NCBI GenBank assembly: GCA_016710645.1
Contig: JADJVI010000056.1
Span: 1,388-65,387 of the forward strand
Direction: 5' to 3'
DNA length: 64,000 nucleotides
DNA from: Actinomycetales bacterium
GTDB lineage: Bacteria; Actinomycetota; Actinomycetes; Actinomycetales; Dermatophilaceae
Shown: one piece after another, positions 1-64,000 of the stretch
How positions within the stretch are numbered: position 1 is the first letter of the stretch
Layout of the letters: each line of letters opens with the position of its first letter
The notes under the pieces: generated by a model
Databases searched by the model: none
What the model saw: the letters and a program-made list of their open reading frames with translations, nothing else
Told to the model about the DNA's origin: nothing
Made by a program: the position numbers and the translations under genes

Positions 1-1504
1 CGGCATCAGGCCCACTGTCGGCGAGCTCAACCTCGACATCGGATGCCGACGCTTCAGCAGGGGCGTCCGAGCCGAGGATCGCCTCATCGACGTCAGCCAG
101 CTCGATCGGCTCGGCGCCCTCCGCCTCATCCGCCGAGAACCCCTCAGCCTCCGCGAACTCCGGCCCGACCTCGGCATCGCCACCGGCCACCGCAACGGCG
201 ACCGTTTCGGCTTCGCCGGCAGCCGGCACCGCCGGAACCTCGCCCTGCTCGGCGCCCAGCTCGGCCACGTCAACGATGTCGGCGACGGATGCGCTGCCGT
301 CGAGGTCGAGGTCAGTGCCTGACTCGCCGTCGACGACCACCTCGGAAACCCCGGCGGACTCTTCGGCCCACTCGACAGCAGCGGGGCTTTCGTCCGCCTC
401 CTCGGCGGCGGGAGCCACCTGCTCGGCTTCACCCTCGTCGGCCGAGGCGCCGTCGCCAGCGAGCCAGCCGGCACCTGCAGCAGCAGCAGCAGCCGTCGCG
501 GCGCCGCCGGCAACATAGCCAGCACCACCAAAGGTTCCGAATTCCCGCGTCCCGGACTGCAGCTCGCCTTCGATACGAGCCCGGGCAGCGGCGGCGGCCT
601 CGTCTGCGGGAGACGGGCGGGCCGGGCCTTCGGCCGGGGTCCAGACATCCTCAACTGCGGCCTGCACGCTCGGCGCCTCGGCCTCGGCTTCCGACTCGGT
701 CACCGACTCAGCAACATCGGCCGCAACGGCACCCTCGACATCGCCTGCCTCGCCTGCCTCGTCAGCGTCAACCTCGTCGCCAGCCGCAACGGCCGCGCCG
801 GCTGCGCCGTCATCCTCAACGGGAACCTCGACGTCCTGCGCAATGCCGGCGGCCTCCGCCGCGAGCGCCGCTTCCGGCACCACGTCATCAGCGCCGGAGA
901 GGGATTCGGCCACCAGTTCGTCGTCGACGTCCACCTCTTGGGCCAGGCCAGCCGCGTATGCCGCCTCCGCAGCCTCGGGAATCACACCGACGCCCGGGTC
1001 GACCACGAGGTCTTCGTCACTGGCGAACTCGTCCTCGGCCAGCGTCGGGACGACCCCCGCTTCCCCCGCGGCCCAACCGGATGCGGCCACGGGCTCAGAT
1101 GCCGACTCAGCCGGCGCAGTGTCGTCGCGATGACCGGTCAGCTTCGAGGCCGCCACCGCCGCGGCACCAGCCAAGCCACCAGCTGCAGCACCAAAGCCAC
1201 CGAGGCCCGCGTGACCAGACTCAGCCACCTCAACTGACGACTCTTCGGCGATATCGCCCACCGGCGGGATCGGACCCGGGTCGAACACGGAGGCGGCCGG
1301 CGGGAGGGGAGCGGACGGCATACCGGGGCCGCTGTCCCACGACGGAACCGGCGGCAGCGAGCCAGCGGCCTCCGACGGGCGCTGGAACTCGCTCGTGTCA
1401 GGCGGGGCCACCTCGCGCCGCCGTCGGCTGGCGCCCAACAGCAGCCAGAGACCGATCAGCAGCACGACCGCGACCAGCACCAACAACAGGACGTTTCTGG
1501 GCAT
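1..1504 (-). CDS. membrane-anchored acidic Ala/Glu/Asp/Val-rich low-complexity protein (N-terminus complete, C-terminus cut by window edge)
   Basis: Absent from the ORF track because it runs off the window. My reverse translation from the ATG at ~1504 gives MPRNVLLLVLVAVVLLIGLWLLLGASRRRR (one TM helix), then >450 aa of acidic low-complexity sequence. The listed 43..1524 + ORF is its Arg/Pro-rich antisense shadow. Confidence 0.55.
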   Translation of the reverse strand, partial: MPRNVLLLVLVAVVLLIGLWLLLGASRRRREVAPPDTSEFQRPSEAAGSLPPVPSWDSGPGMPSAPLPPAASVFDPGPIPPVGDIAEESSVEVAESGHAGLGGFGAAAGGLAGAAAVAASKLTGHRDDTAPAESASEPVAASGWAAGEAGVVPTLAEDEFASDEDLVVDPGVGVIPEAAEAAYAAGLAQEVDVDDELVAESLSGADDVVPEAALAAEAAGIAQDVEVPVEDDGAAGAAVAAGDEVDADEAGEAGDVEGAVAADVAESVTESEAEAEAPSVQAAVEDVWTPAEGPARPSPADEAAAAARARIEGELQSGTREFGTFGGAGYVAGGAATAAAAAAGAGWLAGDGASADEGEAEQVAPAAEEADESPAAVEWAEESAGVSEVVVDGESGTDLDLDGSASVADIVDVAELGAEQGEVPAVPAAGEAETVAVAVAGGDAEVGPEFAEAEGFSADEAEGAEPIELADVDEAILGSDAPAEASASDVEVELADSGPDA

Positions 1505-1587
1505 GTCCACTCCCTGTGAGGTGACGGTAAGCACGCAAGGGAAGCGCGCCCCGAGTGCAACATACCCGAGCTTGCGCGCCGAAAGCC

Positions 1588-1622
1588 GCGGCACGGCATA
1601 CCGGGCAGGTATGCCGTGCCGC
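1588..1622 (-). terminator. 15-bp perfect hairpin built from an inverted pair of the ACGGCATACC motif, downstream of the acyl-CoA ligase gene
   Basis: GCGGCACGGCATACC-gggca-GGTATGCCGTGCCGC read directly. It lies about 50 nt 3' of the stop at 1673. Confidence 0.5.
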
Positions 1623-1672
1623 AGACTCCGCGCGGAGGGTCAGTCGCGCCTCGCGAACCGCTCAGTGAGAGG

Positions 1673-3301
1673 TCAGTGGCCGAGCAATCCCAGTCGGGCG
1701 GCGGACTTCTCGCGCATTTCGATCTTGCGGACCTTGCCGGTGACCGTCATGGGGAATTCGTCGACGATCTCGACGTAACGCGGGATCTTGTAGTGCGCCA
1801 GCTTGCCGGTCGCAAAGGCGCGGATCGCCGGGGCGTCGACGGGCTGGGTGCCGGGCTTCATCCGGATCCAGGCGCAGAGCTCCTCGCCGTACTTCGGGTC
1901 GGGCACGCCGATGACCTGAGCGTCGAGGATGTCGGGGTGGGTGTAGAGGAATTCTTCGATCTCACGCGGGTAGATGTTTTCGCCGCCGCGGATGACCATG
2001 TCCTTGATCCGGCCGGTGATCTGGACGAAGCCGTCCTCGTCCATGACCGCGAGGTCACCGGTCATCATCCAGCCGTCGATGACGGATTCCTCGGTCTTGT
2101 CCGGCTGCATCCAGTAGCCGAGCATGACGGAGTAACCCTTAGTCGCGAATTCGCCGGACTGGCCGCGCGGGACGATTTCGCCGGTCGAGGGGTCGACGAT
2201 CTTGATCTCGATGTGCGGGCCGACCGGGCCGACGGTGAAGACCTTGCGGTCGAAGGTGTCGTCGGTGCGGGTCTGGGTCGACACCGGCGAGGTCTCGGTC
2301 ATGCCGTAGCAGATCGTCATCTCGTCGATGCCGGCGGCGATGACCTGCTTCATCAGTTCGGCCGGGCAGGGCGAGCCGGCCATGATGCCGGTGCGCACGG
2401 TCTCCAGCGCCGACACGTCGAACTGGCCGTCCTCGATGAGCTGCCACTCGGCGACGAACATCGTCGGCACGCCATAGAGGGAGGTGCACTTCTCGTCGCG
2501 GACTGCTTTGAGGGTGAGCGCCGGGTCGAAACCGGGTGCCGGGATGACCATGCAGGCCCCGTGCGAGGTGGCTGCGAGGTTGCCCATGACCATGCCGAAG
2601 CAGTGGTAGAAGGGCACCGGGATGCAGATCCGGTCCTGCTCGGTGTATTTGCACAGCTCGCCGACGAAGAAGCCGTTGTTGAGGATGTTGCGGTGGCTCA
2701 GCGTCGCTCCCTTGGGGAATCCCGTTGTGCCAGAGGTGTATTGGATGTTGATGGCGTCGTTGCGGTCCAGGCCGGCGGCGATCGCCTCCAGCTCCTCCTG
2801 GGTGACGCCCTCAGCGGCAGCCCACAGGTCGTCCCACGAGGCATCGCCAAGCAGCACCACCTGCTCGAGCGAGGGCACCTCGTCGCGGACCTCCTCGATC
2901 ATCGCCGCGTAGTTGCTCGTCTTGAACGACGGCGCCGACACGAGCATCTTGATGCCCGCCTGGTTGAGCACGTACTGCAGCTCGTGCGTCCGGTAGGCCG
3001 GGTTGATGTTGACGAGGATCGCGCCGATCTTGGCGGTGGCGTACTGCACGAGCGTCCACTCGCCGCAGTTCGGCGCCCAGATGCCGACCCGATCGCCCTT
3101 GACGATCCCCTTGCCGGCGAACCCGCGCGCGAGCACGTCGACGTCACGGGCCAACTCGGCATACGTCCAGCGTTTGCCGGCCACGACGTCGACCATCGCC
3201 TCGCGGTCCGGGAAGCGCGCGGCCGTCGCGTCGAGGTTGGCGCTGATGGTCTGCTCGATGAGCGGGGTGTCAGTGGGTCCGCTGGCGATGGACAACGACA
3301 T
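1673..3301 (-). CDS. AMP-dependent acyl-CoA synthetase/ligase (FadD-like)
   Basis: ORF 1673..3469. Adenylate-forming motif YTSGTTGFPKG and typical GEL/GWMMTGD/GRIKDMVIRGGENIYP blocks. Start placed at MSLSIASG (residue 57 of the track ORF), because the upstream 56 aa are Arg/Gly-rich and cover the motif hairpins. Confidence 0.9.
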   Translation of the reverse strand: MSLSIASGPTDTPLIEQTISANLDATAARFPDREAMVDVVAGKRWTYAELARDVDVLARGFAGKGIVKGDRVGIWAPNCGEWTLVQYATAKIGAILVNINPAYRTHELQYVLNQAGIKMLVSAPSFKTSNYAAMIEEVRDEVPSLEQVVLLGDASWDDLWAAAEGVTQEELEAIAAGLDRNDAINIQYTSGTTGFPKGATLSHRNILNNGFFVGELCKYTEQDRICIPVPFYHCFGMVMGNLAATSHGACMVIPAPGFDPALTLKAVRDEKCTSLYGVPTMFVAEWQLIEDGQFDVSALETVRTGIMAGSPCPAELMKQVIAAGIDEMTICYGMTETSPVSTQTRTDDTFDRKVFTVGPVGPHIEIKIVDPSTGEIVPRGQSGEFATKGYSVMLGYWMQPDKTEESVIDGWMMTGDLAVMDEDGFVQITGRIKDMVIRGGENIYPREIEEFLYTHPDILDAQVIGVPDPKYGEELCAWIRMKPGTQPVDAPAIRAFATGKLAHYKIPRYVEIVDEFPMTVTGKVRKIEMREKSAARLGLLGH

Positions 3302-3460
3302 GGTGCGGCCTTCCGGGGAGATGTACAGCGCTTGCGTGGGTAGCTCTAGTTCGCATCCCACCGCGTCGGGCAGCCTCCCGCAACCCGGCGATGGTCCCGG
3401 ATCTGCACAGGTATGCCGTCCGCCCACCCCGCGCGCCGAGCCGCTCCCCCTCTGACTGCC

Positions 3461-3494
3461 GCACGGCATACCCGATTGCTTTGGTATGCCGTGC
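3461..3494 (-). terminator. 12-bp hairpin from an inverted motif pair, 3' of the giant exoprotein gene; a third motif copy sits at ~3409-3420
   Basis: GCACGGCATACC-cgattgcttt-GGTATGCCGTGC, 13 nt after the stop at 3507. Confidence 0.5.
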
Positions 3495-3506
3495 AGCTCA
3501 CCTCCG

Positions 3507-6500
3507 TCATGCCTGCTTGCGCGACGCGAGTCGGATCCGCACGAAGATGGTCAGGGCCGCGAGAGCGGTGGCCAGAGCCAGCCCTGCCAGCGGAAGGAGC
3601 CACCACGGCATACCCGCTCGCACTGCCACGGGAAGGTCGATGCTCCGAATGCCAGCGCCGTCGAGGTACTCGATCTTGATCGTGTGCCTGCCGATCTCGA
3701 CATCGGGCGGGATGGTGACGCTCTGCGAGAGAGTGCCCTTGTCGTCGGTCCTGGCGTTCGCCAACACCCGCCGACTGCTGTTGAGGGTGATCTGCACGGG
3801 GACGGACGGCTGAAGCTGGGTTGCTCCGACGACGACCTGCTGACCGGGAGTCACAGTGCTCTCGCTGCCCACCTGAATGACTGGCGCACCGCCGATGGCC
3901 AGGACATTGATCCCCGAAGGCTCGGCCTGGTCCAGCGTCGTCGGGCCGGGTGTGGTGAGGTCCGGGTTGATGGAGCTCGACCACCCGTAAAGCGCGACCG
4001 TGATGGCGTTGTAGCCCTTGGCGTTGGGGTGCATGAACTGCTGGGTGAGCGAGGGGTAATCCGAGGTGTGGAGCTCAGCCGCCTGGGTGGCAAGCCAGGT
4101 GTCGAACGCGGAGGTCGACGCGCCCGACACCACGGTGACGCCACGGATATACGGCTCCGGATCGCAGGACGTGTGATTGGGCTGCACAGCATTGGCGGTT
4201 TGGTCCACGAAGTAGATGTGGCGCCCGCCCTTGGCTGCTTGAGTCACGGCAGCCGAGATGGCGGCGTTGAGCCGTTCGACGATCTGGTTGGCCAAGGTGA
4301 TTTCGGTCTGGCTGAATCCCGAACAGTTGCCGCGGACGTCTCTCGGCAAGACGGCGGGGTAGGCCAACACCAAGACAGGAGCCGACTTCTGTCGCTGTTT
4401 CAGCGACTCATCGTCGTTGATGATCGAGTAGATGGTTTGGTAGACGCGGCTCAGGCGGCCCAACTGGCCGGGCTGGCTCGGATCATTCAACTGAGAGATC
4501 TGCTCGAAAGCCCGCTCCCGGAACTCCGGAGTGCCGCACTCGCCCGGCTTGACGCACGCTTCCACGATGGAGGCGAAACCGACGTCGTTCCCGCCCAGCG
4601 TAAGGACGACGGCATCCGGCTTCTTGGCGAGGTGACGCAGTTGGGCGATCTGGGGCTGGTTCTCCTCCACGGTGGAGTTGGGTGCGTTCTGGCCCGACCA
4701 CATGTCCTCGATCACCGCACCTGAGCAGGCGATGAGGGTGCGACGGTCTTCGGGGAACTGCGGCAGCGTGTGGGTCTTGGTCGACTGGTGACACCGGTTG
4801 GACGCCACGTCGGTCCCCTTGACGTAGTCGCCGGCCCCTTCCCCAGCGGAGTACGAGTCGCCCATGACGACGACCCGGCCGCTCTCGGTGACCGTCTTCA
4901 GCCAGGACCCGGCAGCGTTCTTGAGGTTGTCGAGGGCGTTGACCGTGATGGTGCCCTTCGCGTCAACCGCCGACACGTCGTTACCCCACGTGGTCACGCG
5001 GTAATTGGCGGTGCCTCCGGTCAAGTCGACGCCGGCGGCCACCGTCCACGAGCGCGAGATGGTCTCGCCCGGTGCGATGTTGCCCAGCCGGAATCGCGGC
5101 GGCAGGACCGCGGGGAACATCGACTGCGAACCCTGGTCGGTGAAGGTCAGCCCGATCTGGGCGTCTTGGATCATGCGCGAGGACGGATTCGTCACCGAGC
5201 CGGTGATGGTGACCTGCTGGCCGACGATGGCCTGGCTGGGGGCTTGCGCTTTCACCTCGAGGTTGGGCACGCCCAATCTGTTGATATTGGCGTCCAGTTG
5301 AGCCGTGTCGTCGATCGGCACATAGGCGCCGCCGGTCGTGTTCGCGACGCACTGGAGTTCCTCCCGCCCGGCTGGTGACAGTTGGAAGCCCATCGCGTTG
5401 ATGGTGACGTCGAAGCCTTGCTTGGATACGTCGGCTGCCACCGAGCACGGCGGCGGCCCGCAGTTCGACTCTCCGTCGGAGACGAGCAGGATCGTGGCGC
5501 CGCGATACCCCTGCGCCATCAGTCGATCGACCACCGCACGCAGCGCCGGTCCGGTGGGCGTGTTGCCATCCGCCCCGAGCCCGTCAATGAGGGCGGTCAG
5601 CCGGCTACCGTCGCCAACCCGACCGACGGCGCCTCCGCCCGCGAAGTCCCCGGCGGCACACCCGTCGACCGAGTCTCCCCCTGGATACGTCCACAGTCCG
5701 ATCTCGGATGAGGAGGGCTGCCGCAGGACGAACTTCTCCAGCGCCGACTTGGCTCCCTCGAGTTTCACCGTGCCCGCGGCGTCGTGGTCGTTCATCGAAC
5801 CGGACAGGTCGAAGACCACGGCCAACGCGCCACCGCCGGGGGTGGAACTGCCCGTCCCGACTGGTCGGGTGCCTGTGGTGGCTTCGGCCGGTGTGGTCCG
5901 CGCGCGGTTCCACTGGGCCAGCACACTGTCGGCGATGCGGTCGAGGACTTGGGGGTTCTTGGTGCTGTTGGAGTGGCCGCACGAGTCGATCCACGCCGAG
6001 ACGAGGCTCATGATGGCCAACTGCAGTCCCGGCTCGCCGCTGAGGATCTGGTCGAGAACCGCGGAGTCGGACACCAGCTTGCCGAGAGCCGCGACTTCCA
6101 TACTGATGACGGCCCCCACCACCCCACCCCATTTCGCTCCCGACAACGCCGACCGCAGCATCGCCATCGTCTGATCGCTCGTCGTTCGACAGCTCACGTC
6201 CTTGACGCCGAGGCTGGCCTTGATGCCCTTCCGGTCGTACTCGGAGGAGAGGTAGCCGGTGGCCGAGGTGACGGGCACCACGCCATCGGTCCGGAGGTCG
6301 ATGTCGTAGAGCTTGATCCCGAAGAGGGTGCGACTGATGGTTGTCGTCGTCGAGATCATGGTGATCGGCCGCCCCGGTGCCGCTGGGGGTTTCGGGCAGC
6401 CGCTCGGCATCCAGTGCTTCTCGTCGTGACGGGCCAAGCACTTGGCTGCGTTCGACATGCGCGGAGGCAAGGTCTTGTTGGGTGACCAGAGTTCGTCCCA

Positions 6501-7130
6501 GGTTTCTTTGATCTCCGCGGGGAGGGTGTTGCCGAACGGTGAACCTTGGTAAGGAGTCCCCACGGTCACCAGCCCGCCGAAATGCTCCTCGGCAATAGGA
6601 GAGCGCGTGTATGCCGTGTCGCTCGCGAACAGCGCGGCCAGCCCGCCCATGGAGTGGGCGACGATATAGACCTTGCCATCGCCTCCCGCACGCTGATGCT
6701 GCTCTCCCACGGCGTTGACATAGCGCGCCAAGCAATCCGCGACCGTCGGTTCGGCGGCCCAGTCGGTGTTGGCGCTGGAGTAGTCGAAGGTGAGGTAGTC
6801 GAAATTGTCCGGGAGCCTCTGTTTGAGGCCTTGGATAGTGGTGTCCCATCCACTTGCCGTGCCAGTCCAACCGTGGACGAGCACGAGGGGTTGGCGATCT
6901 TTGGCGACCTGGGGTGCCGTGATCGTTCTGGGGCATTCGCCCGTCGGGCTCGTCTGCACGTCCGCCTGCACGTCCGCCTGCAAGTCCGCCTTCACATCTG
7001 CCTGGACGCTCGCCCGGACGCCCACCTGGACGTCGCCCCGGACGTCCGCCCGCGCGGCGCCCGCTCCGAGCAGCCCGAGGAGGACAACGAGCAGAACGCT
7101 CGCGGCCGAACGGACCGATTGAGGCAGCAT
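3507..7130 (-). CDS. secreted, C-terminally membrane-anchored multidomain protein: signal peptide, ADVQ repeats, alpha/beta-hydrolase lipase, vWA, CARDB/Ig-like, SGNH/GDSL hydrolase, Ig-like, TM anchor (1207 aa)
   Basis: ORF 3507..7763 trimmed to MLPQSVRSAASVLLVVLLGLLGAGAARA (residue 212). Lipase elbow YIVAHSMGG after LVLVHGWTG. vWA MIDAS VVFDLSGSMND ... LLVSDGESN. SGNH block I VVVMGDSYSAGEG and block III LTLGGNDVGF. C-terminal MPWWLLPLAGLALATALAALTIFVRIRLASRKQA. The ATG overlaps the upstream stop (TGATG). Confidence 0.8.
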   Translation of the reverse strand: MLPQSVRSAASVLLVVLLGLLGAGAARADVRGDVQVGVRASVQADVKADLQADVQADVQTSPTGECPRTITAPQVAKDRQPLVLVHGWTGTASGWDTTIQGLKQRLPDNFDYLTFDYSSANTDWAAEPTVADCLARYVNAVGEQHQRAGGDGKVYIVAHSMGGLAALFASDTAYTRSPIAEEHFGGLVTVGTPYQGSPFGNTLPAEIKETWDELWSPNKTLPPRMSNAAKCLARHDEKHWMPSGCPKPPAAPGRPITMISTTTTISRTLFGIKLYDIDLRTDGVVPVTSATGYLSSEYDRKGIKASLGVKDVSCRTTSDQTMAMLRSALSGAKWGGVVGAVISMEVAALGKLVSDSAVLDQILSGEPGLQLAIMSLVSAWIDSCGHSNSTKNPQVLDRIADSVLAQWNRARTTPAEATTGTRPVGTGSSTPGGGALAVVFDLSGSMNDHDAAGTVKLEGAKSALEKFVLRQPSSSEIGLWTYPGGDSVDGCAAGDFAGGGAVGRVGDGSRLTALIDGLGADGNTPTGPALRAVVDRLMAQGYRGATILLVSDGESNCGPPPCSVAADVSKQGFDVTINAMGFQLSPAGREELQCVANTTGGAYVPIDDTAQLDANINRLGVPNLEVKAQAPSQAIVGQQVTITGSVTNPSSRMIQDAQIGLTFTDQGSQSMFPAVLPPRFRLGNIAPGETISRSWTVAAGVDLTGGTANYRVTTWGNDVSAVDAKGTITVNALDNLKNAAGSWLKTVTESGRVVVMGDSYSAGEGAGDYVKGTDVASNRCHQSTKTHTLPQFPEDRRTLIACSGAVIEDMWSGQNAPNSTVEENQPQIAQLRHLAKKPDAVVLTLGGNDVGFASIVEACVKPGECGTPEFRERAFEQISQLNDPSQPGQLGRLSRVYQTIYSIINDDESLKQRQKSAPVLVLAYPAVLPRDVRGNCSGFSQTEITLANQIVERLNAAISAAVTQAAKGGRHIYFVDQTANAVQPNHTSCDPEPYIRGVTVVSGASTSAFDTWLATQAAELHTSDYPSLTQQFMHPNAKGYNAITVALYGWSSSINPDLTTPGPTTLDQAEPSGINVLAIGGAPVIQVGSESTVTPGQQVVVGATQLQPSVPVQITLNSSRRVLANARTDDKGTLSQSVTIPPDVEIGRHTIKIEYLDGAGIRSIDLPVAVRAGMPWWLLPLAGLALATALAALTIFVRIRLASRKQA

Positions 7131-7600
7131 CACTTGGGCTCCGTCGCGGCGATCTTCCAGACACCGGCGTCCAGCACCAGGTAGACCAGCCACTGCTGGC
7201 CTTCGGTGCTCCCGTCGATGACTGCTGACGAGGCGCTGATGGGATGGAAGGTCGCGGGGTCCAAGTGGAGGTTCTTGATTCCCTTGAGCGCGGCAAGGAC
7301 GTCGGGGCTCAACGTTGCGGTGGTGGGCAGGGCGACAGCCTTCTGCAAATCCGCCAGTTGGGCACTCTTGAGTGCGCTCTCGATTTCCTGGGCGCGGCCC
7401 TGGGGAAGAGGTGCTGCCGACGCGGTCGGCAGGGCATTCACCGGTGGAGCGGACGTCGCGCCACTCGGCGCCGCAGTGGATGGCGACGCCGATCCGGTGG
7501 GCGAGGGGGCCGGGGCGTCGCCCGTGCATCCCGAGAGGGCGAACGAGGCAGTGAGAATCCCTGAGAGCAGGCAGCAGCGGATGGCTGCCATCGCGGTCAC
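7130..7600 (-). CDS. small lipoprotein of unknown function
   Basis: ORF track, GTG start. Lipobox LTASFALSGC followed by a Pro/Ser/Ala linker. The GTGA and TGATG overlaps couple it to both neighbours. Confidence 0.6.
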   Translation of the reverse strand: MTAMAAIRCCLLSGILTASFALSGCTGDAPAPSPTGSASPSTAAPSGATSAPPVNALPTASAAPLPQGRAQEIESALKSAQLADLQKAVALPTTATLSPDVLAALKGIKNLHLDPATFHPISASSAVIDGSTEGQQWLVYLVLDAGVWKIAATEPK

Positions 7601-8730
7601 GGCTGCGACCCCAACTGCCGGGCGAGGTCCGGACCACCGATGAGGCGACCCTCGCCAAGCACCACGGTGACGCTTCCAGAGGTGCTGGTGGTGGCGATCG
7701 GTTTGGCGACGATCTCCACCAAGGTCGCCCCGGTGAGGGTGACGAAAAGGGGCGCGGGAGCACCGAACGATGCGGTCACCTTCGCGACGCCCTTCCCGTC
7801 AGCAAGGACCACGACTTCGACCTGGTCCCCCGGGTTGCCGTCATCCGGAATGCCGACCATGGCGCTCAATCCGTCCACGTGTTTGCCGACGACCCAAGCC
7901 ACCCCGCGGCCGGCCTTGGGGACTGACCAGAACGCGGAGTTGACATAGGTCTGCCCACCGAGAGCCGTGTCCCGAGTGGAGTACGAGCCGCTCTTGGGCC
8001 TGGCCTTCACCAGGAAGACGCTCGTCGACGCATCCGCGACCGTCAGACTGACCCGCGCGGGGAGGGCCGCCCCCACGGCCGGATCCGTGGCCAGCACGGT
8101 TCCGGGCGCCGCTCCCGGTTGGTAAGTCCGCGTGATCGCAACCTCGGCACCGAGGAGACTCAACTGGCGGGTTGCCTCATCAAGGCCGCCGCCGACGACC
8201 TTGGGCACGACCGCGGCACTGGAAAGCACCAGTGACACCTCTTGCGCGATGGCGCTCCCACGAGTCGGGTTCTGAGCGAAGACGCGGCCGGCGGGGCCGG
8301 CTGCCGGCGACTCGGTGACCTTGACCTTCGCCGCGGGCACCCCGAGGTCGGAAAGGATCTGCAGCGCTGCCTGCGACTCCAGCCCCCTGAGGTCGGGCAT
8401 CACGGCACCGGGCGGCAACGCAGCGGGGACCTCGACAAAGGTCGCCGACGAGCTCGGCACCGGAAGTGCGGCATCGCGGTTCGCACCAAGCGACCAGCCG
8501 AGGACGACGCCTCCACCGAGGAGTGCGATAGCCCCGAGCAACGCTCCGATAAGGGCGATAGGGATCGCGCGGCCGGGCTTGTTGTCAATCGTCGCCGCAG
8601 CGCTTGCAGGGGCTTTGCCGTCTGCTGTTTTCAACTCCCCATCCACCATGGTCGACAACGTAGTGGCGTGAGGATCGAGTTGGGGCGTTTGCTGGGCGCA
8701 AAGGCGAGGAGCCGTACGCCACTGTTTCAT
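7597..8730 (-). CDS. single-pass membrane protein with two PASTA domains and a C-terminal NPCBM-like carbohydrate-binding module (no kinase or transpeptidase domain)
   Basis: ORF 7597..8748. Start moved to MKQWRT (ATG 8730), preceded by GAGAGGA. TM segment IPIALIGALLGAIALLGGGVVLGW. PASTA-like MPDLRGLESQAALQILSDLGV and VPKVVGGGLDEATRQLSLLGAEV. C-terminal LGGQTYVNSAFW...MVGIPDD...VVVLADG pattern. Confidence 0.65.
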   Translation of the reverse strand: MKQWRTAPRLCAQQTPQLDPHATTLSTMVDGELKTADGKAPASAAATIDNKPGRAIPIALIGALLGAIALLGGGVVLGWSLGANRDAALPVPSSSATFVEVPAALPPGAVMPDLRGLESQAALQILSDLGVPAAKVKVTESPAAGPAGRVFAQNPTRGSAIAQEVSLVLSSAAVVPKVVGGGLDEATRQLSLLGAEVAITRTYQPGAAPGTVLATDPAVGAALPARVSLTVADASTSVFLVKARPKSGSYSTRDTALGGQTYVNSAFWSVPKAGRGVAWVVGKHVDGLSAMVGIPDDGNPGDQVEVVVLADGKGVAKVTASFGAPAPLFVTLTGATLVEIVAKPIATTSTSGSVTVVLGEGRLIGGPDLARQLGSQP

Positions 8731-8830
8731 TCCTCTCACTTTCCCCACGGAGATCCGCGATGCGGTGTAATCAGGCCCCGCCCCCCACTCGGGCGTGGCC
8801 CGGCAACACTGATCGTCGGGAATTGACCGC

Positions 8831-10726
8831 TCAGATGATTTCCACCGGGGGGTATTCGGGCTGCCACATGCGGGTGTAGATGTCGCTCACCGGGTCGGTC
8901 AGTGGGCGGCGCGCGACGCCCTCCTCCGCGGCTGCCGCAGCGACGGCCAGGGCCACGTGGGCGGACACCGGGCGCAACTCGCTGATCCGCGGCAGCAGCG
9001 ACGCTCCCGGACGGTAGGTGTTGACCAGGGCCGCGAGCGCTTCGGCAGCGGCGGCGATCATCCCGTCGGTGACCCGGGTCGCCTGGCACGCGGCCACGCC
9101 CAAACCCAGGCCGGGGAAGATCAGCGCATTGTTGGCCTGCGCGATGACATGCCGCACCTCGCGGTGGTCCACCGGCTCGAACGGGCTCCCCGTCGCGATG
9201 AGGGCGCGCCCCTCGGTCCATTCGACGAGATCGGAGGGCAACGCCTCGGCCCGCGAGGTCGGGTTGGACAGCGGCATGATGATCGGCCGCTCGCAGTAGC
9301 GCGCCATCTCGGTGACGATCGCCTTGGTGAAGGCCCCTCCCGCGGTCGACGTGCCGATGAGGATGGTCGGTCGCACGTTGTGCACGACGTCGGCGAGGGT
9401 GATCCCGCCCCGCCCGGTCCCGTTGCCATTCCCAGCACCAGCACCAGCACCAGCACCAGCCCCAACGCCAACCCCATTCGGTATGCCGTTCGCGCCAGTT
9501 CCATTGGCCCCGTTGCCGTTTCCGGCGTGGCCGTTGCCGTTGGCGCCGTTCGCGCCCAGCATCCCGACCAGACCGCCGCTCACCCGCTCCCACCCGGCCA
9601 CCTCGTCACGGGTCCGCGCATAAGGCACCTGGAACTCCCGCAACGACGACATGTCGTCGACGAACAAGCCCTTGGACCCCATGACATAGAACTGCGCCTG
9701 CGCCGCCTCAGGCGACACACCCTCACGAATCAGCGTGTCCCGCAACAGATCTGCGATCCCGATGCCGGCCGTCCCACCGCCGTAGATGACGATGCGGTGG
9801 TCAGCCAACGGCATACCCGTGACGTTGACCCCAGCCAGCACGGCAGCCAAGGCAACCGCTGCCGTGCCCTGGATGTCGTCGTTGAAGGTGCAGTGCGTGT
9901 GCCGGTACTTCTCCAGCAGCCGGTGCGCGTTGTCGGCGCCGAAGTCCTCCCAGTGCAGCATCGCCGTCGGGAAGAGCCGCGACGCGGTCTGCACCACGTG
10001 GTCCAGGAACGCGTCATAGCGCTCCCCACGCACCCGCGCATGCCGCTCACCCAGATACAAGTCACTGTTGAGCAGGCCGAGGTTGTCGGTGCCCACGTCG
10101 ATGACGACGGGGATGACCCGCCGCGGATGCAGCCCGGCCGCCGCCGTGTAGACCGACAGCTTGCCGATCGCGATCTCGATGCCGCCGATGCCCTGATCGC
10201 CGATCCCGAGAATGCCCTCGGAGTCGGTGAAGACGATCAGGTCGACGTCGTCACGCGCCAAGCCATAGTCCAGCAGCGACTGCTCGACATCCTCCGGGCG
10301 GTCGATGGAGAGGAAAACGCCTCTGCTGCGGTTGTATTCGAGGCTGAACCGCTCGATCACCTCGCCGATCGTCGGCGTGTAGATGATCGGCATCATCTCT
10401 TCGATGTGGTCGGCCAGCAGCCGGTAGAACAGGATCTCGTTGCGGTCGCGCAGGTTGGCCAGGTAGTTGTGCTTCGCGAACGGCGTCTTGGCCGACTGGT
10501 ATTGCGCATAGACCCGCCGCACCTGGTTGCCCAGCCCGGTGACACCGCTCGGCATCAGCCCGACCAGCCCGAGATAGCGCCGCTCCTGCACCGTGAAGGC
10601 CGTCGCCCGGTTGGTCATCGGGTTGGCCAACACCGCCCGCCCGCGCGCGGTGATGCGGATCGGCGCATCCCGACGGGTGGTGTCGAGTTCGTAATCATGG
10701 TGGTACAACACGGAATTGGGCTCCAC
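8831..10726 (-). CDS. maeA: NAD(P)-dependent malic enzyme carrying a ~58-aa Gly/Asn/Ala low-complexity insertion
   Basis: Full-length similarity to malic enzymes (IIYTPTIGEV, VFTDSEGILGIGDQGIGG, FNDDIQGTAAV, YGGGTAGIGIA). The insertion is residues ~384-441. Confidence 0.9.
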   Translation of the reverse strand: MEPNSVLYHHDYELDTTRRDAPIRITARGRAVLANPMTNRATAFTVQERRYLGLVGLMPSGVTGLGNQVRRVYAQYQSAKTPFAKHNYLANLRDRNEILFYRLLADHIEEMMPIIYTPTIGEVIERFSLEYNRSRGVFLSIDRPEDVEQSLLDYGLARDDVDLIVFTDSEGILGIGDQGIGGIEIAIGKLSVYTAAAGLHPRRVIPVVIDVGTDNLGLLNSDLYLGERHARVRGERYDAFLDHVVQTASRLFPTAMLHWEDFGADNAHRLLEKYRHTHCTFNDDIQGTAAVALAAVLAGVNVTGMPLADHRIVIYGGGTAGIGIADLLRDTLIREGVSPEAAQAQFYVMGSKGLFVDDMSSLREFQVPYARTRDEVAGWERVSGGLVGMLGANGANGNGHAGNGNGANGTGANGIPNGVGVGAGAGAGAGAGNGNGTGRGGITLADVVHNVRPTILIGTSTAGGAFTKAIVTEMARYCERPIIMPLSNPTSRAEALPSDLVEWTEGRALIATGSPFEPVDHREVRHVIAQANNALIFPGLGLGVAACQATRVTDGMIAAAAEALAALVNTYRPGASLLPRISELRPVSAHVALAVAAAAAEEGVARRPLTDPVSDIYTRMWQPEYPPVEII

Positions 10727-11012
10727 GGTGAGGACCCGGCGCGGCCACCCCTCAGGCCACGCGACGGATCACGGCAAATACGGCAGGGGACGCAACATCC
10801 AAGTCTCCCAGCCCCGGTATGCCGTCCGCCACCCTCCCGCTCATGGCTCGCGTCACGTCCCGCTCACCACCAGCTAGACGCCCGTTCACGACCGCTTGGC
10901 GCGCTGTTCGAGAACGCCGCTCGCTAGGCCGCATCAGCCCCGAGCAAACGGGCACAATGGGCCATCCTCAGCTTCCACCCGAGGCCTCATCCGACGAGGA
11001 AGGTGTCAAGCA

Positions 11013-11432
11013 ATGGTCGCTGTCGTCGGTTATATCCCGACCCCTGAGGGCCGCGCCGCGATCGAGCGAGCGGTCGTCGAGGCCCGCGATCGCGGCCTCA
11101 CGCTGCTCATCGTCAACGCCACCCGCGGCGACGCTCCGGTCGATCCCCGGTTCGCGTCCTCGTCCCAGATGAGCAGCCTCGATGACTTTCTCACCGAGTC
11201 GGGCGTGAGGCACGAGCTCGTCCAACTCGTCGAGGGGCTCGACCCAGCCGAACAGGTGCTGCATGTGGCAAACGAACGCCAGGCCGAGTTGATCGTTATC
11301 GGGCTGCGCCGCCGCACCCCCGTCGGCAAACTCATCATGGGCTCGGTGGCCCAGAAGATCCTGCTCGAGGCCAACTGCCCCGTGCTGGCGGTCAAGGCTG
11401 CCGAGAGCCACCACCACGGCTGGCGCCGCTGA
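11013..11432 (+). CDS. universal stress protein (UspA family)
   Basis: ORF 10896..11432 trimmed to MVAVVGYIPTPEG. C-terminal Usp signature IVIGLRRRTPVGKLIMGSVAQKILLEANCPVLAVK. Confidence 0.8.
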   Translation: MVAVVGYIPTPEGRAAIERAVVEARDRGLTLLIVNATRGDAPVDPRFASSSQMSSLDDFLTESGVRHELVQLVEGLDPAEQVLHVANERQAELIVIGLRRRTPVGKLIMGSVAQKILLEANCPVLAVKAAESHHHGWRR

Positions 11433-11464
11433 CGCTCGGCCCCACTAGGCGGGCTCGGCGACAC

Positions 11465-11519
11465 CACCACAGAGGTATGCCGTGACGTCACCTTGACGTC
11501 ACGGCATACCTCTGTGGTG
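11465..11519. terminator. 26-bp perfect hairpin (3-nt loop) containing an inverted motif pair, between the convergent usp and tctA genes
   Basis: CACCACAGAGGTATGCCGTGACGTCA-cct-TGACGTCACGGCATACCTCTGTGGTG read directly. Confidence 0.6.
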
Positions 11520-11543
11520 TGGCAGTGCCCTAGCAGCCCGCCG

Positions 11544-13040
11544 CTACTCGTCCTCGGCGAAGACCACGTCACGCTTCTTCTTGATCGAGGGCAGCACCGC
11601 CACGACGAGGAAGATGGCCGCGACGATGAGCATGGCCAGTGAGATCGGACGGGTGAGCAAGACCGAGGCGTCGCCGCGGGAAATCGTCATGGCCCGCCGG
11701 AAGTTCTCCTCCAGCAGTGGCCCGAGGACGAATCCCAGCAGCAACGGCGCAGGCTCACACCCGAACCGGATGAGCACGTAGCCCAGCAGCCCGAAGAACG
11801 CGATCGCGAACACGTGATAGGCGTTGAGGCCCAGCGAGTAGCAGCCGATGGTCGAGAACGCGATGATCGCCGGGAAGAGCACCCGATACGGGATGGTCAG
11901 CAGCTTCACCCACAGCCCGATGAGGGGCAGGTTGAGCGCGACGAGCATGAGGTTGCCGACCCACATCGAGGCGATGAGGCCCCAGAAGAGCACCGGCTCA
12001 TCGTTGATGACGTTGGGTCCAGGGGTGATGCCCTGGATGATGAACGCCCCGATGAGCAGGGCCATGACCGGGTTGGCCGGCAGGCCCAGCGTGAGCAGCG
12101 GGATGAACGACGTCTGCGCCGCGGCGTTGTTGGCCGACTCCGGGGCTGCGACTCCTTCGATCGCCCCATGGCCGAAGCGTTCGGGCGTCTTGGACAGGCG
12201 CTTTTCCACCGAATAGGACGTGAACGACGCCAGCACGTGGCCGGCGCCGGGCAGGATGCCGAGGAGCGAGCCCATCAGGGTGCCGCGCAGCACCGGCGGG
12301 GTGATGTCCTTGAAGTCCTGGCGGCTCAGCCGCAGGCTCTTGACCTCCCGGACCATCGAGGGGCGATGGATGCCGGTCGCGAGGTTGCGCAGGATCTCGG
12401 CCACACCGAACATGCCGACAGCCAACGAGACGAAGTTCAAGCCACCGTCGAGCTCGCCCGCGCCGAAAGTGAACCGCGAGGCGCCTGACTCGACGTCCTG
12501 TCCGACCAGGCCGAGCAGCAGGCCCAGCATGATCATCGCCAGGGCTTTCCACAACGATCCGCTCGCGAGCGCGATGGACGCCACCAGGCCCAAGACGACC
12601 AGCGAGAAATACTCTGCCGGACCGAATTTCAGGGCCGCTTCGGCCAACGGCGGAGCGAAGACCGCCAACACCACGGTCGCCACAGTGCCGGCGAAGAACG
12701 ACCCCAAGGCCGCTGTCGCCAGGGCTTGCCCGGCTCGACCCTTTCGAGCCATCTGATAGCCGTCGATCGCGGTCACCGCGGCGGACGTCTCGCCGGGGAG
12801 ATTGAGCAGGATCGCGGTCGTCGAGCCGCCGTATTGCGCGCCGTAATAGATGCCCGCGAGCATGATGAGCGAGGACACCGGATCGAAGTTGAAGGTGATC
12901 GGCAGCAGCAACGCGATAGTGGCGGTGGGGCCGATGCCGGGGAGCACCCCGACCGCGGTGCCGAGGGCACAGCCGATGAGACAGACCAGCAGGTTGGTCG
13001 GCGTGAGGGCGGTTTGGATGCCCAGCAGGATGTTGTCCAT
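11544..13040 (-). CDS. tctA: tripartite tricarboxylate transporter, large permease TctA
   Basis: 498 aa, polytopic. N-terminal GVLPGIGPTATIALLLPITF and LAGIYYGAQYGGSTTAILLNLPGE are typical of TctA. Confidence 0.9.
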   Translation of the reverse strand: MDNILLGIQTALTPTNLLVCLIGCALGTAVGVLPGIGPTATIALLLPITFNFDPVSSLIMLAGIYYGAQYGGSTTAILLNLPGETSAAVTAIDGYQMARKGRAGQALATAALGSFFAGTVATVVLAVFAPPLAEAALKFGPAEYFSLVVLGLVASIALASGSLWKALAMIMLGLLLGLVGQDVESGASRFTFGAGELDGGLNFVSLAVGMFGVAEILRNLATGIHRPSMVREVKSLRLSRQDFKDITPPVLRGTLMGSLLGILPGAGHVLASFTSYSVEKRLSKTPERFGHGAIEGVAAPESANNAAAQTSFIPLLTLGLPANPVMALLIGAFIIQGITPGPNVINDEPVLFWGLIASMWVGNLMLVALNLPLIGLWVKLLTIPYRVLFPAIIAFSTIGCYSLGLNAYHVFAIAFFGLLGYVLIRFGCEPAPLLLGFVLGPLLEENFRRAMTISRGDASVLLTRPISLAMLIVAAIFLVVAVLPSIKKKRDVVFAEDE

Positions 13041-13043
13041 CGA

Positions 13044-13682
13044 TCAGCCTCCGACCCACGGCCCGAACAACGGCACGGTCAGCCGCAGCAGAAACACGAA
13101 GATGACCATGCACAGGATGGTGATGCCGACGGCGATGACAGCGGCTCGCGCCGGCGTGGTCCCTTGCCCGGCGAGCGCCGCGATGAAGGTCGTCAACAGG
13201 ACCGTGGGGAGCAGTCCGGCCCCGCCGATGATGAACCCGAACAGCAACACCGCCACCAGCAGCAACGCCCCCCGCAGCCACGGCACTGGCTGGTCCTCGG
13301 GCAGCGTGTCGTCGGAGCTCGGCCGCAGCCAATGCAGCACCGCCACGGCAATGATGGCCAGCCCCATCAGCGCGAGAATGATGCCGAGCAGCCGAGGGAA
13401 GTAGCCGGGCCCCATGCGCAGCAGGGTCCCGACGGTGTATTGCGACGAGGCCGCCGCGAACGCGATCCCGAAGGCGACGAAGATCGCCCCCGAGTAGAAG
13501 TCGGCCTTGGTGAGCTGCCAGCGGCTCGGCCGAGCAGCCGGCGAGGCCGCGCCAACGGTCGCAGCACCAACCGCCCCCGCTGGCCCGGACATCCCCGCAG
13601 ACCCGGTCGACCCGTCACGTGGCGGGGTCACCTCAGACGGGCCCCGCCCCCCGTCGGGGGCGGGGCCGTTGTCGGTGGCCAT
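13044..13682 (-). CDS. tctB: tripartite tricarboxylate transporter, small permease TctB (with Gly/Ala/Pro-rich N-terminal extension)
   Basis: Four predicted TM helices, located between tctC and tctA with 1-3 nt gaps. The start is uncertain. Confidence 0.65.
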   Translation of the reverse strand: MATDNGPAPDGGRGPSEVTPPRDGSTGSAGMSGPAGAVGAATVGAASPAARPSRWQLTKADFYSGAIFVAFGIAFAAASSQYTVGTLLRMGPGYFPRLLGIILALMGLAIIAVAVLHWLRPSSDDTLPEDQPVPWLRGALLLVAVLLFGFIIGGAGLLPTVLLTTFIAALAGQGTTPARAAVIAVGITILCMVIFVFLLRLTVPLFGPWVGG

Positions 13683-13683
13683 G

Positions 13684-14715
13684 TCAGGCGGCCTTCACTC
13701 CGGCAGCCTTGATGACGGGCGTCCAGAGGTCGAGCTGAGCCTTGAGCTTGGCGGTGTGAGCGGCCGGGTTGACCTGGTCTGCCGCTTCCGGTGCCGTGCC
13801 GAGGTCGGCCATCTTCTCGATGACCTTCGGCTCCTTCAGGGCCGCAGCGAGGGCATCGGTGAGCTTCTTGACCACGGCCTCGGGCGTGCCGGCCGGAGCG
13901 TAGAGACCGTGCCACACGCCGACCTTGAGCTCCGGCATACCGGCCTCGGTCGTCGTCGGGATGTCCGGAAGGCTCTTGACGCGCTCGGAGGTCGTCACCG
14001 CAAACGCCTTGACCTTGCCCGGCTTGATCTGCGCGCTGGTGTTGGTCGTCTGGTCGCACATGAAGTCGACCTGGCCGCCGACGAGGTCGGTCATCGCCGG
14101 GCCGGTGCCCTTGTAGGGCACCTCGGTGAGGTCGACGCCGAAAGCCTTCTCGATGAGCAGGCCGCACAGTTGCGACGCCGACCCGATGCCGGCGTTGGCA
14201 TAGGTGACCTTCTCCTTGTTGGCCTTGACGTACTCCACCAGCTCCTTGAAGTTGGTCGGTGGCAGGTCCTTCTTGGAGATGATCGTCATCGGCACCTCAG
14301 TGACCAGTCCGACGGTCTGGAAACTCTCCAGGGGCTTGAACGCCAGGGTGGAGTAGAGCGCCGGTGCCGTCGACATGCCGATGTGGTGCATGAGGATCTT
14401 GTAGCCGTCGTTCTTGGCCTTGGCGACCTCGCCAGCGCCCAGGGTGCCACCGGCGCCTTCGACGTTCTGGACGATGATCTGTTGGCCGAGGGTCTTGCTC
14501 ATCGGTTCGGCGACCAGGCGCGCGACCGTGTCGGTCGGGCCACCGGCCGAGAAGGGCACCACCATCGTGATGGTGCCGGTCGGATAGTTGCTGCCGGCAG
14601 CGGCGCCGGATGAGCCGCTGGAGCCGCCGCAGGCAGACAGGCCCAGGGCTGCTGCTGCGGACACCGCCAGGAGGCGATAGGTGGTGCGGCGAGAGGAGGA
14701 CAGGGGCAATGCCAT
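13684..14715 (-). CDS. tctC: tripartite tricarboxylate transporter substrate-binding lipoprotein TctC (Bug family)
   Basis: ORF 13684..14919 trimmed to MALPLSSSRRT, with AAGGAG upstream. Lipobox LGLSACGG. MVVPFSAGGPTD motif. Confidence 0.85.
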   Translation of the reverse strand: MALPLSSSRRTTYRLLAVSAAAALGLSACGGSSGSSGAAAGSNYPTGTITMVVPFSAGGPTDTVARLVAEPMSKTLGQQIIVQNVEGAGGTLGAGEVAKAKNDGYKILMHHIGMSTAPALYSTLAFKPLESFQTVGLVTEVPMTIISKKDLPPTNFKELVEYVKANKEKVTYANAGIGSASQLCGLLIEKAFGVDLTEVPYKGTGPAMTDLVGGQVDFMCDQTTNTSAQIKPGKVKAFAVTTSERVKSLPDIPTTTEAGMPELKVGVWHGLYAPAGTPEAVVKKLTDALAAALKEPKVIEKMADLGTAPEAADQVNPAAHTAKLKAQLDLWTPVIKAAGVKAA

Positions 14716-14861
14716 GGAGAGCTCCTTCACGTAGACAGCGACACTGCTGTGACCGCGATGGGACATTGGACCATTCCAGGCCCTGCTATGTGCCCTTAGG
14801 CCACCTCTGATTTCCCGGAAGGTCATCTCACGCGCCGAGAGGTCGACGGTGACCGTTCGTG

Positions 14862-16451
14862 TCAACGCCCGATGAGGGAGCCCGCCACGACCCGCCCCGC
14901 GACCACCGTGGCGGCGCACGGCATACGACGCAGGTATGCCGTGTGGTCGCCTCCCCCGAGCCCGTCACCTCCCAGCGGATCGGCTTCCACCAGAACGAGA
15001 TCCGCTCGTGACCCGACGCGAAGCGTGCCCTGCCCGTCGACCGATGCGGCGAGCGCCTCACGAAGGGTGAGCGACTGTTCGGGCCGCCAGGCGCTCCGAG
15101 CATCCGGGCTGCGATGCACGGCCGCGGCTATCGCCAGCCATGGGTCCAGCGGCGAGACCGGCGCATCGGATCCAAGGGCCAGGGGAACCCCCGCGGACAG
15201 CAGCGAGCGGAACGCATAACAGCGCTCGTCCCGATCCGGCCAGCAGCGGGTGATGGCCTCGCGGTCATCCCAGAGATGAGCCGGTTGCACGCTGGCGGTG
15301 AGCCCGAGGGCGGCCATCCGGGCGGGCGCGCTGGGCGAGATGAGCTGGGCGTGCTCGATCGACCCGGCCGCGCCCGAGGCAGCGAAGGCGTCGAGAGCCG
15401 CGTCCAACGCAGCATCACCGATCGCGTGGACGGCGACCTGCAGCCCACCCTCGCGAGCACGACGCATCAGCTCGGCCAGGTCGGCCGACGACAAGTTCGG
15501 CGCCCCTCGGCCGTCATCCGCAGCGCCCGGCACGGCATCGACATAGGGCTCGTGGCAGAACGCCGTGCGGGTGTTGAGCGACCCGTCGGAGATGACCTTG
15601 AGCGGCCCCATCTCCACGAGCGGAAAGCCGGGCACCAGCAGGTCGCCGGTCGCTCGACCAGCTGCGAGAGTCGTGTCGAGCCGGTCGGCATAGACCCCGG
15701 CGCGCACCCGCAGCGAACGCAACCCACCGGCATACCGGGCCTGCCATTGCGCCGGAGCGTCGCCCCATTCCAGGTCGACGATCCCGACGATCCCGCGCGC
15801 GTGCGCCGCCGCAACCGCCGAGCGCACCGCGGCCTCGACGGCTTGCGGCGACCCGGCATACTCCCCCAGCCGCGCGAAGATCGGGAACCACTCGTCCTCG
15901 GCCACCACGCCCTCGCGCGGCGCGAGCCCGAAGAGCTGCAGCGCCCGCGAGTTGAGCCAGCCGTGATGCGCGTCGCCGCTCACCAGCACGACCGGACGGC
16001 CGGCGCTTACGGCGTCGAGCTCAGCGACGGTGGGCTCCCGCAGCCAGGTCGCCGTCCGATGGCCATAGCCCTGCAGCAACGGGTATGCCGTCCGCCCGCC
16101 ACCCGAAGAAGGCTCACCAGCGCCGGCATCGGCGGCCACTCGCGCCCGCACCAACGTCAACACGTCCTCGGCCGATGTCGTGCCCGAGGTGTCGATCCGG
16201 CTGGCCTGCAGCGCCCATTGAGTGAGGTGCACGTGCTTGTCCCACAGGCCCGGGATGGCCCAGCGGCCCTCGCCGTCGAGCACCTGCTCGTCCCCAGCGG
16301 CCGCCAGACCGACGCCGACCTCGGTCACCACGCCGCCGCGAAGGCGCAGGTCGACCTCGCCATCAGGGGTGGGCCGATCGACAGCGACCACCCTGACCGC
16401 GCGGACGAGCAGCCCGCCCCCCGGCGCGCCGCCGGCGTCAGGAGTGGTCAC
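14862..16451 (-). CDS. metal-dependent amidohydrolase (Amidohydro_3 / YtcJ-like)
   Basis: ORF 14862..17123 trimmed to a GTG that overlaps the upstream stop (GTGA). GLWDKHVHL, SGDAHHGWLN, VAVHAIGDAA, GSDAPV motifs. Confidence 0.8.
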   Translation of the reverse strand: MTTPDAGGAPGGGLLVRAVRVVAVDRPTPDGEVDLRLRGGVVTEVGVGLAAAGDEQVLDGEGRWAIPGLWDKHVHLTQWALQASRIDTSGTTSAEDVLTLVRARVAADAGAGEPSSGGGRTAYPLLQGYGHRTATWLREPTVAELDAVSAGRPVVLVSGDAHHGWLNSRALQLFGLAPREGVVAEDEWFPIFARLGEYAGSPQAVEAAVRSAVAAAHARGIVGIVDLEWGDAPAQWQARYAGGLRSLRVRAGVYADRLDTTLAAGRATGDLLVPGFPLVEMGPLKVISDGSLNTRTAFCHEPYVDAVPGAADDGRGAPNLSSADLAELMRRAREGGLQVAVHAIGDAALDAALDAFAASGAAGSIEHAQLISPSAPARMAALGLTASVQPAHLWDDREAITRCWPDRDERCYAFRSLLSAGVPLALGSDAPVSPLDPWLAIAAAVHRSPDARSAWRPEQSLTLREALAASVDGQGTLRVGSRADLVLVEADPLGGDGLGGGDHTAYLRRMPCAATVVAGRVVAGSLIGR

Positions 16452-17131
16452 GAGCCTCCCCCGCTGGAACCACCAGAGCCGGCCAACTGCACGACGAGGT
16501 TGATCGTCGTGGCCAGCACGACGGACCCGAAGAGATAGGACAGCAACGAATGCGCGAGCGCTGCGCGGCGGATCTGGGAGTTCTGCAGGTTGGTGTCGGA
16601 CACCTGGTAGGTCATTCCGATCGAGAAGGCGAGATAGGCGAAATCGCGATAGTCGGGCAGCTCGGACTGGTTGAAGTCGATCCCGCCGGGCGTGCCGCGG
16701 TAGTACAACGCGGCATACCGGAGCGTGAAGATGGTGTGCACGAGCAACCAGGACGCGACGACGCACAGCACGCCCGCGAGCGCCTCCCACGGCGGCCCGC
16801 TGCTGGCCCCGCTCGCGCGGAAGAGCAGCAAACCGACGCCGACGAGCGAGGCGACACTGCCGGCCAGCAGGATCCCGTCGATGACCGCGCGGTTGGAGTA
16901 CTCCAAGGTCGCGTGCGCCTGGGCCTGCTCCCCCGACATGGGCCCGACCACGGCCCAGGTCCACGCCGTGAAGACCCCCGCCGCGATGACCCACCCGGCG
17001 ACGCCGCCCTCGACCACGCCGAACCGCGGCACAGCCAGCGCACCCACGACGACGCCCATCCCGAAGGCGACCGCCAGTCGCACGAGCAGCGCGCTGGGTT
17101 GGCTGTGGGCAGGAGTCGGCCAAGGCGTCAC
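16448..17131 (-). CDS. DUF1345 family membrane protein
   Basis: 227 aa, multi-TM. Conserved YAALYY...IDF...PDYRDFAYLAFSIGMTYQVSDT block. Confidence 0.7.
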   Translation of the reverse strand: MTPWPTPAHSQPSALLVRLAVAFGMGVVVGALAVPRFGVVEGGVAGWVIAAGVFTAWTWAVVGPMSGEQAQAHATLEYSNRAVIDGILLAGSVASLVGVGLLLFRASGASSGPPWEALAGVLCVVASWLLVHTIFTLRYAALYYRGTPGGIDFNQSELPDYRDFAYLAFSIGMTYQVSDTNLQNSQIRRAALAHSLLSYLFGSVVLATTINLVVQLAGSGGSSGGGS

Positions 17132-17197
17132 AGGGCCACGCTAAAGGCTCCGGTATGCCGTGACGCTCCCCAACCCGCTCCCAAGCTCATCTCCCAG

Positions 17198-17247
17198 TTT
17201 TGGTGTGTCGGATTGTGCGCCAGGGCGCACAATCCGACACACCAAAA
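17198..17247. terminator. ~23-bp perfect GC-rich hairpin flanked by TTTT/AAAA
   Basis: TTTTGGTGTGTCGGATTGTGCGCC-ag-GGCGCACAATCCGACACACCAAAA, between the kinase-like operon 3' end and the DUF1345 5' end. Confidence 0.5.
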
Positions 17248-17258
17248 CGTGTAATGGG

Positions 17259-17300
17259 TGGGCGTGTGATGAGTGGGCGTGTGATGAGCGGGCGTGTGAG
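17259..17300. repeat. 15-bp tandem repeat x3 (TGGGCGTGTGATGAG)
   Basis: Read directly. The third copy is degenerate. Lies between the hairpin and the stop at 17323. Confidence 0.7.
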
Positions 17301-17322
17301 CGAGCTGCGCAGTCGAAGTCGG

Positions 17323-17895
17323 TCAGGCCATCGGGATGTGCAGGTCGGCGCGGTCGACGTAGGTCGCGATCTCGCGCGCACGCGGTTGGACCACCCGGGT
17401 CACCCACTCGCGAGCCTCGCCGACAGCCAGCCCACGGGCCTGCTGACTGCCGATGAGTCGAGCGATCCGATCGGCCACCGGGAGTTGGGCCCACCACACC
17501 TCGTCGATCCGGCGCCGCGCGATCGCCCAATCCCCTTCGGACAGAAGCCAATCGCCAACCGCCACGACGAGGCGCACATGGCCGCCGACCTCACCCCCGC
17601 CAGGCACCGACACCGTCGCCCCCACGTCGCCGGTCAGCGCCTCCGCCGCCCCGCGGAAACTCGCCGCATCGTCGCCCACCTGCAGGTATGCCGCCCAGTC
17701 ACTCGGGGCGCCCGGCACCGGGATCGCATCGGGAGCCGGCCCAGCGTTCAGCTGACGCACCAACGCTTGCCCCAACACGTCAGCGCCAGCCCCGGGCAGG
17801 CCGGTGACCCCGAGGATGACCCGACGTCCGGGCCAGGCCAGATCGTGCGCTCGGGCGACGAGCGCCGGGAAGTCGATCGGCGAATCCGTAGCCAC
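17323..17895 (-). CDS. nucleoside/nucleotide-kinase-like P-loop protein with degenerate Walker A (GLPGAGAD, Lys missing)
   Basis: ORF 17323..18345 trimmed to a GTG 2 nt after the upstream stop. ILGVTGLPGAGADVLGQAL resembles the uridine-kinase/PRK N-terminus. Confidence 0.45.
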   Translation of the reverse strand: MATDSPIDFPALVARAHDLAWPGRRVILGVTGLPGAGADVLGQALVRQLNAGPAPDAIPVPGAPSDWAAYLQVGDDAASFRGAAEALTGDVGATVSVPGGGEVGGHVRLVVAVGDWLLSEGDWAIARRRIDEVWWAQLPVADRIARLIGSQQARGLAVGEAREWVTRVVQPRAREIATYVDRADLHIPMA

Positions 17896-17897
17896 GG

Positions 17898-18704
17898 TCA
17901 GCCCGCCTGCAGCAGTTCGCGCCGCACCAGGGCAGCGACGGCCAACGGGTCCTCGACATGGGCGTTGTGTCCGAGCCCCGGCAGCACGACCGGCGCCGAC
18001 TCGATCCGTGCACCGGATCTGCCGGGTCCACCGAGGCCAGCGGGGCTGACCCCACCACTCGCCGCGCCGGATGCCCCAGCGAGGACTGCCTCCAGGTCCG
18101 CAGTCGACACCATGGGGTCGAGTTCGCCGCGCGCCAGGACCACCTCGGCCCGAGACGCCGCAAGCAGCCCGGCCATGTCGGGCGCTCCAGCGGCGACGGT
18201 CCCGGGTTCGACGGTCGTGCGCCAGCGCCCATCCAAACCCACCTCGACGCCCCGCCGGACGACCTCCGCGTCGCCGTCGACCAGGCCCACCAGGCCGGCC
18301 ACCTTGACCAGCCGATCGACCGCCGCCGGACGACTGTCGAACCACGCCACCGGCTTGCCGCCCACCGCTGCCGCTCCCGCCTTCTCGGCATCGGTCCAGG
18401 CCACCTTGATGCCCAGGCCCACCACCCGCGAGACCTGCACCCCGAACCAGCCGCTGGCCAGGGCCAGCCCGACCGCACCTCCGAGGGAGTGGCCGAACAC
18501 GGCATACCGGAGTGTTGGGTCGAGCTGGGCAGCGAGCGAGGCGGCCATCAACCCGATGTCATAGCGGGCCAGGCGCGGGCCGTCGGCGTGTCCGGGCAGG
18601 TCGGGGGTGAGCACCGGCACGTCGCCGAGCGCCCCGCGGACGCCGTCCCAGACCGCAGCGTTGCCCCCGAGTCCGTGCAGCAGCAGGACCGTCGTCGCAC
18701 TCAT
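17898..18704 (-). CDS. alpha/beta-fold hydrolase
   Basis: LLLHGLGGNAAVW oxyanion region, nucleophile elbow FGHSLGG, C-terminal GLGHNAHVEDP. Confidence 0.8.
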   Translation of the reverse strand: MSATTVLLLHGLGGNAAVWDGVRGALGDVPVLTPDLPGHADGPRLARYDIGLMAASLAAQLDPTLRYAVFGHSLGGAVGLALASGWFGVQVSRVVGLGIKVAWTDAEKAGAAAVGGKPVAWFDSRPAAVDRLVKVAGLVGLVDGDAEVVRRGVEVGLDGRWRTTVEPGTVAAGAPDMAGLLAASRAEVVLARGELDPMVSTADLEAVLAGASGAASGGVSPAGLGGPGRSGARIESAPVVLPGLGHNAHVEDPLAVAALVRRELLQAG

Positions 18705-18754
18705 GGGCGTGACGATATCGACGTTGGCGTTAAGGCTGGGATAGAACAGGGCGC

Positions 18755-19531
18755 ATGGACCTGCCGGTGTTGGACCCTCAGGAGCAACGGGTGCTCGGCG
18801 CGCTCATGGAGAAGGAGCTGACCGTCCCCGCAAGCTACCCGCTGACGCTCAACTCACTGCGTCTGGCCTGCAACCAGTCGACCAGCCGCGATCCCGTCGT
18901 CGACTACAGCGAGAACGAGCTCGTCGAGGTCACCCTGCGCCTGCAGGCCCGGCAACTCGTGCGGCTGGTGCGGGCTGATTCGGGCGCGCGGGCGGTGAAG
19001 TACAAGCAGCGGCTCACCGAGACGCTCGCCCTGCCTGAGGACGAACGCGCGCTGCTCACCGTGCTGCTGCTGCGCGGCGCTCAGGCTCCCGGCGAGCTCA
19101 AAACCCGATGCGAGCGGCTGCAGTGCTTCGCTGACCGCGCCGCCGTCGAGGCCACTCTGCAGGCGATGGCTTCGTCGGCCACCCCGCTGGTGCGTGAGCT
19201 CGAGTTGCTGCCCGGCCAGCAGGACCACCGCTGGATCCACCTCCTCGGGCCGGTCGAGTTGCCCGAAAACCAGCCCGGCGCAAGCCGATCCGCGCGGCGT
19301 GAGGGTCCGCCCCGGTGGCGACACGACGAGGCGAGTGACACGGCATACCTCGCGTGTGGGCTAGAGGCCGAGGCGACCGAGGCACCCGCCGCGAGCGACG
19401 AAAAGCTGCTCGACCTCCCGCACGGCATCCTCACCGTCACCCTCGACGCCGACGGCCGGATCATCGGTCTCACCGTCGAGGGCGCCGCCGCCAGCCTGCC
19501 GCCGGAAGCGTTAAGCGCCAAGGGCGCGTAA
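18755..19531 (+). CDS. DUF480 (YceH-like) protein with C-terminal extension
   Basis: LGALMEKELTVPASYPLTLNSLRLACNQSTSRDPVV is the DUF480 N-terminal signature. Confidence 0.75.
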   Translation: MDLPVLDPQEQRVLGALMEKELTVPASYPLTLNSLRLACNQSTSRDPVVDYSENELVEVTLRLQARQLVRLVRADSGARAVKYKQRLTETLALPEDERALLTVLLLRGAQAPGELKTRCERLQCFADRAAVEATLQAMASSATPLVRELELLPGQQDHRWIHLLGPVELPENQPGASRSARREGPPRWRHDEASDTAYLACGLEAEATEAPAASDEKLLDLPHGILTVTLDADGRIIGLTVEGAAASLPPEALSAKGA

Positions 19532-19604
19532 AGGAACCTCGGCGCGGCGCTAAGAGGGCGCAAAGACGGCGGAGGTATGCCGTTCGGCCGAGTGAGCTTG
19601 AGTC

Positions 19605-22058
19605 GTGAGACTGCTCGATCGGAATCGTCCTGCCCTGCGCGACCTTGACGGGGACCAGCTAGCCCCCTCCGAAACCTCAGGAACTACGGCCGGGTCTACG
19701 GCCGGGTCATCCGTCGCACCAGCCGGTCCGGGGCCGCTGGAACGCACCCCCCGCATCGAGGTGCCCGAGGACCGCGGCTACCAGATCAAGGAGGCCCTGC
19801 TCGGCAAGGCGCTCACCAACGACGCCGTCGAGGACGAGAAGCTCAGCAAGACCCTCGCCCTGGGCGTGCTGTCCAGCGACTGCATCTCCTCCAGCGCCTA
19901 TGGCTCGGAGATGATGCTGCTGGTCATGCTGCCGCTGTTCGGGATGGCGGCCTATGACGTGCTGCTGCCGCTGACCGCGGTCGTCCTCGCGGTGCTCGTC
20001 GTCGTGACGATGACCTATCGCCAGGTCGTCATGATCTACACCCGCGCGGGCGGGTCCTATGTCGTCGCCCGGGAGAACTTCGGGCCCGTCGTGGCACAGG
20101 TCGCGGCGGTCGCGCTCATGCTCGACTACATCGTCACCGTGGCGGTGCAGGCGGCGGCGGGCACCAATGCGCTGACCTCCGCGCTGCCCAACCTCGGCGA
20201 CTATTCGCTGGAGATCACGGTCGCCGTCGTCGCCGTGCTCGCCTATGGCAACCTTCGCGGGCTGCGGGAGGCGGGGCGGGCGTTCGCGTTCCCGACGTAT
20301 TTCTTCGTCGGATCGATGGCCCTGGTCCTCGTCATGGGGGTCTATCACGAGCTGACCGGCGACCTGCCGATGTACGACCCGCTCACCGCCGAGGGAGCCT
20401 TCCCCGTGGGTGGCGGCGGCACGCTGTTGTCGATCGGTGGCCTCTATGTCGTGCTCAAGGCCTTCGCCAACGGCGGGTCCTCGCTCACCGGGCTGGAGGC
20501 CATCTCCAACGGCGTGAGCGTCTTCCACTCACCCGCTGGGCGCAACGCCCGACGCACGCTCGTCGTCATGAGCACCATCCTCGGCGTCCTCGTCGGCGGG
20601 GTGTCCTGGCTTGCCCACCTCACCCACGCCGTGCCCTACGAGTCGGGCTCGCCGACGGTCATCTCGCAGGTCGCTCGGGCGGTGCTGCCCGACAACACGG
20701 TCGGCCATGCGCTCTTCTTCATGGTGCAACTGGCGACCATGCTCATCCTCTACACCGGCGCCAACACGCCCTTCACTGGCTTCCCCTATCTGGCCAACTT
20801 CGTTGCCGGAGATGGCTTCCTGCCCCGCTGGTTGCGCAAACGCGGTCACCGGCTGGCCTTCTCCAATGGCATCCTCCTGCTCACCGTCGTCGCGCTCGCG
20901 CTGCTCATCGGCACCGGCGCCCACGTCGACAAGCTGGTCGCCTTCTATGCCATCGGCGTCTTCACCGGGTTCACCCTCGCGGGCTTCGGTATGGCGGCAT
21001 ACCACCGCACCCATCGCGGCCCACGCAGCCGCTGGTCGGTGCTGCTCAACGGCGTATCCGGTTCTGTCGCAGCGGGCGTCGTGATCGTCTTCGCGGTCAC
21101 CAAGTTCACCGAAGGCGCCTGGTTGGTCGTCGTCGTCTTCCCCGTCATGGTCATCGGGCTGCTGCGACTGCACCGCGCCTACCAACGCGAGGAAGCCGCC
21201 CTCGCCGACATTCCCACCAGCGGGCGGCGCCGGGGCATCAGCGGGCTCAACGTCGTGCTCGTCCTCGTCGACAATGTCGACCTCGCCGTGCTCTCGGCGC
21301 TGCGCTATGCCCGCGGTCTGCGGCCGCAGCACCTGCACTCGGTGCACTTCGTCGTCGACAGCGCGTATGCCGCCGACCTGCAGAAGCAGTGGGACAGCCA
21401 GGACGGCACCGACCTCGCCCTGGAGCTCATCGACTGCCCCGACCGTCGAATCGACCGTGCCGCAGTCCAATTGACCTATCGGCTGGTGCGCGACAACCCG
21501 CTTGCCCAGGTCACCGTCCTGTTGCCGCGCCGGGCCTATGGCACCCTCGCGACCCGGCTGTTGCACGACCGCACCGCCGACCGCATCGCACGCGCGGTCT
21601 CCCGAGTCCCCGGTGCGGCGGCAACGATCGTGCCCTTCGACGCCTCCGCTGCGGCCACCGCCCGTGCGGCGGCCAACGAGGCGGCAATGGCCGCCACAGC
21701 GTCCGTTGGCTCAACGGCATACGCGCCGGCGACGGATGGCGGCGCCGACGGGGAGTCGGCTGCGACCGAAGCCCTTCCTGCTCCCGATGCGGGTCAGGTC
21801 GGCATCGGCGCTGCGGCGACGCGACAGGTCGTCACGGTCACCGGCCGCATCGTCTCGCGCAAGCTGTCCGCGATCGCCAATGCCCCTTCGGTCACCTACC
21901 GCGTGGCCGACCAGACCGGCGAGGTCACCCTGCTCTTCTACGGCCGGCGCGATGTCGCAGGCCTGGCCCCCGGCACAACGCTGGAAATCACCGGTCGGAT
22001 CGCGCCCCTGCACGGCCAGGCCACCATGTCCAACCCGCAATACCGCATCCTCGCGTGA
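19605..22058 (+). CDS. APC-superfamily permease fused to a C-terminal cytoplasmic region ending in an OB-fold-like domain
   Basis: 817 aa. 12-TM APC core (LGVLSSDCISSSAYGSEMM...). C-terminal VVTVTGRIVS...YRVADQTGEVTLLFYGRRDVAGLAPGTTLEITGRI. The start codon is uncertain. Confidence 0.8.
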   Translation: MRLLDRNRPALRDLDGDQLAPSETSGTTAGSTAGSSVAPAGPGPLERTPRIEVPEDRGYQIKEALLGKALTNDAVEDEKLSKTLALGVLSSDCISSSAYGSEMMLLVMLPLFGMAAYDVLLPLTAVVLAVLVVVTMTYRQVVMIYTRAGGSYVVARENFGPVVAQVAAVALMLDYIVTVAVQAAAGTNALTSALPNLGDYSLEITVAVVAVLAYGNLRGLREAGRAFAFPTYFFVGSMALVLVMGVYHELTGDLPMYDPLTAEGAFPVGGGGTLLSIGGLYVVLKAFANGGSSLTGLEAISNGVSVFHSPAGRNARRTLVVMSTILGVLVGGVSWLAHLTHAVPYESGSPTVISQVARAVLPDNTVGHALFFMVQLATMLILYTGANTPFTGFPYLANFVAGDGFLPRWLRKRGHRLAFSNGILLLTVVALALLIGTGAHVDKLVAFYAIGVFTGFTLAGFGMAAYHRTHRGPRSRWSVLLNGVSGSVAAGVVIVFAVTKFTEGAWLVVVVFPVMVIGLLRLHRAYQREEAALADIPTSGRRRGISGLNVVLVLVDNVDLAVLSALRYARGLRPQHLHSVHFVVDSAYAADLQKQWDSQDGTDLALELIDCPDRRIDRAAVQLTYRLVRDNPLAQVTVLLPRRAYGTLATRLLHDRTADRIARAVSRVPGAAATIVPFDASAAATARAAANEAAMAATASVGSTAYAPATDGGADGESAATEALPAPDAGQVGIGAAATRQVVTVTGRIVSRKLSAIANAPSVTYRVADQTGEVTLLFYGRRDVAGLAPGTTLEITGRIAPLHGQATMSNPQYRILA

Positions 22059-22061
22059 CCA

Positions 22062-22087
22062 CACGGCATACCGGCGGGTATGCCGTG
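22062..22087 (+). terminator. 11-bp hairpin from an inverted motif pair directly after the permease stop
   Basis: CACGGCATACC-ggcg-GGTATGCCGTG. Another single motif copy lies at ~22125. Confidence 0.5.
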
Positions 22088-22210
22088 CGTCCCTCCCTCC
22101 CACAGCGCGGACGCGACGGACAATGGCGTATGCCGTCCCGTCACCGCTGGTTGCCCGGTCGCCCCGCCGACGGAGGTCGACTCGGTGGGCTGGGGCGGGT
22201 CGCTGCCACG

Positions 22211-23350
22211 ATGCCGGGGCGGCGCGGGCCCGCGTTGACCCTGGCCGCGGTGGTCCTGCCGCTGCTCGTCGTCATCCTCGTGCCGTTCCGCGACTCGCTC
22301 ACGCTGCCCAGTGACCTGTTGGTCTTCATGCTCGGGGTGTTCGTCGTCGCGCTCGCGGGTGACTGGGTGGCGGCGCTCGTCGCGGCGGTGGCGGCGGTGC
22401 TGTTGTTGAACTACTACTTCACTCCGCCGTTGCACACGTTGACCATCGCCGATCGCGATCACGTCGTGGCCCTGGTCGTCTTCGTCGCTGTCGCCATCAT
22501 CACCAGCAGCCTCGTGGGCGCGGTGACCCGGCGGACCCGTCAGGCGGCGGAGGCTGCGGCCGAAGTGGCCACCCGCACAGCCCTGCTGCGGGCGGTCTCG
22601 CACGACCTGCGCACCCCGTTGGCCTCCGCGAAGGCGGCCGTCGAGGGGCTGCGCTCGCCCGAGGTGAGCTGGAGCCCCGACGAGCAGCGCGAGCTGTTGA
22701 CGACAGCCAAGGCCTCGATCGACCGGCTCACCTCGCTCGTGGAGAACCTGTTGGACATGAGCCGGCTGCAGGCGGGGGCGCTCTCGGTCTTCCCGCGGGC
22801 CATTGCCGTCGAGGATGTCGTCGCGCACGCGGTGCGCGAGGTGGATCCCCAGCGCACCCAGGTGGTGGTCCAGGTGGCGGACGACCTGCCCGAGATCTGG
22901 GCCGACCCACCGCTTCTGGAGCGGGTGCTGGCCAACCTGCTGACGAACGCCTTGCGGTTCTCTCCTCCCGGGCAACCGCCGCACGTCACGGCATACGCGG
23001 TCGGGGTTGGCGCTGGGAGTGGGAGTGGGCCTCGGAGTGGTTCGTGTGTGGGGGCGGCGGTCGAGGTGTGGGTCGTGGACCGTGGGCCGGGGGTGCCGGA
23101 CGCGCGGTTGGCGACCTTGTTCGAGGCGTTCCAACGGCGCGGCGACCGTGACAACACCAATGGACTCGGGCTCGGTCTGGCGCTGGCGCGTGGGCTGGCT
23201 GAGGCCATGGGTGGCACCCTGCGCGCCGAGCACACCCCCGGTGGCGGACTCACCATGGTCGTCCGGCTGCCGGTGGCCCTCGCCGCCCCGGCCGTCATCC
23301 CGCCCGGCTCTCGCGAGCAGGCCATCACCGACCCACGGGAGCGGCCATGA
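22211..23350 (+). CDS. KdpD-like sensor histidine kinase lacking the N-terminal KdpD/Usp sensor (DUF4118-HisKA-HATPase)
   Basis: ORF 21389..23350 trimmed to MPGRRGPAL. DUF4118-type TM bundle, H-box SHDLRTPLAS, N and G boxes (LLTNALRF, DRGPGV, GLGLGLA). Confidence 0.85.
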   Translation: MPGRRGPALTLAAVVLPLLVVILVPFRDSLTLPSDLLVFMLGVFVVALAGDWVAALVAAVAAVLLLNYYFTPPLHTLTIADRDHVVALVVFVAVAIITSSLVGAVTRRTRQAAEAAAEVATRTALLRAVSHDLRTPLASAKAAVEGLRSPEVSWSPDEQRELLTTAKASIDRLTSLVENLLDMSRLQAGALSVFPRAIAVEDVVAHAVREVDPQRTQVVVQVADDLPEIWADPPLLERVLANLLTNALRFSPPGQPPHVTAYAVGVGAGSGSGPRSGSCVGAAVEVWVVDRGPGVPDARLATLFEAFQRRGDRDNTNGLGLGLALARGLAEAMGGTLRAEHTPGGGLTMVVRLPVALAAPAVIPPGSREQAITDPRERP

Positions 23351-24063
23351 CCAGCGTGCTCGTCGTCGACGATGATCCGCAGATCCTGCGCGCCATCGAC
23401 ATCAACCTGCGAGCTCGGGATTACGACGTGACCTGCGCGGCCACGGGAGCGGAGGCGCTCGCGCTGGCGTCGAAGCGGCCGTTGGATTTGGTCGTCCTCG
23501 ACCTCGGCTTGCCCGACATGGACGGCTGTGACGTCATCCGCGGGCTGCGCGGTTGGACCAGCATCCCGATCCTCGTGCTCTCCGGGCGCACCGACAGCCA
23601 CGACAAGGTGGAGGCGCTTGACGCCGGCGCGGACGACTATGTGACCAAGCCGTTCGACATCGACGAGTTGCTCGCCCGGTTGCGTGCCGTGGCGCGCCGA
23701 GGCGATCGGCCGTTGCCGACGATGCGGCTGGTTCTGGGGGCGCTGGAGGTGGATTTCGCCGCGAAGACCGTCACGCAGGTGGCTCTTGAGGAGTCGCGTG
23801 CTGAGGAGGCGGCTGGGGACGTGGCCGAGGAGGTGCGCCTCACCCCGACCGAGTGGCACATCCTGGAGGTCATCACCCGCCATCCCGGACGGCTGGTGAC
23901 TCAGCGCGAGGTGCTGGCTGAAGTGTGGGGTCCGCAGTACGTCAAGGAGACCTCCTACCTGCGGGTCTACCTGACCCAGTTGCGCCGCAAGCTGGAGCCC
24001 GACCCCAGCCGGCCGCGCCATCTGATCACCGAACCCGGCATGGGTTACCGATACGAGCCCTGA
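23347..24063 (+). CDS. kdpE: OmpR-family response regulator, KdpE-like
   Basis: VLVVDDDPQI...LDLGLPDMDG receiver domain. C-terminal winged helix LTPTEWHILEV...YLRVYLTQLRRKLE. ATGA overlap with the kinase gene. Confidence 0.9.
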   Translation: MTSVLVVDDDPQILRAIDINLRARDYDVTCAATGAEALALASKRPLDLVVLDLGLPDMDGCDVIRGLRGWTSIPILVLSGRTDSHDKVEALDAGADDYVTKPFDIDELLARLRAVARRGDRPLPTMRLVLGALEVDFAAKTVTQVALEESRAEEAAGDVAEEVRLTPTEWHILEVITRHPGRLVTQREVLAEVWGPQYVKETSYLRVYLTQLRRKLEPDPSRPRHLITEPGMGYRYEP

Positions 24064-24175
24064 GCCGGACGCCTGGGCCGTCGCGAGGGGTCTCGTCCGG
24101 GGAGCTTTCCACAGGTTTGGCTGACGGGTCGGCGCGGGCGGTTGGTGGTGTGGTGGGCTGGGCGGGTCGTCGGGC

Positions 24176-24508
24176 GTGCACGGTCAGGGGGCTGGTGTGG
24201 CTGAGGTGGAGTTCCGGGTGGTCGCGGAGTCGCTGATGCGTGCCGCCGTAGATATCCGGGTGGTCGCTGCGGCGGTGCGGGATGGGTCAGTCGACGGGTT
24301 GGACAACGACCTGGACACCGGACACGCCCGGCTGCAGGTGGTGTTGTCCGACTACTGCGCCCGATGGAACCAGGGCCTGAAAGGCGCGATCCACGGCCAG
24401 GAACACATCGCCGACTCTCTCGATGTGGCGGTCGCTGGGTATCTCGCGCAGGACGAGCAGGCCGCCGCGACCTTCCGCGACATCCACCGCGACCTGAGCC
24501 CCCTGTGA
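24176..24508 (+). CDS. small helical protein, EspC/WXG-like T7SS-associated partner of the downstream toxin
   Basis: 110 aa with no TM. GTGA overlap with the next gene. An alternative GTG start at ~24197 follows AGGGGG. Confidence 0.5.
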   Translation: MHGQGAGVAEVEFRVVAESLMRAAVDIRVVAAAVRDGSVDGLDNDLDTGHARLQVVLSDYCARWNQGLKGAIHGQEHIADSLDVAVAGYLAQDEQAAATFRDIHRDLSPL

Positions 24509-25797
24509 GCGCCTGGTCAGATCTGGCATCCGGACGTCCGGCGGTGGTGTTGATCCCGGGCGACCCGTCGGGGGCCTACCGGCTGGCGGATCAGTTGACC
24601 GGGTTGGCGGAGGTGACCGCTGACGCCGCGCGGGCCCTGTCTCGGGTGGAAGTGGACTGGACCGGCGGGGCCGGGACCGCATTCGTGGAGACGTTCGCGC
24701 TGCAACCGCGAGTCCTCAAAGACGCCGCGGCCGCGTTCGACGCCGGCGCGGCAGCCCTCACCCGGTATGCCGTGGACCTGATCGCCGCCCGCGGGGAAGC
24801 CCAAGTCGCGATCGACTGGTGGCGACAAGGGCTGGCCGAAGCACACGCCGCCCAGGACGCATCCACCGACTCGCGGACCAGCTTCGCGGCCCGAACCTGG
24901 CAACCCTGCACCCCGACACCCGGTCTGGCCACCCAACGGGCCGCAGCAAGCAAACTGGACAACGCCTACGCCGCCCTCGACCGAGCCGGTCACGCGGCAG
25001 CCGACGCCCTGGTCGCCGCCCAAGCCCACGCCCCCGCCGCAGCAACCTGGTGGGAAACCGCCGCACCCACGGCATACGGCCTGACCCGGCTGGGGGACAC
25101 CCCGACCAAACGCGAGTTCGCGCTCGGCGCCGGCCGCGGCGTGATCGACCTGTTCCTGACCAGCGGGGACCGGCGAGCCTTCACGCTGGTCAACGAGAAG
25201 ATCGACGCATGGTCCAAGGGTCACGGCCTCAACCCCGACAGCGCCGCCACCGGCTGGGGCAAACTCGCCGGTGCGATGCTCATCCCCATCCCCGGCGAAG
25301 GCGCGCTCGCCGGCGTCAGCGCCACCGTGCTCGCCTCACTGACCCGCAAAGCCGCCAACGCAACCCTCAAGACCGTCCTCAACGGACTCGACAAGACCCC
25401 CAACCTCATCGCACGCCGCACCATCACCCCCGACGCACCGGTTACTGCGATCTTCAAAGACAGGGTCATGGCCAAGAGCGCCGAAGTCTCGGCGAGACGC
25501 TCCGAGACCCTGGTGTTCGACAGCCGATCCGCAGCGCGCGAGGGCCTTCCAGGGGAGCTCATAGGCGCCGGCAACCGCTTCTTTCGGGGGGCAACCTTGA
25601 AGAGCCAGGACTTCGCTGCAATCGGGCTACCTGATGGTGGCTACCGTCTACAGTTCTTCTCCCCGGCCAACACTCCGGGTTATGGCAAGCTGTACGTGCA
25701 AGAGGTTGACAACATCGGACAAGTTCTCCGTGAGTACAAGCAAACCATGGGGCCGGAGGGTCTGATCGAAACAAAGTGGGTGCATGGTGGACCATGA
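24505..25797 (+). CDS. polymorphic toxin with an N-terminal T7SS-signal (WXG100-like) domain and a variable C-terminal toxin module of unrecognised family
   Basis: ORF 24364..25797 trimmed to the GTG at 24505. PGDPSGAYRLADQL...WTGGAGTAFVE...AAALTRYAVDLIAARGEAQVA matches the actinobacterial putative T7SS-secreted-protein N-domain. The last ~130 aa are lower in GC. Confidence 0.65.
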   Translation: MSAWSDLASGRPAVVLIPGDPSGAYRLADQLTGLAEVTADAARALSRVEVDWTGGAGTAFVETFALQPRVLKDAAAAFDAGAAALTRYAVDLIAARGEAQVAIDWWRQGLAEAHAAQDASTDSRTSFAARTWQPCTPTPGLATQRAAASKLDNAYAALDRAGHAAADALVAAQAHAPAAATWWETAAPTAYGLTRLGDTPTKREFALGAGRGVIDLFLTSGDRRAFTLVNEKIDAWSKGHGLNPDSAATGWGKLAGAMLIPIPGEGALAGVSATVLASLTRKAANATLKTVLNGLDKTPNLIARRTITPDAPVTAIFKDRVMAKSAEVSARRSETLVFDSRSAAREGLPGELIGAGNRFFRGATLKSQDFAAIGLPDGGYRLQFFSPANTPGYGKLYVQEVDNIGQVLREYKQTMGPEGLIETKWVHGGP

Positions 25798-26194
25798 CCT
25801 TCCCGTTGCTTTGCACAGGGCGCTACGCGGCGACCTAGGCTCGATACAAGCGATCTCGGCGGCCAACCAGGCCGATCTCAGAGCCGCCGCGGCGGCTCTC
25901 GCGTCACCGTTGGTGTTGACGAGGGACGCGACGGCCAGTGTTCTGCGCGACCTCGTCGAGAAGCGTTTCCCACCAGTGGCCGCCCAGGCGTGGGCCTCAT
26001 TCATGCGCCGCGGGTACCCCGAAGGCTCAACCAGCCAAGGCCCCATCAGTCCCATCGACATAGATTACGAAGGACCCTGGGAAGAGCAGATTGCGGACGT
26101 TGTGTCCACGTTGGACGAATTCGGCGATGTCGTTGATGGGGACCTTTCCGACCACCAGCTCCTCGGCCTCCTGCGAATCCTTAACGAAACGTGA
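25784..26194 (+). CDS. candidate cognate immunity protein
   Basis: 136 aa, acidic. Overlaps the toxin 3' end by 14 nt and shares the reduced GC content. Confidence 0.5.
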   Translation: MVDHDLPVALHRALRGDLGSIQAISAANQADLRAAAAALASPLVLTRDATASVLRDLVEKRFPPVAAQAWASFMRRGYPEGSTSQGPISPIDIDYEGPWEEQIADVVSTLDEFGDVVDGDLSDHQLLGLLRILNET

Positions 26195-26249
26195 GACCGA
26201 CGGGCCAGTCAGCGACATCAGGACCAGCCGGGGTGAAAAGGTCCAAGAG

Positions 26250-27719
26250 TCAGCGGCGGGAGAGCAGGACGACGGTCGAGAGGGCGTCCACGGCATACGG
26301 GCGCAGGTCCCATCCCGAGAAGCCGACATCCGGGATCAACCCGGCCGACAGGAAGTCGTCGCGGAAGGCTTGGTAGGAGTAGCCCGCGTCGCTGCGGAAC
26401 TCGACCACGATGCGCCCGCGCGGGGAGCAGCACATCGCCAGGCGCCGGAAGACCTCCGACCGATGGACCGGGTCCACCTCCAGGATGCTGCTGTTGATCC
26501 ACGCGATGACGTCGAAGGGCACGCTCTCGCCGAGGTCGTCGAGGATGAGTCGCTCCGGTTCCATGACAAGCCACTTCGCATCCGGGTATGCCGTCTCGGC
26601 CGCCGCGATGCCGGTCGGGTCGACATCGGTGCCGACGACGTAGTGGCCGAGCACGCTCAGGGCGCCACCGACGCGGCCGGCGCGGCACCCGACTTCCAGG
26701 ACCCGCGAACCCGGCCGGACCATGACATCGAGCAGGCGGGCCTCCTGCGGGAGGCCACGGCGGGCAGCCACCGCTGCCGCGGCGACGGGTCCGGTGAGCG
26801 GCGCGGTTGCCGACCCACCATCGGAAGCACCAGCGGGTATGCCGTGCGGCTGGTGTGCGAGGTGGGCGCCCGGACCGTCGCCAGGGCGGGGAAGGCGGAT
26901 CTCCACCCACGACATCCCGAGCTCGGAGGCGACCTCGCGGGCCGACGCGGGACGCATCGCCGGGTCTTTGGACAGGCACCGGCCGATGATGTCGACGACA
27001 TCTGACGGCACGGTCGCGGGCAACGTGGGCATTGGCTCAGTGACATGCGCCAGCGCGGTGGCGATGGGCGTGTCCTTGTCGAACGGCCTTCTGCCGGCGA
27101 GGAGTTCGTGCGCGACGACCCCGAGGGCGTAGAGATCACTGGCCGCGGTCGCGGGACGGCCGAGCGCCTGCTCCGGGCTGAGGTAATGGGGCGTGCCGAG
27201 CACCTCGCCGGTGCGGGTCAGACCCATCGATCCCGCAGCGCGAGCGATGCCGAAGTCGGTCAGCTTGACCGCACCGTCGCTGGTGAGCAAGACGTTGGCC
27301 GGCTTGACGTCACGGTGCACGACGCCGGCCTCGTGGGCGGCGTTGAGGCCCAGCGCCATCTGGCCGACGATCGACCTGACCCGGGCGACGTCCAAGGCAC
27401 CGCGCTCGCGCAATTCGACTGCGAGAGAATGGCCGTCGACGAGCTCCATGACGATGTAGGCGAGGTTTTCATGCTCGCCGTAGTCGAACAGCGTGGCGAT
27501 GTTGTGGTGCGACAGGCCGGCCGTGAGCAGGGCCTCCTCGTGGAAGCGCTGCGCGAAGACCGGCTCTGCGGACGTGTCGGGCCGCATGATTTTGACCGCG
27601 ACGACGCGCGCCAGGACGGTGTCCTGCGCACGCCAGACATCGCCCATCCCCCCGGATGCGATGAGCGAGTCGAGCACATAACGGCCACCCACGGCGACGC
27701 CATGAGTGAACCGCTTCAC
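26250..27719 (-). CDS. Hanks-type Ser/Thr protein kinase fused to a C-terminal class-I SAM-methyltransferase-like domain
   Basis: Kinase motifs GGMGDVW, VAVK, HRDVKPANVLL, DFGIA, GTPHYLSPE. The C-terminal VLEVGCRAGRVGG...VVGTDVD...FDVIAW resembles MTase motifs I, II and III. Confidence 0.85.
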   Translation of the reverse strand: MKRFTHGVAVGGRYVLDSLIASGGMGDVWRAQDTVLARVVAVKIMRPDTSAEPVFAQRFHEEALLTAGLSHHNIATLFDYGEHENLAYIVMELVDGHSLAVELRERGALDVARVRSIVGQMALGLNAAHEAGVVHRDVKPANVLLTSDGAVKLTDFGIARAAGSMGLTRTGEVLGTPHYLSPEQALGRPATAASDLYALGVVAHELLAGRRPFDKDTPIATALAHVTEPMPTLPATVPSDVVDIIGRCLSKDPAMRPASAREVASELGMSWVEIRLPRPGDGPGAHLAHQPHGIPAGASDGGSATAPLTGPVAAAAVAARRGLPQEARLLDVMVRPGSRVLEVGCRAGRVGGALSVLGHYVVGTDVDPTGIAAAETAYPDAKWLVMEPERLILDDLGESVPFDVIAWINSSILEVDPVHRSEVFRRLAMCCSPRGRIVVEFRSDAGYSYQAFRDDFLSAGLIPDVGFSGWDLRPYAVDALSTVVLLSRR

Positions 27720-27899
27720 GGGCCGACTCCCAGGTTCACGGAACCGAGCATAGGTGCCTCGTACCCGTGAATCGCCCGGTCAGCCCGGCGACCTGCCCGA
27801 TTCGTCCCGGCGGCGGGCGGGACGGCATACCCGATGGGCCGTGAGCAGGGGCCGTTGAGGTGGCCTTCCGCGCTCCTTCCGACGGAGTTTGCGGCCGCT

Positions 27900-28572
27900 T
27901 CAGCCGCCGCGGGTGAGTGGCGGATGCAGCACCTCGACGGGCCCACGCCGAAAGAGTTGCGCCGGCCGGCCGCCGTCGACGGTCGACAGCCGGCCGGTCG
28001 GCTCCAGGAACCCCTGCGCCGAGCTGACTTTGCGGTGGAAGTTGCGCGGGTCGAGGGCGTGCCCCCAGACCGCTTCATACACTGCCCGCAACTGCCCGAT
28101 GGTGAACTCCGGAGGGCAGAACGCCGGCCCCTAGCGAGCTGTATTCGAGCTTGGCGCGCGCCCGCTCGATGCCGTCGCGGAGGATCTTGGCGTGGTCGAA
28201 AGCCAGCTCCTGCCAACGGATTTCGTCGACGGGGGTCCACAGCGCTGCCGTAGCGTCACTGCCACCCACGACAGCCCCGAGCATCGGCGCCAGCGCGAGG
28301 AAGGCGACGGTGACGGTCGGCCCACGCGGGTCGCGCCCGGGGGTGCCATAGCTCGCCAACTGCTCCAGGTGCACGGCGCCTGCCAGCCCGGTTTCCTCGC
28401 GCAATTCCCGGTATGCCGCGTCCGCCAGGTCCTCGTGCGGCAGGACGTAGCCACCCGGGAGAGCGAGCTGGCCGGCATACGGATCGATGCCGCGACGCAC
28501 GAGCAGGACTGCCAGCCGGCCTTCTCGAATGGTGAGGACGACGAGGTCGACGGTGACGTGGAAGTCGGACAC
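27900..28572 (-). pseudogene. nrtR: NrtR-like Nudix-wHTH transcriptional regulator split by a +1 frameshift
   Basis: ORF 28075..28572 holds the Nudix domain (GGYVLPHEDLADAAYRELREETG) and ends in out-of-frame residues. ORF 27900..28091 carries the NrtR wHTH signature VYEAVWGHALDPRNFHRKV. Removing one C from CCCC at 28128-28131 restores LEYSSLGPAFCPPEFTIGQLRAVYEAVWG. Confidence 0.75.
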
Positions 28573-28601
28573 GACACCATCCTAGCTAGTTTTCGTCGAC
28601 T

Positions 28602-28644
28602 TGACGATATCGACCTTCGTCGCTTAGCGTCATCCTGACGATAT
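28602..28644. promoter_or_regulatory. two direct copies of TGACGATAT, 34 bp apart, in the AT-richer divergent promoter region (candidate operator)
   Basis: Read directly at 28602-28610 and 28636-28644, between the nrtR-like and SPFH genes. Confidence 0.3.
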
Positions 28645-28678
28645 TCAGTCAGCCGGCCACCAGCCTCAGGAGGACACC

Positions 28679-29695
28679 ATGGCCACCATCACCCGCTACC
28701 CCTTCGTCCGACACATCCGTGGCACCGCGACGAGCCACCTTGAGCACCGCGTCGGTGGCGAGGTGCGCCACGCCGGGCCGGGCGCGGCGTTCTGGTTCCG
28801 GCCGCTGCAGGCCGTCATCAGCGAGGTGCCGGTCGACGACCGTGAGCAGGCCGTGCTGGTCCGGGTGCGGACCACCGATCTGCAGGAAGTGTCGGTGCCG
28901 GGCACCGTGACCTATCGGTTTGCCGACCCCACCGCGGCCGCGAGCCGGGTCGACTTCGGCATCGACCTCGGGTCAGGCCGCTGGCGCGAGACCCCGCTGG
29001 AGACCGTCGGCGCGATGATCCACGGCGCGGTCTGGGCGGCGGTCACCGCGGCGGTCGCCGACCTCGACCTGCTCGCGATGCTGCGCCTGGACACCGCCGA
29101 ACTCGGGCAGTCGGTGACCAGCCGTCTCACCGCCGACGGGCGGCTCGCCGCGATCGGCGTCGAGGTCGTCGAGGTGCGCTTCGCGGTGCTGCGGCCCGAC
29201 CCGGACGTCGAGCGCGCCCTGCAGACCCCTGCCCGCGAGCTCATCCAGCAGGACGCCGACAAGGCGACCTTCGAGCGGCGTGCGGTGGCCGTCGAGCGTG
29301 AGGCCGCGATCGGCGAGAACGAACTGGCCAACCAGATCGAACTCGCCCGTCGCCAGGAGCAACTCATCGCCCAGAAGGGCGCCAACGCCCGCCGTAACGC
29401 CCAGGAACTCGCCGCCGCCGATGCGATCGCTGCCGAGGCCGAGGCGAGCCGGACGCTTGCCGTGGCCAATGCCAAGGCGGCCGCCGATCGGGCGGTCGGC
29501 CAGGCCGCGGCCGACACCGAGAAGGCGACGTTGGCGGCATACGAGGATGTCTCCCGCGACGTGCTGCTCGCCCTCGCGCTGCGCGAACTCGCCCAGCACC
29601 TGCCCTCGATCGACCAGCTCGTGCTGACCCCCGATGTCATCACTGGCCTGGTCAGCCGACTCGCCCTGCCGGCGCCCGCTTCGACCGAGCGCTGA
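28679..29695 (+). CDS. SPFH/band-7 domain protein with a long Ala/Glu-rich coiled-coil tail
   Basis: 338 aa. SPFH core plus ERRAVAVEREAAIGENELANQIELARRQEQLIAQKGANARR. AGGAGG is 6 nt upstream of the ATG. Confidence 0.8.
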   Translation: MATITRYPFVRHIRGTATSHLEHRVGGEVRHAGPGAAFWFRPLQAVISEVPVDDREQAVLVRVRTTDLQEVSVPGTVTYRFADPTAAASRVDFGIDLGSGRWRETPLETVGAMIHGAVWAAVTAAVADLDLLAMLRLDTAELGQSVTSRLTADGRLAAIGVEVVEVRFAVLRPDPDVERALQTPARELIQQDADKATFERRAVAVEREAAIGENELANQIELARRQEQLIAQKGANARRNAQELAAADAIAAEAEASRTLAVANAKAAADRAVGQAAADTEKATLAAYEDVSRDVLLALALRELAQHLPSIDQLVLTPDVITGLVSRLALPAPASTER

Positions 29696-29735
29696 ACCGC
29701 TCGACCCGCCGAACGATAGGAAAGGGAGAAGGAAC

Positions 29736-30626
29736 ATGAGCACCCCCAGGGCCGTCGTGGTCACCCGGGCGACGGAGTATGCCGAGCTGCTGGCTCGGCA
29801 CGGGACGCGCGGGCAGGCGGCGTTCTTTCTGCAGACCCGCGGCCGCGCGCTCGACGAGGTGGCGGCACGGCATACCGCGACTGAGGCGGCGTGCCGGGAG
29901 GTGGAGCGCGCGATCCCCGCCGACTGGCGGCGCGCGCAGGTGGAGCGGGAGGAACTGTCGCGGTTCGTCTTCGGGCCCGACGATGTCGTCGTGGTCCTCG
30001 GGCAGGACGGGCTGGTGGCCAACGTCGCGAAGTACCTCGACGGGCAGCCAGTCATCGGGCTGGATCCGACACCGGGCGCCAATGCGGGCGTGCTCGTGCC
30101 ACACCCGGCCGCTGCCGCGGGCGACCTGCTGCGGGCGGTCGTCGGCGGGCGTGGGCGGCTGGTCGAGCGGACCATGGTCGCCGCGACGGCCGACGACGGG
30201 CAGTCGCTGGTCGCGCTCAACGAAGTCTTCGTCGGGCAGCCCGGGCACCAGTCGGCGCGCTACCGGTTGGCCGTCGGCGGGGTGGCCGAGCGGCAGTCCT
30301 CGTCCGGGCTGATCGTCGGCACCGGCACCGGCGCGACCGGCTGGTGCGCCTCGCTGGCGCGGGTGCAGGCGCCCGGGATGCGGCTCCCGAGCCCGGCCGA
30401 CCCGGGGTTGGCGTGGTTCGTGCGGGAGCCCTGGCCCTCGCCGACGACGGGTGCGGACCTGGTGGCGGGGTTGTTGTCCGGGGAGGAACGGTTGGACGTG
30501 CGGGTCGAGTCCGACAGCCTGGTGGTCTTCGGGGACGGCATCGAGGCCGATCGACTCACCTTGACGTGGGGCCAAGAACTCTCGGTATGCCGTGCCCCTC
30601 GCGTCCTGCGCACCGTCGCCGGGTAG
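29736..30626 (+). CDS. ATP-NAD kinase family protein (variant GGDG motif = GQDG)
   Basis: ORF 29634..30626 trimmed to MSTPRAVVV (GGGAGAAGGA upstream). VVVLGQDGLVANV, ALNEVFVG, SSSGLIVGTGTGATGW match the NAD-kinase fold motifs. Confidence 0.7.
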   Translation: MSTPRAVVVTRATEYAELLARHGTRGQAAFFLQTRGRALDEVAARHTATEAACREVERAIPADWRRAQVEREELSRFVFGPDDVVVVLGQDGLVANVAKYLDGQPVIGLDPTPGANAGVLVPHPAAAAGDLLRAVVGGRGRLVERTMVAATADDGQSLVALNEVFVGQPGHQSARYRLAVGGVAERQSSSGLIVGTGTGATGWCASLARVQAPGMRLPSPADPGLAWFVREPWPSPTTGADLVAGLLSGEERLDVRVESDSLVVFGDGIEADRLTLTWGQELSVCRAPRVLRTVAG

Positions 30627-30764
30627 CCGGCACGGCATACGTGGCGGAGATCCCCACCAAAGGGCGTCGAGATAGCAGGGCGTCGTCGGCCGGCAGGCCC
30701 GAGGCGGACAGCTCGCGGACTACTTTTCGCGCAGTTTCTACGCTACTTTTCGCGCCTCTCCCAC

Positions 30765-30917
30765 CTACTCGCTGGTCCCCACGGCTGCAGGCGCGTGCCA
30801 TGCATGATCCTCACGTGGCTCGGCCTCGGCGAACAGACGCACGGCATTCTCGGTTGACGGGGCGACCTGCTCCTGGGCACCCGCGACCAACATCGCCTCA
30901 ACGGCGGCCTGACCCAT
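30765..30917 (-). pseudogene. 50-aa remnant resembling the N-terminus of a HEPN-type toxin partner
   Basis: My translation is MGQAAVEAMLVAGAQEQVAPSTENAVRLFAEAEPREDHAWHAPAAVGTSE*. It starts 12 nt after the NTase gene stop and is followed by a low-GC tract with a duplicated CTACTTTTCGCGC. It is too short for the ORF track. Confidence 0.3.
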
Positions 30918-30928
30918 GGTCCATCAGG

Positions 30929-31519
30929 TCACGAGGCGTCACCACCAATCAAGGCGACCATCGGGCGTGAGGTCACCGTCACCTTAAACGGATCGGCGTC
31001 TGCGGCGTCCCAGGTCTGTGGACGAACCCGCCGAATTGAGACCTCTCGACCGAGGCGTCCAGTGGCGACATCAGCCACGTCATCCAGAGCATCCGGGTCC
31101 GCTGTGCCCACCACCAGCACGTCGATGTCGTCTGGGACCGGGCCGGGCTGCTGGGCATAGCGGGCCGCCCACGACCCGTAGATCCACGCCTGCCGAATCC
31201 CCGACACGTCGGCCAGCAGCTCGCTCAACACAGGCACCGGACCGAATGTCACTGCCATCAATGCCGCCAACGGCCCAAAGACCGGACTCTCGGTTTCGGC
31301 ACGCACCAACCGTTGGTTGCCGCGGCGGACCTCCCGCACCAGCCCTGCCTGCGCCAACCGGTCAACCTCGCGCATCACGGTTGGCCCCGACACACCCACC
31401 GCCCGGGCGATCTCGACGAGGGAGAACTCGCGCTCGGGGTGAAGCATGATCCACGCGACGATGTCTCCTTGCGCCCGCGACCGCAGCAACGGCAGCAGCA
31501 GCGGAGACCCTTCTTTCAT
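30929..31519 (-). CDS. wHTH + minimal nucleotidyltransferase (MntA-like antitoxin architecture)
   Basis: N-terminal wHTH FSLVEIARAVGVSGPTVMREVDRLAQAGLV. NTase motif YGSWAARY...PDDIDVLVVG. Confidence 0.7.
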   Translation of the reverse strand: MKEGSPLLLPLLRSRAQGDIVAWIMLHPEREFSLVEIARAVGVSGPTVMREVDRLAQAGLVREVRRGNQRLVRAETESPVFGPLAALMAVTFGPVPVLSELLADVSGIRQAWIYGSWAARYAQQPGPVPDDIDVLVVGTADPDALDDVADVATGRLGREVSIRRVRPQTWDAADADPFKVTVTSRPMVALIGGDAS

Positions 31520-31610
31520 AAAAGCGACAGTAGCATCGACTTCATGAAAGGAGGCTGGAACGAGAGAGACAGGCCGAAGGCGGGCCCCATCGGACGCGCG
31601 AGGAACGAAG

Positions 31611-31683
31611 CGCGCCCGAAGGGATTCGAACCCCTAACCTTCTGATCCGTAGTCAGATGCTCTATCCGTTGAGCTACGGGCGC
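31611..31683 (-). tRNA. tRNA-Arg (anticodon ACG)
   Basis: The reverse complement GCGCCCGTAGCTCAACGGATAGAGCATCTGACTACGGATCAGAAGGTTAGGGGTTCGAATCCCTTCGGGCGCG folds as a cloverleaf with anticodon loop CTACGGA. CCA is not encoded. Confidence 0.9.
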
Positions 31684-31806
31684 TGGTCATCTCGCCGACC
31701 CACGAAGGGGAGGCGCGACGAGGAGCAAGACTAACGGCATACCGGGGCTGGGAGGAAATCGAATCCGCGGTCACCCAGCCCTCACACGACACTCCACCGC
31801 CACCCC

Positions 31807-31844
31807 CGGTATGCCGTCCGCTCACCTGGGCGGACGGCATACCG
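31807..31844. repeat. 15-bp hairpin from an inverted motif pair, located in a divergent promoter region (tRNA-Arg / pckG), so not a terminator
   Basis: CGGTATGCCGTCCGC-tcacctgg-GCGGACGGCATACCG. A further single copy lies at ~31735. Confidence 0.6.
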
Positions 31845-32039
31845 AGGGCTTGTGAGGGGACTCACCAGGCCGGGACCTCCGCCCGGTTACGGGCCCTAGG
31901 CCCCCCGGGATAGCGTGGAGTCGACCGAGACGTCTGGCACGTCTCTCGGGCGGCGTTCCGTCCGTCCCAAGCGTTGCCGGGCCCTCGACCACCGCAACCG
32001 AACGCGTCCCGCTGGACGCAGGAAAGGGACGAAGAGCCG

Positions 32040-33836
32040 ATGAGCACGACGCACAAGGCCTTGGCCGCCTGGGTCGAGGAGGTCGCCGCGCTGACGACCC
32101 CCGACAAGATCCACTGGGTCACGGGGACTCCGGAGGAGATCGACGCGCTGGCTCAGGAACTCGTCGCCGCGGGGACCTTCACGCGCCTCAACGACGAGAA
32201 GAAGCCCAACTCCTACTACTGCGCCTCCAGCCCGAGCGACGTCGCTCGCGTCGAGGACCGCACCTTCATCAACTCCGAGAAGGAGGAGGACGCCGGCCCG
32301 ACCAACCACTGGAAGGCCCCGGCCGAGATGAAGGAGATCATGCGCGGGCTGTATGCCGGCTGCATGAAGGGCCGCACGATGTACGTCATCCCGTTCGTCA
32401 TGGGCCACCTTGAGGCGGACGTGCCGATGTACGGCGTCGAGCTGTCCGACTCCGCCTACGTCGTCATCAACATGAACATCATGGCCCGCATCGGTGCGCC
32501 GGTCCTGGCTCAGATGGAGCGCGATCAGGCCGACTTCGTCCAGGGTCTGCACTCGGTCGGCGCCCCGCTCGAGCCCGGCCAGGAAGACGTGGCGTGGCCG
32601 TGCAGCGACACGAAGTACATCACCCACTACCCCGAGACCCGCGAGATCTGGTCTTACGGTTCGGGTTACGGCGGCAACGCCCTGCTGGGCAAGAAGTGCT
32701 ACTCGCTGCGCATCGCCTCCGCGATGGCCCGCGACGAGGGCTGGATGGCCGAGCACATGCTCATCCTCAAGCTCACCTCGCCCGAGGGTGTCGTCAAGTA
32801 CATCGCCGGCGCCTTCCCGTCGGCCTGTGGCAAGACCAACCTCGCCATGCTCGAGCCCGCCATCGCCGGCTGGAAGGCCGAGATGATCGGTGACGACATC
32901 GCGTGGATGCGCTTCGGTGAAGACGGCCGCCTGTATGCCGTCAACCCCGAGTTCGGTCTCTTCGGCGTTGCCCCCGGCACCGGCATGAGCACCAACCCGA
33001 TGGCCATGCGCACCATCGAGAAGGGCAACTCGATCTTCACCAACGTGGCCCTCACCGATGACGGCGACGTGTGGTGGGAGGGCATGACCAAGGAGAAGCC
33101 CGCGCACCTGACCGACTGGAAGGGCAAGAGCTGGACGCCCGACAACGGCGAGCTCTCCTCGCACCCAAACAGCCGCTTCACGACGCCGGCCTCGCAGTGC
33201 CCGATGCTGGCCGAGGAGTACAACAACCCCAACGGTGTGCCGATCGACGCGATCCTCTTCGGTGGTCGTCGCGCCACGACCGTCCCGCTGGTCTACGAAT
33301 CGCGCAACTGGACCCACGGCACCTTCGTCGGCGCCACGCTCTCGTCCGAGACGACGGCCGCGGCTGTCGGCGCGGTCGGTGTCGTGCGCCGCGACCCGAT
33401 GGCCATGCTGCCGTTCATCGGCTACCACGCCGGTGACTACATGAACCACTGGCTCGAGATCGGCAAGCAGCACGACGAGTCCAAGCTGCCCAAGATCTAC
33501 CAGGTCAACTGGTTCCGCAAGGACGCCGACGGTCACTGGCTGTGGCCCGGATTTGGCGACAACGCCCGCGTCCTCAAGTGGATCGTCGAGCGCCTCGAAG
33601 GCAAGGTCGACGCCATCGAGACCCCGGTCGGCCTCGTCCCGCGTCCGGAGGACATCGACACCACCGGCCTGGACATGGCCGACGACGATGTCGTCAAGGC
33701 CCTCAAGGTCGACGTCGAGGACTGGCGCAAGGAGCTGCCGATGATCGAGGAGTGGTTCGCCAAGTTCGGCGACAAGCTCCCGGCCGCTCTGCAGGCCGAG
33801 CTCGACGGCTTGAAAGCCCGCCTCGCGGACGCCTGA
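32040..33836 (+). CDS. pckG: phosphoenolpyruvate carboxykinase (GTP)
   Basis: ORF 31974..33836 trimmed to [11 protein letters not shown]. Strongly conserved GTP-PEPCK blocks ([47 protein letters not shown]). Confidence 0.95.
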
Positions 33837-33848
33837 TCGTTTTAGCAG

Positions 33849-33946
33849 GAAGGGGGCTGCGGCGTATGCCGTGGCCCCCTTCTCGTTGCCTCGTCATGTG
33901 ACGCGGATGGCCCCTTCCGGTGTCGCGAAGGGGCCATCTGCGTCAC
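33849..33946. terminator. two consecutive hairpins between convergent genes (9-bp stem with a motif copy in the loop; ~19-bp stem with one mismatch)
   Basis: GAAGGGGGC-tgcggcgtatgccgtg-GCCCCCTTC, and GTGACGCGGATGGCCCCTTC-cggtgtcgc-GAAGGGGCCATCTGCGTCAC. Confidence 0.55.
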
Positions 33947-33983
33947 GTCGCGAACAACAACAGCGTCCGGTATGCCGTGCCAC

Positions 33984-34550
33984 TCACCTCCCAGGGCCAC
34001 CCACCCCAGGGGCGCCTTGGCTGGGGTCAAACCCGGGCGGTAGCTGACCCGGCTGGCCGGACCCTCGCCCCTGACGCGTTTGACCTTGCTGACCAGGCTG
34101 ACCAGGGATCCCACCCTGGCCAGGCCCGAACCCGCCGCGTCCGCCGCCACGCTGGTCGGTCGGCGCCGAGATGCCATTCGGGGTCGCCGCAGCCGCAGCG
34201 ACCGATCCGATCGAGGACACCCCAAGGACCACAGCGGCCGCTATCGCCGTCGTGCGCCCAGACCACCGCGACCGGACGGCTGACTCTGCCGTCGAGAGAT
34301 CAGGCACCGTAGCGGCCGGAGACCCAGGCGCGGCACCGAGCGAGGCAGTGGGCGCAGCAGCGGGCGCGGCCGGCGTCTCGGTAGCGACCGGCTCACCAGC
34401 AAACGGCTCGAAAACGCCAGCCCCACCGTCAACACCCGCCTGCGACTCAGGAACGGAACCACCCGCTGCGGGGAACTGGGCTTCGGGAAGGTGCGCCACG
34501 GCATACCTCTCAGGGGGTGAAGGCGACAACAGACCAGGCGACACCTTCAT
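33984..34550 (-). CDS. hypothetical membrane-anchored Gly/Pro/Gln-rich protein
   Basis: ORF 33984..34799 tentatively trimmed to MKVSPGLL. One hydrophobic segment (TAIAAAVVLGVSSIGSVAAAAA), then a GGGRGGFGPGQGGIPGQPGQQGQ tail. Start and coding status are uncertain. Confidence 0.4.
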   Translation of the reverse strand: MKVSPGLLSPSPPERYAVAHLPEAQFPAAGGSVPESQAGVDGGAGVFEPFAGEPVATETPAAPAAAPTASLGAAPGSPAATVPDLSTAESAVRSRWSGRTTAIAAAVVLGVSSIGSVAAAAATPNGISAPTDQRGGGRGGFGPGQGGIPGQPGQQGQTRQGRGSGQPGQLPPGFDPSQGAPGVGGPGR

Positions 34551-34674
34551 CGCCCTCCCTGTGACGACGCTGTGCCGACCCTGATGCGCGGCCATGATCT
34601 GCGACGATGGCTTCACAGGAAACCCACAGCTAAGCCACATCAAGCGGACAACGCGCACCGAGAGAGTCGGCACC

Positions 34675-35430
34675 ATGAACCTGAACTCGGCCAACCCAGC
34701 CACCTCGGTCAAGCCGCAGAAGCTCGAGCGCCCCGACGGCACTCCCCCGCGGGTGCTCGTCGTCGACGACGAGCACAACCTCACCGAGCTGCTGAGCATG
34801 GCGCTGCGCTACGAGGGCTGGGAGGTGCGCGCCGCCGGCAGTGGCATGGCGGCCGTGCGCGCGGCCCGCGAGTTCGAGCCCGACGCGGTCGCGCTCGACA
34901 TGATGCTGCCCGACATGGACGGCCTCGAAGTGCTGCGCCGGATGCGCGAGCACAACGACCGCATCCCGGTCCTGTTCCTCACTGCCCGCGACGCCGTCGA
35001 GGACCGCATCGCCGGCCTCACCGCGGGCGGCGACGACTACGTCACCAAGCCGTTCAGCCTCGAAGAGGTCGTCGCCCGGCTGCGCGCCCTGATGCGCCGC
35101 ACCGTGCTCGTCGCGCAGGAGGAGGACGACTCGATGCTCGTGGTCGGTGACCTCACCCTCGACGAGGACTCGCACGAGGTCACCCGCGGCGGCGAGGCGA
35201 TCCAGCTCACGGCGACCGAGTTCGAGCTGCTGCGCTACCTCATGCGCAACCCCAAGCGGGTGCTCTCCAAGGCCCAGATCCTCGATCGAGTCTGGAACTA
35301 CGACTTCGGCGGCCAGGCCAATGTCGTCGAGCTCTACATCTCCTACCTGCGCAAGAAGATCGACGCCGGCCGCGACCCGATGATCCACACCATGCGCGGG
35401 GTCGGTTACGTCCTCAAGCCGGCTTCCTGA
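34675..35430 (+). CDS. OmpR-family response regulator
   Basis: ORF 34594..35430 trimmed to MNLNSANP. VLVVDDEHNL...LDMMLPDMDG receiver domain. LTATEFELLRYLM...VELYISYLRKKID winged helix. Confidence 0.9.
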   Translation: MNLNSANPATSVKPQKLERPDGTPPRVLVVDDEHNLTELLSMALRYEGWEVRAAGSGMAAVRAAREFEPDAVALDMMLPDMDGLEVLRRMREHNDRIPVLFLTARDAVEDRIAGLTAGGDDYVTKPFSLEEVVARLRALMRRTVLVAQEEDDSMLVVGDLTLDEDSHEVTRGGEAIQLTATEFELLRYLMRNPKRVLSKAQILDRVWNYDFGGQANVVELYISYLRKKIDAGRDPMIHTMRGVGYVLKPAS

Positions 35431-35431
35431 C

Positions 35432-37039
35432 GTGTCGGTTTCACCAGCATCCGGTATGCCGTCCGGCACCGCGGGGACCCCCGATGCGCCGTCCGCCACC
35501 GCGGTGGCAACGGGTGCCCCGGGTATGCCGTCCGGCGCCTCGGGCGACTCCGGCTGGTCCCCTGCCGAGGGCGGATCGTGGCGCCGCCCGGCCTCGTGGT
35601 CGCTGCGCGCCAAGCTCGTGGCGTCGATGCTGGCTCTGTTCACCGTCATCACCCTCATCTCCAGCGCCGCATCGGTCGTGTCGCTCAACCGCTTCCTCAC
35701 CGGGCAGCTCGACGACCAGTTGCGCACCTCCATGCGGGCGCTGCCCCCCGGCCTCGGCGGCACCAACCAGACGCCGGACCACCGGGACGACGGCCGCGGG
35801 CCGGGTGACGAAGGGTTCATCGTCGCCGTCGTCAATGGCGTGCAATGGACCCGCCCCCGCGACACCATCACGACCGACCAGGTCGCCGTCCTGGAGTCGG
35901 CCGGCCTGGGCAAGGAGCCTCAGGATCTCGAGCTCGGCGGCGACCTCGGGCTGTATCGGGTGCTGGCCAGCTCGCCCAGCCCCAGCACGGTCGTCTACGT
36001 CGGCTTGCCGAAGTCACGCCAGGACAACGCCATCGGCAACGCCCTGCGCACCGCGGTGCTGGCAACGCTCGCCGGCTTGGTCGCCATGGCGGCCGGCGGA
36101 CTGTGGCTGGTCAAGCGCAATCTGCGCCCGCTCACCCGCGTCGCCGCGACGGCGACCAGCGTCTCCAAATTGCACCTGTCCTCCGGCCAGGTGGCGCTCG
36201 CCGAACGCGTCGCACCCGAGGACACCGACCCGCATACCGAGGTCGGCAAGGTGGGCCTAGCCCTCAACGAGCTGCTCGACCATGTCGACGACGCCCTCAA
36301 CGCCCGACACGAGAGCGAGCAGCGGGTGCGCCAGTTCGTCGCCGACGCGTCGCACGAGCTGCGCACTCCGTTGGCGTCTATCCGGGGGTACGCCGAGCTG
36401 ACCAAGCGCGAGCGAGAGCCGGTGCCGGCGTCGGTCGTGCATGCCCTGGGCCGCGTCGAGTCCGAGGCGACCCGAATGTCGAGCCTGGTCGAGGACCTGC
36501 TCTTGCTCGCTCGTCTGGATGCCGGTCGACCGCTGGACACGGCCTCGGTCGACCTCACCGAAATCGCGATCAACGCGGTCAGCGACGCGCACGCCGCCTC
36601 CCCGGAGCACAAGTGGCGATTGGAGTTGCCCGATGAGCCGGTGATCGTCCAGGGCGACGGGCAACGGCTGCACCAGATCCTCGCCAACTTGCTGGCCAAC
36701 GCCCGGGTCCACACGGTGCCCGGCACGACGGTGCTCACATCGATCACCCGCGAGCCGGGCAGGGTGCGGCTCAGCGTCCACGACGACGGTCCCGGCGTGC
36801 CGGCCGAGCTGCAGAAGAGCGTCTTCCAACGCTTCGCCCGAGGCGACTCGTCACGCAACCGCGCGGCGGGCAGCACTGGGCTGGGGTTGTCGATCGTGGC
36901 CGCCGTTGCGGGGGCTCATGGGGGCACTGTCGAGCTGACCAGCAAGCCGTCCGACACGACCTTCTCGGTCGTTCTGCCGGACCTCGCCGGGCCCGCTGCG
37001 GTGCCGGCACCCACAACGGCTCACCGCGCCACCCCCTGA
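35432..37039 (+). CDS. sensor histidine kinase (2 TM, HAMP, HisKA, HATPase_c)
   Basis: H-box ASHELRTPLASIRGYAEL, N-box LLANARVHT, G-boxes HDDGPGVP and GLGLSIV. The N-terminal 45 aa are low complexity and hold two motif copies (GMPSG twice). Confidence 0.85.
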   Translation: MSVSPASGMPSGTAGTPDAPSATAVATGAPGMPSGASGDSGWSPAEGGSWRRPASWSLRAKLVASMLALFTVITLISSAASVVSLNRFLTGQLDDQLRTSMRALPPGLGGTNQTPDHRDDGRGPGDEGFIVAVVNGVQWTRPRDTITTDQVAVLESAGLGKEPQDLELGGDLGLYRVLASSPSPSTVVYVGLPKSRQDNAIGNALRTAVLATLAGLVAMAAGGLWLVKRNLRPLTRVAATATSVSKLHLSSGQVALAERVAPEDTDPHTEVGKVGLALNELLDHVDDALNARHESEQRVRQFVADASHELRTPLASIRGYAELTKREREPVPASVVHALGRVESEATRMSSLVEDLLLLARLDAGRPLDTASVDLTEIAINAVSDAHAASPEHKWRLELPDEPVIVQGDGQRLHQILANLLANARVHTVPGTTVLTSITREPGRVRLSVHDDGPGVPAELQKSVFQRFARGDSSRNRAAGSTGLGLSIVAAVAGAHGGTVELTSKPSDTTFSVVLPDLAGPAAVPAPTTAHRATP

Positions 37040-37086
37040 CTCGCTGAACCCTGACCCCCTGTTCGTCCGGCTGCCCCGCGGCAGGG

Positions 37087-37146
37087 GATCGCGATCACCT
37101 CACCTGGGTCGCGCTATAGCGGTACCCAAGTCAACAGATCGCGATC
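37087..37146. promoter_or_regulatory. two copies of the perfect 10-bp palindrome GATCGCGATC exactly 50 bp apart, upstream of the GT39 gene
   Basis: Read directly at 37087-37096 and 37137-37146. Confidence 0.3.
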
Positions 37147-37229
37147 CCGAAAGCCAACTCGCGCAGCTCACTGAGCACTGCTGGATCCCTCAAAGCTGGC
37201 TCACAGTCAGCGCCGCGAACCTCGAAGGC

Positions 37230-39338
37230 ATGAACGAGATGGCCCTACGCGCACGCGGCACGAGCGACATGACTGACCTGCCGACGATCACCCAGAGTCC
37301 CGCCGCGCGGAAGGCGAGGGGCACGGCATACCGGCTCTGGCGTGGGTCGGAAAGCGACCCGAGCTGGGCGCGCCCCGCCTTGCTCGGCCTGCTCGCCCTC
37401 ACGGCGGTGTTCTACCTCTGGAACCTCACCGCGAGCGGCTACGCCAACTCGTTCTATTCGGCTGCGGCACAGGCCGGTTCGGAGTCCTGGAAGGCCTTCT
37501 TCTATGGCAGCTCCGACGCCGCCAACTCGATCACGGTCGACAAGCCCCCGGCCTCGCTGTGGTTCATGGCCCTGTCGGTGCGCGTCTTCGGGCTCAACAG
37601 CTTCGCGATCCTCTTCCCCGAGGTGCTCATGGGGGTCGCCACGGTCGGCGTTCTCTACGCCACCGTCAAGCGCCAATTCGGCGCTGTCGCAGGCCTGCTC
37701 GCGGGCGGCATCCTTGCCCTGACCCCCATCGCCGTGCTGATGTTCCGCTTCAACAACCCCGACGCGCTGCTCGTGCTGGCCATGACGCTCGCGGCCTGGG
37801 CCACGATGCGATCCATCGAGAAGGCCTCGCCCAAGTGGTTCGCCTTCGTCGGCGTCTTCATCGGGTTGGCCTTCCTCACCAAGACCCTGCAGGCCTTCCT
37901 CGTCGTGCCCGGCTTCGCCCTCGCCTACCTGGTGGCCGCCAATGTCCCTCTGCTGCAACGGATCTGGCACACCATTCTCGGTGGGCTCGCCATCGTCGCG
38001 TCGGCGGGATGGTGGGTCGCCATCATCGAGCTCGTCCCGGCGAGCGCCCGCCCCTACATCGGCGGCTCGCAGACCAACTCCTTCCTTGAGCTGACCTTCG
38101 GCTATAACGGCCTGGGCCGGATCAACGGCAACGAGACCGGCTCGGTCGGCGGCGGCGCTCCAGGGGGCAACACCGGCGGCAACTGGGGCGCAACTGGCCT
38201 GCTGCGCATGTTCAACGCCGACAACGGCGGTCAGATCTCGTGGCTCATGCCGACCGCCATCATCCTGCTACTGGCCGGCCTGGTGTGGCGGGCCCGGCGC
38301 CCGCGCACGGATGCCCGCCGCGCGGCATACCTCGCCTGGGGTTCGTGGTTCGTCGTGACGACGCTGACCTTCTCGCTCATGGCCGGCATCTACCACGCCT
38401 ACTACACGATCGCCCTCGCGCCCGCCATCGCCGCCCTCGTCGCGATGGGCGCGGTCGAGGCGTGGGAGCGCCGCGACCATCTCGTGGCCCGGGTCGTCCT
38501 GGCGGTCGCGATGCTGGCCGCCACCGGCTGGAGCTTCGTGCTCCTGTCCCGCACTGTCTCGTGGAACGGCTGGCTGCGCGTCCTCGTGCTCGCGCTCGGC
38601 CTCACCGCCACCGTCGGCCTCGTCGTGCTGGACAAGGTCCACACCAAGGCCATCCCCGCGATCGTCGGACTCGCGCTCACCGCCGGCCTGCTCGGCCCCG
38701 CGGCATACAGCGTCCAGACTGTCTCGACCGGGCACATGGGCTCGATCGTCACCGCGGGTCCCGCGGTCGCCGGACAAGGCGGCCCGGGCGGTATGCCGGG
38801 TGGTCCCGGCGGTGCCGCCGGTGGACAACTGCCCGGTATGCCGGGTGGCACGGGCACGACGCGCGGCGGCGCTGCGGGTGCTCCGGGTGCTCCGGGTGCT
38901 CCGGGAGCTGGCGGTGCCGGTGGCATGGGTGGCTTGCTCAACGCCGACCTGCCGACGACGGCCGTCGTCCAGGCGCTGACCAAGGACAGCTCGTCCTACA
39001 CCTGGGTGGCTGCCGCGGTCGGGTCCCAGCGGGCCGCCGGTTTGCAGCTGGGGACGGGGTTGCCGGTCATGGCCATCGGTGGGTTCAACGGTTCTGACCC
39101 CTCACCCACCCTGGCGCAGTTCCAGGCCTATGTCGCCGAAGGCAAGATTCACTACTTCGCCTCTGGTGGTGGCTTCGGTGGCCAGCAGGGCGGCAGCCAG
39201 AGCTCCTCGGCCATTGCCAGCTGGGTGCAGCAGAACTTCACTGCCGTGACCATCGGCGGATCGACCTTCTATGACCTCACCGTGCCACTTGGGAGCACCG
39301 GGACGACCAGCGCGACGGCGACCACGGGCACGGTCTGA
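37230..39338 (+). CDS. GT39/GT83-type (ArnT/PMT-like) polyprenyl-phosphate-sugar-dependent glycosyltransferase
   Basis: 702 aa, polytopic. YANSFYSAAAQAGSESWKAFFYGSSDAANSITVDKPPASLW matches the ArnT-like first loop. Includes a Gly/Pro-rich insert GGPGGMPGGPGG...GAPGAPGAPGAGG. An alternative start is at 37269. Confidence 0.85.
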   Translation: MNEMALRARGTSDMTDLPTITQSPAARKARGTAYRLWRGSESDPSWARPALLGLLALTAVFYLWNLTASGYANSFYSAAAQAGSESWKAFFYGSSDAANSITVDKPPASLWFMALSVRVFGLNSFAILFPEVLMGVATVGVLYATVKRQFGAVAGLLAGGILALTPIAVLMFRFNNPDALLVLAMTLAAWATMRSIEKASPKWFAFVGVFIGLAFLTKTLQAFLVVPGFALAYLVAANVPLLQRIWHTILGGLAIVASAGWWVAIIELVPASARPYIGGSQTNSFLELTFGYNGLGRINGNETGSVGGGAPGGNTGGNWGATGLLRMFNADNGGQISWLMPTAIILLLAGLVWRARRPRTDARRAAYLAWGSWFVVTTLTFSLMAGIYHAYYTIALAPAIAALVAMGAVEAWERRDHLVARVVLAVAMLAATGWSFVLLSRTVSWNGWLRVLVLALGLTATVGLVVLDKVHTKAIPAIVGLALTAGLLGPAAYSVQTVSTGHMGSIVTAGPAVAGQGGPGGMPGGPGGAAGGQLPGMPGGTGTTRGGAAGAPGAPGAPGAGGAGGMGGLLNADLPTTAVVQALTKDSSSYTWVAAAVGSQRAAGLQLGTGLPVMAIGGFNGSDPSPTLAQFQAYVAEGKIHYFASGGGFGGQQGGSQSSSAIASWVQQNFTAVTIGGSTFYDLTVPLGSTGTTSATATTGTV

Positions 39339-39339
39339 C

Positions 39340-39957
39340 ATGGACGCCACGACCACTGTTTTGCCTACCGTCGACTCGCCCGCCGTGACCGCCCGACGCA
39401 CGCTGGGCGGCCAGGTGGCCCGGTTCGCCGTCGTGGGTGTCCTGTGCACCGGGGTCCACCTGGGTCTTTTCACCGTGTTTCACTCCTGGTGGGACTCGCA
39501 ACTGGCCAATGTCGCCGCGTTGGTGCTGGCGACCGTGGTCAACACCACGCTCAACAAGAGCTGGACCTTCCGCGGGGCAGGTGCCGGCAACTGGGTCCGC
39601 CAACAACTCCAAGCCCTCGGAGTCTTCCTGCTGACCTGGGCGGCGACGAGTGGGGGGTTGGCCCTGTTGGAAACCGCATGGCCCACTGCTCCCCTGGTGG
39701 TCAAGGTCCTCGCGCTCGCCGCGTCGACCGCAGTCTCGACGGTCGTGCGGTTCGTGGCGATGCGGCGCTGGATCTTCGCGGGCGGGCATGACCCGGGACC
39801 TCTGCCGGGCCGACCAATCCGGACGGGCGCCCGAACAAACAACGACGGTGGTGACCTCCCTGAGGAGATCACCACCGTCGATGCGCGGGCGGAGGCGGCG
39901 GGATTTGAACCCGCGAGGGAGGTTAATCCCAACCCACTTAGCAGGCGGGCGCACTAG
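39340..39957 (+). CDS. GtrA-family membrane protein (long unconserved C-terminal tail overlaps the antisense tRNA-Ser)
   Basis: ORF 39271..39957 trimmed to MDATTTV (the ATG is 1 nt after the GT39 stop). RFAVVGVLCTGVHLGLF...NKSWTF...RFVAMRRWIF is the GtrA signature. The last ~60 aa are probably read-through. Confidence 0.7.
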   Translation: MDATTTVLPTVDSPAVTARRTLGGQVARFAVVGVLCTGVHLGLFTVFHSWWDSQLANVAALVLATVVNTTLNKSWTFRGAGAGNWVRQQLQALGVFLLTWAATSGGLALLETAWPTAPLVVKVLALAASTAVSTVVRFVAMRRWIFAGGHDPGPLPGRPIRTGARTNNDGGDLPEEITTVDARAEAAGFEPAREVNPNPLSRRAH

Positions 39958-39976
39958 GCCACTATGCGACGCCTCC
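39890..39976 (-). tRNA. tRNA-Ser (anticodon GCT)
   Basis: The reverse complement GGAGGCGTCGCATAGTGGCCTAGTGCGCCCGCCTGCTAAGTGGGTTGGGATTAACCTCCCTCGCGGGTTCAAATCCCGCCGCCTCCG has a long variable arm and anticodon loop CTGCTAA. Confidence 0.85.
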
Positions 39977-40199
39977 CCACCCAGCCGGACCACCGCGGGC
40001 GCGAGCGCACACGGCATACCGAAGGGGCCGTCACAGGCTACCGGGGGAGCCGCGGCCGGACCAAAACCTGGTCACCGACCAGAACGGACGAATTTGCCGG
40101 ACGGGCAACCGCAGTGGCTCGCACGGCGTCTATCCGGATGAGGTGCAGAATGTTCACGACACCATCTGCCCGATTCGACGCCAAGGGAGAGCCCTCGCC

Positions 40200-41741
40200 A
40201 TGACCAGCGATCCTCGGCGACCCCTCCCCGACGGGGTGCGGGCCCGGCGCCGGGTCGCGGCCGCCCGAATGGCGCGCCGGTCGGCCACGCTCACCATCCT
40301 CAGCACGCTCTTCCCAGGGTCCGGGCTCACCCAGACGCGCTTCTACAAGCTCGGCTGGCTCGTCGTGACGCTGGCAGCAGGCACCGTCGCGGCCCTGGCC
40401 GCGGTTGTCTTCGCGAAGGGGCCGACTGCTGCCGCGCTGGCCGTGGCCGTGCGACCCGGCGCGCTGCTCATCGCGGCTGGCCTCATCGCGGTCGCCGGGG
40501 TGCTGTGGGTGTTGACCATCTGGCTCACCCACCGCGGCACCATGGACGACCGGCTCGACCGGGTCCAGCGGGTCGGCCTGCGGGCTCTTTCGGCATTGCT
40601 GTGTGTCGTCATCGCCGTGCCGATGGCCACGGCCGTGCGCTACTCGCTGATCCAGCGCGATGTCATCGGCACGCTGTTCGGGCAATCCGGCGACGTCGGC
40701 ACCGATGGCGAGGCGGCCCGTCCGAGCGGCGGCGCGGATCCCTGGGCGGACGTGCCTCGGGTCAACGTGCTGCTCATCGGGTCCGACGCCGGTGACGACC
40801 GCATCGGCGTGCGCACCGACTCGATGATGATCGCCTCGATCGAACCCAAGACCGGTCAGACGATCCTCTTTTCCTTCCCCCGCAACATGCAGAACGTGCC
40901 CTTCCCCATGAGCAACCCGCTCTACAAGATCTATCCCAAGGGCTACACCTGCGGGAGCGAGTGCTTGCTCAACGCGGTCTGGCACGAAGCCGAGGTCAAC
41001 CACCCCGAGCTCTTCAAGGGCATCAAGCAGCCGGGTCTCTACACGATCAAGGGCGTGCTCCAGGAAATCTCGGGGCTGCGCATCGACTACACGACGACAG
41101 TTGACCTCAAGGGCTTCGAGGCCCTGGTCAACGCGATGGGCGGGGTCGTCATCAATGTCAAGGAGAAGTTGCCGATCGGCGGGCACGTCAACGCCGCCGG
41201 CAACATCTACGGCGTCGACTCGTGGATCCAGCCGGGGGTGCAGCTACTCGACGGCTTCCACGCGCTCTGGTATGCCCGCTCGCGCATCACCAGCGACGAC
41301 TTCGGTCGGATGCGCCGGCAGCGGTGTCTGGTGGGCAAGCTCATCGGCCAGGTCAACGTCGGGACGATGCTGAGCAAGTACCCCGCGCTGGCCCAAGTCG
41401 CCAAGGACAACGTCCAGATGGACATCCCCCCGACGGACCTGCCCGCCTGGGCCGAGCTCGTCAACCGCGTCAAGGGCGCGACGATCAGCTCGCTGGCCTT
41501 CACTCCCGACAACATCAACCCCGGCAACCCCAACTTCGTGGCGATCCGGCGCATGGTCCGGGAGGCTATCGACCCGAGCCTCGTCGTGCCGCCGTCGACC
41601 ACGTCGGTGCCGTCGACCACGAGCAAGACCCCGACCAAGAAGCCCACGGCGACCAAGACTCCCACCAGCACCAAGTCGCCGAGCAGCACGACGAGCACGC
41701 CGCCACCGAGCGCCCCGGTGGACCTGGAAGAGGCCTGCTGA
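40200..41741 (+). CDS. LytR-CpsA-Psr (LCP) family cell-wall glycopolymer ligase with a Ser/Thr/Pro-rich tail
   Basis: ORF 40143..41741 trimmed to MTSDPRRPL. VNVLLIGSDAGDDRIGVRTDSMMIASI and ALWYARSR are LCP motifs. Confidence 0.85.
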   Translation: MTSDPRRPLPDGVRARRRVAAARMARRSATLTILSTLFPGSGLTQTRFYKLGWLVVTLAAGTVAALAAVVFAKGPTAAALAVAVRPGALLIAAGLIAVAGVLWVLTIWLTHRGTMDDRLDRVQRVGLRALSALLCVVIAVPMATAVRYSLIQRDVIGTLFGQSGDVGTDGEAARPSGGADPWADVPRVNVLLIGSDAGDDRIGVRTDSMMIASIEPKTGQTILFSFPRNMQNVPFPMSNPLYKIYPKGYTCGSECLLNAVWHEAEVNHPELFKGIKQPGLYTIKGVLQEISGLRIDYTTTVDLKGFEALVNAMGGVVINVKEKLPIGGHVNAAGNIYGVDSWIQPGVQLLDGFHALWYARSRITSDDFGRMRRQRCLVGKLIGQVNVGTMLSKYPALAQVAKDNVQMDIPPTDLPAWAELVNRVKGATISSLAFTPDNINPGNPNFVAIRRMVREAIDPSLVVPPSTTSVPSTTSKTPTKKPTATKTPTSTKSPSSTTSTPPPSAPVDLEEAC

Positions 41742-41901
41742 CGCAGGCAGGGCCGTCGGGGGCGTGCCCGAGTGCTTCGAGTATGCCCCCGGGTAAGCCC
41801 CTGAATGCTTCGGGCATCCCCCTGTATGCCGTGAGCCCCCCGTGCCGCAGCACGAGGGGCTCACGAGCGCTGACAGAGTCAGCGCATGTCGTTGTCGACG
41901 A

Positions 41902-42105
41902 TCAGAGCGGACGAACCTGGTCAGCCTGCGGGCCCTTGGGGCCCTGGGTGACCTCGAACTCGACGCGCTGTGCCTCATCGAGGGTCCGGTAGCCCTGGGT
42001 CTGGATGGCGGAGTAGTGGACGAAGACGTCCGGCCCGCCACCATCCTGGGCGATGAAGCCGAAGCCCTTCTCAGCGTTGAACCACTTGACGGTTCCCTGT
42101 GCCAT
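41902..42105 (-). CDS. cspA: cold-shock protein (CspA family)
   Basis: [35 protein letters not shown], 67 aa. The upstream part of track ORF 41902..42285 is 5' UTR. Confidence 0.95.
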
Positions 42106-42327
42106 GGGGATAACTCTCTCTATCTGGACACTGGAGCCCGCACCTCGCGAACCCCGGTGCTGCCGCCTACCCCACAACCGGGTCGTACCCGAGTCTTTGG
42201 GAACTCCGGCCACGTCCTGGAATGGCGTGGCTACGAGGTCCGTCCTGCGAGGAACTGCAACTGCAACCGAGGCCGACGCTAGCACGTCGTGTGAAAAGCG
42301 CCACCCCTTCTTCGGGTCATTTTCGGA

Positions 42328-43338
42328 CTACTCGCGAGTAGCCTGCCCGGTCCGGACCGAGCGCGCCCGATCGACTGCGGATGCGTCCACATCGTGACTG
42401 TGCGGTCCCAACCCGCGGACAGCCACCTGCTGCGGCCGGTCGCCACGGATCGAGGCCACCATGTCGACCACGCGCCGGGTGGCCCGCACGTCATGGGCCC
42501 GGAAGACGGTGGCGCCCAGCCATGCGGCGATCGCGGTCGCGGCCAGACTCCCCTCCAGGCGCTCCTCGGTCGGCAGGTCGAGCGTCTCGCCGACGAAGTC
42601 CTTACGCGAAAGCGCCTGCAAGACAGGGAAACCCAACGCGGTCACGGCGGCGCTATGCCGCAGCACCCGCAGCGAGTGGGCGGTCGTCTTGCCGAAGTCC
42701 AGGGTGGGGTCGACGAGAACTCGCTCGGACGGCATACCGAGGGCGGTTGCTCGTGCGGCTCCCGAGGCAAGGGTCGCCACCACATCGCGCACGACGTCCA
42801 GCGCGTCGGGTCCATAGGTGACGTCGACCGGGTCGGTGCGCGGCGGGCGGCCACCGGTGTGCGAGACGACGTAGCCCGCTCCGGCCTCGACCGCCGCCGG
42901 CAGCAGCTCGGCGTCGTAGCCGGCCCAGGTGTCGTTGACCAGGTCGATGCGGGCGCCGGCGGCCATCGCCGCGCGCAGCACCTCGGCGCGCCAGGTGTCC
43001 AGGCTCAGCAACAGCTCGGGGTATGCCGTTCGCGCCCGCACGAGGAAGGGCACCACCCGCTCGATCTCTTCCTGCGCGCCGACGGGGTCACCCTCGGACC
43101 CAGCCCGCACGCCGCCGACGTCGACGATGTCGGCACCGAGGGCGACGGCATTGTCGAGGGCGCGCAGAGCGCTGTCGAGATCGGCGTGCCGGTTGCCGGC
43201 GAAGAAGGAGTCGGGGGTGCGGTTGATGATGGCCATGACGGCCGGGCGAGAGGCGTCGAAGGTCTGACCGCGCAAGACGAGGGCAGCAGGCTCAGACAGG
43301 ACGATTTGCGGGATATCGTGCTCTTGAGCGTCGATCAT
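42328..43338 (-). CDS. folP: dihydropteroate synthase family protein (FolP-like)
   Basis: AIINRTPDSFF, DIVDVGG, SLDTW, VNDTWAG, DPTLDFGKT and SRKDF blocks of the pterin-binding domain. Confidence 0.85.
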   Translation of the reverse strand: MIDAQEHDIPQIVLSEPAALVLRGQTFDASRPAVMAIINRTPDSFFAGNRHADLDSALRALDNAVALGADIVDVGGVRAGSEGDPVGAQEEIERVVPFLVRARTAYPELLLSLDTWRAEVLRAAMAAGARIDLVNDTWAGYDAELLPAAVEAGAGYVVSHTGGRPPRTDPVDVTYGPDALDVVRDVVATLASGAARATALGMPSERVLVDPTLDFGKTTAHSLRVLRHSAAVTALGFPVLQALSRKDFVGETLDLPTEERLEGSLAATAIAAWLGATVFRAHDVRATRRVVDMVASIRGDRPQQVAVRGLGPHSHDVDASAVDRARSVRTGQATRE

Positions 43339-43641
43339 GGCCTCATCCTCGGGTCAACGGCACAGGATTTGAAGTTTGTACGTAGATCGAACATAATAGG
43401 AGGCGAGTCCTCAGCCTGAGGGCGCGCCAATCCACACGAAACTGAGTTGCCTCATCATGCCTAGCTGGATCGTCCTGTTCCCGCTCTTCGGAAAGAGCTC
43501 GAAGCACGGCGCTTCGTACTACCACCACCGCGACCAGGTCCACTTCCGGACCTTCTGACCGGCCCCGCGGCTCGTCGACCCGGGGGGATCTGGGTCCGAA
43601 CCGCACCAGCCTTCGACGCCACCGGCAGCATGCCGGTGGCG

Positions 43642-44520
43642 TCACTCTATTTCCGAGCGGCCCAGGGTTCCTGGCCGGGTTCCCGGGTTCCCAGTTTCCC
43701 GGGGTGCCTGGATCTGGGGCCCGGATGTTCCGCTCTCCGGCGCGCGGCCACTCGCCCACCGATAGTGCCGCACCAAAAGGTAGGCCGCACCAGCCGTCGC
43801 AAGGTGCCAGACGGCGTGCCCCTGCAGGAGCGAGCCCGGGTCACACCAGAGGCCGCGCTCGTCAGCCAGCCACACGGCATACCCGAGCGTGAGCAGTCCG
43901 ACCGCAGCGCGCAGCGAAGGAGAGCCGGGCGCTCGGCGCGCCTCCAAGACGATCCCCGGGAGCAGCACGACGGCGAAGAGCCACCGGCGCGTGCCGGGAA
44001 GGGCCCACTGAATCGCCGCGAGGGTGGCCAGCGAGGTGAGTGCCAGCGGCAGGGTCCGGTGCGCGAACGGGGAGCCTCGGCAGCTGCCGACGAGAAGCAG
44101 GACGGCGATGAGGTACATGCCCTGCACGTCGAGCAGCTGCCCGGCGAAGGTGAGCCCGCCGTGGTAGGCCAGGCTCCCCGCGCCGACCGCGATCGTGGCC
44201 AGGGCGGCAGCGCCAGCGAGGGCGCGCTCGGGTCGGGTGCGGTTGATCGCGCGGACGGATCGGTATGCCGCCGCCCCGGCAACGAGGAAGGCGAGGTTGC
44301 TCAACGCATTGGCAGGTTGGCGCAGCAATCCAGATCCGACGGCCTCGCAGAAGCACCGCGGCTGGGCACCTTGGTTGGTGGTCGGATCGAGGCAGGTCGC
44401 CGGCCGAATGTCGAGGGCCCCAGGACGTGCGAACTCCACGGCCGCCAGCGCGGTCAACGCGAGGGCGAGCACCCCCATCACGTATGCCGTGCGGCTCACG
44501 TCAGCTGGTCGGCTGGTCAT
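43642..44520 (-). CDS. ceramidase-like (CREST superfamily) 7-TM putative hydrolase
   Basis: ORF 43642..44991 trimmed to MTSRPADV. ANALSNLAF, SLAYHG, LDVQGMY and GHAVWHL carry the conserved Asn/His pattern. Confidence 0.55.
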   Translation of the reverse strand: MTSRPADVSRTAYVMGVLALALTALAAVEFARPGALDIRPATCLDPTTNQGAQPRCFCEAVGSGLLRQPANALSNLAFLVAGAAAYRSVRAINRTRPERALAGAAALATIAVGAGSLAYHGGLTFAGQLLDVQGMYLIAVLLLVGSCRGSPFAHRTLPLALTSLATLAAIQWALPGTRRWLFAVVLLPGIVLEARRAPGSPSLRAAVGLLTLGYAVWLADERGLWCDPGSLLQGHAVWHLATAGAAYLLVRHYRWASGRAPESGTSGPQIQAPRETGNPGTRPGTLGRSEIE

Positions 44521-44542
44521 CGGGGTGCCTTGGGGTGTCGGA

Positions 44543-45166
44543 TCAGGCGAAGCGGCCGAGGAAGCCCAGCAGTCTCGTGCTGAGCAGGTCGGCGAGCGGG
44601 GCGTCGTATTCGTCGGCCAGGTCGGCGTCGAAGAAGAGGTGGCCCTTGCCCGGGTAGACGTAGTGCGACACATCAGCTCCCGCGCGGGCGGCGATGTCGA
44701 CGAGCAGACGGGCCTCGGCCGGGTCGGCCCACGGGTCATCGACGGCGTGGTGCAGCGCAAGAGGCACGTCCGCGCGCCAGGTGTCGGGCGTCCACCCGTC
44801 GAAGAACCCGCCGCCCCCGCAGAGGACGGCGCCCACCACCTCGGGTCGGGTTTGCGCGAAGTCCTGCGCGATGCCCGCTCCCATCGAGAAGCCGAGCACC
44901 ACACGCGGCCCGTCAATGCTCCGGTATGCCGTGCCCGCTCGCTCCTGGATGGTGGGCTGGTGCTCTTGCACGAAGGCGACGGCCTCGGCATACCCGGCCT
45001 CCCCGCCCTCGAAGGTGCGCCCGGCGAGCAAGTCCGGAGCGACGACGGCGTGGCCGGCGCTGCGCAGGTGATCGGCCAGGGCGTGGACCGCCGGACGGAG
45101 GCCGAGGGCGGAGTGCAACAGGAGGACGGAAGCCATGAAGGTGAGGCTACGCGGCAGGTCCGACAA
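44543..45166 (-). CDS. dienelactone hydrolase family protein
   Basis: LLLHSALGLRP...VLGFSMGAG...YPGKGHLFFD. The true start may be MASVLLLH at 45136. Confidence 0.75.
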   Translation of the reverse strand: MSDLPRSLTFMASVLLLHSALGLRPAVHALADHLRSAGHAVVAPDLLAGRTFEGGEAGYAEAVAFVQEHQPTIQERAGTAYRSIDGPRVVLGFSMGAGIAQDFAQTRPEVVGAVLCGGGGFFDGWTPDTWRADVPLALHHAVDDPWADPAEARLLVDIAARAGADVSHYVYPGKGHLFFDADLADEYDAPLADLLSTRLLGFLGRFA

Positions 45167-45189
45167 CCCCGAGCTTGAGCGAGCCGCGC

Positions 45190-45222
45190 GGCATCACCGC
45201 GGCATCACCGCGGCATCACCGC
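45190..45222. repeat. 11-bp tandem repeat x3 (GGCATCACCGC)
   Basis: Read directly. The unit is not a multiple of 3, and the repeat is intergenic. Confidence 0.7.
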
Positions 45223-45270
45223 GGGGTCGCAGCGGGCCGTCGTGGTCAGAGATCGCCGCGAGGTGACATC

Positions 45271-45412
45271 CGCGAGCCTGCGAGCGGAGGGCGTGGTGGG
45301 TCCTACGGCCTGCGCGAGCCTGCGAGCGGAGGGCGTGGTGGGTCCTACGGCCACCGCGAGCGCCAGCGAGCGGAGGGCGTGGTGGGTCCTACGGCCTGCG
45401 CGAGCCTGCGAG
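45271..45412. repeat. three tandem 42-44-bp units, each reproducing the 3' acceptor/T-arm end of the adjacent tRNA-Ser plus its 14-nt 3' flank
   Basis: CGCGAGCCTGCGAGCGGAGGGCGTGGTGGGTCCTACGGCC(TG/AC) at 45271, 45313 and 45355 (variant). A fourth copy continues into the genuine tRNA (…GCGAGCGGAGGGCGTGGGATTCGAACCC). Confidence 0.75.
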
Positions 45413-45498
45413 CGGAGGGCGTGGGATTCGAACCCACGATGCCGTTGCCGACATAGCGGTTTTCAAGACCGCCGCACTAGGCCTCTATGCGAGCCCTC
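45413..45498 (-). tRNA. tRNA-Ser (anticodon TGA)
   Basis: The reverse complement GGAGGGCTCGCATAGAGGCCTAGTGCGGCGGTCTTGAAAACCGCTATGTCGGCAACGGCATCGTGGGTTCGAATCCCACGCCCTCCG has a long variable arm and anticodon loop CTTGAAA. Confidence 0.85.
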
Positions 45499-45668
45499 CA
45501 ACAACGAGCCATCGTAGGCCAGCCGCCCCGCCGACACGTCCGCGCGAGAAGGTCGCGCACTCCGTGCATCACGCGATGTATCAGGACAGACCCGTCAAAC
45601 CTCCTGACAGGTGACGCACCCGGCCCTAGGCTCGCCCTCAGGCCACGCATCCCCCTGTGAGGACCGAC

Positions 45669-47414
45669 ATGACGCCCTTCCCCCCGTTCGACCGCACCCA
45701 CCTCCCCGCCGACCGGACGCTGGACCCGACGCAGGACCCGACGCAGGACCCGACGCAGGACCGGAAGCAAGACCGGGCCCAGGATTCAGCCGCCCATGAG
45801 CGAGCAGCCCAATTCCAGGCTGCGCGGCAGCGCGAGTTCGCCACGACGCCGCCGATCGTCGTCGACCCGGGCACGGCCGCTCGATATGGCGCGCGCGTCC
45901 TGGACCCCGTCACCGCGATGCGCCTCCCAGGGGGCGGCGCACCGTCGCCGACGGTCTACGTGGGCGAGCGGCTGCTGGCTCAGAGCAACCTGAGGATGAC
46001 CGCGCCCGGCGACGCGGTGGACGAGCTGTCTCAGGTCGCCGCCAAGCTGGGCGTCACCCTCGAGCCGGTCGGCGCCCCTCCCCCGACCGACAAGGACCTC
46101 GGCGACGCCCAATCACCCGTCGCCGAGCTCATCGCCCGCCACTGGGTGCAGGGCGTGCAGATCAAGCCCACCGCAGAGAACGCCTCCTTCGCCGTCGATG
46201 CCTGGCCGGTGCTGCGCGGCCTGCAGGACAACTCGCGCGACGCGGCCAAGCCGCTCGCCCTCGACCACCTGCTCACCACCGCCCCTTACTGGGCGGGCAC
46301 CCCCTATTGGGCCGGGACCCCCTACTGGGCGGGCACTCCCTACTGGGCGGGCACGCCCTATTGGGCCGGCACCGGCGCGGGCGCGGCGGAATACGCCTAC
46401 CCCGGATCCGGCGGGCGTGCACCCGTGCACGTCGTCCTGCCCGACCCCGCACTCAGGGCGCGCAAGGTCGACCGGCGCCCCGTCGTCGCCGTCCCCGACA
46501 CCGGGCTCGGCGCCCACCCATGGTTCGAACCAGGCGGCAGCGCGACCGCGGAGGTGACCTTCAACGGCATACTCCTGGGCATCCACGGGCCGGCGGGCGT
46601 CGACTACCCCGCGAACCCGACCAACCCCCTCGACCCGGTCATCCGGCCCGACACCGGCCACGGCACCTTCATCTCGGGGCTGATCCGCCAGCTCTGCCCC
46701 GAGGCCGACATCCTCGCGATCCCGGTCATGCACGACGACGGTGTGGTGCCCGAGAGCGTCCTCATGAACACCCTCACGCTGCTGCTCGCCCGCCACCTCG
46801 AAGCTCTGCTCACCGGCAACCCCGACGGGCTCATCGACGTGCTGTCGCTCTCGCTCGGCTACTACCACGAGAACCCCGGCGACCAACTGACCGACGCCCC
46901 GCTCGGCGCCCTGCTGCGCGACTTCGGGCGGCTCGGGGTCGCGGTGGTCTGCGCGGCGGGCAATGCGACGACGATCGCCCCGATGTACCCCGCGGCGTTC
47001 GCCTCCCAAGTCACCGGCTTCGCACCCGACCAGGCCCCGCTGGCCAGCGTCGGCGCGTTCAATCCGGACGGCTCCACGGTCGCCTACTTCTCCAACGCCG
47101 GCACCTGGGTCTCCACCCACCGCCCGGGCAGTTCGCTGGTCAGCACCTTCCCGACCGACGTCACCGCCGCGGCGCAGGCCTCGGAACGGATCGAGTATGC
47201 CGGCCGCCCCCGGTCCACCCCGGACCCGGACGACTACACGAGCGGGTTCTGCACGTGGAGTGGCACGTCGTTCGCCGCGCCGGTCCTCGCGGGCCAGATC
47301 GCGGCAGCGCTCGCCGCGGATCCCGCCATCGGCAAGGTCGATAGGGACGCCGCGGTCGCCCGCGCCCGGGCCGCGATGGCGGCGACGATCGCGGAATGGC
47401 AGGGCCAGCTATGA
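45669..47414 (+). CDS. S8 (subtilisin-like) serine peptidase without signal peptide; N-terminal DPTQ x3 and PYWAGT x5 repeats
   Basis: Track ORF 45657..47414 starts at a GTG; the ATG at 45669 has AGGA upstream. Catalytic triad contexts VAVPDTG, DTGHGTF, WSGTSFAAP. No hydrophobic N-terminus. Confidence 0.85.
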   Translation: MTPFPPFDRTHLPADRTLDPTQDPTQDPTQDRKQDRAQDSAAHERAAQFQAARQREFATTPPIVVDPGTAARYGARVLDPVTAMRLPGGGAPSPTVYVGERLLAQSNLRMTAPGDAVDELSQVAAKLGVTLEPVGAPPPTDKDLGDAQSPVAELIARHWVQGVQIKPTAENASFAVDAWPVLRGLQDNSRDAAKPLALDHLLTTAPYWAGTPYWAGTPYWAGTPYWAGTPYWAGTGAGAAEYAYPGSGGRAPVHVVLPDPALRARKVDRRPVVAVPDTGLGAHPWFEPGGSATAEVTFNGILLGIHGPAGVDYPANPTNPLDPVIRPDTGHGTFISGLIRQLCPEADILAIPVMHDDGVVPESVLMNTLTLLLARHLEALLTGNPDGLIDVLSLSLGYYHENPGDQLTDAPLGALLRDFGRLGVAVVCAAGNATTIAPMYPAAFASQVTGFAPDQAPLASVGAFNPDGSTVAYFSNAGTWVSTHRPGSSLVSTFPTDVTAAAQASERIEYAGRPRSTPDPDDYTSGFCTWSGTSFAAPVLAGQIAAALAADPAIGKVDRDAAVARARAAMAATIAEWQGQL

Positions 47415-48049
47415 GCATCGACTCCCCCACAGCCGGTATGCCGTCGGCCGACGCCGCGCCGACGCTCACCCGGCGCGCGGCCTTGGCGTTCACGGCATAC
47501 CAGGCCGGAGATCGTGACCGGATGAGCGAACTCGTGGACCTGCTCACCCCCGTCCTCTGGCACACCGCGCGCGGGCAGCGCCTCGACACCGCTACCGCCG
47601 AGGACGTCGTGCAGACCGCGTGGATCCGCCTGGTCGAACACGCCGACGCCATCCAGGACCCGCAAGCCGTGCTCGGCTGGCTGGTGACGACCGTGCGCCG
47701 GGAGGCGTGGCGGCTGCTGCGGCAGTCCGGCCGCGCGGTGCCGACCGACGAAGTGCCCGAGGAGTCGGCGGGAGCCCCGGTCGCGCCCTCGGGTGACGGC
47801 AGCACGATCGACCCGGCGCTGGTGGCGGTCCTGCACGAGGGCCAGCAGCAGCTCTGGCACCACGTCACCTCGCTGCCGCAGCGCTGCCAGGCGCTCTTGC
47901 GAGTCATCGCCTTCGTCGACCGCCCGGACTACGCCGCGCTCTCAGAAGCGCTCGGTATGCCGGTCGGCTCGATCGGTCCCACCCGCGGCCGCTGCCTGGC
48001 CAAGCTGCGTGCAGCCCTGCTCGCCGACCCCACCTGGAGCGCGTCATGA
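47411..48049 (+). CDS. ECF-type sigma-70 family RNA polymerase sigma factor
   Basis: ORF 47396..48049 trimmed to the MSIDSP ATG, which overlaps the S8 stop (ATGA). Region 2 AEDVVQTAWIRLV...VRREAWR; region 4 DYAALSEALGMPVGSIGPTRGRCLAKLR. Confidence 0.85.
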   Translation: MSIDSPTAGMPSADAAPTLTRRAALAFTAYQAGDRDRMSELVDLLTPVLWHTARGQRLDTATAEDVVQTAWIRLVEHADAIQDPQAVLGWLVTTVRREAWRLLRQSGRAVPTDEVPEESAGAPVAPSGDGSTIDPALVAVLHEGQQQLWHHVTSLPQRCQALLRVIAFVDRPDYAALSEALGMPVGSIGPTRGRCLAKLRAALLADPTWSAS

Positions 48050-48558
48050 CCCCCGACGAGTCGACCCTGGCCTCCGAGCCGCTCGACACCCTCGATGAGC
48101 AGGTGCTGCTCACGGTGCGCAATATGCACGCGCGCCTCGACCCGGTGCCCAGCGGACTCACCGACCGGATCAAGTTCGAGCTGACCCTGGCGGCTTTGCA
48201 CGCCGAGATCGCCGAGCTGCAGCGGGTGTCGCTCGCGGGAGTGCGGGCCGACGACACGGCATACGCGCCCACGCAGTCGGTGACTTTCACCAGCAGCCGG
48301 CTCAGCCTCATGGTGACGCTCACGGCACCGACCGACGACCCCGACCAGGCTCGCGAGGGCACCATCACCGTCGACGGGTGGGTCACCGTCGGCGGCACGG
48401 TCGTCGAGCTGCGCGTCGGCAACCTCAGCCTGACCGTCACGGCTGACGAACACGGTCGCTTCGTCATCGAGGACGTGCCGCACGGCCCGGGCCGGTTCGT
48501 GCTGCACCCGCCCGGCGAGGGCGAGCGTCCGATCATCACCCCCACCGTGGAGCTGTAG
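48046..48558 (+). CDS. hypothetical soluble protein, candidate anti-sigma/adaptor (C-terminal beta-sandwich-like GRFVIEDVPHGPGRFVL)
   Basis: 170 aa. ATGA overlap with the sigma gene. No TM and no zf-HC2 motif. Confidence 0.5.
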   Translation: MTPDESTLASEPLDTLDEQVLLTVRNMHARLDPVPSGLTDRIKFELTLAALHAEIAELQRVSLAGVRADDTAYAPTQSVTFTSSRLSLMVTLTAPTDDPDQAREGTITVDGWVTVGGTVVELRVGNLSLTVTADEHGRFVIEDVPHGPGRFVLHPPGEGERPIITPTVEL

Positions 48559-48571
48559 CGAGCGCAATGGC

Positions 48572-51301
48572 ATGAGTCGGGGACAGCGGGGCACCGACCT
48601 GGACGACACGCTCGACCAGGTCGATGCTCTGTATGCCCAAGCTCAGGAGGCCATTGGGGCATACAGCCCCGAGACGGCAGCCGGGCTGCTCGACCGCGCC
48701 GATGCCGTCCTGGCCGCCAGCCTCGGCGACGACGCGACGCCGCGGGCCCGCGAATTGCGCGCGCGGATCCTGCTCACCCGCAGCTGGACAGCCTTCGAAC
48801 TGCACGGGCAGGCGGTCGGACTCGACGCCCTCGACGTCGCCATCGCCGAAGCCACCGCAATCGAACGACTCGACCTGCTCGCCCTGTGTCATATGCAGGC
48901 TGCCGCGATGTTGGGGCGTAGTGGTGACCTCACCGGCTCGCTCGCGTGGATGACGCGCGCCGCCGCCCATGCCGGGTTGCTGCCGTTGCGCGACCAGGCC
49001 CGCCTGTCGCTCAATCGCGGCACGCTGGCTTCGCGGCTCATGGAGTTGGGCACCGCCGACGCCGAGCTCGAGCGGGCGGCCACCCTCGCCCGGTCGGTCG
49101 GCGAGCCCGTTTACGAGTTCATGGCGCTGCACAACCGCGGCTATGTGCAGTACCTCCGGGGCGACCTCCCCGCGGCCTTGGCGCTGATGACCCGGGCCGA
49201 CGCCATGACCGTCGAGGTCAACCGCAGCATCTCCGAACTCGACCGCGCCAGAGTCCTCCTGGAAGCCGGCCTGCACGACGACGCCGCCCACTCGCTGCGC
49301 CGGGCCCACGACCTCGCGCTCGCCGAGGCCACCGGTCAGGACCTGGCCGAGATCGAACTCGACCAGGCCCGCACCGCCCTCCTGCTCGGAGATGCCGAAC
49401 GCGCCGCACAGGCCGCGGCCCTCGCGCGTCGGCACTTCCGGGAGCGCGCCGCGGGTCCGTGGCGGCGGCAGGCTCACCTCGTCGAGCTGGAAGCGAGGGC
49501 GTATGCCGGTCGCACGCCGCTCGCAACCGTCCGGCTGGCCGAGGGGCTGGCTCAGATCGCCGCCCACCACGGCGAGCACGACGTGGCAGTGCGTGCCCAG
49601 CTCCTCGTCGCCGACGTGCTGAGCCACGCCACGGCCCTCTCGGGAGCGGCGGACGAGGTCGGCGACGGTGAGCGAGAACGGGCCCAGACGGCATACCGGG
49701 CGGCAAGCCCGCTGCGACGGTCGGCGTCCCTCGCCACGCGATTGCACGTGCGCTACGTCGGCGCCCGGCTCGCCCTGCCCCGTGACCCCCACCGCGCCTC
49801 GCGGCTGCTGCGGAACGCTGCGGAAGACCTCGCCGCCGCCACGGCCCGCGCGTCCAGCCTCGACCTGCGCACGGCCCTGGCGGTCCACAGCGGGCGGCTT
49901 TCCGAACTCGACCTCGACCTAGCGATGGCGACCGGGGCTGCAGCGTCGGTCTTCGCCCGCACCGAGCGCTGGCGAGCCGTGTCCGAACGTGTCCCCCTCG
50001 TGCGCCCACCCCGCGATCCCCGAGCGGCGGCCCTGCTCACCCAACTGCGCAAGGTCCGCGAGGACCTGCGAGGAGCCCCGCCGCAGGCCCGCCCGACGTT
50101 GCGCGGCCAGGCTGCGGATCTCGAGCGACACCTGAGAGCGCTGGACTGGTCGGGTTCGTCTGCTGGTTCGGCTGCCGCCGCCGACACTGGGGCCACCGAA
50201 GGCGAGTGGGTCGTCACCTCCGCCGACGTCTCGACCTCCGGGTCGACCGCTGAGTCGACGACGACCGGCCGGGTGCTGCCGGTCAGCCATAGCGCCGCGC
50301 TGCAAGCCGTGCGCGAGCGCAAGGCGACGGTGGTCAGCTACTTCCTGCACCGGCATACCCTCTGCGCTTTGGTCCTCACCCCGCGCGGTTCGGCCGTGCT
50401 GCGGTTGGCCGACCGCGACACCGTCGCCGCGGCCACCCGCCGCGTCATCGCCGACGCCGAAGCCCTCGCCCTGCCGACCGCAGGCCCCATGCGCGCCGTG
50501 GTCGAGGGTTCGCTCCGCGAGAGTCTCGCGACGCTGGAACGGCTGGTCCTCGGCCCGATCGACGCCGACCGGCTCGTCGTCGTGCCGAACCGGCTGCTCA
50601 GTTCGCTGCCCTGGGGGATGCTGCCCAGCCGCCACGGCCGCCCAACAACCGTCGCACGCACGGTCACCCGCTGGGCTACGACGCCGCCGAGCCCGACCAC
50701 CGCGACGCAGACGACAACGACGACGACCAGGTATGCCGTGCGGCCGGGTCCGCTGCGCGTCACCGCGATCGCCGGGCCCGACCTTGAGCACGCCGACACC
50801 GAAGTCGAGCAGGTGGCCGCCATCTGGGGAGGCGAAGCCGTGCCGACGGCCGCCTCGAACGAACGCGCCCTCGACTCAGCCCTGCACTCCAGCGATCTGG
50901 TCCACCTGGCGGCACATGGGCGGCATCAGCGACAGAGCCCGCTCTTTTCGAGCGTTCGGCTGGGCGATGGGCCGGTCTTCGCCCACGAGCTGTCCGGGCC
51001 GCTCGCGACGACCCACGTCGTGCTCTCGGCGTGCGAGGTCGGCCGGGCGACGCCCCGCGCCGGCGACGAGGCCCTCGGGCTCACGGCCGCCCTGCTGGGC
51101 CTCGGGGTGCATACCGTCGTCGCGGCGACCACGCGCATCCCGGACGAGGTCGCGGCAGCCGCCATGACGGCATACCACCGGCAGTTGCGTTCTGGCCTGG
51201 ACGCAGCGGCCGCCCTCGCGGCCGCAGTTGAGCCCCTGCCGCTGGTAGCGCGGGCGTTCACCGTGTTCGGCACCGATTGGGCCGCGCCCGTCAGCCTTTA
51301 G
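48572..51301 (+). CDS. TPR-repeat + CHAT (caspase-like) protease domain protein
   Basis: 909 aa. The N-terminal ~450 aa are helical repeats. C-terminal CHAT with His in VHLAAHG and Cys in VVLSACEVG. Confidence 0.85.
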
Positions 51302-51960
51302 ATCCAGATGGCCGGGTGGTAGTCGAGCAATTCCTCGGGCGTAAGGCCCTCGACCTTGTGGCGCAGCTGGGCCGGGATGCCGACCGCGACCGCGCCCGCG
51401 GGCACGTCCTTGACGACGACCGAGTTGGCGCCGACCTGAGCGTCGTCACCGACCGTGATCGGGCCGAGGATCTTGGCGCCGGCGCCGACGGTCACCCGAT
51501 TGCCGAGGGTGGGGTGGCGCTTGGTCTTGGCCAGCGAACGCCCACCCAGCGTGACCCCGTGGTAGAGCATGACGTCGTCGCCGATCTCGGCGGTCTCGCC
51601 GATGACGACCCCCATCCCGTGATCGATGAAGAAGCGCTGCCCGATCGTCGCGCCCGGGTGGATCTCGACGCCGGTCGCCGCGCGCACCACCTGAGAGATG
51701 AGGCGGGCGAGCAGTTTGCCGCCGGGACGCGCCCAGATGCGGTGCGCCACCCGGTAGGCCCAGATCGCGTGCAGCCCCGAGCTGGCCAGGAACATCTCCA
51801 CCCGCGAGTGCGCGGCGGGGTCGCGGCCCATCGCGGCGTCGATGTCCTCGCGGACATGCCGGTATGCCGCCGCGAGCTGCCGCATGACCCCTGGCCGGGC
51901 GGCGGGGGCGTGCGTCTTGGCTGGGCCCGACTGCAGCGCAGCGGGAGCGATCCAAGCCAT
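51298..51960 (-). CDS. cysE: serine O-acetyltransferase
   Basis: Hexapeptide-repeat C-terminus ([31 protein letters not shown]...[22 protein letters not shown]). The stop overlaps the convergent CHAT stop by 4 nt. An alternative start is at 51885. Confidence 0.85.
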
Positions 51961-52029
51961 CGGATTCCTTCTCTCAGAAGCCGATTCGTCCAGGCGGGCG
52001 AGTCGGGTACCTCACCGGTGTTGCGGGAT

Positions 52030-52073
52030 CCGGTATGCCGTGCGGCTGGGAGGTGCGGTGCACGGCATACCGG
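52030..52073 (-). terminator. 14-bp hairpin from an inverted motif pair between cysK and cysE
   Basis: CCGGTATGCCGTGC-16 nt-GCACGGCATACCGG. Confidence 0.5.
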
Positions 52074-52122
52074 GCCGTTGGTTTGGGTGGTTTGGTGCTG
52101 GTGCGGGGCGGCTTGAGCGCCG

Positions 52123-53055
52123 TCAGTCGACCAGGCCCTCGAAGAGCACCGTCGAGAGGTAGCGCTCGCCGAAGCTCGGGATGACGACGACGATGAGCTT
52201 GCCGGCGTTCTCGGGGCGGACGGCGACCTGGCCGGCGGCGGCGAGGGCGGCGCCGGAGGAGATGCCGACGAGCAGGCCCTCCTCGGTGGCCGCGCGGCGG
52301 GCGAACTGCACCGCGGTGCCGGCGTCGATGTCGAGCACCTCGTCGTAGACGGTGGTGTCGAGGATCTCCGGGACGAAGTTGGCGCCGAGGCCCTGGATCT
52401 TGTGCGGGCCGGGCTGGCCGCCGTTGAGGATCGGGGACTCGGCGGGCTCGACGGCGACAATCTGGACGCCGGGCTTGCGCTCCTTGAGCACCTGGCCGAC
52501 GCCGGTGATGGTGCCGCCGGTGCCGATGCCCGAGACGACGATGTCGACCGCGCCGTCCGTGTCGCGCCAGATCTCCTCGGCCGTGGTGCGACGGTGAATC
52601 TCAGGGTTGGCGGCGTTGGCGAACTGGCGAGCCAGCACAGCGCCCGGGCGCTCGGCGACGATCTCGTTGGCCCGGTCGACGGCGCCCTTCATGCCCTTGG
52701 ACGGGTCGGTGAGGATGAGCTCGGCGCCGAAGGCCCGCAGCAGCGCGCGGCGCTCCTTGGACATCGACTCGGGCATCGTGAGCACGACGTTGTAGCCGCG
52801 CGCCGCGCCGACCATCGCCAGGGCGATGCCGGTGTTGCCCGAGGTGGCCTCGACGATGGTGCCGCCCTTGGGCAGCTCACCGGAGGCCTCAGCCGCGTCG
52901 ATGATGGCGACGCCGATGCGGTCCTTGACGGAGTTGGCCGGGTTGTAGAACTCGAGCTTGGCCACGACGGTGGCGACCGCATCCGGGAAGAGGCGGTTGA
53001 TCCGGACCAGCGGGGTGTTGCCGACGAGGGCGGTGACGTCGTCGTAGATGGGCAT
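52123..53055 (-). CDS. cysK: cysteine synthase A (O-acetylserine sulfhydrylase)
   Basis: ORF 52123..53109 trimmed to [20 protein letters not shown]-lysine context [29 protein letters not shown]. Confidence 0.95.
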
Positions 53056-53345
53056 CGCTTCGTGTTCTCCGTCGTGTGGGGTGTGTCGGGCAGCTGTCAT
53101 GCCGCGCAACCGAGATGGCGTTATAGATATTCCAACGGTCAGTTATCGTACCCGCGGCCGGGGGCGGCGCCCGACGGGGTCTGCGGAGTGGGACGGCATG
53201 CGCTGCTCGGTATGCCGTGGGGCTGGGTTCTGGTGATGCCGGCCGCGGTGGTGAGCGGCACGGCATACCTGGCTTGCCCCTCTGGTTTGTCGCCGTTGCG
53301 CGGGGAACGGTTGGTGTCGTTGTCACCATCTGAGAGGCTGACGCC

Positions 53346-53693
53346 ATGATCGGATTCGTTGCAGGGGCTGCCGTCGGCTATGTCTTGGGCACGCGCGCGG
53401 GACGACAGCGCTACGAGCAGATCAAGGCGGGCGCGCACCGGCTCTGGACCTCCGACCCGGTGCAGAACAAGCTCGACCAGGCCGGCCACGCCGTGAAGAC
53501 CCAGGCGCTGCCGTTCGTCGCCGACAAGGTGGGCGATGCCGTCAAGGCGGCCGGGCAGGCCGTCAAGGAGAAGGCTTCTGCGGCGCCGGTGCCTGCCAAA
53601 CTGCGCCGCGGCAGTGACGGCTCGGTGGTCGCCGAGGTCACGACGGCGCCTCACCCTGCGACATCGTCCGGTGAGGAGTCGCCCACCCGCTAG
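53346..53693 (+). CDS. YtxH-like small stress protein
   Basis: N-terminal hydrophobic MIGFVAGAAVGYVLGTRAGR, then a Lys/Ala-rich helical region. Confidence 0.6.
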   Translation: MIGFVAGAAVGYVLGTRAGRQRYEQIKAGAHRLWTSDPVQNKLDQAGHAVKTQALPFVADKVGDAVKAAGQAVKEKASAAPVPAKLRRGSDGSVVAEVTTAPHPATSSGEESPTR

Positions 53694-53802
53694 AGGTTTC
53701 CGCGAGGCGGGTATGCCGTCCCGCGCTCGCCGCGTCACGGGTTTGGCGCATTTCGCCACACTCACCAGAAAAACCCATCATGCGGCAGCTTTGCCCTTGC
53801 GA

Positions 53803-53818
53803 TAGAACATCTGTACGT
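53803..53818. promoter_or_regulatory. degenerate actinobacterial SOS (LexA) box candidate upstream of the DUF222-HNH gene
   Basis: TAGAACATCTGTACGT versus consensus TCGAAC-N4-GTTCGA (3 mismatches), 15 nt before the ATG at 53833 in a low-GC tract. Confidence 0.3.
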
Positions 53819-53832
53819 CATACACTTGTTCT

Positions 53833-55525
53833 ATGACGACGCTCGCTCTCGACCCGCAACCACTCGGCGGTATGCCGTGTGGTGGTCGGTTGGGTGGCGC
53901 GTCGGAGGGGCCGTCGGTGGCGGGGGTTTCGACCACGGTGGTGCATGCGACCTGCGATCAGATCCTGGCCCGACTGTCGTCTCCTGAGGCCGGTGTGGTC
54001 GTGTCGAGCGTGGACGTGCAGGAAGTGGATCGGCTCGCTCGTCGGGTGGAGGCGGTGCGGTTGGCGTTGGTCGCTGCAGCTGATCGGCAGCAGGTGCATC
54101 GGCGGTGTGGGCATTCCTCGACGTCGGCGTGGGTGGCCAGCGCGACGCGTTCTGGGGGTGCTGCGGCGGCTCGGGATGTGGCATTGGCGACGGCGTTGGC
54201 TGATGGGTTGGACCGCACCCGGGTGGCGTTCGAGGCTGGTGAGGTCTCTCGCTCGAACGCGGGGATCATCGCCAGGACCATGGGCAAGTTGCCCGAGACG
54301 ACCACGGTGGTGGATCGGGAGCGGGTCGAGTCGGCGTTGGTGCGGGATGCTCGCCGGTTGGACCCGGGCCGGTTGGATCGGGCGGCGAAGCTGGCGTTGG
54401 CTGCGGCGGAGAAGTCGGCGGCCGAGGTGGCCGATCACCTTGAGCAACAACTGGTGGATGAGGAGCGTCGGGCCTACCGGTTGGCGACGGTGACCATGCA
54501 GGACCTGGGGGATGGCACGACGAAGTTGGCGGCGACGTTGCCGACGCCAGCCGCGAAGATGTTGGGCAAGGTGTTGCAGTCGATGACCGCGCCTCGGCGT
54601 GACCATCTGCGCAAGGCTGCCGAGAAGGCGTTGGCGGACGGGCAAGCCCCTGCCGGCTGCCTGGACGACGGCTCCGTGGCTGCTGACTTGTTGAGCGCCA
54701 CGGGCACGCACGAGCACCCGTCGTTCGGTGCCGGTTCGCATGGCACGTCTGGCACTGGTGCCCACCCGCAGTTCGGCGCCGGCGTGAGGGGCACGGCCGG
54801 CGCGAAGGGGCGCATGGCAGCCGACGGTCGGGCGCCGTCCGGCACAAGCGCGATGCCTGCCAGCGGCGCCAGCGGACACCGGATCGAGGGTCGGAACGCG
54901 GACTGGGCCGACATTGACTGGGCTCACCGTCGTGGCCGGGCGTTGACCGAGTTGATCGAGCACCTAGACACGGAGAAGCTGACCGGGAAGGTCGCCTCCA
55001 CCGTCATCATCACCATGACCGCTGAGCAAGTGATGGGCGCCGCGAAAGCCGCCAAACTCCAGCAGACCATCCACGAGGCGACCGGGACGCTGATCGACAT
55101 GGCTCCGAGTTCCGGGGCCGCGACCACCGACACCGGGGTGTTGATCTCCACGAGTGCCGCGCGGCGGATCGCCTGCAATGCCGGGATCCTGCCGGTCGTG
55201 TTGGGCGGACCCGGACACGTCCTGGACGTCGGCCGACAAGAACGGTTCTTCACCGAGCACCAACGGACAGCCCTGGCGACGATCTACGAAACCTGCGCGG
55301 CAGAAGACTGCGACCGACCCTACGCATGGTCCGAGTTGCATCACGAGGACCCGTGGTCCAAGGGCGGATTGACCGACCTCGACCGAGCCGATCCCGCTGT
55401 GCGGCTACCACCACCGCAAGATCCACGACCCCGCCTACCACCACGAGATCACCCGAGACGGAGACACGGACGGGCGAGGTCAGGGGCATGGGGCGAAGAG
55501 CGTCCACTTCCAGCTGCGCACCTAG
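53833..55525 (+). pseudogene. DUF222 + HNH endonuclease (13E12-repeat-like family), frameshifted inside the HNH motif
   Basis: ORF 53833..55629 reads ...ELHHEDPWSKGGLTDLDRA, then goes out of frame. Shifting one frame at ~55387-55390 gives IPLCGYHHRKIHDPAYHHEITRDG...VHFQLRT*, the canonical end of this family. Confidence 0.75.
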
Positions 55526-55614
55526 CCACCCAAGGGCGAAGCCCGGCCACTCAGGGGCGGAGACCGTCCACTTCCAGCTGCGCACCTAGCCACCCACGGG
55601 CGAAGTCTGGCCAC
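55501..55614. repeat. 50-bp unit repeated with a 64-bp period at the 3' end of the HNH pseudogene
   Basis: CGTCCACTTCCAGCTGCGCACCTAGCCACCCA(A/C)GGGCGAAG(CC/TC)(C/T)GGCCAC at 55501-55550 and 55565-55614. Confidence 0.7.
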
Positions 55615-55866
55615 CCGGCTTCCGACTAGGCAGAACGTGCACCCCGACTCAAGTTCCGCCTAGCGGCGTGGTCCATGGCACGGCATACCTCGTCCCCTGC
55701 GGCGAGGTAGCGATAGGGGCTGCTACGCGACCCTGCTCACAGCCGAATTCGGCACCTCGCGGGGCACGCGGGCGAGGAACCAGCCGCCGGGCGGCGGCCA
55801 TTCGGCCGGAGCGGCCGAAAATAGCCCTCGACGTGGACCAGGGCGGCGTCGACGCCGAGCTCAGGC
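55611..55866. repeat. diverged (~80% by eye) direct copy of the 56880-57160 segment, including a dead copy of the reductase gene 3' end
   Basis: Shared strings CCGGCTTCCG(AC/GT)TAGGCAGAACGTGC and GGGCGGCGGCCATTCGGCCGGAGCGGCCG…GTAGCCCTCGACGTGGACCAGG. The two copies bracket the GNAT pseudogene. Confidence 0.65.
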
Positions 55867-55867
55867 G

Positions 55868-56813
55868 CTAGTCCGGTCGGCGGAAATCCGTGACGTCGGC
55901 CAGCTTCGTGAAGCCCGCCGACAGATAGGCCGCGATACCGCCGACGTTGCTGGTCGGAGTGCAGACGACAACGCTGGATGCGCCCATCTTCTGCAGCTCA
56001 GCGGCCGCGGCAACAGCGATCGCGCACCCGTACCCGCGACCGCGAAATGCGCGGTGCGTGCCGAGGGGTTCGATCAGGCCCGGTCGTCCCGAGCCCGCAG
56101 ACCACACCGTGGTCGCCGCCACAGCCTGGTCGTCGGTGTCGTAGGCGACAGGACAGCGACCGCTCCGGTAGGCAGGCGAGGCGGCCAGCGCATGCCACCG
56201 CTTCACCGTGAACGTCGAGTTCGGGAAGGCGGCACGCTGGACAGCCACTCGATCCCGGACGACCTCATCGCGGACGTGCTGTGCATCGACCGTCTCGATG
56301 CGCACCCCACAGTCCTGCACGGGTGCGGCGAGGTCGCGGGAGAGCGGAGTCCACGACTCGTCGGCGATCCACCCCCGACGGCTCAAGAGGCCACGCACCG
56401 CCGGCCCGTACCTGACCTCCGCGACCCCACGGCCTCTCGGCAAGACTCCGCGGTCAGAGTCGGACAGGTCGTCGACGAACCGCCTAGCGAAGAACTCGTC
56501 ATCCCCGACCTCGGGAGAGATGGCCCATCCGGATCAGGCCCTCGGCACCATCCACCATCCCGACGGCCACCAGCCGCCCATCCGACCGCCCATCTAGCCG
56601 ACCATCCGACAGCCCATCCAGCCGACCATCCAGCCGCCCATCGCTCCGCCACAGCCACAGGCCGTCGACCACCTGCTGGGCCCCGAATCGCCACAGCCAC
56701 CCGAGATCGCCCGGATGCACATGCACCGGGAGGCCGTCATGCTGCCAGGACCCGACGACATCGACGACTTCCTCCAGCATCGCAACGGTCGCCTGCTGCA
56801 CGGTGAACCCCAT
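55868..56813 (-). pseudogene. two-domain GNAT N-acetyltransferase, frameshifted between domains; carries a DGRL-type tetrapeptide tandem repeat
   Basis: ORF 56499..57101 (from MGFTVQQATV at 56813) and ORF 55868..56443 join if one base is removed near 56520-56528 (…LIRM(G/A)ISPEVGDDEFFARRFVDD…PRGRGVAEV…). C-terminal acetyl-CoA motif RGRGYGCAIAVAAA. Repeat RLDGRLDGLSDGRLDGRSDG at ~56575-56640. Confidence 0.7.
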
Positions 56814-56991
56814 GGGACCAGACAACCCCAACCCACACCGACTACGCACGCAGTTTGAGGGCGAGGCAGCGAGAGAAGCTCTGCCATCCGGCTTCCGGTT
56901 AGGCAGAACGTGCGCCCAGACGCACGTTGTGCCTAGCCGTACGTGCACCCAGCGGCCCAGGAGCGACACGGAGCGCCGCGCAGGCGAGGAA

Positions 56992-57030
56992 CAGCCGGGG
57001 TATGCCGTGCGGCACGGCATACCCCGGCTG
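56992..57030 (-). terminator. near-perfect 39-bp palindrome from an inverted motif pair, 3' of the reductase gene
   Basis: CAGCCGGGGTATGCCGTGC-g-GCACGGCATACCCCGGCTG. Confidence 0.55.
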
Positions 57031-57070
57031 TTGCAGCGTCCTGAGCGGGTCGGCAGGCGACCCGCCTCGA

Positions 57071-58123
57071 TCAGGGAACCAGACGCCCGGGCGGCGGCCA
57101 TTCGGCCGGAGCGGCCGGGAAGTAGCCCTCGACGTGGACCAGGTCGGGGTCGGCGCCGAGTTCGAGGGCCCGGGCCTTGCAGGCCTCGACGAAGTCGGGG
57201 TTACCGGCGATGAAGACGCTGTGGCCGGCCAGTGACGGGAAGACCTGGTCGAGCATCGCGGGGATGCGGCCAGACTTGGCGCCCTCGGGGGCCTCGCCAC
57301 CGGTGTAGGTCGGGACGAAGGTGAACTTGCGGTGCTTCTTCTCCCACCAGGCCATGAGGCCACGGTCGAAGACGTCGGCCTGGGTGCGCGCCGAGAAGAT
57401 CAGCGTGACGCCGAACTTGAAGCCACGCCGCAGCGCGCCATCAGTGAGGCCGAGGATGGGGGCCAGGCCCGAGCCCGAGGCCAGGCACACGACAGGCGTC
57501 TCGACGGAGGGGTCTCCGACGAAGGTGCCGTAGGGACCGGAGAGCAGCACCTGGTCTCCGACACTGAGCTTGTCGTGCACCCAGCCGCTCGTGGCCCCGC
57601 CCGCGACCTTGGTGATCAACAGGTGGATCTCGCCGTCCGGACGGGGAGCGTTGGCGATCGAGTAGGAGCGCGGCGGCGCATCGGCCGCGGCGTTGCCGAA
57701 CATGACGTATTGACCCGGCCAGTAGCGCAGGTTCTCACCAAGCGGCCGCAACTGCACCTCGAGCATCGAGGGGGTCCGCCGGATGAGGTCGGTGACGACG
57801 AAGGGGACGTTCTCGCGCGGTGGGAAGAGCTTCTGCAGCGCGTCGACGGTGCCGAACTCGATGTCGAGGGTGTTGGTCAGCGGCTTGGCCATGCACATGA
57901 GGCCATAGCCCTCGGCGCGGTCGGCCTGGCTGAGCGCCATGTCCAGGACCATGCCCTGGTCGAAGGAGCCGTCGAGGACCTTGGTCTTGCATTCGCCACA
58001 GGCACCCGCGCGGCAGTTGTTCGGCATGATGTAGCCGGCCTTTTCCAAGGCGGTGAGCACCGTGTCGCCGGCTTCGCAGGGAACCTCATGGCCGGAGGGC
58101 TGGAGGCGGATCGTCGCTGTCAT
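57071..58123 (-). CDS. 2Fe-2S ferredoxin / FAD-NAD(P) oxidoreductase (FNR-type reductase component of an oxygenase)
   Basis: N-terminal plant-type ferredoxin CRAGACGECKTKV...LMCMA. FNR motifs RSYSIAN, LLSGPYG, CLASGSGLAP. Confidence 0.85.
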   Translation of the reverse strand: MTATIRLQPSGHEVPCEAGDTVLTALEKAGYIMPNNCRAGACGECKTKVLDGSFDQGMVLDMALSQADRAEGYGLMCMAKPLTNTLDIEFGTVDALQKLFPPRENVPFVVTDLIRRTPSMLEVQLRPLGENLRYWPGQYVMFGNAAADAPPRSYSIANAPRPDGEIHLLITKVAGGATSGWVHDKLSVGDQVLLSGPYGTFVGDPSVETPVVCLASGSGLAPILGLTDGALRRGFKFGVTLIFSARTQADVFDRGLMAWWEKKHRKFTFVPTYTGGEAPEGAKSGRIPAMLDQVFPSLAGHSVFIAGNPDFVEACKARALELGADPDLVHVEGYFPAAPAEWPPPGRLVP

Positions 58124-58343
58124 GGTCCCTATCTTCGTGGTCGAGGTTCGGCGGTTGAAGCCCTTCCCGCTGTGACGTGCGCAGACCCGCCATCGCGAGA
58201 CGCGAGCGGACCGGGCGGCACGGCATACGGGTCAATCGGGGTGTCAGTCGGGGTGTCAATCGGGTTGCGACACAACCGAATGTGCCGCGGCTACACAAGG
58301 GGCGAGGGGCCGTGAAACGGGTCACTCACCGGGGTGGAACAGA

Positions 58344-58389
58344 CCGAAGGGGTATGCCGGGCGGGTGAGACCGCGGCATACCCCTTCGG
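58344..58389 (-). terminator. 16-bp hairpin from an inverted motif pair, 3' of the diiron oxygenase gene
   Basis: CCGAAGGGGTATGCCG-14 nt-CGGCATACCCCTTCGG. Confidence 0.5.
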
Positions 58390-58451
58390 GCCTTGTCGAT
58401 CAGAAGCGATCAGCGAGGATCAGAAGCAATCACGCGCCAACGAGCAGTGGA

Positions 58452-59476
58452 TCAGAACACCGGGATGATGTCGTCCATGTCGATGTCGCTGATCTCTTCG
58501 CCGGTGATACCGACCTCGGGGATCGCGGGGAAGGGGATGTTGTAGCGGTCGAGCACGCCCTTGAGGTTGAGCATGGCCGAGCGCCAGTTTTCCTTCTTCT
58601 GCTCGTACTCGGGAATGAAGAAGCCAGCCGCACGTGCGATGGCCTCGCCCTCGCGCTGAGCCGAGATGAAGTCCTCGGGGAGGTCCCAGAACTCCATCGG
58701 CGGCTCGAAGAGCACGGCCGAGAGGAACAGGTAGCCGGCGCGGATCTGCTTGGTGATGAGGCTGCGCTCGGACACGTCCAGCTTCGGGTAGTCGCGCCCA
58801 TGAGCGACATGCAGATCGCCATGTGACGGCCCTCGTCGCGGCCGATGTTGCGGAAGGCGGCCTGGTACACAGGCTCCTTCGCGCCGGCGGCCATCTGGTG
58901 GAAGATCGTCGCAGCAGCGATCTCGCCCATAAGGAAGGACGAGAAGAGGATGGCCAGCGAGTAGCGCGGGACAGCCTTCTTGTAGCCACTCCAGTAGCGG
59001 CCGCCGTTGAAGTACAGCCACTTGGTGTTCTTCTGGAGGCGCTTGCCGAGCTCGGTCTTGGGCTCGTAGGTGAGCGGGTCCGGGTGCTCGAGCAACTTGG
59101 TGATGGACAAGCCACACATCTGCTCGTGCATCTGCTCGTCACGGGTCACCGAGAAGAAGCACCGGCGGACGGCGTCCTCTTCGTGGACCTCGTAGGTCTT
59201 GATGAGAGCCTCGGCGAACACCGGCGGGGCGGATGCGTCGAAGACCGACAGCAGCGTCCACCAGTACGCGATCGCCTCGCGCTGCTCCCACGTGTAGGAG
59301 CTCGGGTCAAAGGTGTCCCAGGGGAGCTTCAGCGGGTCCCACTGGTCACGTTGGGAAGAGGCCCAGATCTCTTCCATCTTGGCTGTCTCCCGGTGCCAGC
59401 TCAACGGGTAAACGTTGGGCTGCTCGGTCTCCGGCGGCATCTCCATGCTTCCTGCGAAGCGCTCTTTGCTGCTCAT
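58452..59476 (-). pseudogene. ferritin-like diiron oxygenase, -1 frameshift after the second EXXH motif
   Basis: ORF 58430..59476 carries RDEQMHEQ and RDEGRHMAI, then turns into Ser/Arg/Pro noise. ORF 58452..59117 supplies the plausible C-terminus DYPKLDVSERSLITKQIRAGYLFLSAVLFEPP…DIIPVF. The junction is at ~58790-58800. Confidence 0.7.
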
Positions 59477-59628
59477 AGGCCCGAGAGTAGATGTCGCAAC
59501 CTAGATTGTCTAGGTCTTGACTACCTGGGTGCTCGGCCTCACACTGACCGATCGGTCGGGAAAAGGTGCGACCGACTGAATCACCCTTGAGGTGCCCTCC
59601 GAAGGGGTCTACCCAGAGCCGCTCGGGG

Positions 59629-60045
59629 CTACTCGGTGCGACCGCGCAACAGCCGCCGCATGAGCTCGACGAACTGCTCCAGGTCGGGTCCCAGCCGCGC
59701 GAAGAACGCGGTCTCGACATCGTTCTCCCGCCCGTATGCCGCCGCGAGACGCTCGCCGGTGGCGGTGAGGCGCACGGTCACCAGTCGCCGGTCGGCCGAT
59801 TCGCGGTGTCGCTCGACCAGGCCGTCGCGTTCGAGGGTGTTGAGGACGCTCGACACGGCCGCTCGCGACAGGCCCGAGTAGCGGGCGATCTCCCGCGGCT
59901 CCATCTCACCAGCGACCCATACGCAAAACATCACCCGAAAACCTGCCATGCTCCACCCGGCCTCGCGGTGCACCTGGGATTCGAGCCGGTGGACCAACAT
60001 CGTCGACAGGCGCACGAGGTTGAAGGATGCGCGCAGGGCGAGCAA
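59629..60045 (-). CDS. MarR-family transcriptional regulator
   Basis: wHTH REIARYSGLSRAAVSSVLNTLERDGLVERHRESADRRLVTVRLT. Confidence 0.85.
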   Translation of the reverse strand: MLALRASFNLVRLSTMLVHRLESQVHREAGWSMAGFRVMFCVWVAGEMEPREIARYSGLSRAAVSSVLNTLERDGLVERHRESADRRLVTVRLTATGERLAAAYGRENDVETAFFARLGPDLEQFVELMRRLLRGRTE

Positions 60046-60295
60046 GTCTGCGTCAGGGTGGGTCGTGGCGACTTGCTGGGCTGCGGCGGACTCGAACCCG
60101 TCCGACGAGCCCCGGGCTGATCATCACAACTCGCATGATGTCACCTTGACGATCCCTGTCAGGGCTCACGTCCTGACTTGGGCTCGGACTGTCCTCGTTC
60201 CGCACGCATTCCGGTATGCCGTCAGGCCGGAGGTGGCGACCGGAGGCCGAGGCGAAGGCATGGAGAGGTCGAGAGTCGGGAGGCGGGAGGCGGGG

Positions 60296-60348
60296 TGGGA
60301 CGTCGGGGAGGGACGTCGCCGGTGGGACGTCGCGGGTGGGACGTCGGG
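60296..60348. promoter_or_regulatory. four tandem GGGACGTCG units (GACGTC cores at 60299, 60312, 60326, 60340; 13-14-bp spacing)
   Basis: Read directly in the MarR / VOC-like intergenic region. Confidence 0.4.
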
Positions 60349-60457
60349 GGTGGGGAGAGGCGAGATGGGAGGGGTGGCGAGTGGGCGGCATAAGGCGGGC
60401 GTGAGCCACGTCACGTCCGCGGCGCGGCGCGATCCCACCGCCCCCAGGAGCCGCGTG

Positions 60458-60994
60458 ATGACCCAGACCTACCCGGTGTCGACCTGCCTGTGGTTCGACA
60501 CCGAGGCCGAGACCGCAGCCCGGCTCTACACCAGCCTGGTGCCCGACAGCGAGATCGGGCAGATCAGTCACTACGGCTCGGAAAACGAACACGGTGAGAC
60601 CGGTTCGGTCCTACAGGTCAGAATTCCGGCCTGGCACACAGCAATTCGTCGCCCTCAACGGCGGACCGATCTTCAGGCACTCGCCCGCGGCGTCGATCCA
60701 GGCTTCTGCCCCGACCAGGTGGAAGTGGACCGGCTCTGGTACGGGCTGCTCGAAGGCGGCGGCGAAGAGTCGCAATGTGGCTGGCTCACCGACCGGTTCG
60801 GCCTGTCGTGGCAGATCATCCCGACCCGACTGGGCGAACTCGCCGGCGACCCGGACCCCGAGCGCGCCTCCCGGGTCATCGCCGCGATGCTGCAGATGCG
60901 CAAGCTCGACATCGCCGCGCTCGAAGCCGCCGCCGACGCTCCGGCCACTGCCCCAGCCAATGCCCCGACCGACGCCCCGACCACGCAGGCGTGA
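60458..60994 (+). pseudogene. PhnB/VOC-like (3-demethylubiquinone-9 methyltransferase-domain family) gene with a compensating +1/-1 frameshift pair
   Basis: ORF 59948..60994 holds MTQTYPVSTCLWFDTEAE…GSVLQV and …VEVDRLWYGLLEGGGEESQCGWLTDRFGLSWQIIP. The conserved middle EFRPGTQQFVALNGGPIFRHSPAASIQ is in the frame of ORF 60594..61850. Switch points are ~60620 and ~60700. Confidence 0.7.
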
Positions 60995-61005
60995 ATCGAG
61001 CCCTC

Positions 61006-61549
61006 ATGCGACCAGTGACCGCAGCCCTGTTCAGCTCGATCGACGGCGCCGTCGAATCCCCCACCACTTCCAGTTTGACCACTTCGACGCTGACACGGGC
61101 GGGCTGATGACCCAGGCCCTCAGCGGTGCCGACGCGGTCGTCATGGGCCGACGCACCTACGACGAGTGGTCGCAGTACTGGCCCGCCAACACCGACGACG
61201 CCGGCGACTTCATCAATCCGATCCGTAAGTACGTCGCGTCGAGCACGCTCACCGACCCACTCGCGTGGCAGAACTCGACCATCATCCCCGGCGACGCCGT
61301 CGACTCGTCCGCGAACTCAAGCAGACCGAGGGTGCCGGCATCGTCGTCACCGGCTCGATCTCGCTGGTGCGCCAGCTGCTCCTGGCTGGGGTCCTCGACC
61401 GGCTCACCTCATGGTCCACCCGGTCGTGGCCGGCGCAGGGCTGCGGCACCTGTTCGACCCGGACGAGAAGACCATCCGCCTCGAGCTTCGTCGACCACAC
61501 CGTCACGGTCCCGGGCAACGCGATCCTCACCTACGCATTGCGCTCCTGA
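61006..61549 (+). pseudogene. RibD_C / dihydrofolate-reductase-like family gene broken by about four frameshifts
   Basis: Family-typical segments sit in different track frames: MRPVTAALFSSIDGAVESP (60775 ORF), HHFQFDHFD…RRTYDEWSQYWP…KYVASSTLTDPLAWQNSTII (60594 ORF), LVRELKQTEGAGIVVTGSISLVRQLL (61265 ORF), MVHPVVAGAGLRHLFDPDEKTIRLEL (61126 ORF), VDHTVTVPGNAILTYALRS (61265 ORF). Confidence 0.7.
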
Positions 61550-61565
61550 GCGGCCTGGCCTGCAG

Positions 61566-61600
61566 CCGCCTGTATGCCGTGTGACACGGCATACAGGCGG
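61566..61600 (+). terminator. 17-bp-arm palindrome from an inverted (variant) motif pair
   Basis: CCGCCTGTATGCCGTGT-g-ACACGGCATACAGGCGG, 17 nt after the stop at 61549. Confidence 0.5.
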
Positions 61601-61658
61601 GGTCAAGGACCGCTCCGCCTTCCAGGAGCAAGCGCTTACCGGCAAGCAGGATCCGATC

Positions 61659-63944
61659 ATGAGCGCCCTGCAGATCACCGCCATTGCGCTGTGCTTCACC
61701 ATCCCGCTGTTGGGGTGGGCGTTGCTCTTCCGGCAGGCGTTCCGCTTCTATCGGCTGTTCCAGACCGGGGCACCCGACACGAGCCCGCGACCAGCCCACC
61801 ACGCGCGCACTGACGGTGCTGCTGCGAGTTCCTCGGGCACACCCGGATGAAGCAGCCAGTGGGTGTCGGTGGCGCACTGGTTCACCGCATTGGGGTTCCT
61901 ATCCTCTTCGCCACCCTGGTCAACGCGTTCTTCCAGCTCATCTGGGCTGACTTCCGGCTGCCGGTCGTCGGGCACTTCCCGCCCTTCGAGTGGCTCATCG
62001 AGTTGTTCGCGGTGACCGGGTTTATCGGCATCGTCTTCCTCATGCTGGTCCGCCAGAAGGAACACCCGCGCTCCTCCGAGGGTGACCGCGGCGCCGCCGC
62101 AGCCGATTCTTCGGATCGACGTGGTGGCAGGCCTATTACGTCGAGATCACCATCCTCGTCGTCATGGTGTGCATCCTGTCGTTGCGCACCAGGAGGCCGC
62201 GCTCATCGCGCGCATCGAGCCCGACACCAACATCGCCCTGCACTTCCCCGACCGGCTGGGCGCGTGGCATCTGGGGTGGCCTGGTCCGAGCAGTGGCTGC
62301 GCGAGTCGATCTGTCGTCGCGGCGACCAAGATCCTGGTGAGCTTCGCGTGGATGATCACGTCCCGCTCACTTCCGACGATGGGCGTGGCGTGGCACCGTT
62401 TCTCGCGTTCGTCAACATCTTCTTCAAGCGTCACGCCGACGGGCGCACCAGCCTCGGCGCGGGCAGCCGATGATGGTCGGCGGCGCGCCTATCGACCTCG
62501 AGCAGATCGAAGATCTCACGAGGACGCCGCCCTCGCGGGTGCAGGCCGAGCACTTCACCTGGAAGGGCTTGGCTCGACTTCACCACGTGCACTGCGCGTG
62601 GCCGCTGCCAGGCGCAGTGCCTGGCGTGGAACACCGACAAGCCGTCCTCACCCAAGCTGCTCGTCGTGACGCTGCGCGACTACGCCCACGCCAAGGCCCC
62701 TACCTCATGGCCACCGAGGGCGACCGCGCCGACCTGCCCGCGCACACCCTCAAACTCGCCGATGCGCCGCTGATCGGTGAGCCGACGGCATACGACGTCA
62801 GCCACCCGCTGACGGCATACGACGCCCTGGGCACTGACGGGGTCATCCACGAGACGCGCTCGGTCGTGCACGACGTGCAGCGCCTGCGTCGAGCAGTGCC
62901 CGGTCGACATCGAGCACGTCGACGCGATCGTCGACATGCGCCGCTATCAGAAACCTCATCGCCAGCGCTTTCCGCGTCGAGCTCGGCGGCCTGTTCAAGG
63001 ACCTTGAGAAGAACTCCAACCCCTGGGGCCATGCCCGGCGGATGCGCATGGACTGGGCCAAGGGCCTGGCGTTCGACGTGCCGGTCGTCGGCGACGACAT
63101 CGAGGACCTCGCCGGGAGGTCGACTACCTCTTCTGGGTCGGCTGCGCAGGCGCCTTTGAGGACCGCGCCAAGCGCACCTCCCGCGCGGTCGCCGAACTCC
63201 TGCACACCGCCGGGGTCACGTATGCCGTGCTCGGAGACGGCGAGGCCTGCACTGGTGACTCTGCGCGCCGGGCCGGCAACGAGTTCCTCTTCCAGATGCT
63301 CGCGCAGCAGAACGTCGAGGTGCTCAAGGAGGTCGGCGCGACCAAGATCGTCGTCACCTGTGCGCACTGCTTCAACACTCTCAAGAACGAATACCCGCAG
63401 CTGGGTGGCCACTACGAGGTGCTGCACCACACCCAGCTGCTCAACCGGTTGGATCCGAGAGGGCCGGCTCACCTGTGTCCCGCCCCGGCGAGTCCGGCGG
63501 CACTAAGGACGCCTCCACGGCCCCGACGGTCACCTATCACGACCCGTGTTACCTCGGCCGGCACAACCACGTTCACGCGCCGCGCGAGCTGCTCGGCGCC
63601 CTGCCCGGGGTCTCGCTGTCGGAGATGCCGCGACACGGCGAGAAGTCGTTCTGCTGCGGCGCAGGTGGCGCGCGGATGTGGATGGAGGAGCGCCTGGGCA
63701 CCTGAATCAACGTCAACCGGGCCACTGAGGCGGTCGGGACGGGAGCGGCCCGTATCGCGGTTGGTTGCCCATTCTGTAAGGTCGCGCTCAGCGACGGCGT
63801 GAACCAACGCTCGTCGAGGAGTCCAAGGTCGCCGAAGGTGCGGTCGAGGTCGTCGATGTCGCCCAGATGCTGCTCGCCGCGGTGCGCCGCGGCCAGGAGC
63901 CGGGTGCGGCGACGACCGGAAGCGCCAGCACCGGTTCCGGCTAG
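61659..63944 (+). pseudogene. membrane-bound (Fe-S)-binding oxidoreductase of the heterodisulfide-reductase-related / Rv0338c-like family, with >=10 frame disruptions and one in-frame TGA
   Basis: Conserved blocks are spread over all three + frames of track ORFs 60594, 61684, 61847, 62082, 62470, 63042, 63227 and 63475. Examples: [84 protein letters not shown]. The TGA at 63703-63705 replaces an expected Arg/Lys codon with the frame conserved on both sides. Confidence 0.7.
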
Positions 63945-64000
63945 GGACCCGTCGCGTCGGTTCGGGCCGAGACCTCGGACGAGGTGCCCAGGAGGGGGTC

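Follow-up and report, generated by a model that had tools for sequence, protein, structure and literature searches.

Genes of the nrtR, nrtX and nrtY locus

The locus analyzed here lies in a 64,000-nt stretch of DNA from an actinobacterium of the Dermatophilaceae (hereafter the window) and comprises a repressor gene, nrtR, on the minus strand and, divergent from it, two genes on the plus strand, nrtX and nrtY, which encode an SPFH/Band-7 protein and an NAD-kinase-fold protein, respectively. A first-pass annotation, made from the sequence alone, had described an NrtR regulator facing an operon other than a classical NAD biosynthesis gene, and the identification of the genes and their folds confirms this. 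The three-gene arrangement is not new. The unit nrtR<#>nrtX-nrtY was published in 2008 with "unknown function" (Table 1 in Rodionov et al., Nucleic Acids Res 36:2047, PMC2330246), and we identify the locus as the nrtR<>nrtX-nrtY divergon of their group Actinobacteria-2b (Rodionov et al., 2008). Since the main text of 2008 gives no gene identifiers, we equate nrtX and nrtY with the genes for the SPFH and the NADK-like protein by layout, species, and clades, an assignment that is probable on these grounds. The divergent layout, the 21-bp palindrome, and its GT-N7-AC core agree with the published unit (PMC2330246), as do the taxa, which are of the Kineosporia/Kineococcus, Frankia, and Streptomyces type and include Proteus mirabilis. 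Nothing essential differs apart from a frameshift in nrtR of the window, which holds a clean but ordinary copy of a known unit. To the 2008 record we add the operator consensus, the spacing of the two sites, their predicted overlap with the promoter, structure models of the proteins, and neighborhood statistics.

In the window assembly, nrtR is distributed over two open reading frames of the minus strand. The 5' part (28075–28572) encodes the Nudix domain (Pfam NUDIX, 2.4e-18) with an intact Nudix box of the form G-x5-E-x7-REL-R-EE-x-GL, and it matches the NCBIfam model 'ADPR responsive transcriptional repressor NtrR' at 2.7e-26, a score under the equivalog cut-off of that model. This reading frame ends early, past the frameshift, and the 3' part (27900–28091), encoding the winged-helix DNA-binding domain (Pfam NrtR_WHD, PF21906, 3.5e-11), is out of frame with it; no second NrtR_WHD match occurs in the genome. 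Alignment to two conspecific assemblies, whose contigs share 99.2% and 98.7% identity with the window, places the frameshift at 28126–28127 on the minus strand, where the window reads CTAGGGGCCGGCG and both relatives read CTAGGGG-CGGCG, a difference of one extra base. Both conspecific assemblies encode an intact 223-aa NrtR, a fusion of the Nudix and winged-helix domains. Both domains of NrtR, the regulator named in the first pass, are present in the window, but in this assembly the 1-nt frameshift puts them in two reading frames.

The first gene of the operon, nrtX (28679–29695, plus strand), encodes a protein of 338 aa that scores 53.7 bits against Pfam Band_7 (gathering score 23.6 bits). 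In the AlphaFold2 (AF2) model (pLDDT 86.3), the SPFH domain leads into one helix, about 105 residues long, at residues 184–288, after which come short C-terminal helices. Foldseek matches of this model comprise HflK/C, stomatin, erlin, prohibitin, flotillin, and the major vault protein (MVP). We found no N-terminal hydrophobic segment or membrane anchor in NrtX: its first 80 residues are modeled as beta-strands, and its sole hydrophobic peak (KD19 1.77, residue 117) is an Ala/Val-rich helix within the domain. The earlier description of an SPFH/Band-7 protein with a long helix stands, but the term membrane scaffold is not supported. The protomer design of NrtX, in which a very long helix links an SPFH domain to a short C-terminal segment, is that of the SPFH cages (HflK/C, 7vhq/7wi3; stomatin, erlin, prohibitin, and flotillin) and of the MVP shoulder. 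Unlike the cage-forming SPFH proteins, NrtX, which is known here from its gene and its model, lacks a transmembrane or hairpin anchor, and its presumed partner is a kinase in place of NfeD or the protease FtsH.

The second gene, nrtY (29736–30626, plus strand, 296 aa), starts with the ATG at 29736 behind the ribosome-binding site GGAAAGGGAGAAGGA and not at 29634. The AF2 model (pLDDT 92.6) and the Foldseek search reveal a two-domain NAD-kinase fold: the top 50 matches are all NAD kinases, the best of them being human NADK2 (7r4l, E 9e-20), which is the best sequence match as well. At the level of family profiles, which for NAD kinases are PF01513 and PF20143 in Pfam, NrtY has no Pfam match at E<=0.01, and the best NCBIfam NAD-kinase model reaches 24.6 bits, far short of its cut-off of 371. 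The protein carries the motifs GQDG, NE, and GTGTGATGW. The first-pass annotation had pointed to GQDG in place of GGDG, and this holds across 48 orthologues, with Q90 in at least 90% of them and D91 and G92 invariant; N162-E163 is likewise invariant. In a wider set of 99 representatives the motif reads GxDG, where x is Q in 58 and P in 19 of them; the family as a whole lacks the second Gly of GGDG, mostly having Q or P there, and keeps the catalytic Asp. Because of this family-wide replacement, the donor or substrate use of NrtY may differ from that of known NAD kinases.

Human NADK2 (PDB 7r4l, 7r4j, 7n29) and NrtY are about 21% identical and share the catalytic Asp, the NE motif, and an SSG...TGTG(S/A)xxW signature where bacterial kinases have DG...TPTGSTAY. 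The GTGTGATGW of NrtY aligns with TGTGSKAW of NADK2 and with TPTGSTAY of the PpnK encoded in the same genome. NADK2, however, keeps GGDG and has neither an SPFH partner nor NrtR control. With the canonical PpnK/NadK enzymes (M. tuberculosis 1u0t and the PpnK of contig C52) NrtY has the two-domain fold and the aligned catalytic motifs in common, and the profile match to PpnK of its own genome reaches only 92.6% probability, over residues 83–294. Unlike canonical PpnK, NrtY is a patchy extra paralogue that falls under the Pfam and NCBIfam thresholds. The candidate that NrtY is itself the housekeeping PpnK was rejected: a search for a second ppnK recovered the ordinary gene, with GGDG, NE, and TPTGSTAY, on C52, a contig other than that of the window. 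A canonical ppnK is also present in five other NrtY-bearing genomes.

Operators and promoter region

The region between nrtR and nrtX had been described as AT-richer and as containing two copies of a short repeat. Both points hold. The GC content falls to 58–60% at 28500–28699 compared to 70–76% in the flanks, and copies of TGACGATAT lie at 28602–28610 and 28636–28644, 34 bp apart; the window contains three matches to this sequence, against 0.09 expected by chance. The two intergenic copies are the right halves of palindromes. From 126 orthologous sites we derived the 21-bp palindromic consensus TTATCGTCAnnnTGACGATAA, and the matrix built from these sites was used to scan the whole 3.47-Mb genome. 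The best site in the genome is the putative NrtR operator 1, TTTTCGTCGACTTGACGATAT (28590–28610, 30.8 bits), and the second-best is the putative operator 2, TTAGCGTCATCCTGACGATAT (28624–28644, 27.3 bits), neither of which is assigned a strand. Both have the GT-N7-AC core and the 21-bp symmetry that define the NrtR box (PMC2330246), and both are identical in sequence to the operators of the conspecific locus L083.

Conservation of these operators is pronounced. Two palindromes are present in 59 of the 67 orthologous intergenic regions, and in 55 of these 59 the site-to-site spacing is 33–34 bp. Even at loci without an adjacent NrtR gene, at least one operator site lies just upstream of the SPFH gene in seven of nine cases. 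Across the orthologues, site 1 has the consensus TnATCGTCAnCTTGACGAnAA, in which the spacer is constrained to CTTGACG, whereas the spacer of site 2 is free. Operator 1 contains a −35-like hexamer, TTGACG (28601–28606), and operator 2 contains, 18 nt further on, a −10-like hexamer, TAGCGT (28625–28630). A −35 element inside site 1 would fit the constraint on the site-1 spacer, and these hexamers suggest that the nrtXY promoter lies within the operators. A promoter and terminator scan of 28400–30900, for which a strict and simple sigma-70 consensus was used, returned nothing.

Taken with the gene order, NrtR almost certainly represses the nrtXY operon. A wider NrtR regulon in this genome was considered and rejected, as the matrix scan gave no further convincing site; the third-best (24.2 bits, C15:3613) is a single site between a HipA-like and a glycosidase gene and lies inside another AT-rich palindrome. 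The characterized NrtR proteins Shewanella SO1979, Synechocystis Slr1690, and M. smegmatis MSMEG_3198 are likewise Nudix and winged-helix fusions with palindromic boxes and autoregulation, and they control genes of NAD synthesis or salvage (PMC2330246, PMC6800001). For the NrtR group of the window, in contrast, nrtXY appears to be the sole target, with no other strong site in the genome. The Nudix box is degenerate in the Shewanella and Synechocystis proteins but complete in this group (61 of 67 orthologues), which fits ligand binding and possibly hydrolysis. ADP-ribose released both the Synechocystis and the Shewanella NrtR from DNA in vitro (PMC2330246), and by homology it is the probable effector of the NrtR studied here.

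Distribution and gene neighborhood

The first-pass annotation called for a survey of whether the gene pair is conserved with NrtR. Among 76 actinobacterial loci with enough flanking sequence, 67 have the layout NrtR(−) <> SPFH(+)-NrtY(+), and the carriers include Kineosporia and one Frankiaceae genome. The linkage extends across phyla, as the same three genes occur on a Rhizobium etli plasmid and in Proteus mirabilis, which was listed with nrtR<#>nrtX-nrtY in 2008 (PMC2330246). The module is sparse: it was present in 7 of 300 genomes in a sample of the phylum and in 13 of 150 in a sample of the family. Plasmids of Rhizobium, Streptomyces, Moraxella, and Methylomonas are among its carriers. The module is not syntenic across the genus: in two congeners, unrelated DNA lies upstream of PEPCK, and in the one congener that bears the module it is located about 450 kb from PEPCK and has variant operators. 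In that congener, a plain Nudix hydrolase gene directly upstream of nrtX-nrtY takes the place of nrtR.

A conserved fourth gene was also sought and rejected, as clustering of the neighboring ORFs at 80 loci gave only lineage-specific synteny, such as the placement of a PfkB kinase next to nrtR in a single lineage. The commonest neighbor families are PfkB kinases, short-chain dehydrogenases, and transporters, i.e., mostly ordinary metabolic and transport genes. The label accessory, which the first-pass annotation gave to the surroundings, agrees with the distribution of the module and the lack of genus-level synteny, but it does not serve as proof of a role in defense.

Proposed function and alternative readings

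In a literature search we found no enzymatic, binding, or expression data for any nrtX or nrtY member. The best overall explanation, which we hold to be probable, is that nrtXY is controlled by NrtR and ADP-ribose, with NrtY acting as a second NAD kinase and NrtX as its scaffold or gate. According to this model, an NrtR dimer would bind each of the two 21-bp palindromic operators, which are predicted to share sequence with the nrtXY promoter, at its −35 and −10 elements, and with the start of nrtR, so that both transcription units would be repressed. ADP-ribose is a product of NAD consumption. When its level rises, NrtR would leave the DNA and nrtXY would be expressed. NrtY, as an additional NAD kinase of the type found in mitochondria (NADK2), would then phosphorylate NAD(H) to NADP(H), and NrtX, having no membrane anchor, would oligomerize and scaffold or gate NrtY. 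The outcome would be an adjustment of the NADP(H) pool under high NAD turnover. As the complete Nudix box is kept in this group, NrtR may also hydrolyze its own effector and thereby reset the switch.

Whether the switch works in this particular strain depends on the frameshift. If it is real, the sensor and the DNA-binding domain are split, and this strain would express nrtXY constitutively or the module would be at the onset of decay. The absence of the extra base from both conspecific assemblies is compatible with such damage, and a decayed copy of the module, consisting of an SPFH remnant and an nrtY with an internal stop, does exist at locus L068. However, both operators and both downstream reading frames are intact in the window, the operators have not diverged from those of L083, and the source genome is a metagenome bin of 61 contigs. 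Assemblies of this kind often contain erroneous single-base indels. We therefore regard a truly broken switch as possible but rather unlikely. The substrate of NrtY could also be another one: the enzyme might phosphorylate not NAD(H) but ADP-ribose, yielding for example 2'-phospho-ADP-ribose, or another NAD-derived nucleotide such as NaAD, so that the operon would process its own inducer. The systematic change from GGDG to GxDG, the scores far under the NAD-kinase family cut-offs, and the Nudix hydrolase gene adjoining nrtX-nrtY in the same-genus relative would suit this idea, as would co-regulation by an ADP-ribose sensor, which befits a catabolic or detoxifying logic. Nevertheless, the adenosine-binding NE and GTGxGxTGW motifs and the SSG motif match those of NADK2, a true NAD kinase, and every one of the top structural matches is an NAD kinase, which makes such a substrate improbable.

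The first-pass annotation had further proposed that the pair responds to, or counteracts, a loss of NAD+ caused for example by NADase toxins or defense effectors. In such a scenario, in which the effectors could be those of abortive infection, ADP-ribose from NAD cleavage would switch on a module sheltering or rebuilding the nicotinamide cofactor pool. This proposal draws on the effector expected by homology, on the patchy and mobile occurrence of the module without synteny in the genus, and on neighbors in the window that include a T7SS toxin cassette and a PDC-M05A-like gene. It gained no support from our searches: NrtX and NrtY match no PADLOC (2.0) model, 50,697 phage records contain no homologue, only three of 134 immediate neighbor proteins match a defense model (E<=1e-10), and no other gene consistently accompanies the module. 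We thus consider a dedicated defense function unlikely. A related and still more speculative variant, to which we give little credence, is that NrtX forms a soluble, vault-like SPFH cage that encloses or gates NrtY, creating a compartment for the ADP-ribose-triggered conversion of NAD(H) to NADP(H). Many NADases and NAD-consuming enzymes do not act on NADP(H). If the cage existed, it would let part of the cofactor pool outlast attacks or stresses that deplete NAD.

Since 2008, nrtX-nrtY has stood as a predicted NrtR target with its function listed as unknown, and the pair recurs across many phyla. The unit joins an ADP-ribose sensor, an anchorless SPFH scaffold, and bacterial relatives of mitochondrial NADK2. 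With the operator, promoter, and protein models at hand, the regulatory half of the system becomes directly testable, and the enzyme assay for the other half is defined.

The nrtR/nrtXY divergon and its published counterpart

The window comes from a high-GC actinobacterial metagenome bin of 3.47 Mb (61 contigs, completeness 91%), and the named proteins nearest to its own are those of Dermatophilaceae. On the minus strand, the repressor gene nrtR is split into two ORFs in different frames: a Nudix ORF (28075-28572; Pfam NUDIX, 2.4e-18) and a 63-aa winged-helix ORF (27900-28091; NrtR winged-helix domain, 3.5e-11), the latter being the single NrtR_WHD match genome-wide. Across a spacer of 106 bp, the SPFH/Band-7 gene nrtX (28679-29695; Band_7, 53.7 bits) lies on the plus strand, followed after 40 nt by nrtY (29736-30626, plus strand; 296 aa), which has a GGAAAGGGAGAAGGA ribosome-binding site ahead of its start.

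To place this arrangement, we retrieved 80 loci with kinase-like relatives from species-representative genomes, with at least 355 matching stretches. The SPFH gene stands ahead of the kinase-like gene in every locus having upstream sequence. In 67 of the 76 loci with enough flank, a divergent NrtR gene (Nudix + WHD) sits beside the pair in exactly the layout of the window, so that this survey of SPFH and NADK-like pairs bears out the divergent module described in the first-pass annotation. Kineosporia and one Frankiaceae genome are among the loci with the identical layout. In Proteus mirabilis, a Nudix-wHTH gene is transcribed away from genes for an SPFH protein of 338 aa and, next to it, a kinase-like protein of 315 aa with GQDG, and the spacer contains repeated TGTCATAA(A/G)GACACTAA boxes. 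The same trio, annotated as NUDIX, band 7 and 'ATP-NAD kinase PpnK-type', is encoded on a plasmid of Rhizobium etli.

Rodionov et al. (2008, PMC2330246) listed 'nrtR2<#>nrtX-nrtY' with the pathway given as '?' for Kineococcus and Frankia, '#nrtR2; #nrtX-nrtY' for Streptomyces (group Actinobacteria-2b) and 'nrtR<#>nrtX-nrtY' for Proteus mirabilis. By layout and species, the locus is very probably this nrtR/nrtXY divergon under NrtR operator control. In the literature searched, no paper joins NrtR, SPFH and NAD kinase or characterises the nrtX-nrtY pair; the window locus is a well-conserved example of a unit already published but not yet characterised.

Operators and putative promoter of the spacer

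The repeats and AT-rich composition already remarked in the spacer hold up: GC content falls to 58-60%, and TGACGATAT occurs at 28602 and 28636, with three matches in the whole window against 0.09 expected by chance. Alignment of orthologous intergenic regions revealed that the two spacer repeats are halves of two palindromic operators. In the intergenic regions of the 67 loci, the alignment is anchored by a duplicated 21-bp palindrome (consensus TTATCGTCAnnnTGACGATAA); 59 of them have both copies (the remaining eight were clipped by the estimated boundary), which are 33-34 bp apart in 55 of the 59. This motif shares the GT-N7-AC core (G6T7...A15C16) of the published NrtR boxes, likewise 21-bp palindromes (Rodionov et al., 2008, PMC2330246). 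At least one operator site also lies directly upstream of the SPFH gene in seven of nine loci without an adjacent nrtR.

Using a matrix of 126 orthologous sites and a cut-off of 14 bits, we scanned the whole genome. The two highest-ranking sites were site 1 (28590-28610, 30.8 bits) and site 2 (28624-28644, 27.3 bits), and the next was only a lone match of 24.2 bits outside the window, so NrtR appears dedicated to this divergon alone. The lone match lies on contig C15 (~3560-3640), where an unrelated AT-rich spacer separates a gene for a HipA-like kinase from one for a large glycosidase; it is one arm of nested palindromes ATACATATGTCGATCATATCGTCATATTGGCGAAATGATCGATATTTGT that are probably the site of another regulator. 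The third exact TGACGATAT of the window, at 18710-18718, is probably a chance match since no site there reached the matrix cut-off.

The spacer positions of site 1 are constrained to CTTGACG, and those of site 2 are free. TTGACG (28601-28606) and, 18 nt further, TAGCGT (28625-28630) form a putative -35/-10 pair, which would put one operator on each promoter element; a strict consensus scan reported no promoter in the region. The start of nrtR, only ~17 nt away from site 1, makes its autoregulation probable.

The NrtY, NrtX and NrtR proteins

NrtY had no Pfam match at E<=0.01 and matched the NCBIfam NAD-kinase models weakly (24.6 bits; cut-off 371), and a sequence search of solved structures returned human mitochondrial NADK2 as its sole match (E 1.5e-6). 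Its confident AlphaFold model (pLDDT 92.6, pTM 0.88) substantiates the ATP-NAD-kinase fold proposed earlier: all of the best 50 PDB structural matches are NAD kinases, headed by human NADK2 (7r4l; E 9e-20, TM 0.73), with the P. aeruginosa and M. tuberculosis enzymes ranking lower. Profile alignment with the genome's own PpnK pairs VVLGQDGLV with IVLGGDGTI, ALNEVFV with ALNEVSI, and SSSGLIVGTGTGATGW with GCDGVIIATPTGSTAY; NADK2 has the SSG...TGTGxxxW form of the last motif in common with NrtY. G89, D91, G92, N162, E163 and G197-T198-G199 show no variation among 48 orthologues, and at least 90% of these have Q90, in keeping with the GQDG originally read from the window. Among 99 full-length sequences chosen to represent the family more widely, the motif reads GxDG (Q in 58, P in 19). 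These counts indicate a family in which the catalytic Asp persists along with the nucleotide-binding motifs, and the second glycine of GGDG has been systematically lost. Canonical ppnK is present in this genome and in the five other NrtY carriers tested. NrtY is always an extra NAD-kinase-fold copy there, not the housekeeping one.

In the NrtX model (pLDDT 86.3), a beta-rich N-terminal segment is followed by the SPFH domain, a ~105-residue helix (184-288) and short C-terminal helices; the model matches protomers of cage-forming HflK/C, stomatin, erlin, prohibitin and flotillin as well as major vault protein. The Band_7 domain and long tail attributed to this protein are thus present, but neither sequence nor model has an N-terminal hydrophobic anchor, which leaves 'membrane scaffold' unsupported; 'oligomeric scaffold' is the safer term.

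The window NrtR has a complete Nudix box, G-x5-E-x7-RELREE-x-GL, as do 61 of 67 orthologues; in the remaining six, only the last glycine deviates. The two NrtRs characterised in 2008 had degenerate Nudix boxes and lacked activity (PMC2330246); in the present group, hydrolysis of ADP-ribose may therefore persist. Two independent conspecific assemblies, which share 99.2% and 98.7% identity with the window across 6 kb, encode an unbroken 223-aa Nudix-wHTH NrtR and read CTAGGGGCGGCG on the minus strand where the window has CTAGGGGCCGGCG. The inserted base is a C at 28126/28127 (plus strand G) and does not belong to the adjacent G-run. Both operators are intact and identical in sequence to those of the nearer conspecific. 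Because the bin consists of 61 contigs, we consider an assembly error the likelier cause of the frameshift; if it is real, nrtXY would be constitutively expressed in this strain.

Distribution, neighbours and proposed role

The accessory setting suspected for the module agrees with its distribution. A phylum-wide sample of 300 other genomes yielded NrtY-type kinases in 7, five of which belong to a single large-genome genus represented by eight genomes. Within the family, 13 of 150 genomes have such a kinase, as does one of three congeners. Plasmid-borne copies are known from Rhizobium (42 records), Streptomyces, Kitasatospora, Moraxella and Methylomonas. Upstream of the PEPCK gene, two congeners are unrelated to the window, and in the sole carrier among the congeners (G391) the module lies ~450 kb from PEPCK. 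This patchy carriage, the plasmids and the differing position indicate that the module is self-contained, accessory and mobile.

In G391, a gene for a 189-aa zinc-ribbon Nudix hydrolase without wHTH (locus L098, 5587-6156, plus strand) replaces nrtR on the same strand upstream of nrtX-nrtY. Two variant AGTCAnnnTGAC boxes, TAGAGTCAAGTTGACAATA and ATAAAGTCAGAGTGACCACA, lie between this gene and nrtX, an arrangement suggesting that the pair is regulated differently there. Another locus (L068, 5849-6894) holds a decayed copy, with a 35-aa SPFH remnant and an in-frame stop in the nrtY homologue. An 86%-identical relative (L085, 4935-7411) has ParE-, PemK- and RHH-type toxin-antitoxin genes after the module instead of the window's neighbours; the flanks turn over fast even among close relatives. 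Convergent with nrtY in the window is a gene for a 196-aa wHTH and nucleotidyltransferase protein (30929-31519, minus strand), a full-length match to the PADLOC candidate-defence family PDC-M05A (E 1.2e-46), which adjoins tRNA-Arg(ACG) (31610-31683). A Hanks Ser/Thr kinase fused to a class-I methyltransferase-like domain (26250-27719, minus strand) strongly matches the PADLOC PD-T4-6 kinase models (2.5e-94), which probably pick up any Hanks kinase; its gene adjoins nrtR in both conspecific assemblies too.

The patchy distribution is also the one positive point for reading nrtXY as a defence or counter-defence module, which the first-pass annotation had proposed as a possible response or counter-measure to NAD+ depletion, for example by NADase toxins or defence effectors. 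PADLOC, phage and neighbour searches lend that proposal no support: NrtX and NrtY match no PADLOC model, a NrtY homologue is absent from 50,697 phage records, and only 3 of 134 immediate neighbour proteins match a PADLOC model at E<=1e-10, the neighbours being mostly PfkB kinases, short-chain dehydrogenases, transporters, peptidases and oxidoreductases. No further gene is conserved with the module across the compared loci, and the module is not resident in defence islands. As to the substrate of NrtY, the GxDG change in its family makes ADP-ribose or NaAD a possible alternative to NAD(H).

What our analysis adds to the published unit is the explicit two-operator and putative promoter geometry of this actinobacterial group, the finding that its NrtR keeps an unbroken Nudix box, an apparently dedicated single-target regulon in this genome, a neighbourhood test that counts against defence, and a strain-specific nrtR frameshift. 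With moderate confidence, we favour a mechanism in which ADP-ribose would relieve NrtR repression and switch on nrtXY. The induced pair would consist of a NADK2-type NAD(H) kinase, NrtY, and NrtX as its presumed SPFH partner, and under high NAD turnover its expression would adjust NADP(H).

Follow-up and report, generated by a model that had tools for sequence, protein, structure and literature searches.

A conserved actinomycete operon encoding an ECF sigma factor, a candidate soluble anti-sigma factor and two predicted intracellular proteases

The window analyzed here is a 64,000-nucleotide stretch of DNA from an Actinomycetales bacterium (GCA_016710645.1 JADJVI010000056.1:1388-65387). It carries a real, so far uncharacterized operon of four genes, for an S8 subtilase, an ECF sigma factor, a 170-aa protein and a TPR-CHAT protease, that is kept across many actinomycetes (Table 1). 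Third-position GC of the four ORFs is 0.86–0.92, as would be expected of real genes at a genomic GC content of about 70%. Direct reading confirmed the layout given in an initial annotation made from the sequence alone, i.e., four plus-strand genes with an ATGA at 47411 that joins S8 stop and sigma start, an ATGA at 48046 that joins sigma stop and small-protein start, and a 13 nt gap between the small-protein stop (TAG, 48556–48558) and the CHAT start (ATG, 48572). The S8 start ATG at 45669 has a GAGGA 6 nt upstream and is kept in the two closest relatives. Inside the operon we found neither a sigma-70-type promoter nor a terminator-like site and, because the gene overlaps are also conserved in relatives, the four genes form one operon, as initially annotated. 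None of the four proteins contains a signal-peptide-like or membrane-spanning hydrophobic stretch; the Kyte-Doolittle maximum stays below 1 in the first 50 residues of each, in agreement with the earlier statement that the S8 protein lacks a signal peptide.

Table 1. Genes and sequence features of the operon, with positions counted from the first letter of the window
Feature	Position	Strand	Size or description
Putative cognate ECF promoter	45578..45605	+	GTATCAG (45578-45584), 16-nt spacer, CTCCT (45601-45605)
S8 subtilase	45669..47414	+	581 aa
PYWAGT x5 tandem array	46284..46373	+	18-nt period; S8 prodomain/catalytic junction
ECF sigma (group IV sigma-70)	47411..48049	+	212 aa
Small soluble protein	48046..48558	+	170 aa
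TPR-CHAT protease	48572..51301	+	909 aa

The first gene product is a subtilase (MEROPS S8). It matches Pfam Peptidase_S8 (E = 6e-16), contains the motifs VPDTG, GHGTF and SGTSFAAP, and has the triad in subtilisin order together with the oxyanion Asn (D277/H331/N432/S534, 581-aa numbering). The triad had been called intact, and D, H, N and S are indeed conserved in 41–42 of 42 orthologues. A variable acidic N-terminus with three DPTQ repeats precedes a prodomain-like domain (aa ~60–205), the hexapeptide array and the catalytic domain; both sets of repeats had been described before and are present. An AF2 model (pTM 0.81; N-domain pLDDT ~90) matched subtilisins in Foldseek with probability 1.00, the best matches being unprocessed pro-subtilisins and PCSK9 over 467–495 columns. 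Subtilase pro-enzymes typically carry an I9-like prodomain that autoprocessing removes; the N-domain has no Pfam match, although the S8 model as a whole aligns with unprocessed pro-subtilisins. By its predicted structure, the S8 protein thus looks like a cytoplasmic pro-enzyme that probably needs activation.

The PYWAGT array is disordered in the model. Among its five copies, nothing but synonymous third positions varies (83% DNA matches in TRF), and orthologues feature 3–12 identical hexapeptides at the same place, built from 17 different units that, with few deviations, follow the consensus P-[YFM]-x-x-G-[TSV]. Cys is absent from the units, and some also lack Ser/Thr. In 26 arrays, at least 105 synonymous differences stand against 0 non-synonymous ones, the zero being partly built in as only perfect arrays were counted. 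About one third of the S8 orthologues have an imperfect array or none, e.g., those of locus L002 and of Nonomuraea. At the sequence level, the array appears to be a conserved, selected feature and no quirk of one genome. Both this selected nature and the prodomain-like N-domain had been missed in the initial annotation.

By family model, the 212-aa protein is an ECF (group IV) sigma-70 factor, as initially annotated: TIGR02937 (sigma70-ECF) scores 46.6 bits over residues 44–208 against a cut-off of 42.9, and Sigma70_r2 matches with E = 2.7e-10. SigW is its nearest solved relative (E = 7e-4). The main text of the ECF classification (Casas-Pastor, PMC7826278) does not mention CHAT or subtilase contexts. 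A co-transcribed regulator and a self-directed bipartite promoter are an ECF hallmark, and the sequences point to both, with a downstream partner in all loci and a putative promoter at the 5' end of the operon. This promoter consists of a −35-like GTATCAG and a −10-like CTCCT 64 nt upstream of the S8 ATG. GTATCAG-N16-CTCCT has its sole match in the window at this site, with 0.02 expected by chance. As GTATCAG-N15/16-CTC[CT]T, the motif marks the operon 5' end here and in about 45 relatives, which indicates that the sigma factor autoregulates its own operon. Across the loci, 56 of 58 instances have a spacer of 15–16 nt, located before the S8 gene in four-gene loci and before the sigma gene in two- or three-gene loci; in ~800 kb searched, the motif occurred elsewhere only once. 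A second, divergent copy in relatives faces other enzymes, either HopA1-like genes or, in loci L004, L005 and L014, a set of trypsin-like protease, APH kinase, HopA1-like and LanC-like genes. The initial annotation had suggested searching for an ECF-type promoter upstream of 45669; the conserved motif itself had escaped it.

The 170-aa protein belongs to a family of 1502 representatives at E ≤ 1e-3, nearly all of 155–180 aa. Its AF2 model (pLDDT 85) comprises two helices (15–31 and 38–64), a disordered linker (65–76) and an Ig-like beta-sandwich (77–170). Helix 2 is the most conserved stretch (TLxALHAEIAxL); the linker, of low confidence in the model, holds an invariant Arg67 (G-V/A-R). Class I anti-sigma factors have a four-helix anti-sigma domain, often with an HxxxCxxC zinc motif. 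We rejected the 170-aa protein as a class I ASD/zf-HC2 anti-sigma factor because no anti-sigma family in Pfam or NCBIfam matched, only two helices are predicted and Cys is absent; its description as a soluble protein without zf-HC2 motif hence holds. Pfam gave only a sub-threshold CarboxypepD_reg match, Foldseek against solved structures yielded generic beta-sandwiches with E > 0.01, and a profile search of the PDB, Csx30 complexes included, was empty. Its modeled architecture is nevertheless that of a soluble anti-sigma factor and, as expected of one, its gene adjoins the sigma gene in every locus that allows the test. We therefore regard it as a candidate soluble anti-sigma factor of a new family.

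In the fourth protein, a helical-repeat N-terminal part of ~640 aa precedes the CHAT domain (aa 650–885, nt ~50519–51226; Pfam E = 1.3e-29, plus a weak TPR_12 match). The His/Cys dyad (H782/C821; motifs HLAAHG and LSACE), reported before as intact, is conserved in 44/44 homologues, so that the conservation of catalytic residues assumed in the initial annotation is borne out for both proteases. Profile searches retrieved the TPR proteins APC5, RapJ and IFIT weakly, and Csx29 chains with E ~1e-4 over ~120 residues of the catalytic core only. Membership of the Csx29 family was rejected (NF041237, 19.3 bits against a cut-off of 300), as was a SAVED-CHAT fusion, since only TPR-type matches lie N-terminal to CHAT.

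Recurrence of the four genes in other genomes had been set beforehand as a test that could refute the initial proposal. The proposal withstood this test: six actinomycete orders share the gene order, which recurs in about 50 loci, and with the same order and overlaps in dozens of independent genomes the arrangement is more than chance. Sigma and small-protein genes adjoin in all 63 loci where adjacency can be tested, with a stop-start overlap of 4 nt or 1 nt in 53 of 56. The 4-nt S8/sigma overlap is kept in 30 of 39 loci, and the distance from the small-protein gene to the CHAT gene is −1 to +37 nt in most. In the sampled loci, S8 and CHAT are mostly both present or both absent, and they were lost jointly several times. 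S8 never occurred there without CHAT, while locus L025 has CHAT without S8; the related loci L018 and L021 also give no S8 match, the upstream sequence of L021 being too short to judge. In gene content, S8 thus depends on CHAT. About 13 species have neither protease but retain an intact sigma/small-protein pair with its promoter. Among these losses is a recent deletion in place; in locus L059, such a deletion left a 76-aa remnant of the CHAT 3' end. From this it follows that the proteases are not required for the usefulness of the pair. The linker Arg and the C-terminal tail of the small protein are equally conserved in protease-less loci and hence are no specific mark of CHAT or S8 cleavage.

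The layout is thus that of an alternative sigma factor that activates its own expression, next to a probable inhibitor of a new type, with an intracellular protease on either side. We explain the operon best as a sigma/anti-sigma pair that controls its own expression and to which a proteolytic input, first CHAT and then S8, is added, a reading to which we give slightly less than an even chance. Its core would be the ECF sigma factor and the 170-aa protein, transcribed from their own promoter. The two N-terminal helices of the small protein may hold the sigma factor, with the beta-sandwich as a regulatory or handle domain. S8 and CHAT, co-transcribed and tightly coupled to the pair, would most likely form a two-step proteolytic input. 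We infer that a signal is perceived by the repeats of the TPR-CHAT protease, which would then cleave the anti-sigma factor (candidate site: the disordered linker near Arg67), activate the pro-S8, or do both. S8 might then complete the removal of the anti-sigma factor, and the freed sigma factor would re-induce the whole operon in a positive feedback, in relatives together with the divergent HopA1-like gene. This scheme is favored by the constant adjacency of the sigma and small-protein genes, the anti-sigma-like layout of the small protein, the promoter motif at the operon 5' end, the mostly joint presence or absence of S8 and CHAT, the zymogen-like S8 model, and the conserved active sites and missing export signals of the two proteases, as well as by the precedents with a protease upstream of a sigma factor (Csx29, DdvA, SAVED-CHAT). 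Against it count the persistence of the pair without both proteases, the equal conservation of the linker Arg and the C-terminal tail in protease-less loci, and the lack of resemblance of the small protein to any known anti-sigma domain. Of the protease-gated sigma switch proposed initially, the constant pairing of small protein and sigma factor stands; since the pairs stay intact after deletion of both proteases in place, protease gating cannot be the whole story.

Autoregulation would also place both proteases themselves under control of the sigma factor, which agrees equally well with a role as effectors. They could be outputs instead of inputs: the pair would itself sense the signal, for example by the beta-sandwich, while S8 and TPR-CHAT remodel or destroy cytoplasmic proteins, with the HopA1-like gene of relatives encoding a further effector. 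The putative promoter would drive the whole operon and make both proteases regulon members by construction, its divergent copy would drive other enzymes in relatives, and the pair outlasts protease loss. However, the S8 and sigma genes, and likewise the small-protein and CHAT genes, are tightly coupled in translation, which suggests complex partners in fixed ratio, and the TPR sensor array and zymogen-like S8 resemble controlled signaling proteases rather than bulk degraders. Moreover, wherever a CHAT protease associated with a sigma factor has been characterized, it acts upon the regulator (PMC10028731, PMC11506125, bioRxiv 10.1101/2023.06.23.546230). We consider effector proteases rather unlikely, yet the strongest alternative. 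Within the proteolytic input model, pro-S8 might additionally serve as a multi-copy precursor, where autoprocessing after P-[Y/F/M] releases identical hexapeptides that bind the CHAT TPR array and set CHAT activity, much as Rap/NprR/PlcR-type TPR receptors are governed by oligopeptides. This would agree with the lineage-specific units repeated without amino acid change, with their position at the prodomain/catalytic junction, and with the absence of S8 from loci without a TPR-CHAT gene. Classical subtilisins cleave substrates such as suc-AAPF-pNA, a type that x-x-Pro-[Tyr/Phe/Met] matches, and RapJ is among the weak TPR matches. But arrays are imperfect or absent in a third of the orthologues, counting only perfect arrays favors a zero, and TPR matches to Rap proteins are generic; such a relay seems improbable.

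The abortive-infection or conflict framing of the initial annotation fared worse. In such an anti-phage system TPR-CHAT would sense infection, and the proteases or the regulon would kill or arrest the cell. CHAT proteases and sigma factors do occur together in CRISPR types III-E and III-B and in a DdvA-controlled defense island (PMC10028731, PMC11506125, bioRxiv 10.1101/2023.06.23.546230), and in Actinopolymorpha alba the cassette directly precedes contractile-injection-system sheath and tube genes. However, PADLOC 2.0 gave one meaningless subtilase match (13.9 bits, E = 0.007) and none for the other three proteins, and we found no CRISPR array in the 64-kb window and no defense genes among the flanking ORFs scanned. 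The flanks are housekeeping genes that are stable within lineages (cysE/cysK and tRNA-Ser; rplA/rplJ; trpS), and inheritance looks vertical. Genuine copies on plasmids or phages were absent; of the two matches, one is a chromosome filed as plasmid and the other a 74% GC contig filed as phage. Defense is thus poorly supported and, in our view, highly unlikely. Still more remote is the idea that the operon regulates and processes a ribosomal peptide natural product, with S8 as a LanP-like leader peptidase. APH, HopA1-like and LanC-like proteins form a trio typical of class V lanthipeptide synthetases, and such genes face the divergent promoter in the three loci named above. Yet the window and most loci have none within reach, S8 carries no export signal, and the composition of the hexapeptides, free of Cys and partly of Ser/Thr, speaks against it.

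Among known systems, type III-E Craspase, in which Csx29 cleaves Csx30, an inhibitor of CASP-sigma/RpoE (PMC10028731), resembles the proteolytic input model in its logic. In both, the genes for an ECF-type sigma factor and its inhibitor (a candidate here) adjoin that for a cytoplasmic TPR-CHAT protease, cleavage is thought to relieve inhibition, and the sigma factor autoregulates its locus. In contrast, the operon lacks Cas7-11, a CRISPR array and Csx31, adds an S8 pro-enzyme, and its small protein resembles Csx30 neither in sequence nor in predicted fold. The activating signal cannot be a target RNA. The initial likeness to Craspase hence stands for the logic of the parts and fails for the proteins themselves. 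We rejected the operon as a type III-E system, given the housekeeping neighbors, the missing Csx30 homolog and no CRISPR-like array in 64 kb, which also bears out the earlier remark that no CRISPR-Cas component is present.

Myxococcus xanthus DdvA carries its TPR-CHAT domain on the anti-sigma factor, as one membrane protein with a zinc-binding anti-sigma domain, a transmembrane helix and a periplasmic TPR-CHAT part. It was called the only characterized anti-sigma factor with TPR-CHAT, and DdvA-like proteins were found only in Myxococcota and one Comamonas species (PMC11506125). DdvA-DdvS likewise ties TPR-CHAT with an intact His-Cys dyad to ECF sigma control outside type III-E CRISPR, and signal-induced cleavage was proposed to free the sigma factor. 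A DdvA-type single polypeptide was rejected, since here CHAT and the anti-sigma candidate are separate and soluble, without zinc motif or transmembrane helix. In the type III-B locus of Haliangium ochraceum, SAVED-CHAT activates PCaspase, which cuts PCc-sigma and the small inhibitor PCi (bioRxiv 10.1101/2023.06.23.546230). This cascade also combines two proteases and a sigma factor in one locus, and a sensor-CHAT activates a second protease that cuts sigma factor and small inhibitor. Unlike here, its sensor is SAVED, for cyclic oligoadenylate, instead of TPR, its second protease is a caspase instead of a subtilase, no homology between the small proteins was found, and it is tied to CRISPR/CBASS and gives abortive infection.

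Regulated anti-sigma proteolysis in the RseA/DegS/RseP and CalpL-CalpT-CalpS systems (summarized in PMC10028731, PMC11506125, bioRxiv 10.1101/2023.06.23.546230) similarly employs a dedicated protease that destroys or clips the anti-sigma factor to release an ECF sigma factor, although with S1/PDZ, site-2 metalloprotease or Lon-SAVED enzymes that work across the membrane or are driven by cyclic nucleotides. For S8, the closest parallel is found in pro-subtilisins and intracellular subtilisins with an inhibitory LIPY/F motif (PMC6220982; PDB 3whi, 2e1p), where an N-terminal segment holds the pro-enzyme and a Pro-aromatic motif lies at or in the active-site cleft of an intracellular protease. Here, in contrast, a prodomain-like domain of ~145 aa is combined with 3–12 identical junction hexapeptides, the units read [TSV]-P-[YFM] compared with [LVI]-[IFLV]-P-[YFH], and the S8 gene is embedded in a sigma-factor operon. 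Set beside these systems, the operon would represent a new form of protease-linked sigma control.

The junctions claimed for the four-gene cassette in the initial annotation, two ATGA overlaps and a 13-nt gap, could be read directly in the sequence, as could all motifs and repeats described there. Third-position GC lies between 0.86 and 0.92 across all four open reading frames, the value expected in a genome of about 70% GC, and we hence regard them as real genes. A GAGGA sequence is found 6 nt 5' of the S8 subtilase ATG at 45669, and this start is kept in the closest relatives. None of the four proteins contains an export signal or a membrane segment, and no sigma-70-type promoter or intrinsic-terminator-like site was found inside the cluster. 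The flanking genes are housekeeping genes on the opposite strand. The source organism is a Dermatophilaceae MAG; compared with MAG entries, the small protein was 99–100% identical.

Coordinates of the cassette, its surroundings and associated genes in related loci (handles beginning with L denote homologous loci in other genomes)
Feature	Location	Strand	Remarks
11-nt perfect repeat	window 45187–45224		3.5 copies
42-nt tandem unit	window 45271–45424		3.6 copies, 91% matches
tRNA-Ser(tga)	window 45412–45499	−
Upstream neighbours: dienelactone-hydrolase-like gene, tRNA-Ser(tga)		opposite to cassette
Putative ECF-type promoter	window 45578–45605		single match in window
S8 subtilase	window 45669–47414	+	Pfam Peptidase_S8, E = 6e-16
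DPTQ/DRKQ repeats	window 45711–45774		12-nt period, 5.3 copies
PYWAGT array	window 46284–46373		5 copies
ECF sigma factor	window 47411–48049	+	Sigma70_r2, E = 2.7e-10; TIGR02937, 46.6 bits (cut-off 42.9)
170-aa protein	window 48046–48558	+	CarboxypepD_reg match only, sub-threshold
TPR-CHAT protease	window 48572–51301	+	CHAT, E = 1.3e-29; TPR_12 weak
Downstream neighbours: cysE-like and PALP-family (cysK-like) genes		opposite to cassette
DUF222-family gene	window 53833–55629		downstream of cysK-like gene
64-nt unit, two copies	window 55490–55614		3' end of DUF222-family gene
HopA1-family (PF17914) gene, 240–330 aa	L002 4747–5657; L024, L026, L029, L035, L036, L038, L043, L063	−	upstream of cassette
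Trypsin/Nal1-like protease, APH-type kinase, HopA1-like and LanC-like genes	L004/L005 721–5608		facing divergent promoter
Four genes directly after CHAT	L067 (Actinopolymorpha alba) 9237–12495	same as CHAT

Every copy of the 42-nt unit adjoining the tRNA-Ser gene contains the 3' end of this gene, cggagggcgtgg, and the closest relative, locus L008, has one copy more; these repeats could be leftover attachment sites of integrations at the tRNA or a simple tandem duplication. The 11-nt repeat CGCGGCATCAC lies just past the end of the upstream hydrolase-like gene. GC content across the cassette (0.72–0.73, window 46001–52000) exceeds that of most of the window (0.66–0.70), of which the Ala/Gly/Pro-rich proteins may be the cause rather than a foreign origin.

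Homologues of the 170-aa protein number in the hundreds and are uniform in length. A profile search against 1.84 billion cluster representatives gave 1502 matches at E ≤ 1e-3, of which 149 reached E ≤ 1e-30; nearly all are 155–180 aa long. Our locus sample combined homologue neighbourhoods with 59 loci of species-representative genomes. In the sampled neighbourhoods, the order S8–sigma–small protein–CHAT recurred identically in 46 loci, so that the gene set proposed from the window alone is indeed syntenic elsewhere. Distant cassettes occur in Nonomuraea gerenzanensis, Actinopolymorpha alba and an Actinocrinis MAG. Close homologues of the small protein or S8 were also found in Nonomuraea, Streptosporangium, Sphaerisporangium, Acrocarpospora, Microlunatus lacustris and Ornithinicoccus halotolerans, where their annotation does not go beyond hypothetical or generic protein. 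The gene junctions are conserved too. S8 and sigma overlap by 4 nt in 30 of 39 loci, the sigma and small protein genes overlap in 53 of 56, by either 4 nt or 1 nt, and the small protein/CHAT spacing is −1 to +37 nt in most. The catalytic residues described as intact in the window are retained as well (S8 Asp, His, Asn and Ser in 41–42 of 42 sequences, both CHAT residues, His and Cys, in all 44). The cassette is conserved and old.

Some individual copies deserve mention. In loci L002 and L030 the entire cassette lies within the highly conserved ribosomal protein cluster, with rplK-rplA on one side and rplJ-rplL on the other; rplL also follows CHAT in L001, which was sampled on the downstream side only. 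The MAG JPMR_maxbin.105 contains two four-gene cassettes (L006 and L015), one identical to that of the window and the other with a small protein just 56% identical; the latter is a paralogue unless two genomes were mixed during binning. Locus L065 is part of NZ_LT559118.1, an 11.85-Mb Nonomuraea gerenzanensis replicon filed as a plasmid in PLSDB; with only 10 annotated features in this entry, the cassette is unannotated. We rejected it as a plasmid copy, since the entry is a chromosome filed as a plasmid. Likewise, MT838002.1 (L066; 7.5 kb, 74% GC, 'UNVERIFIED: Bacteriophage sp.', human faeces) includes all four cassette genes, and we detected no phage-like feature in this record. It was rejected as a phage copy, this high-GC contig most likely being actinobacterial DNA misfiled as phage.

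The sigma factor and the small protein stand side by side in every locus. They occur alone in about 13 loci, mostly from Propionibacteriaceae, and together with CHAT but without S8 in one small clade, clearly so in L025 and with no S8 match in L018; in L021, the upstream sequence was too short to judge S8 absence. S8 without CHAT was not found in any locus. The two-gene locus L059 and its close four-gene relative L052 have identical flanks, and L059 has lost S8 and of CHAT keeps only a 76-aa piece from the 3' end, which shows that both proteases disappeared by deletion in place. In a tree of sigma factor and small protein, four-gene loci appear in all three main clades, with two-gene loci nested among them. 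S8 and CHAT have thus been lost jointly several times, and from these gene-content patterns we conclude that they are mutually dependent, S8 on CHAT more than the reverse, and that the sigma/small protein pair can work without either protease. An apparent small protein/CHAT fusion in L018, reminiscent of a Rosetta stone, was rejected: it is produced by a single extra nucleotide in a TT run immediately ahead of the stop codon, and in the two sister loci small protein and CHAT are encoded separately. No systematic fusions occur among the 150 best representatives of the small-protein family, nearly all of which measure 155–180 aa.

An AlphaFold2 model of the small protein, based on 26 homologues, reached a pLDDT of 85 and predicts two helices (15–31 and 38–64), a low-confidence linker (65–76) and a seven-strand beta-sandwich (77–170). 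Helix 2, with the motif TLxALHAEIAxL, is the best-conserved part. Foldseek against the PDB returned generic Ig-like matches only, all with E > 0.01, and a profile search against PDB sequences gave no match, and so does not connect the protein with Csx30, RseA, RsrA-type factors or any other anti-sigma factor of solved structure. Universal pairing with the sigma factor, overlapping genes and predicted architecture nevertheless suggest that the small protein acts as an anti-sigma factor. Its linker contains an invariant Arg within G-[V/A]-R that is equally conserved in protease-less loci, and this residue cannot therefore serve as a CHAT- or S8-specific mark.

Stand-alone TPR-CHAT proteases are common in bacteria; to our knowledge, almost nothing is known of them beyond CRISPR type III-E and DdvA. 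A profile built from 18 orthologues of the cassette CHAT protein matched Csx29 chains with E of about 1e-4 over some 120 residues, in the catalytic core only, and its N-terminal part weakly matched the TPR proteins APC5, RapJ and IFIT1. The single CHAT sequence found no match in the PDB. Judged by sequence, the protein is a distant CHAT relative outside the Csx29 family.

Upstream of the operons, the AT-rich word GTATCAG was present in 39 of 56 regions. It forms one half of the bipartite motif GTATCAG-N15/16-CTC[CT]T, for which we found 58 instances, 56 of them with a spacer of 15 or 16 nt. In the window, this putative ECF-type promoter lies 64 nt 5' of the S8 start, with a chance expectation of 0.02 for the one match observed. 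Across loci totalling about 800 kb, the motif was located at the operon 5' end with a single exception, before S8 if present and otherwise directly before the sigma gene. This placement appears to be the signature of an autoregulated ECF operon with S8 inside the unit. The strict pattern had no match in the more remote loci of Nonomuraea, Actinopolymorpha and Actinocrinis, and the motif as written hence is valid for closer clades only. About 20 relatives have a second copy back to back on the opposite strand. The gene opposite this copy in Jatrophihabitantaceae and Pseudonocardiales belongs to the HopA1 family, is present even in the two-gene locus L043 and is likely a regulon member in these groups. 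In L004 and L005, the divergent promoter faces a set whose kinase, HopA1-like and LanC-like members resemble a class V lanthionine synthetase split into separate proteins; we detected no precursor peptide. Locus L014 has the same first gene, but the strict motif is unmatched. Neither a divergent motif copy nor a HopA1-like gene was found in the 64-kb window.

For the 581-aa S8 protein, the AlphaFold2 model (pTM 0.81) shows a confident alpha/beta N-terminal domain (60–205) and a disordered stretch (207–256) before the catalytic domain. Its best Foldseek matches were unprocessed pro-subtilisin E, pro-Tk-subtilisin and PCSK9, with 467–495 aligned columns, compared with about 300 for mature subtilisins. 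Owing to this longer alignment we read the N-domain, which no Pfam family matches, as prodomain-like and S8 as a predicted pro-enzyme. The PYWAGT array sits exactly at the prodomain/catalytic junction. Among 41 non-redundant S8-carrying loci, window included, 26 have 3–12 perfectly identical hexapeptides at this junction, so that perfect arrays are the majority state; in roughly one third of the S8 orthologues, e.g. L002 and Nonomuraea, arrays are imperfect or absent. The 17 distinct units (among them PYWAGT, PYWAGV, PYWVPT, PYTSGS, PFGHGS, PMVNGT and PYVNGS) follow a consensus P-[YFM]-x-x-G-[TSV] from which few deviate, and PYWVPT is kept in two well-separated clades. Within arrays, 91 of 156 codon columns use more than one codon, with at least 105 synonymous and no amino-acid changes, a zero that is partly built in because only perfect arrays were counted. 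Arrays identical in protein, differing only synonymously and built from a lineage-specific unit make an unusual selection pattern. The x-x-Pro-[Tyr/Phe/Met] pattern of these units fits the classical subtilisin substrate type. The unit also recalls the inhibitory motif [LVI]-[IFLV]-P-[YFH] of intracellular subtilisins (PMC6220982). The DPTQ/DRKQ repeats at the S8 N-terminus, a region of low occupancy in orthologues, look lineage-specific and unconstrained, unlike the PYWAGT array.

Taken together, we tentatively favour, at somewhat less than an even chance, a sigma/anti-sigma pair that is autoregulated and receives proteolytic input, CHAT performing the first proteolytic step and the S8 zymogen the second. 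This reading is supported by the asymmetry in gene content, S8 never occurring without CHAT, and also by the predicted zymogen-like S8, the tight gene coupling and three experimental precedents (PMC10028731, PMC11506125, bioRxiv 10.1101/2023.06.23.546230). The main rival, that the proteases are regulon products acting as effectors, seems to us less likely, and both the survival of the sigma/small protein pair after protease loss and operon autoregulation fit it equally well. The arrays also allow for an intracellular peptide relay, which we consider improbable. Here, pro-S8 would also serve as a precursor carrying several copies of a hexapeptide that differs between lineages. By autoprocessing at each x-x-Pro-[Tyr/Phe/Met] site of the array, it would free hexapeptides inside the cell, where the CHAT protease encoded nearby might read them through its TPR array and thereby gate destruction of the new-type anti-sigma factor. 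Such a relay would resemble Rap/NprR/PlcR-type signalling, but would be connected to a caspase-like protease and to an ECF sigma factor.

The abortive-infection or conflict framing of the initial annotation found little support, and a defence role appears improbable. PADLOC gave no significant match for the cassette, the window contains no CRISPR array, neighbourhoods are stable and housekeeping, including the insertion between rplA and rplJ, and no genuine copy on a mobile element was found. The only suggestive locus is that of Actinopolymorpha alba, in which CHAT is followed by genes for a 113-aa protein, a 253-aa CarboxypepD_reg protein (a fold type shared with the C-terminal half of the small protein), a Phage_sheath_1 protein and a T4_gp19 tube protein; however, contractile-injection genes follow the cassette in no other locus.

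Literature searches combining CHAT, ECF and subtilase, CarboxypepD_reg and anti-sigma, or stand-alone TPR-CHAT returned no paper describing the cassette or its new elements, and neither CHAT nor subtilases come up in the main text of the paper that reclassified ECF sigma factors. The cassette could be a tractable model for stand-alone TPR-CHAT proteases, as it supplies a candidate substrate set (paired sigma factor, anti-sigma candidate and second protease), a defined promoter usable as read-out, and cultured carriers in Nonomuraea gerenzanensis, Actinopolymorpha alba, Microlunatus lacustris and Ornithinicoccus halotolerans. If the favoured reading is confirmed, the small protein would represent a new anti-sigma fold family of about 1500 sequence clusters, and actinomycete transcription would be under a protease cascade without CRISPR or cyclic-nucleotide input. 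Linking a protease to an ECF sigma factor is known logic; what is new is the combination of genes in the cassette, together with the small-protein family as anti-sigma candidate, the predicted cytoplasmic pro-S8 with its selected hexapeptide arrays, and the promoter motif.

Follow-up and report, generated by a model that had tools for sequence, protein, structure and literature searches.

Clustered frame disruptions near an actinobacterial contig end very probably stem from low-depth long-read consensus errors

Three disrupted genes near the end of a contig

The window analysed here is a stretch of 64,000 nucleotides (C56:1388-65387) from a contig of 68580 bp, designated C56, which belongs to a draft genome of metagenome type in 61 contigs (91% complete, 3.47 Mb). 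Toward its right-hand end lie three consecutive genes whose reading frames are repeatedly broken (Table 1). A first-pass annotation, made from the sequence alone, had drawn attention to these genes and had treated the end of the window as a possible contig end. The contig in fact extends 3.2 kb past the window, and its tip falls at window-equivalent position 67193.

Orthologues in related genomes indicate what the genes would encode when whole. The G007 orthologue of the PhnB-like gene matches PF06983 with E = 2.5e-42 (144.5 bits against a gathering score of 24), and the C56 copy aligns by tblastn with the G006 orthologue over residues 1-169. The G007 orthologue of the RibD_C gene matches PF01872 with E = 5.8e-17 (62.6 bits against a gathering score of 24.1). 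In the G007 orthologue of the third gene, PF02754 (CCG) occurs in two stretches (E = 4.4e-34, 116.9 bits), while Fer4_8, Fer4_9 and Fer4_10 score slightly under their gathering scores. In the intact 767-aa G015 orthologue the N-terminal 250 aa are hydrophobic and were read, by eye rather than with a predictor, as a membrane part. Two CCG domains and a dicluster are thus found behind a membrane part, suggesting the architecture of a CCG-domain/4Fe-4S dicluster oxidoreductase (HdrD/GlpC-related). The first-pass annotation called the protein Rv0338c-like, after M. tuberculosis Rv0338c, of which it may be an orthologue. In NCBIfam, no equivalog reached its cut-off for any of the three proteins; for the Fe-S oxidoreductase, TfrB, LdhH, GlpC and other matches lay far under their cut-offs, and no equivalog could be assigned.

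Table 1. Features at the right-hand end of the window (window coordinates; gene names denote the intact form).
Feature	Position	Strand	Remarks
Error-rich zone	59561..64000	.	Private indels and substitutions at ~3% of positions, ~10% in the last kb; runs on to window-equivalent 67193
MarR-family regulator gene	59629..60120	-	Pfam PF01047, E = 1.6e-13; single frame kept; at onset of the noisy zone
PhnB-like gene (PF06983, 3-dmu-9_3-mt / glyoxalase-fold)	60458..60994	+	Compensating +1 (60620, extra A) and -1 (60702, missing T)
RibD_C-domain reductase-like gene	61006..61548	+	-1 at 61058, -3 at 61200, -1 at 61304, -1 at 61406, +1 at 61487
Membrane-anchored Fe-S oxidoreductase gene (4Fe-4S dicluster and two CCG domains)	61660..63944	+	~767 aa when intact
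In-frame TGA	63703..63705	+	One private C>T in an Arg codon (CGA in G007:C7 and C25, CGG in G015)

Changes private to this assembly

G007 was dropped as a clean reference. When its two copies of the segment, on contigs C7 and C25, are compared along 11 kb, 155 gap openings separate them, and by tblastn their Fe-S genes carry frameshifts of their own, one in C7 and two in C25. Because these copies are noisy, we replaced G007 with a polarised four-way alignment of this assembly, G007:C7, G007:C25 and G015 over window 60357-64058 (3.7 kb), and used the protein of the complete genome G006 as a distant intact yardstick for frame comparison. The G007 assembly is noisy close to its own contig ends too; its contigs C7 and C17 overlap with 98.4% identity and 21 gap openings.

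In the four-way alignment this assembly carried 40 private indels, of which 26 were deletions and 14 insertions; each of the other sequences had 0-4 unique indel events, and none of the 40 was shared by G007:C7, G007:C25 or G015. Private substitutions numbered 71, whereas the G007 stem had 4 and its two copies had 7 and 5. The indel-to-substitution ratio on this assembly's branch is 0.56. The spectrum of private change held 32 transitions and 18 transversions beside the indels, C>T and T>C being the commonest changes.

Gene by gene, the disruptions already suspected were present or exceeded. The compensating pair in the PhnB-like gene was confirmed, with both indels private. About four frame switches had been proposed for the RibD_C gene, and we found 4 frameshifts together with a 3-nt deletion. 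The "at least ten" disruptions put down for the Fe-S oxidoreductase gene proved an understatement: it bears 27 private events, 26 of them frameshifting and one a 3-nt deletion, plus the in-frame TGA. Comparison with relatives had been among the checks that the first-pass annotation suggested. By tblastn with intact orthologues, including those of G006 and G015 for the PhnB-like gene, all three genes in G015 each occupy one frame, whereas the C56 copies are spread over all three frames; the RibD_C matches alone fall in three frames in C56 and in one in G007 and G015.

The TGA does replace a basic residue, as had been noted. It had also been singled out as the one observation that is harder to put down to homopolymer errors. 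It is one of ~71 private substitutions, and 50 random coding substitutions would be expected to include ~1.4 nonsense changes; the codon needs no separate explanation.

Given the state of the G007 assembly, with its gap openings between C7 and C25 and between C7 and C17 and its one or two Fe-S frameshifts per copy, the errors might lie in the relatives, this assembly's sequence being the correct one. Yet three sequences from two genomes agree against this assembly at the 40 indel sites, and the state on which they agree yields open reading frames that match the G006 orthologue over 765 residues, which this assembly's state does not. On the strength of this agreement and the G006 match we rejected that explanation, which we consider extremely unlikely.

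The indels themselves are mostly short and scattered. Single-base events make up 28 of the 40, and 18 of these 28 lie in runs of two bases or fewer. Whether the indels sit in homopolymers had been proposed as a check; only 5/40 fall in runs of five or more bases, and homopolymer miscalling was rejected as their main cause. That homopolymers are mostly spared suggests poor read support, not systematic homopolymer miscalling, as the cause.

Private coding substitutions were distributed 15/19/16 over codon positions 1/2/3, as opposed to 23/12/118 on the G015 branch. This flat spectrum is also what neutral decay would produce, and it counts in favour of a genuine and recent pseudogenisation, in which this lineage lost the function of an accessory gene block that now decays under indel-biased mutation. 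The genes are indeed accessory, and a second Fe-S oxidoreductase gene, which the first-pass annotation had advised looking for, stands intact in a single frame at C28:6648-8837, with 49% aa identity across residues 2-747, and could relax selection on the copy in C56. The amount of change is nevertheless greater than could have accumulated neutrally after divergence from the nearest intact relative: 71 substitutions and 40 indels here, against 4 substitutions on the sister stem and 5-7 per G007 copy. By a rough estimate, a fully neutral branch would outpace a sister branch under selection only ~3-fold, which cannot explain the excess of private changes. The ratio of 0.56 is likewise too high, as bacterial pseudogenes would usually have an indel-to-substitution ratio several-fold lower.

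The error-rich zone and contig ends genome-wide

The damage reaches well beyond the interval of 60458-63944 to which it had been assigned. In a pairwise comparison of C56 with G007:C7 over window 59000-65485, we counted 93 indel events, the first at 59561, and the onset of private errors can be placed at about 59561-60110. Relative to G007:C7, the MarR-family gene at this onset lacks three nucleotides at 59752, in frame, and carries an additional C at 60110. From there the zone continues to the contig tip, thus lying 0-7.6 kb from the end of C56. A three-way alignment, used to count assembly-private events per 500 bp up to the tip, gave 2-6 events before 60 kb, 6-26 at 60.0-65.5 kb and 35-53 at 66-67 kb, and was clean at 58.5-59.5 kb. 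An internal control (window 37166-43671) held no private single-base indels.

We also considered whether the noise begins at a chimeric join. G007:C25 matches C56 from window 56.6 kb, and identity between this assembly and G007 jumps at ~58.2 kb, but the noise sets in only from ~59.5-60.1 kb. As the two positions differ, a simple chimera does not account for the noise.

The whole genome was scanned for frameshift-like events with a codon-usage hidden Markov model (HMM). Because frames in the worst zones are too chopped for the model, which treats the final 3.7 kb of C56 as non-coding, it undercounts there and its counts are comparative only. Even so, the outermost 5 kb at either end of the contigs contain 197 of the 440 events, where 76 are expected (binomial p = 1e-40); density is 0.45 per kb in the terminal kb and drops to ~0.07-0.08 per kb more than 10 kb from an end. 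The same 5-kb margins hold 18 of the 20 densest clusters, and 26/122 contig ends have three or more events. The cluster in C56, which ties for the densest 3.5-kb cluster in the 3.47-Mb genome, is far beyond chance. An unrelated contig end (C11:1-4867) carries 22 private frameshifting indels, where G007 and G015 have 1 each. Besides the start of C11, noisy ends include the starts of C50 and C55 and the end of C18.

These patterns bear on both biological alternatives that the first-pass annotation had raised. Decay of a gene block does not lead one to expect damage to intergenic DNA and to every gene up to the tip of C56, graded toward that tip, nor the recurrence of the signature at C11 and at numerous other ends. 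Together with the surplus of private changes, this makes pseudogenisation very unlikely. Locally error-prone repair fared no better. A local hypermutation of the 7-kb segment, whether by error-prone repair, as the scar of a repaired break or through a diversity-generating process, would account for the local clustering and the mixed spectrum of changes, and for nothing else that we observed. The gradient runs to an assembly boundary, and we know of no mechanism that yields a monotonic gradient toward a mere boundary of this kind. The clusters moreover follow contig ends across the genome, contig ends being a property of the assembly and not of the chromosome, and the error-rich zone showed neither a template repeat nor a retroelement. 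We therefore assign hypermutation next to no probability.

Two observations run counter to an origin in assembly errors: the noisy zone is longer than many end effects, and the opposite end of C56 has no frameshift-like events by the codon-usage HMM. Discounting errors, the segment is ~99% identical to another species of the genus, whereas identity elsewhere on the contig is 83-90%. One could imagine that the disruptions are real, a very recently acquired segment being in the course of destruction by unusually indel-rich mutation and the contig ending there for unrelated reasons; we regard this as very improbable.

Origin of the disruptions and comparison with known systems

We consider it highly probable that the frame disruptions are low-depth long-read consensus errors near a contig end and not mutations of the organism. 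The case for errors rests on the privacy of the changes, the absence of a selection signal, the excess of indels, the gradient toward the end and the recurrence at other contig ends. Sequencing and assembly errors, rather than decay, almost certainly account for the breaks in the three genes, and in the real organism these are most likely intact, like the copies in relatives. Of the first option in the first-pass annotation, a low-coverage zone where a long-read contig ends is supported by the private changes, the gradient and the other contig ends, but homopolymer errors, named with it, are not the main cause.

The last ~7 kb of C56 appears to be backed by very few reads. Read depth would be low across the whole error-rich zone, and the error profile points to a platform that was probably long-read and nanopore-type. 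The consensus there would retain random deletions, insertions and substitutions like those of raw reads, denser toward the tip. As for why the contig breaks here, our guess is that a segment near-identical in two co-occurring species may act as an inter-genome repeat.

There is no biological novelty in this locus; the errors are ordinary assembly errors. The three genes should be taken as intact accessory genes, and in this genome no pseudogene, frameshift or nonsense codon should be trusted that lies less than ~8 kb from a contig end. Gene calls, pseudogene counts and metabolic reconstructions are biased at contig ends here, and apparently in the G007 assembly as well.

Pseudogene blocks in genomes under reductive evolution resemble the end of C56 in that several neighbouring genes are disrupted by frameshifts and a nonsense codon, and in substitutions without codon-position bias. 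C56 differs from them in a branch-length excess that is too large, an indel-to-substitution ratio that is too high, a gradient to an assembly boundary, recurrence at unrelated contig ends and intact relatives.

The closer likeness is to the errors of long-read assemblies and metagenome-assembled genomes. Long-read consensus retains frameshifting indels where coverage is insufficient (bioRxiv 10.1101/2021.08.23.457338), and the indel rate depends on coverage, bins under ~40-fold needing polishing (PMC9262707). As in C56, 1-2-nt indels split genes in such nanopore-type assemblies while amino-acid blocks stay readable, and the errors are private to one assembly, tied to read support and clustered where the consensus is weakest, at contig ends. 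Published accounts stress homopolymer indels in well-covered consensus, whereas the indels of C56 lie mostly outside homopolymers and come with many substitutions. In this respect the end of C56 looks like near-raw-read sequence, at a depth of perhaps roughly one to a few reads.

Broken frames near the end of contig C56

The frame disruption seen near one end of contig C56 was correctly observed, but we hold it very probable that the feature is not biological and is instead a contig end rich in errors, like many others in this draft assembly. The genome comprises 61 contigs (3.47 Mb, 69% G+C, 90.9% complete); C56 spans 68,580 bp, of which the window occupies 1388-65387. In a stop-to-stop ORF map, the coding signal jumps among the three plus-strand frames over 60.4-64 kb. 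The first-pass annotation had placed PhnB-like, RibD_C and Fe-S oxidoreductase genes here, and the families of the intact orthologues match these identities: a PF06983 protein, a PF01872 protein, and a membrane-anchored protein of ~767 aa that combines two CCG domains with a 4Fe-4S dicluster region. Just upstream of the PhnB-like gene, on the minus strand, is a MarR regulator gene. NCBIfam offered an equivalog-level name for none of these proteins. tblastn with intact proteins from the closest relative (G007) and a distant complete genome (G006) bore out the reported disruptions, as the copies in this assembly are split across three frames while all three genes read in one frame in a further relative, G015. 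The Fe-S gene has one break in G007 contig C7 and two in G007 contig C25.

As to a possible second intact Fe-S copy, raised at first pass, contig C28 does carry a full-length intact gene (49% aa identity over residues 2-747, one frame). It is a paralogue rather than a duplicate, and no second orthologue was found in this genome. A more distant paralogue lies less than 2 kb short of the C43 end and is spread over three frames by tblastn; this split is another contig-end error zone.

Features of the window and related loci (window coordinates unless a contig is named; indels are those unique to this assembly)
Feature	Coordinates	Strand	Observation
Internal control	37166-43671		
Stretch called non-coding by the codon HMM	55384-57112		1.7 kb
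Minus-strand gene	58430-59500	-	single frame switch at 58794
G-rich tandem array	60290-60350		about four GGTGGGACGTCG-like units; intergenic, upstream of PhnB-like gene
PhnB-like gene	60458-60994	+	2 indels, +1 at 60620 compensated by -1 at 60702
RibD_C gene	61006-61548	+	5 indels, 4 frame-shifting
Near-perfect palindrome (GCCTGTATGCCGTGTGACACGGCATACAGGC)	61562-61599		between RibD_C stop and Fe-S gene start; includes GGCATAC core
Fe-S oxidoreductase gene	61660-63944	+	27 indels, 26 frame-shifting; TGA at 63703
Flanking intergenic DNA			6 indels
End of C56	67193 (window-equivalent)		
Fe-S paralogue	C28:6648-8837		intact
Distant Fe-S paralogue	C43:191280-192814		split
Second contig end	C11:1-4867		

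Private changes and their kind

We aligned window 60357-64058 with G007 C7, G007 C25 and, as outgroup, G015 contig C141, and counted the changes private to each branch. This assembly carried 71 private substitutions and 40 private indel events (26 deletions, 14 insertions), a density of (71 + 40)/3702, or ~3%. Against its 71 substitutions stand 4 on the G007 stem plus 7 in C7 and 5 in C25. Private indel events numbered 0-4 in each of C7, C25 and G015, and the outgroup branch of G015 held 178 substitutions. Genuine decay of the three genes is not supported by these relative rates, given that complete loss of selection raises the substitution rate only ~3-fold, as a rough estimate. The indel-to-substitution ratio of 0.56 also argues against decay, as it would be several-fold above the ratio usual in bacterial pseudogenes.

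The indels unique to this assembly include both the compensating pair and the roughly four RibD_C frame switches read at first pass. Of the 28 single-base indels, 9 stand outside any run, 9 sit in 2-base runs and 5 in 3-base runs, and just 5 are in runs of at least 5 bases; this is not the profile of a well-covered nanopore consensus, with its systematic homopolymer errors. Private coding substitutions (32 transitions, 18 transversions) were spread flatly over codon positions 1/2/3 (15/19/16), and the G015 branch showed the usual third-position excess (23/12/118).

The in-frame TGA, described earlier as replacing a basic residue, is one private C>T change in an Arg codon (CGA in G007, CGG in G015). 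It had been singled out as harder to put down to homopolymer errors. Among all the single substitutions possible in these CDSs, 2.9% would create a stop, and 50 random substitutions with the observed spectrum would yield ~1.4 nonsense codons; one was seen, so the TGA needs no separate explanation.

Extent of the noisy zone and the relatedness step

The block 60458-63944 lies 3.2-6.7 kb short of the contig end, not at the very end. In a three-way alignment with C7 and C25, which began at window 56.6 kb and ran to the end of C56, events private to this assembly numbered 2-6 per 500 bp over 58.5-60.0 kb, 6-26 over 60.0-65.5 kb, and 22, 35 and 53 in the bins 65.5-66.0, 66.0-66.5 and 66.5-67.0 kb. 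Together with the earliest private indels (59561, 59584, 59752 and 60110), these counts indicate a noisy zone ~7 kb long that worsens toward the contig tip. The disruption is thus present within the bounds first proposed but overshoots them on both sides. Read support thinning toward a contig end would give such a rise in error density.

The frame switch in the minus-strand gene is probably an assembly error too, as the three-way alignment places one private deletion in the 58.5-59.0 kb bin. Several private indels lie inside the G-rich array, so its copy structure is unreliable. The palindrome is kept in G007 and G015 (97% minus-strand self-matches).

Over its main part, the window is 81-93% identical to C17, the main chromosome contig of G007. 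C7 continues C17 (the overlap at the C17 end is 98.4% identical, with 21 gap openings), and from ~58.3 kb on its identity to this assembly is ~99%, private errors discounted. C25 is near-identical from 56.6 kb (56596) to the contig end. This high identity indicates a segment of at least 9 kb that is near-identical in two species-level genomes. The step in relatedness could come from recent exchange between the species, from a mobile or conserved segment common to both, or from contigs that are chimeric or were mis-binned. If both organisms occur in the same samples, the segment would act as an inter-genome repeat, which, we conjecture, could account for the noisy ends of C56, C7 and C25. A simple chimeric join fails to explain the errors, because the identity step (56.6-58.3 kb) and the noise onset (59.5-60.1 kb) lie in different places. 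Within G007, 11 kb is duplicated between C7 and C25 (96.5% identity, 155 gap openings) and noise likewise gathers at contig ends, namely the starts of C25 and C7; that assembly shares the contig-end defect.

Contig ends across the assembly

We used 714 long ORFs to train a codon-usage model, decoded the whole genome with a 7-state Viterbi procedure, and counted each same-strand frame switch without a stop codon at the switch point. There were 440 such frameshift-like events, 197 of them no more than 5 kb from a contig end versus 76 expected from the 17.3% of bases in these regions (binomial p = 1e-40). Event density was 0.45 per kb within the terminal kb and dropped to 0.07-0.08 per kb at distances above 10 kb. 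At least three events occurred at 26 of 122 contig ends and at least five at 14, and 18 of the 20 densest 3.5-kb clusters lay no further than 5 kb from an end. The C56 cluster was joint densest, together with another where C55 begins. When aligned, the second contig end, on C11, held 22 private frameshifting indels versus one each in the main 1.07-Mb G007 contig and in G015. No private single-base indels appeared in the alignment of the internal control, where the few gaps not a multiple of three were 2-8 nt long and clustered at 39.4-40.1 kb and 41.8 kb, with one further 2-nt gap at 43.6 kb.

The pattern of frame disruption is not specific to the C56 end. A gradient aimed at a contig boundary and repeated at unrelated boundaries is a property of the assembly and not of the chromosome, which further argues against decay of the three genes. 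We infer the sequencing platform only from the error profile. Frameshifting indels are known to persist in long-read consensus without adequate coverage (10.1101/2021.08.23.457338), and higher coverage lowers the indel rate, with bins below ~40-fold requiring polishing (PMC9262707).
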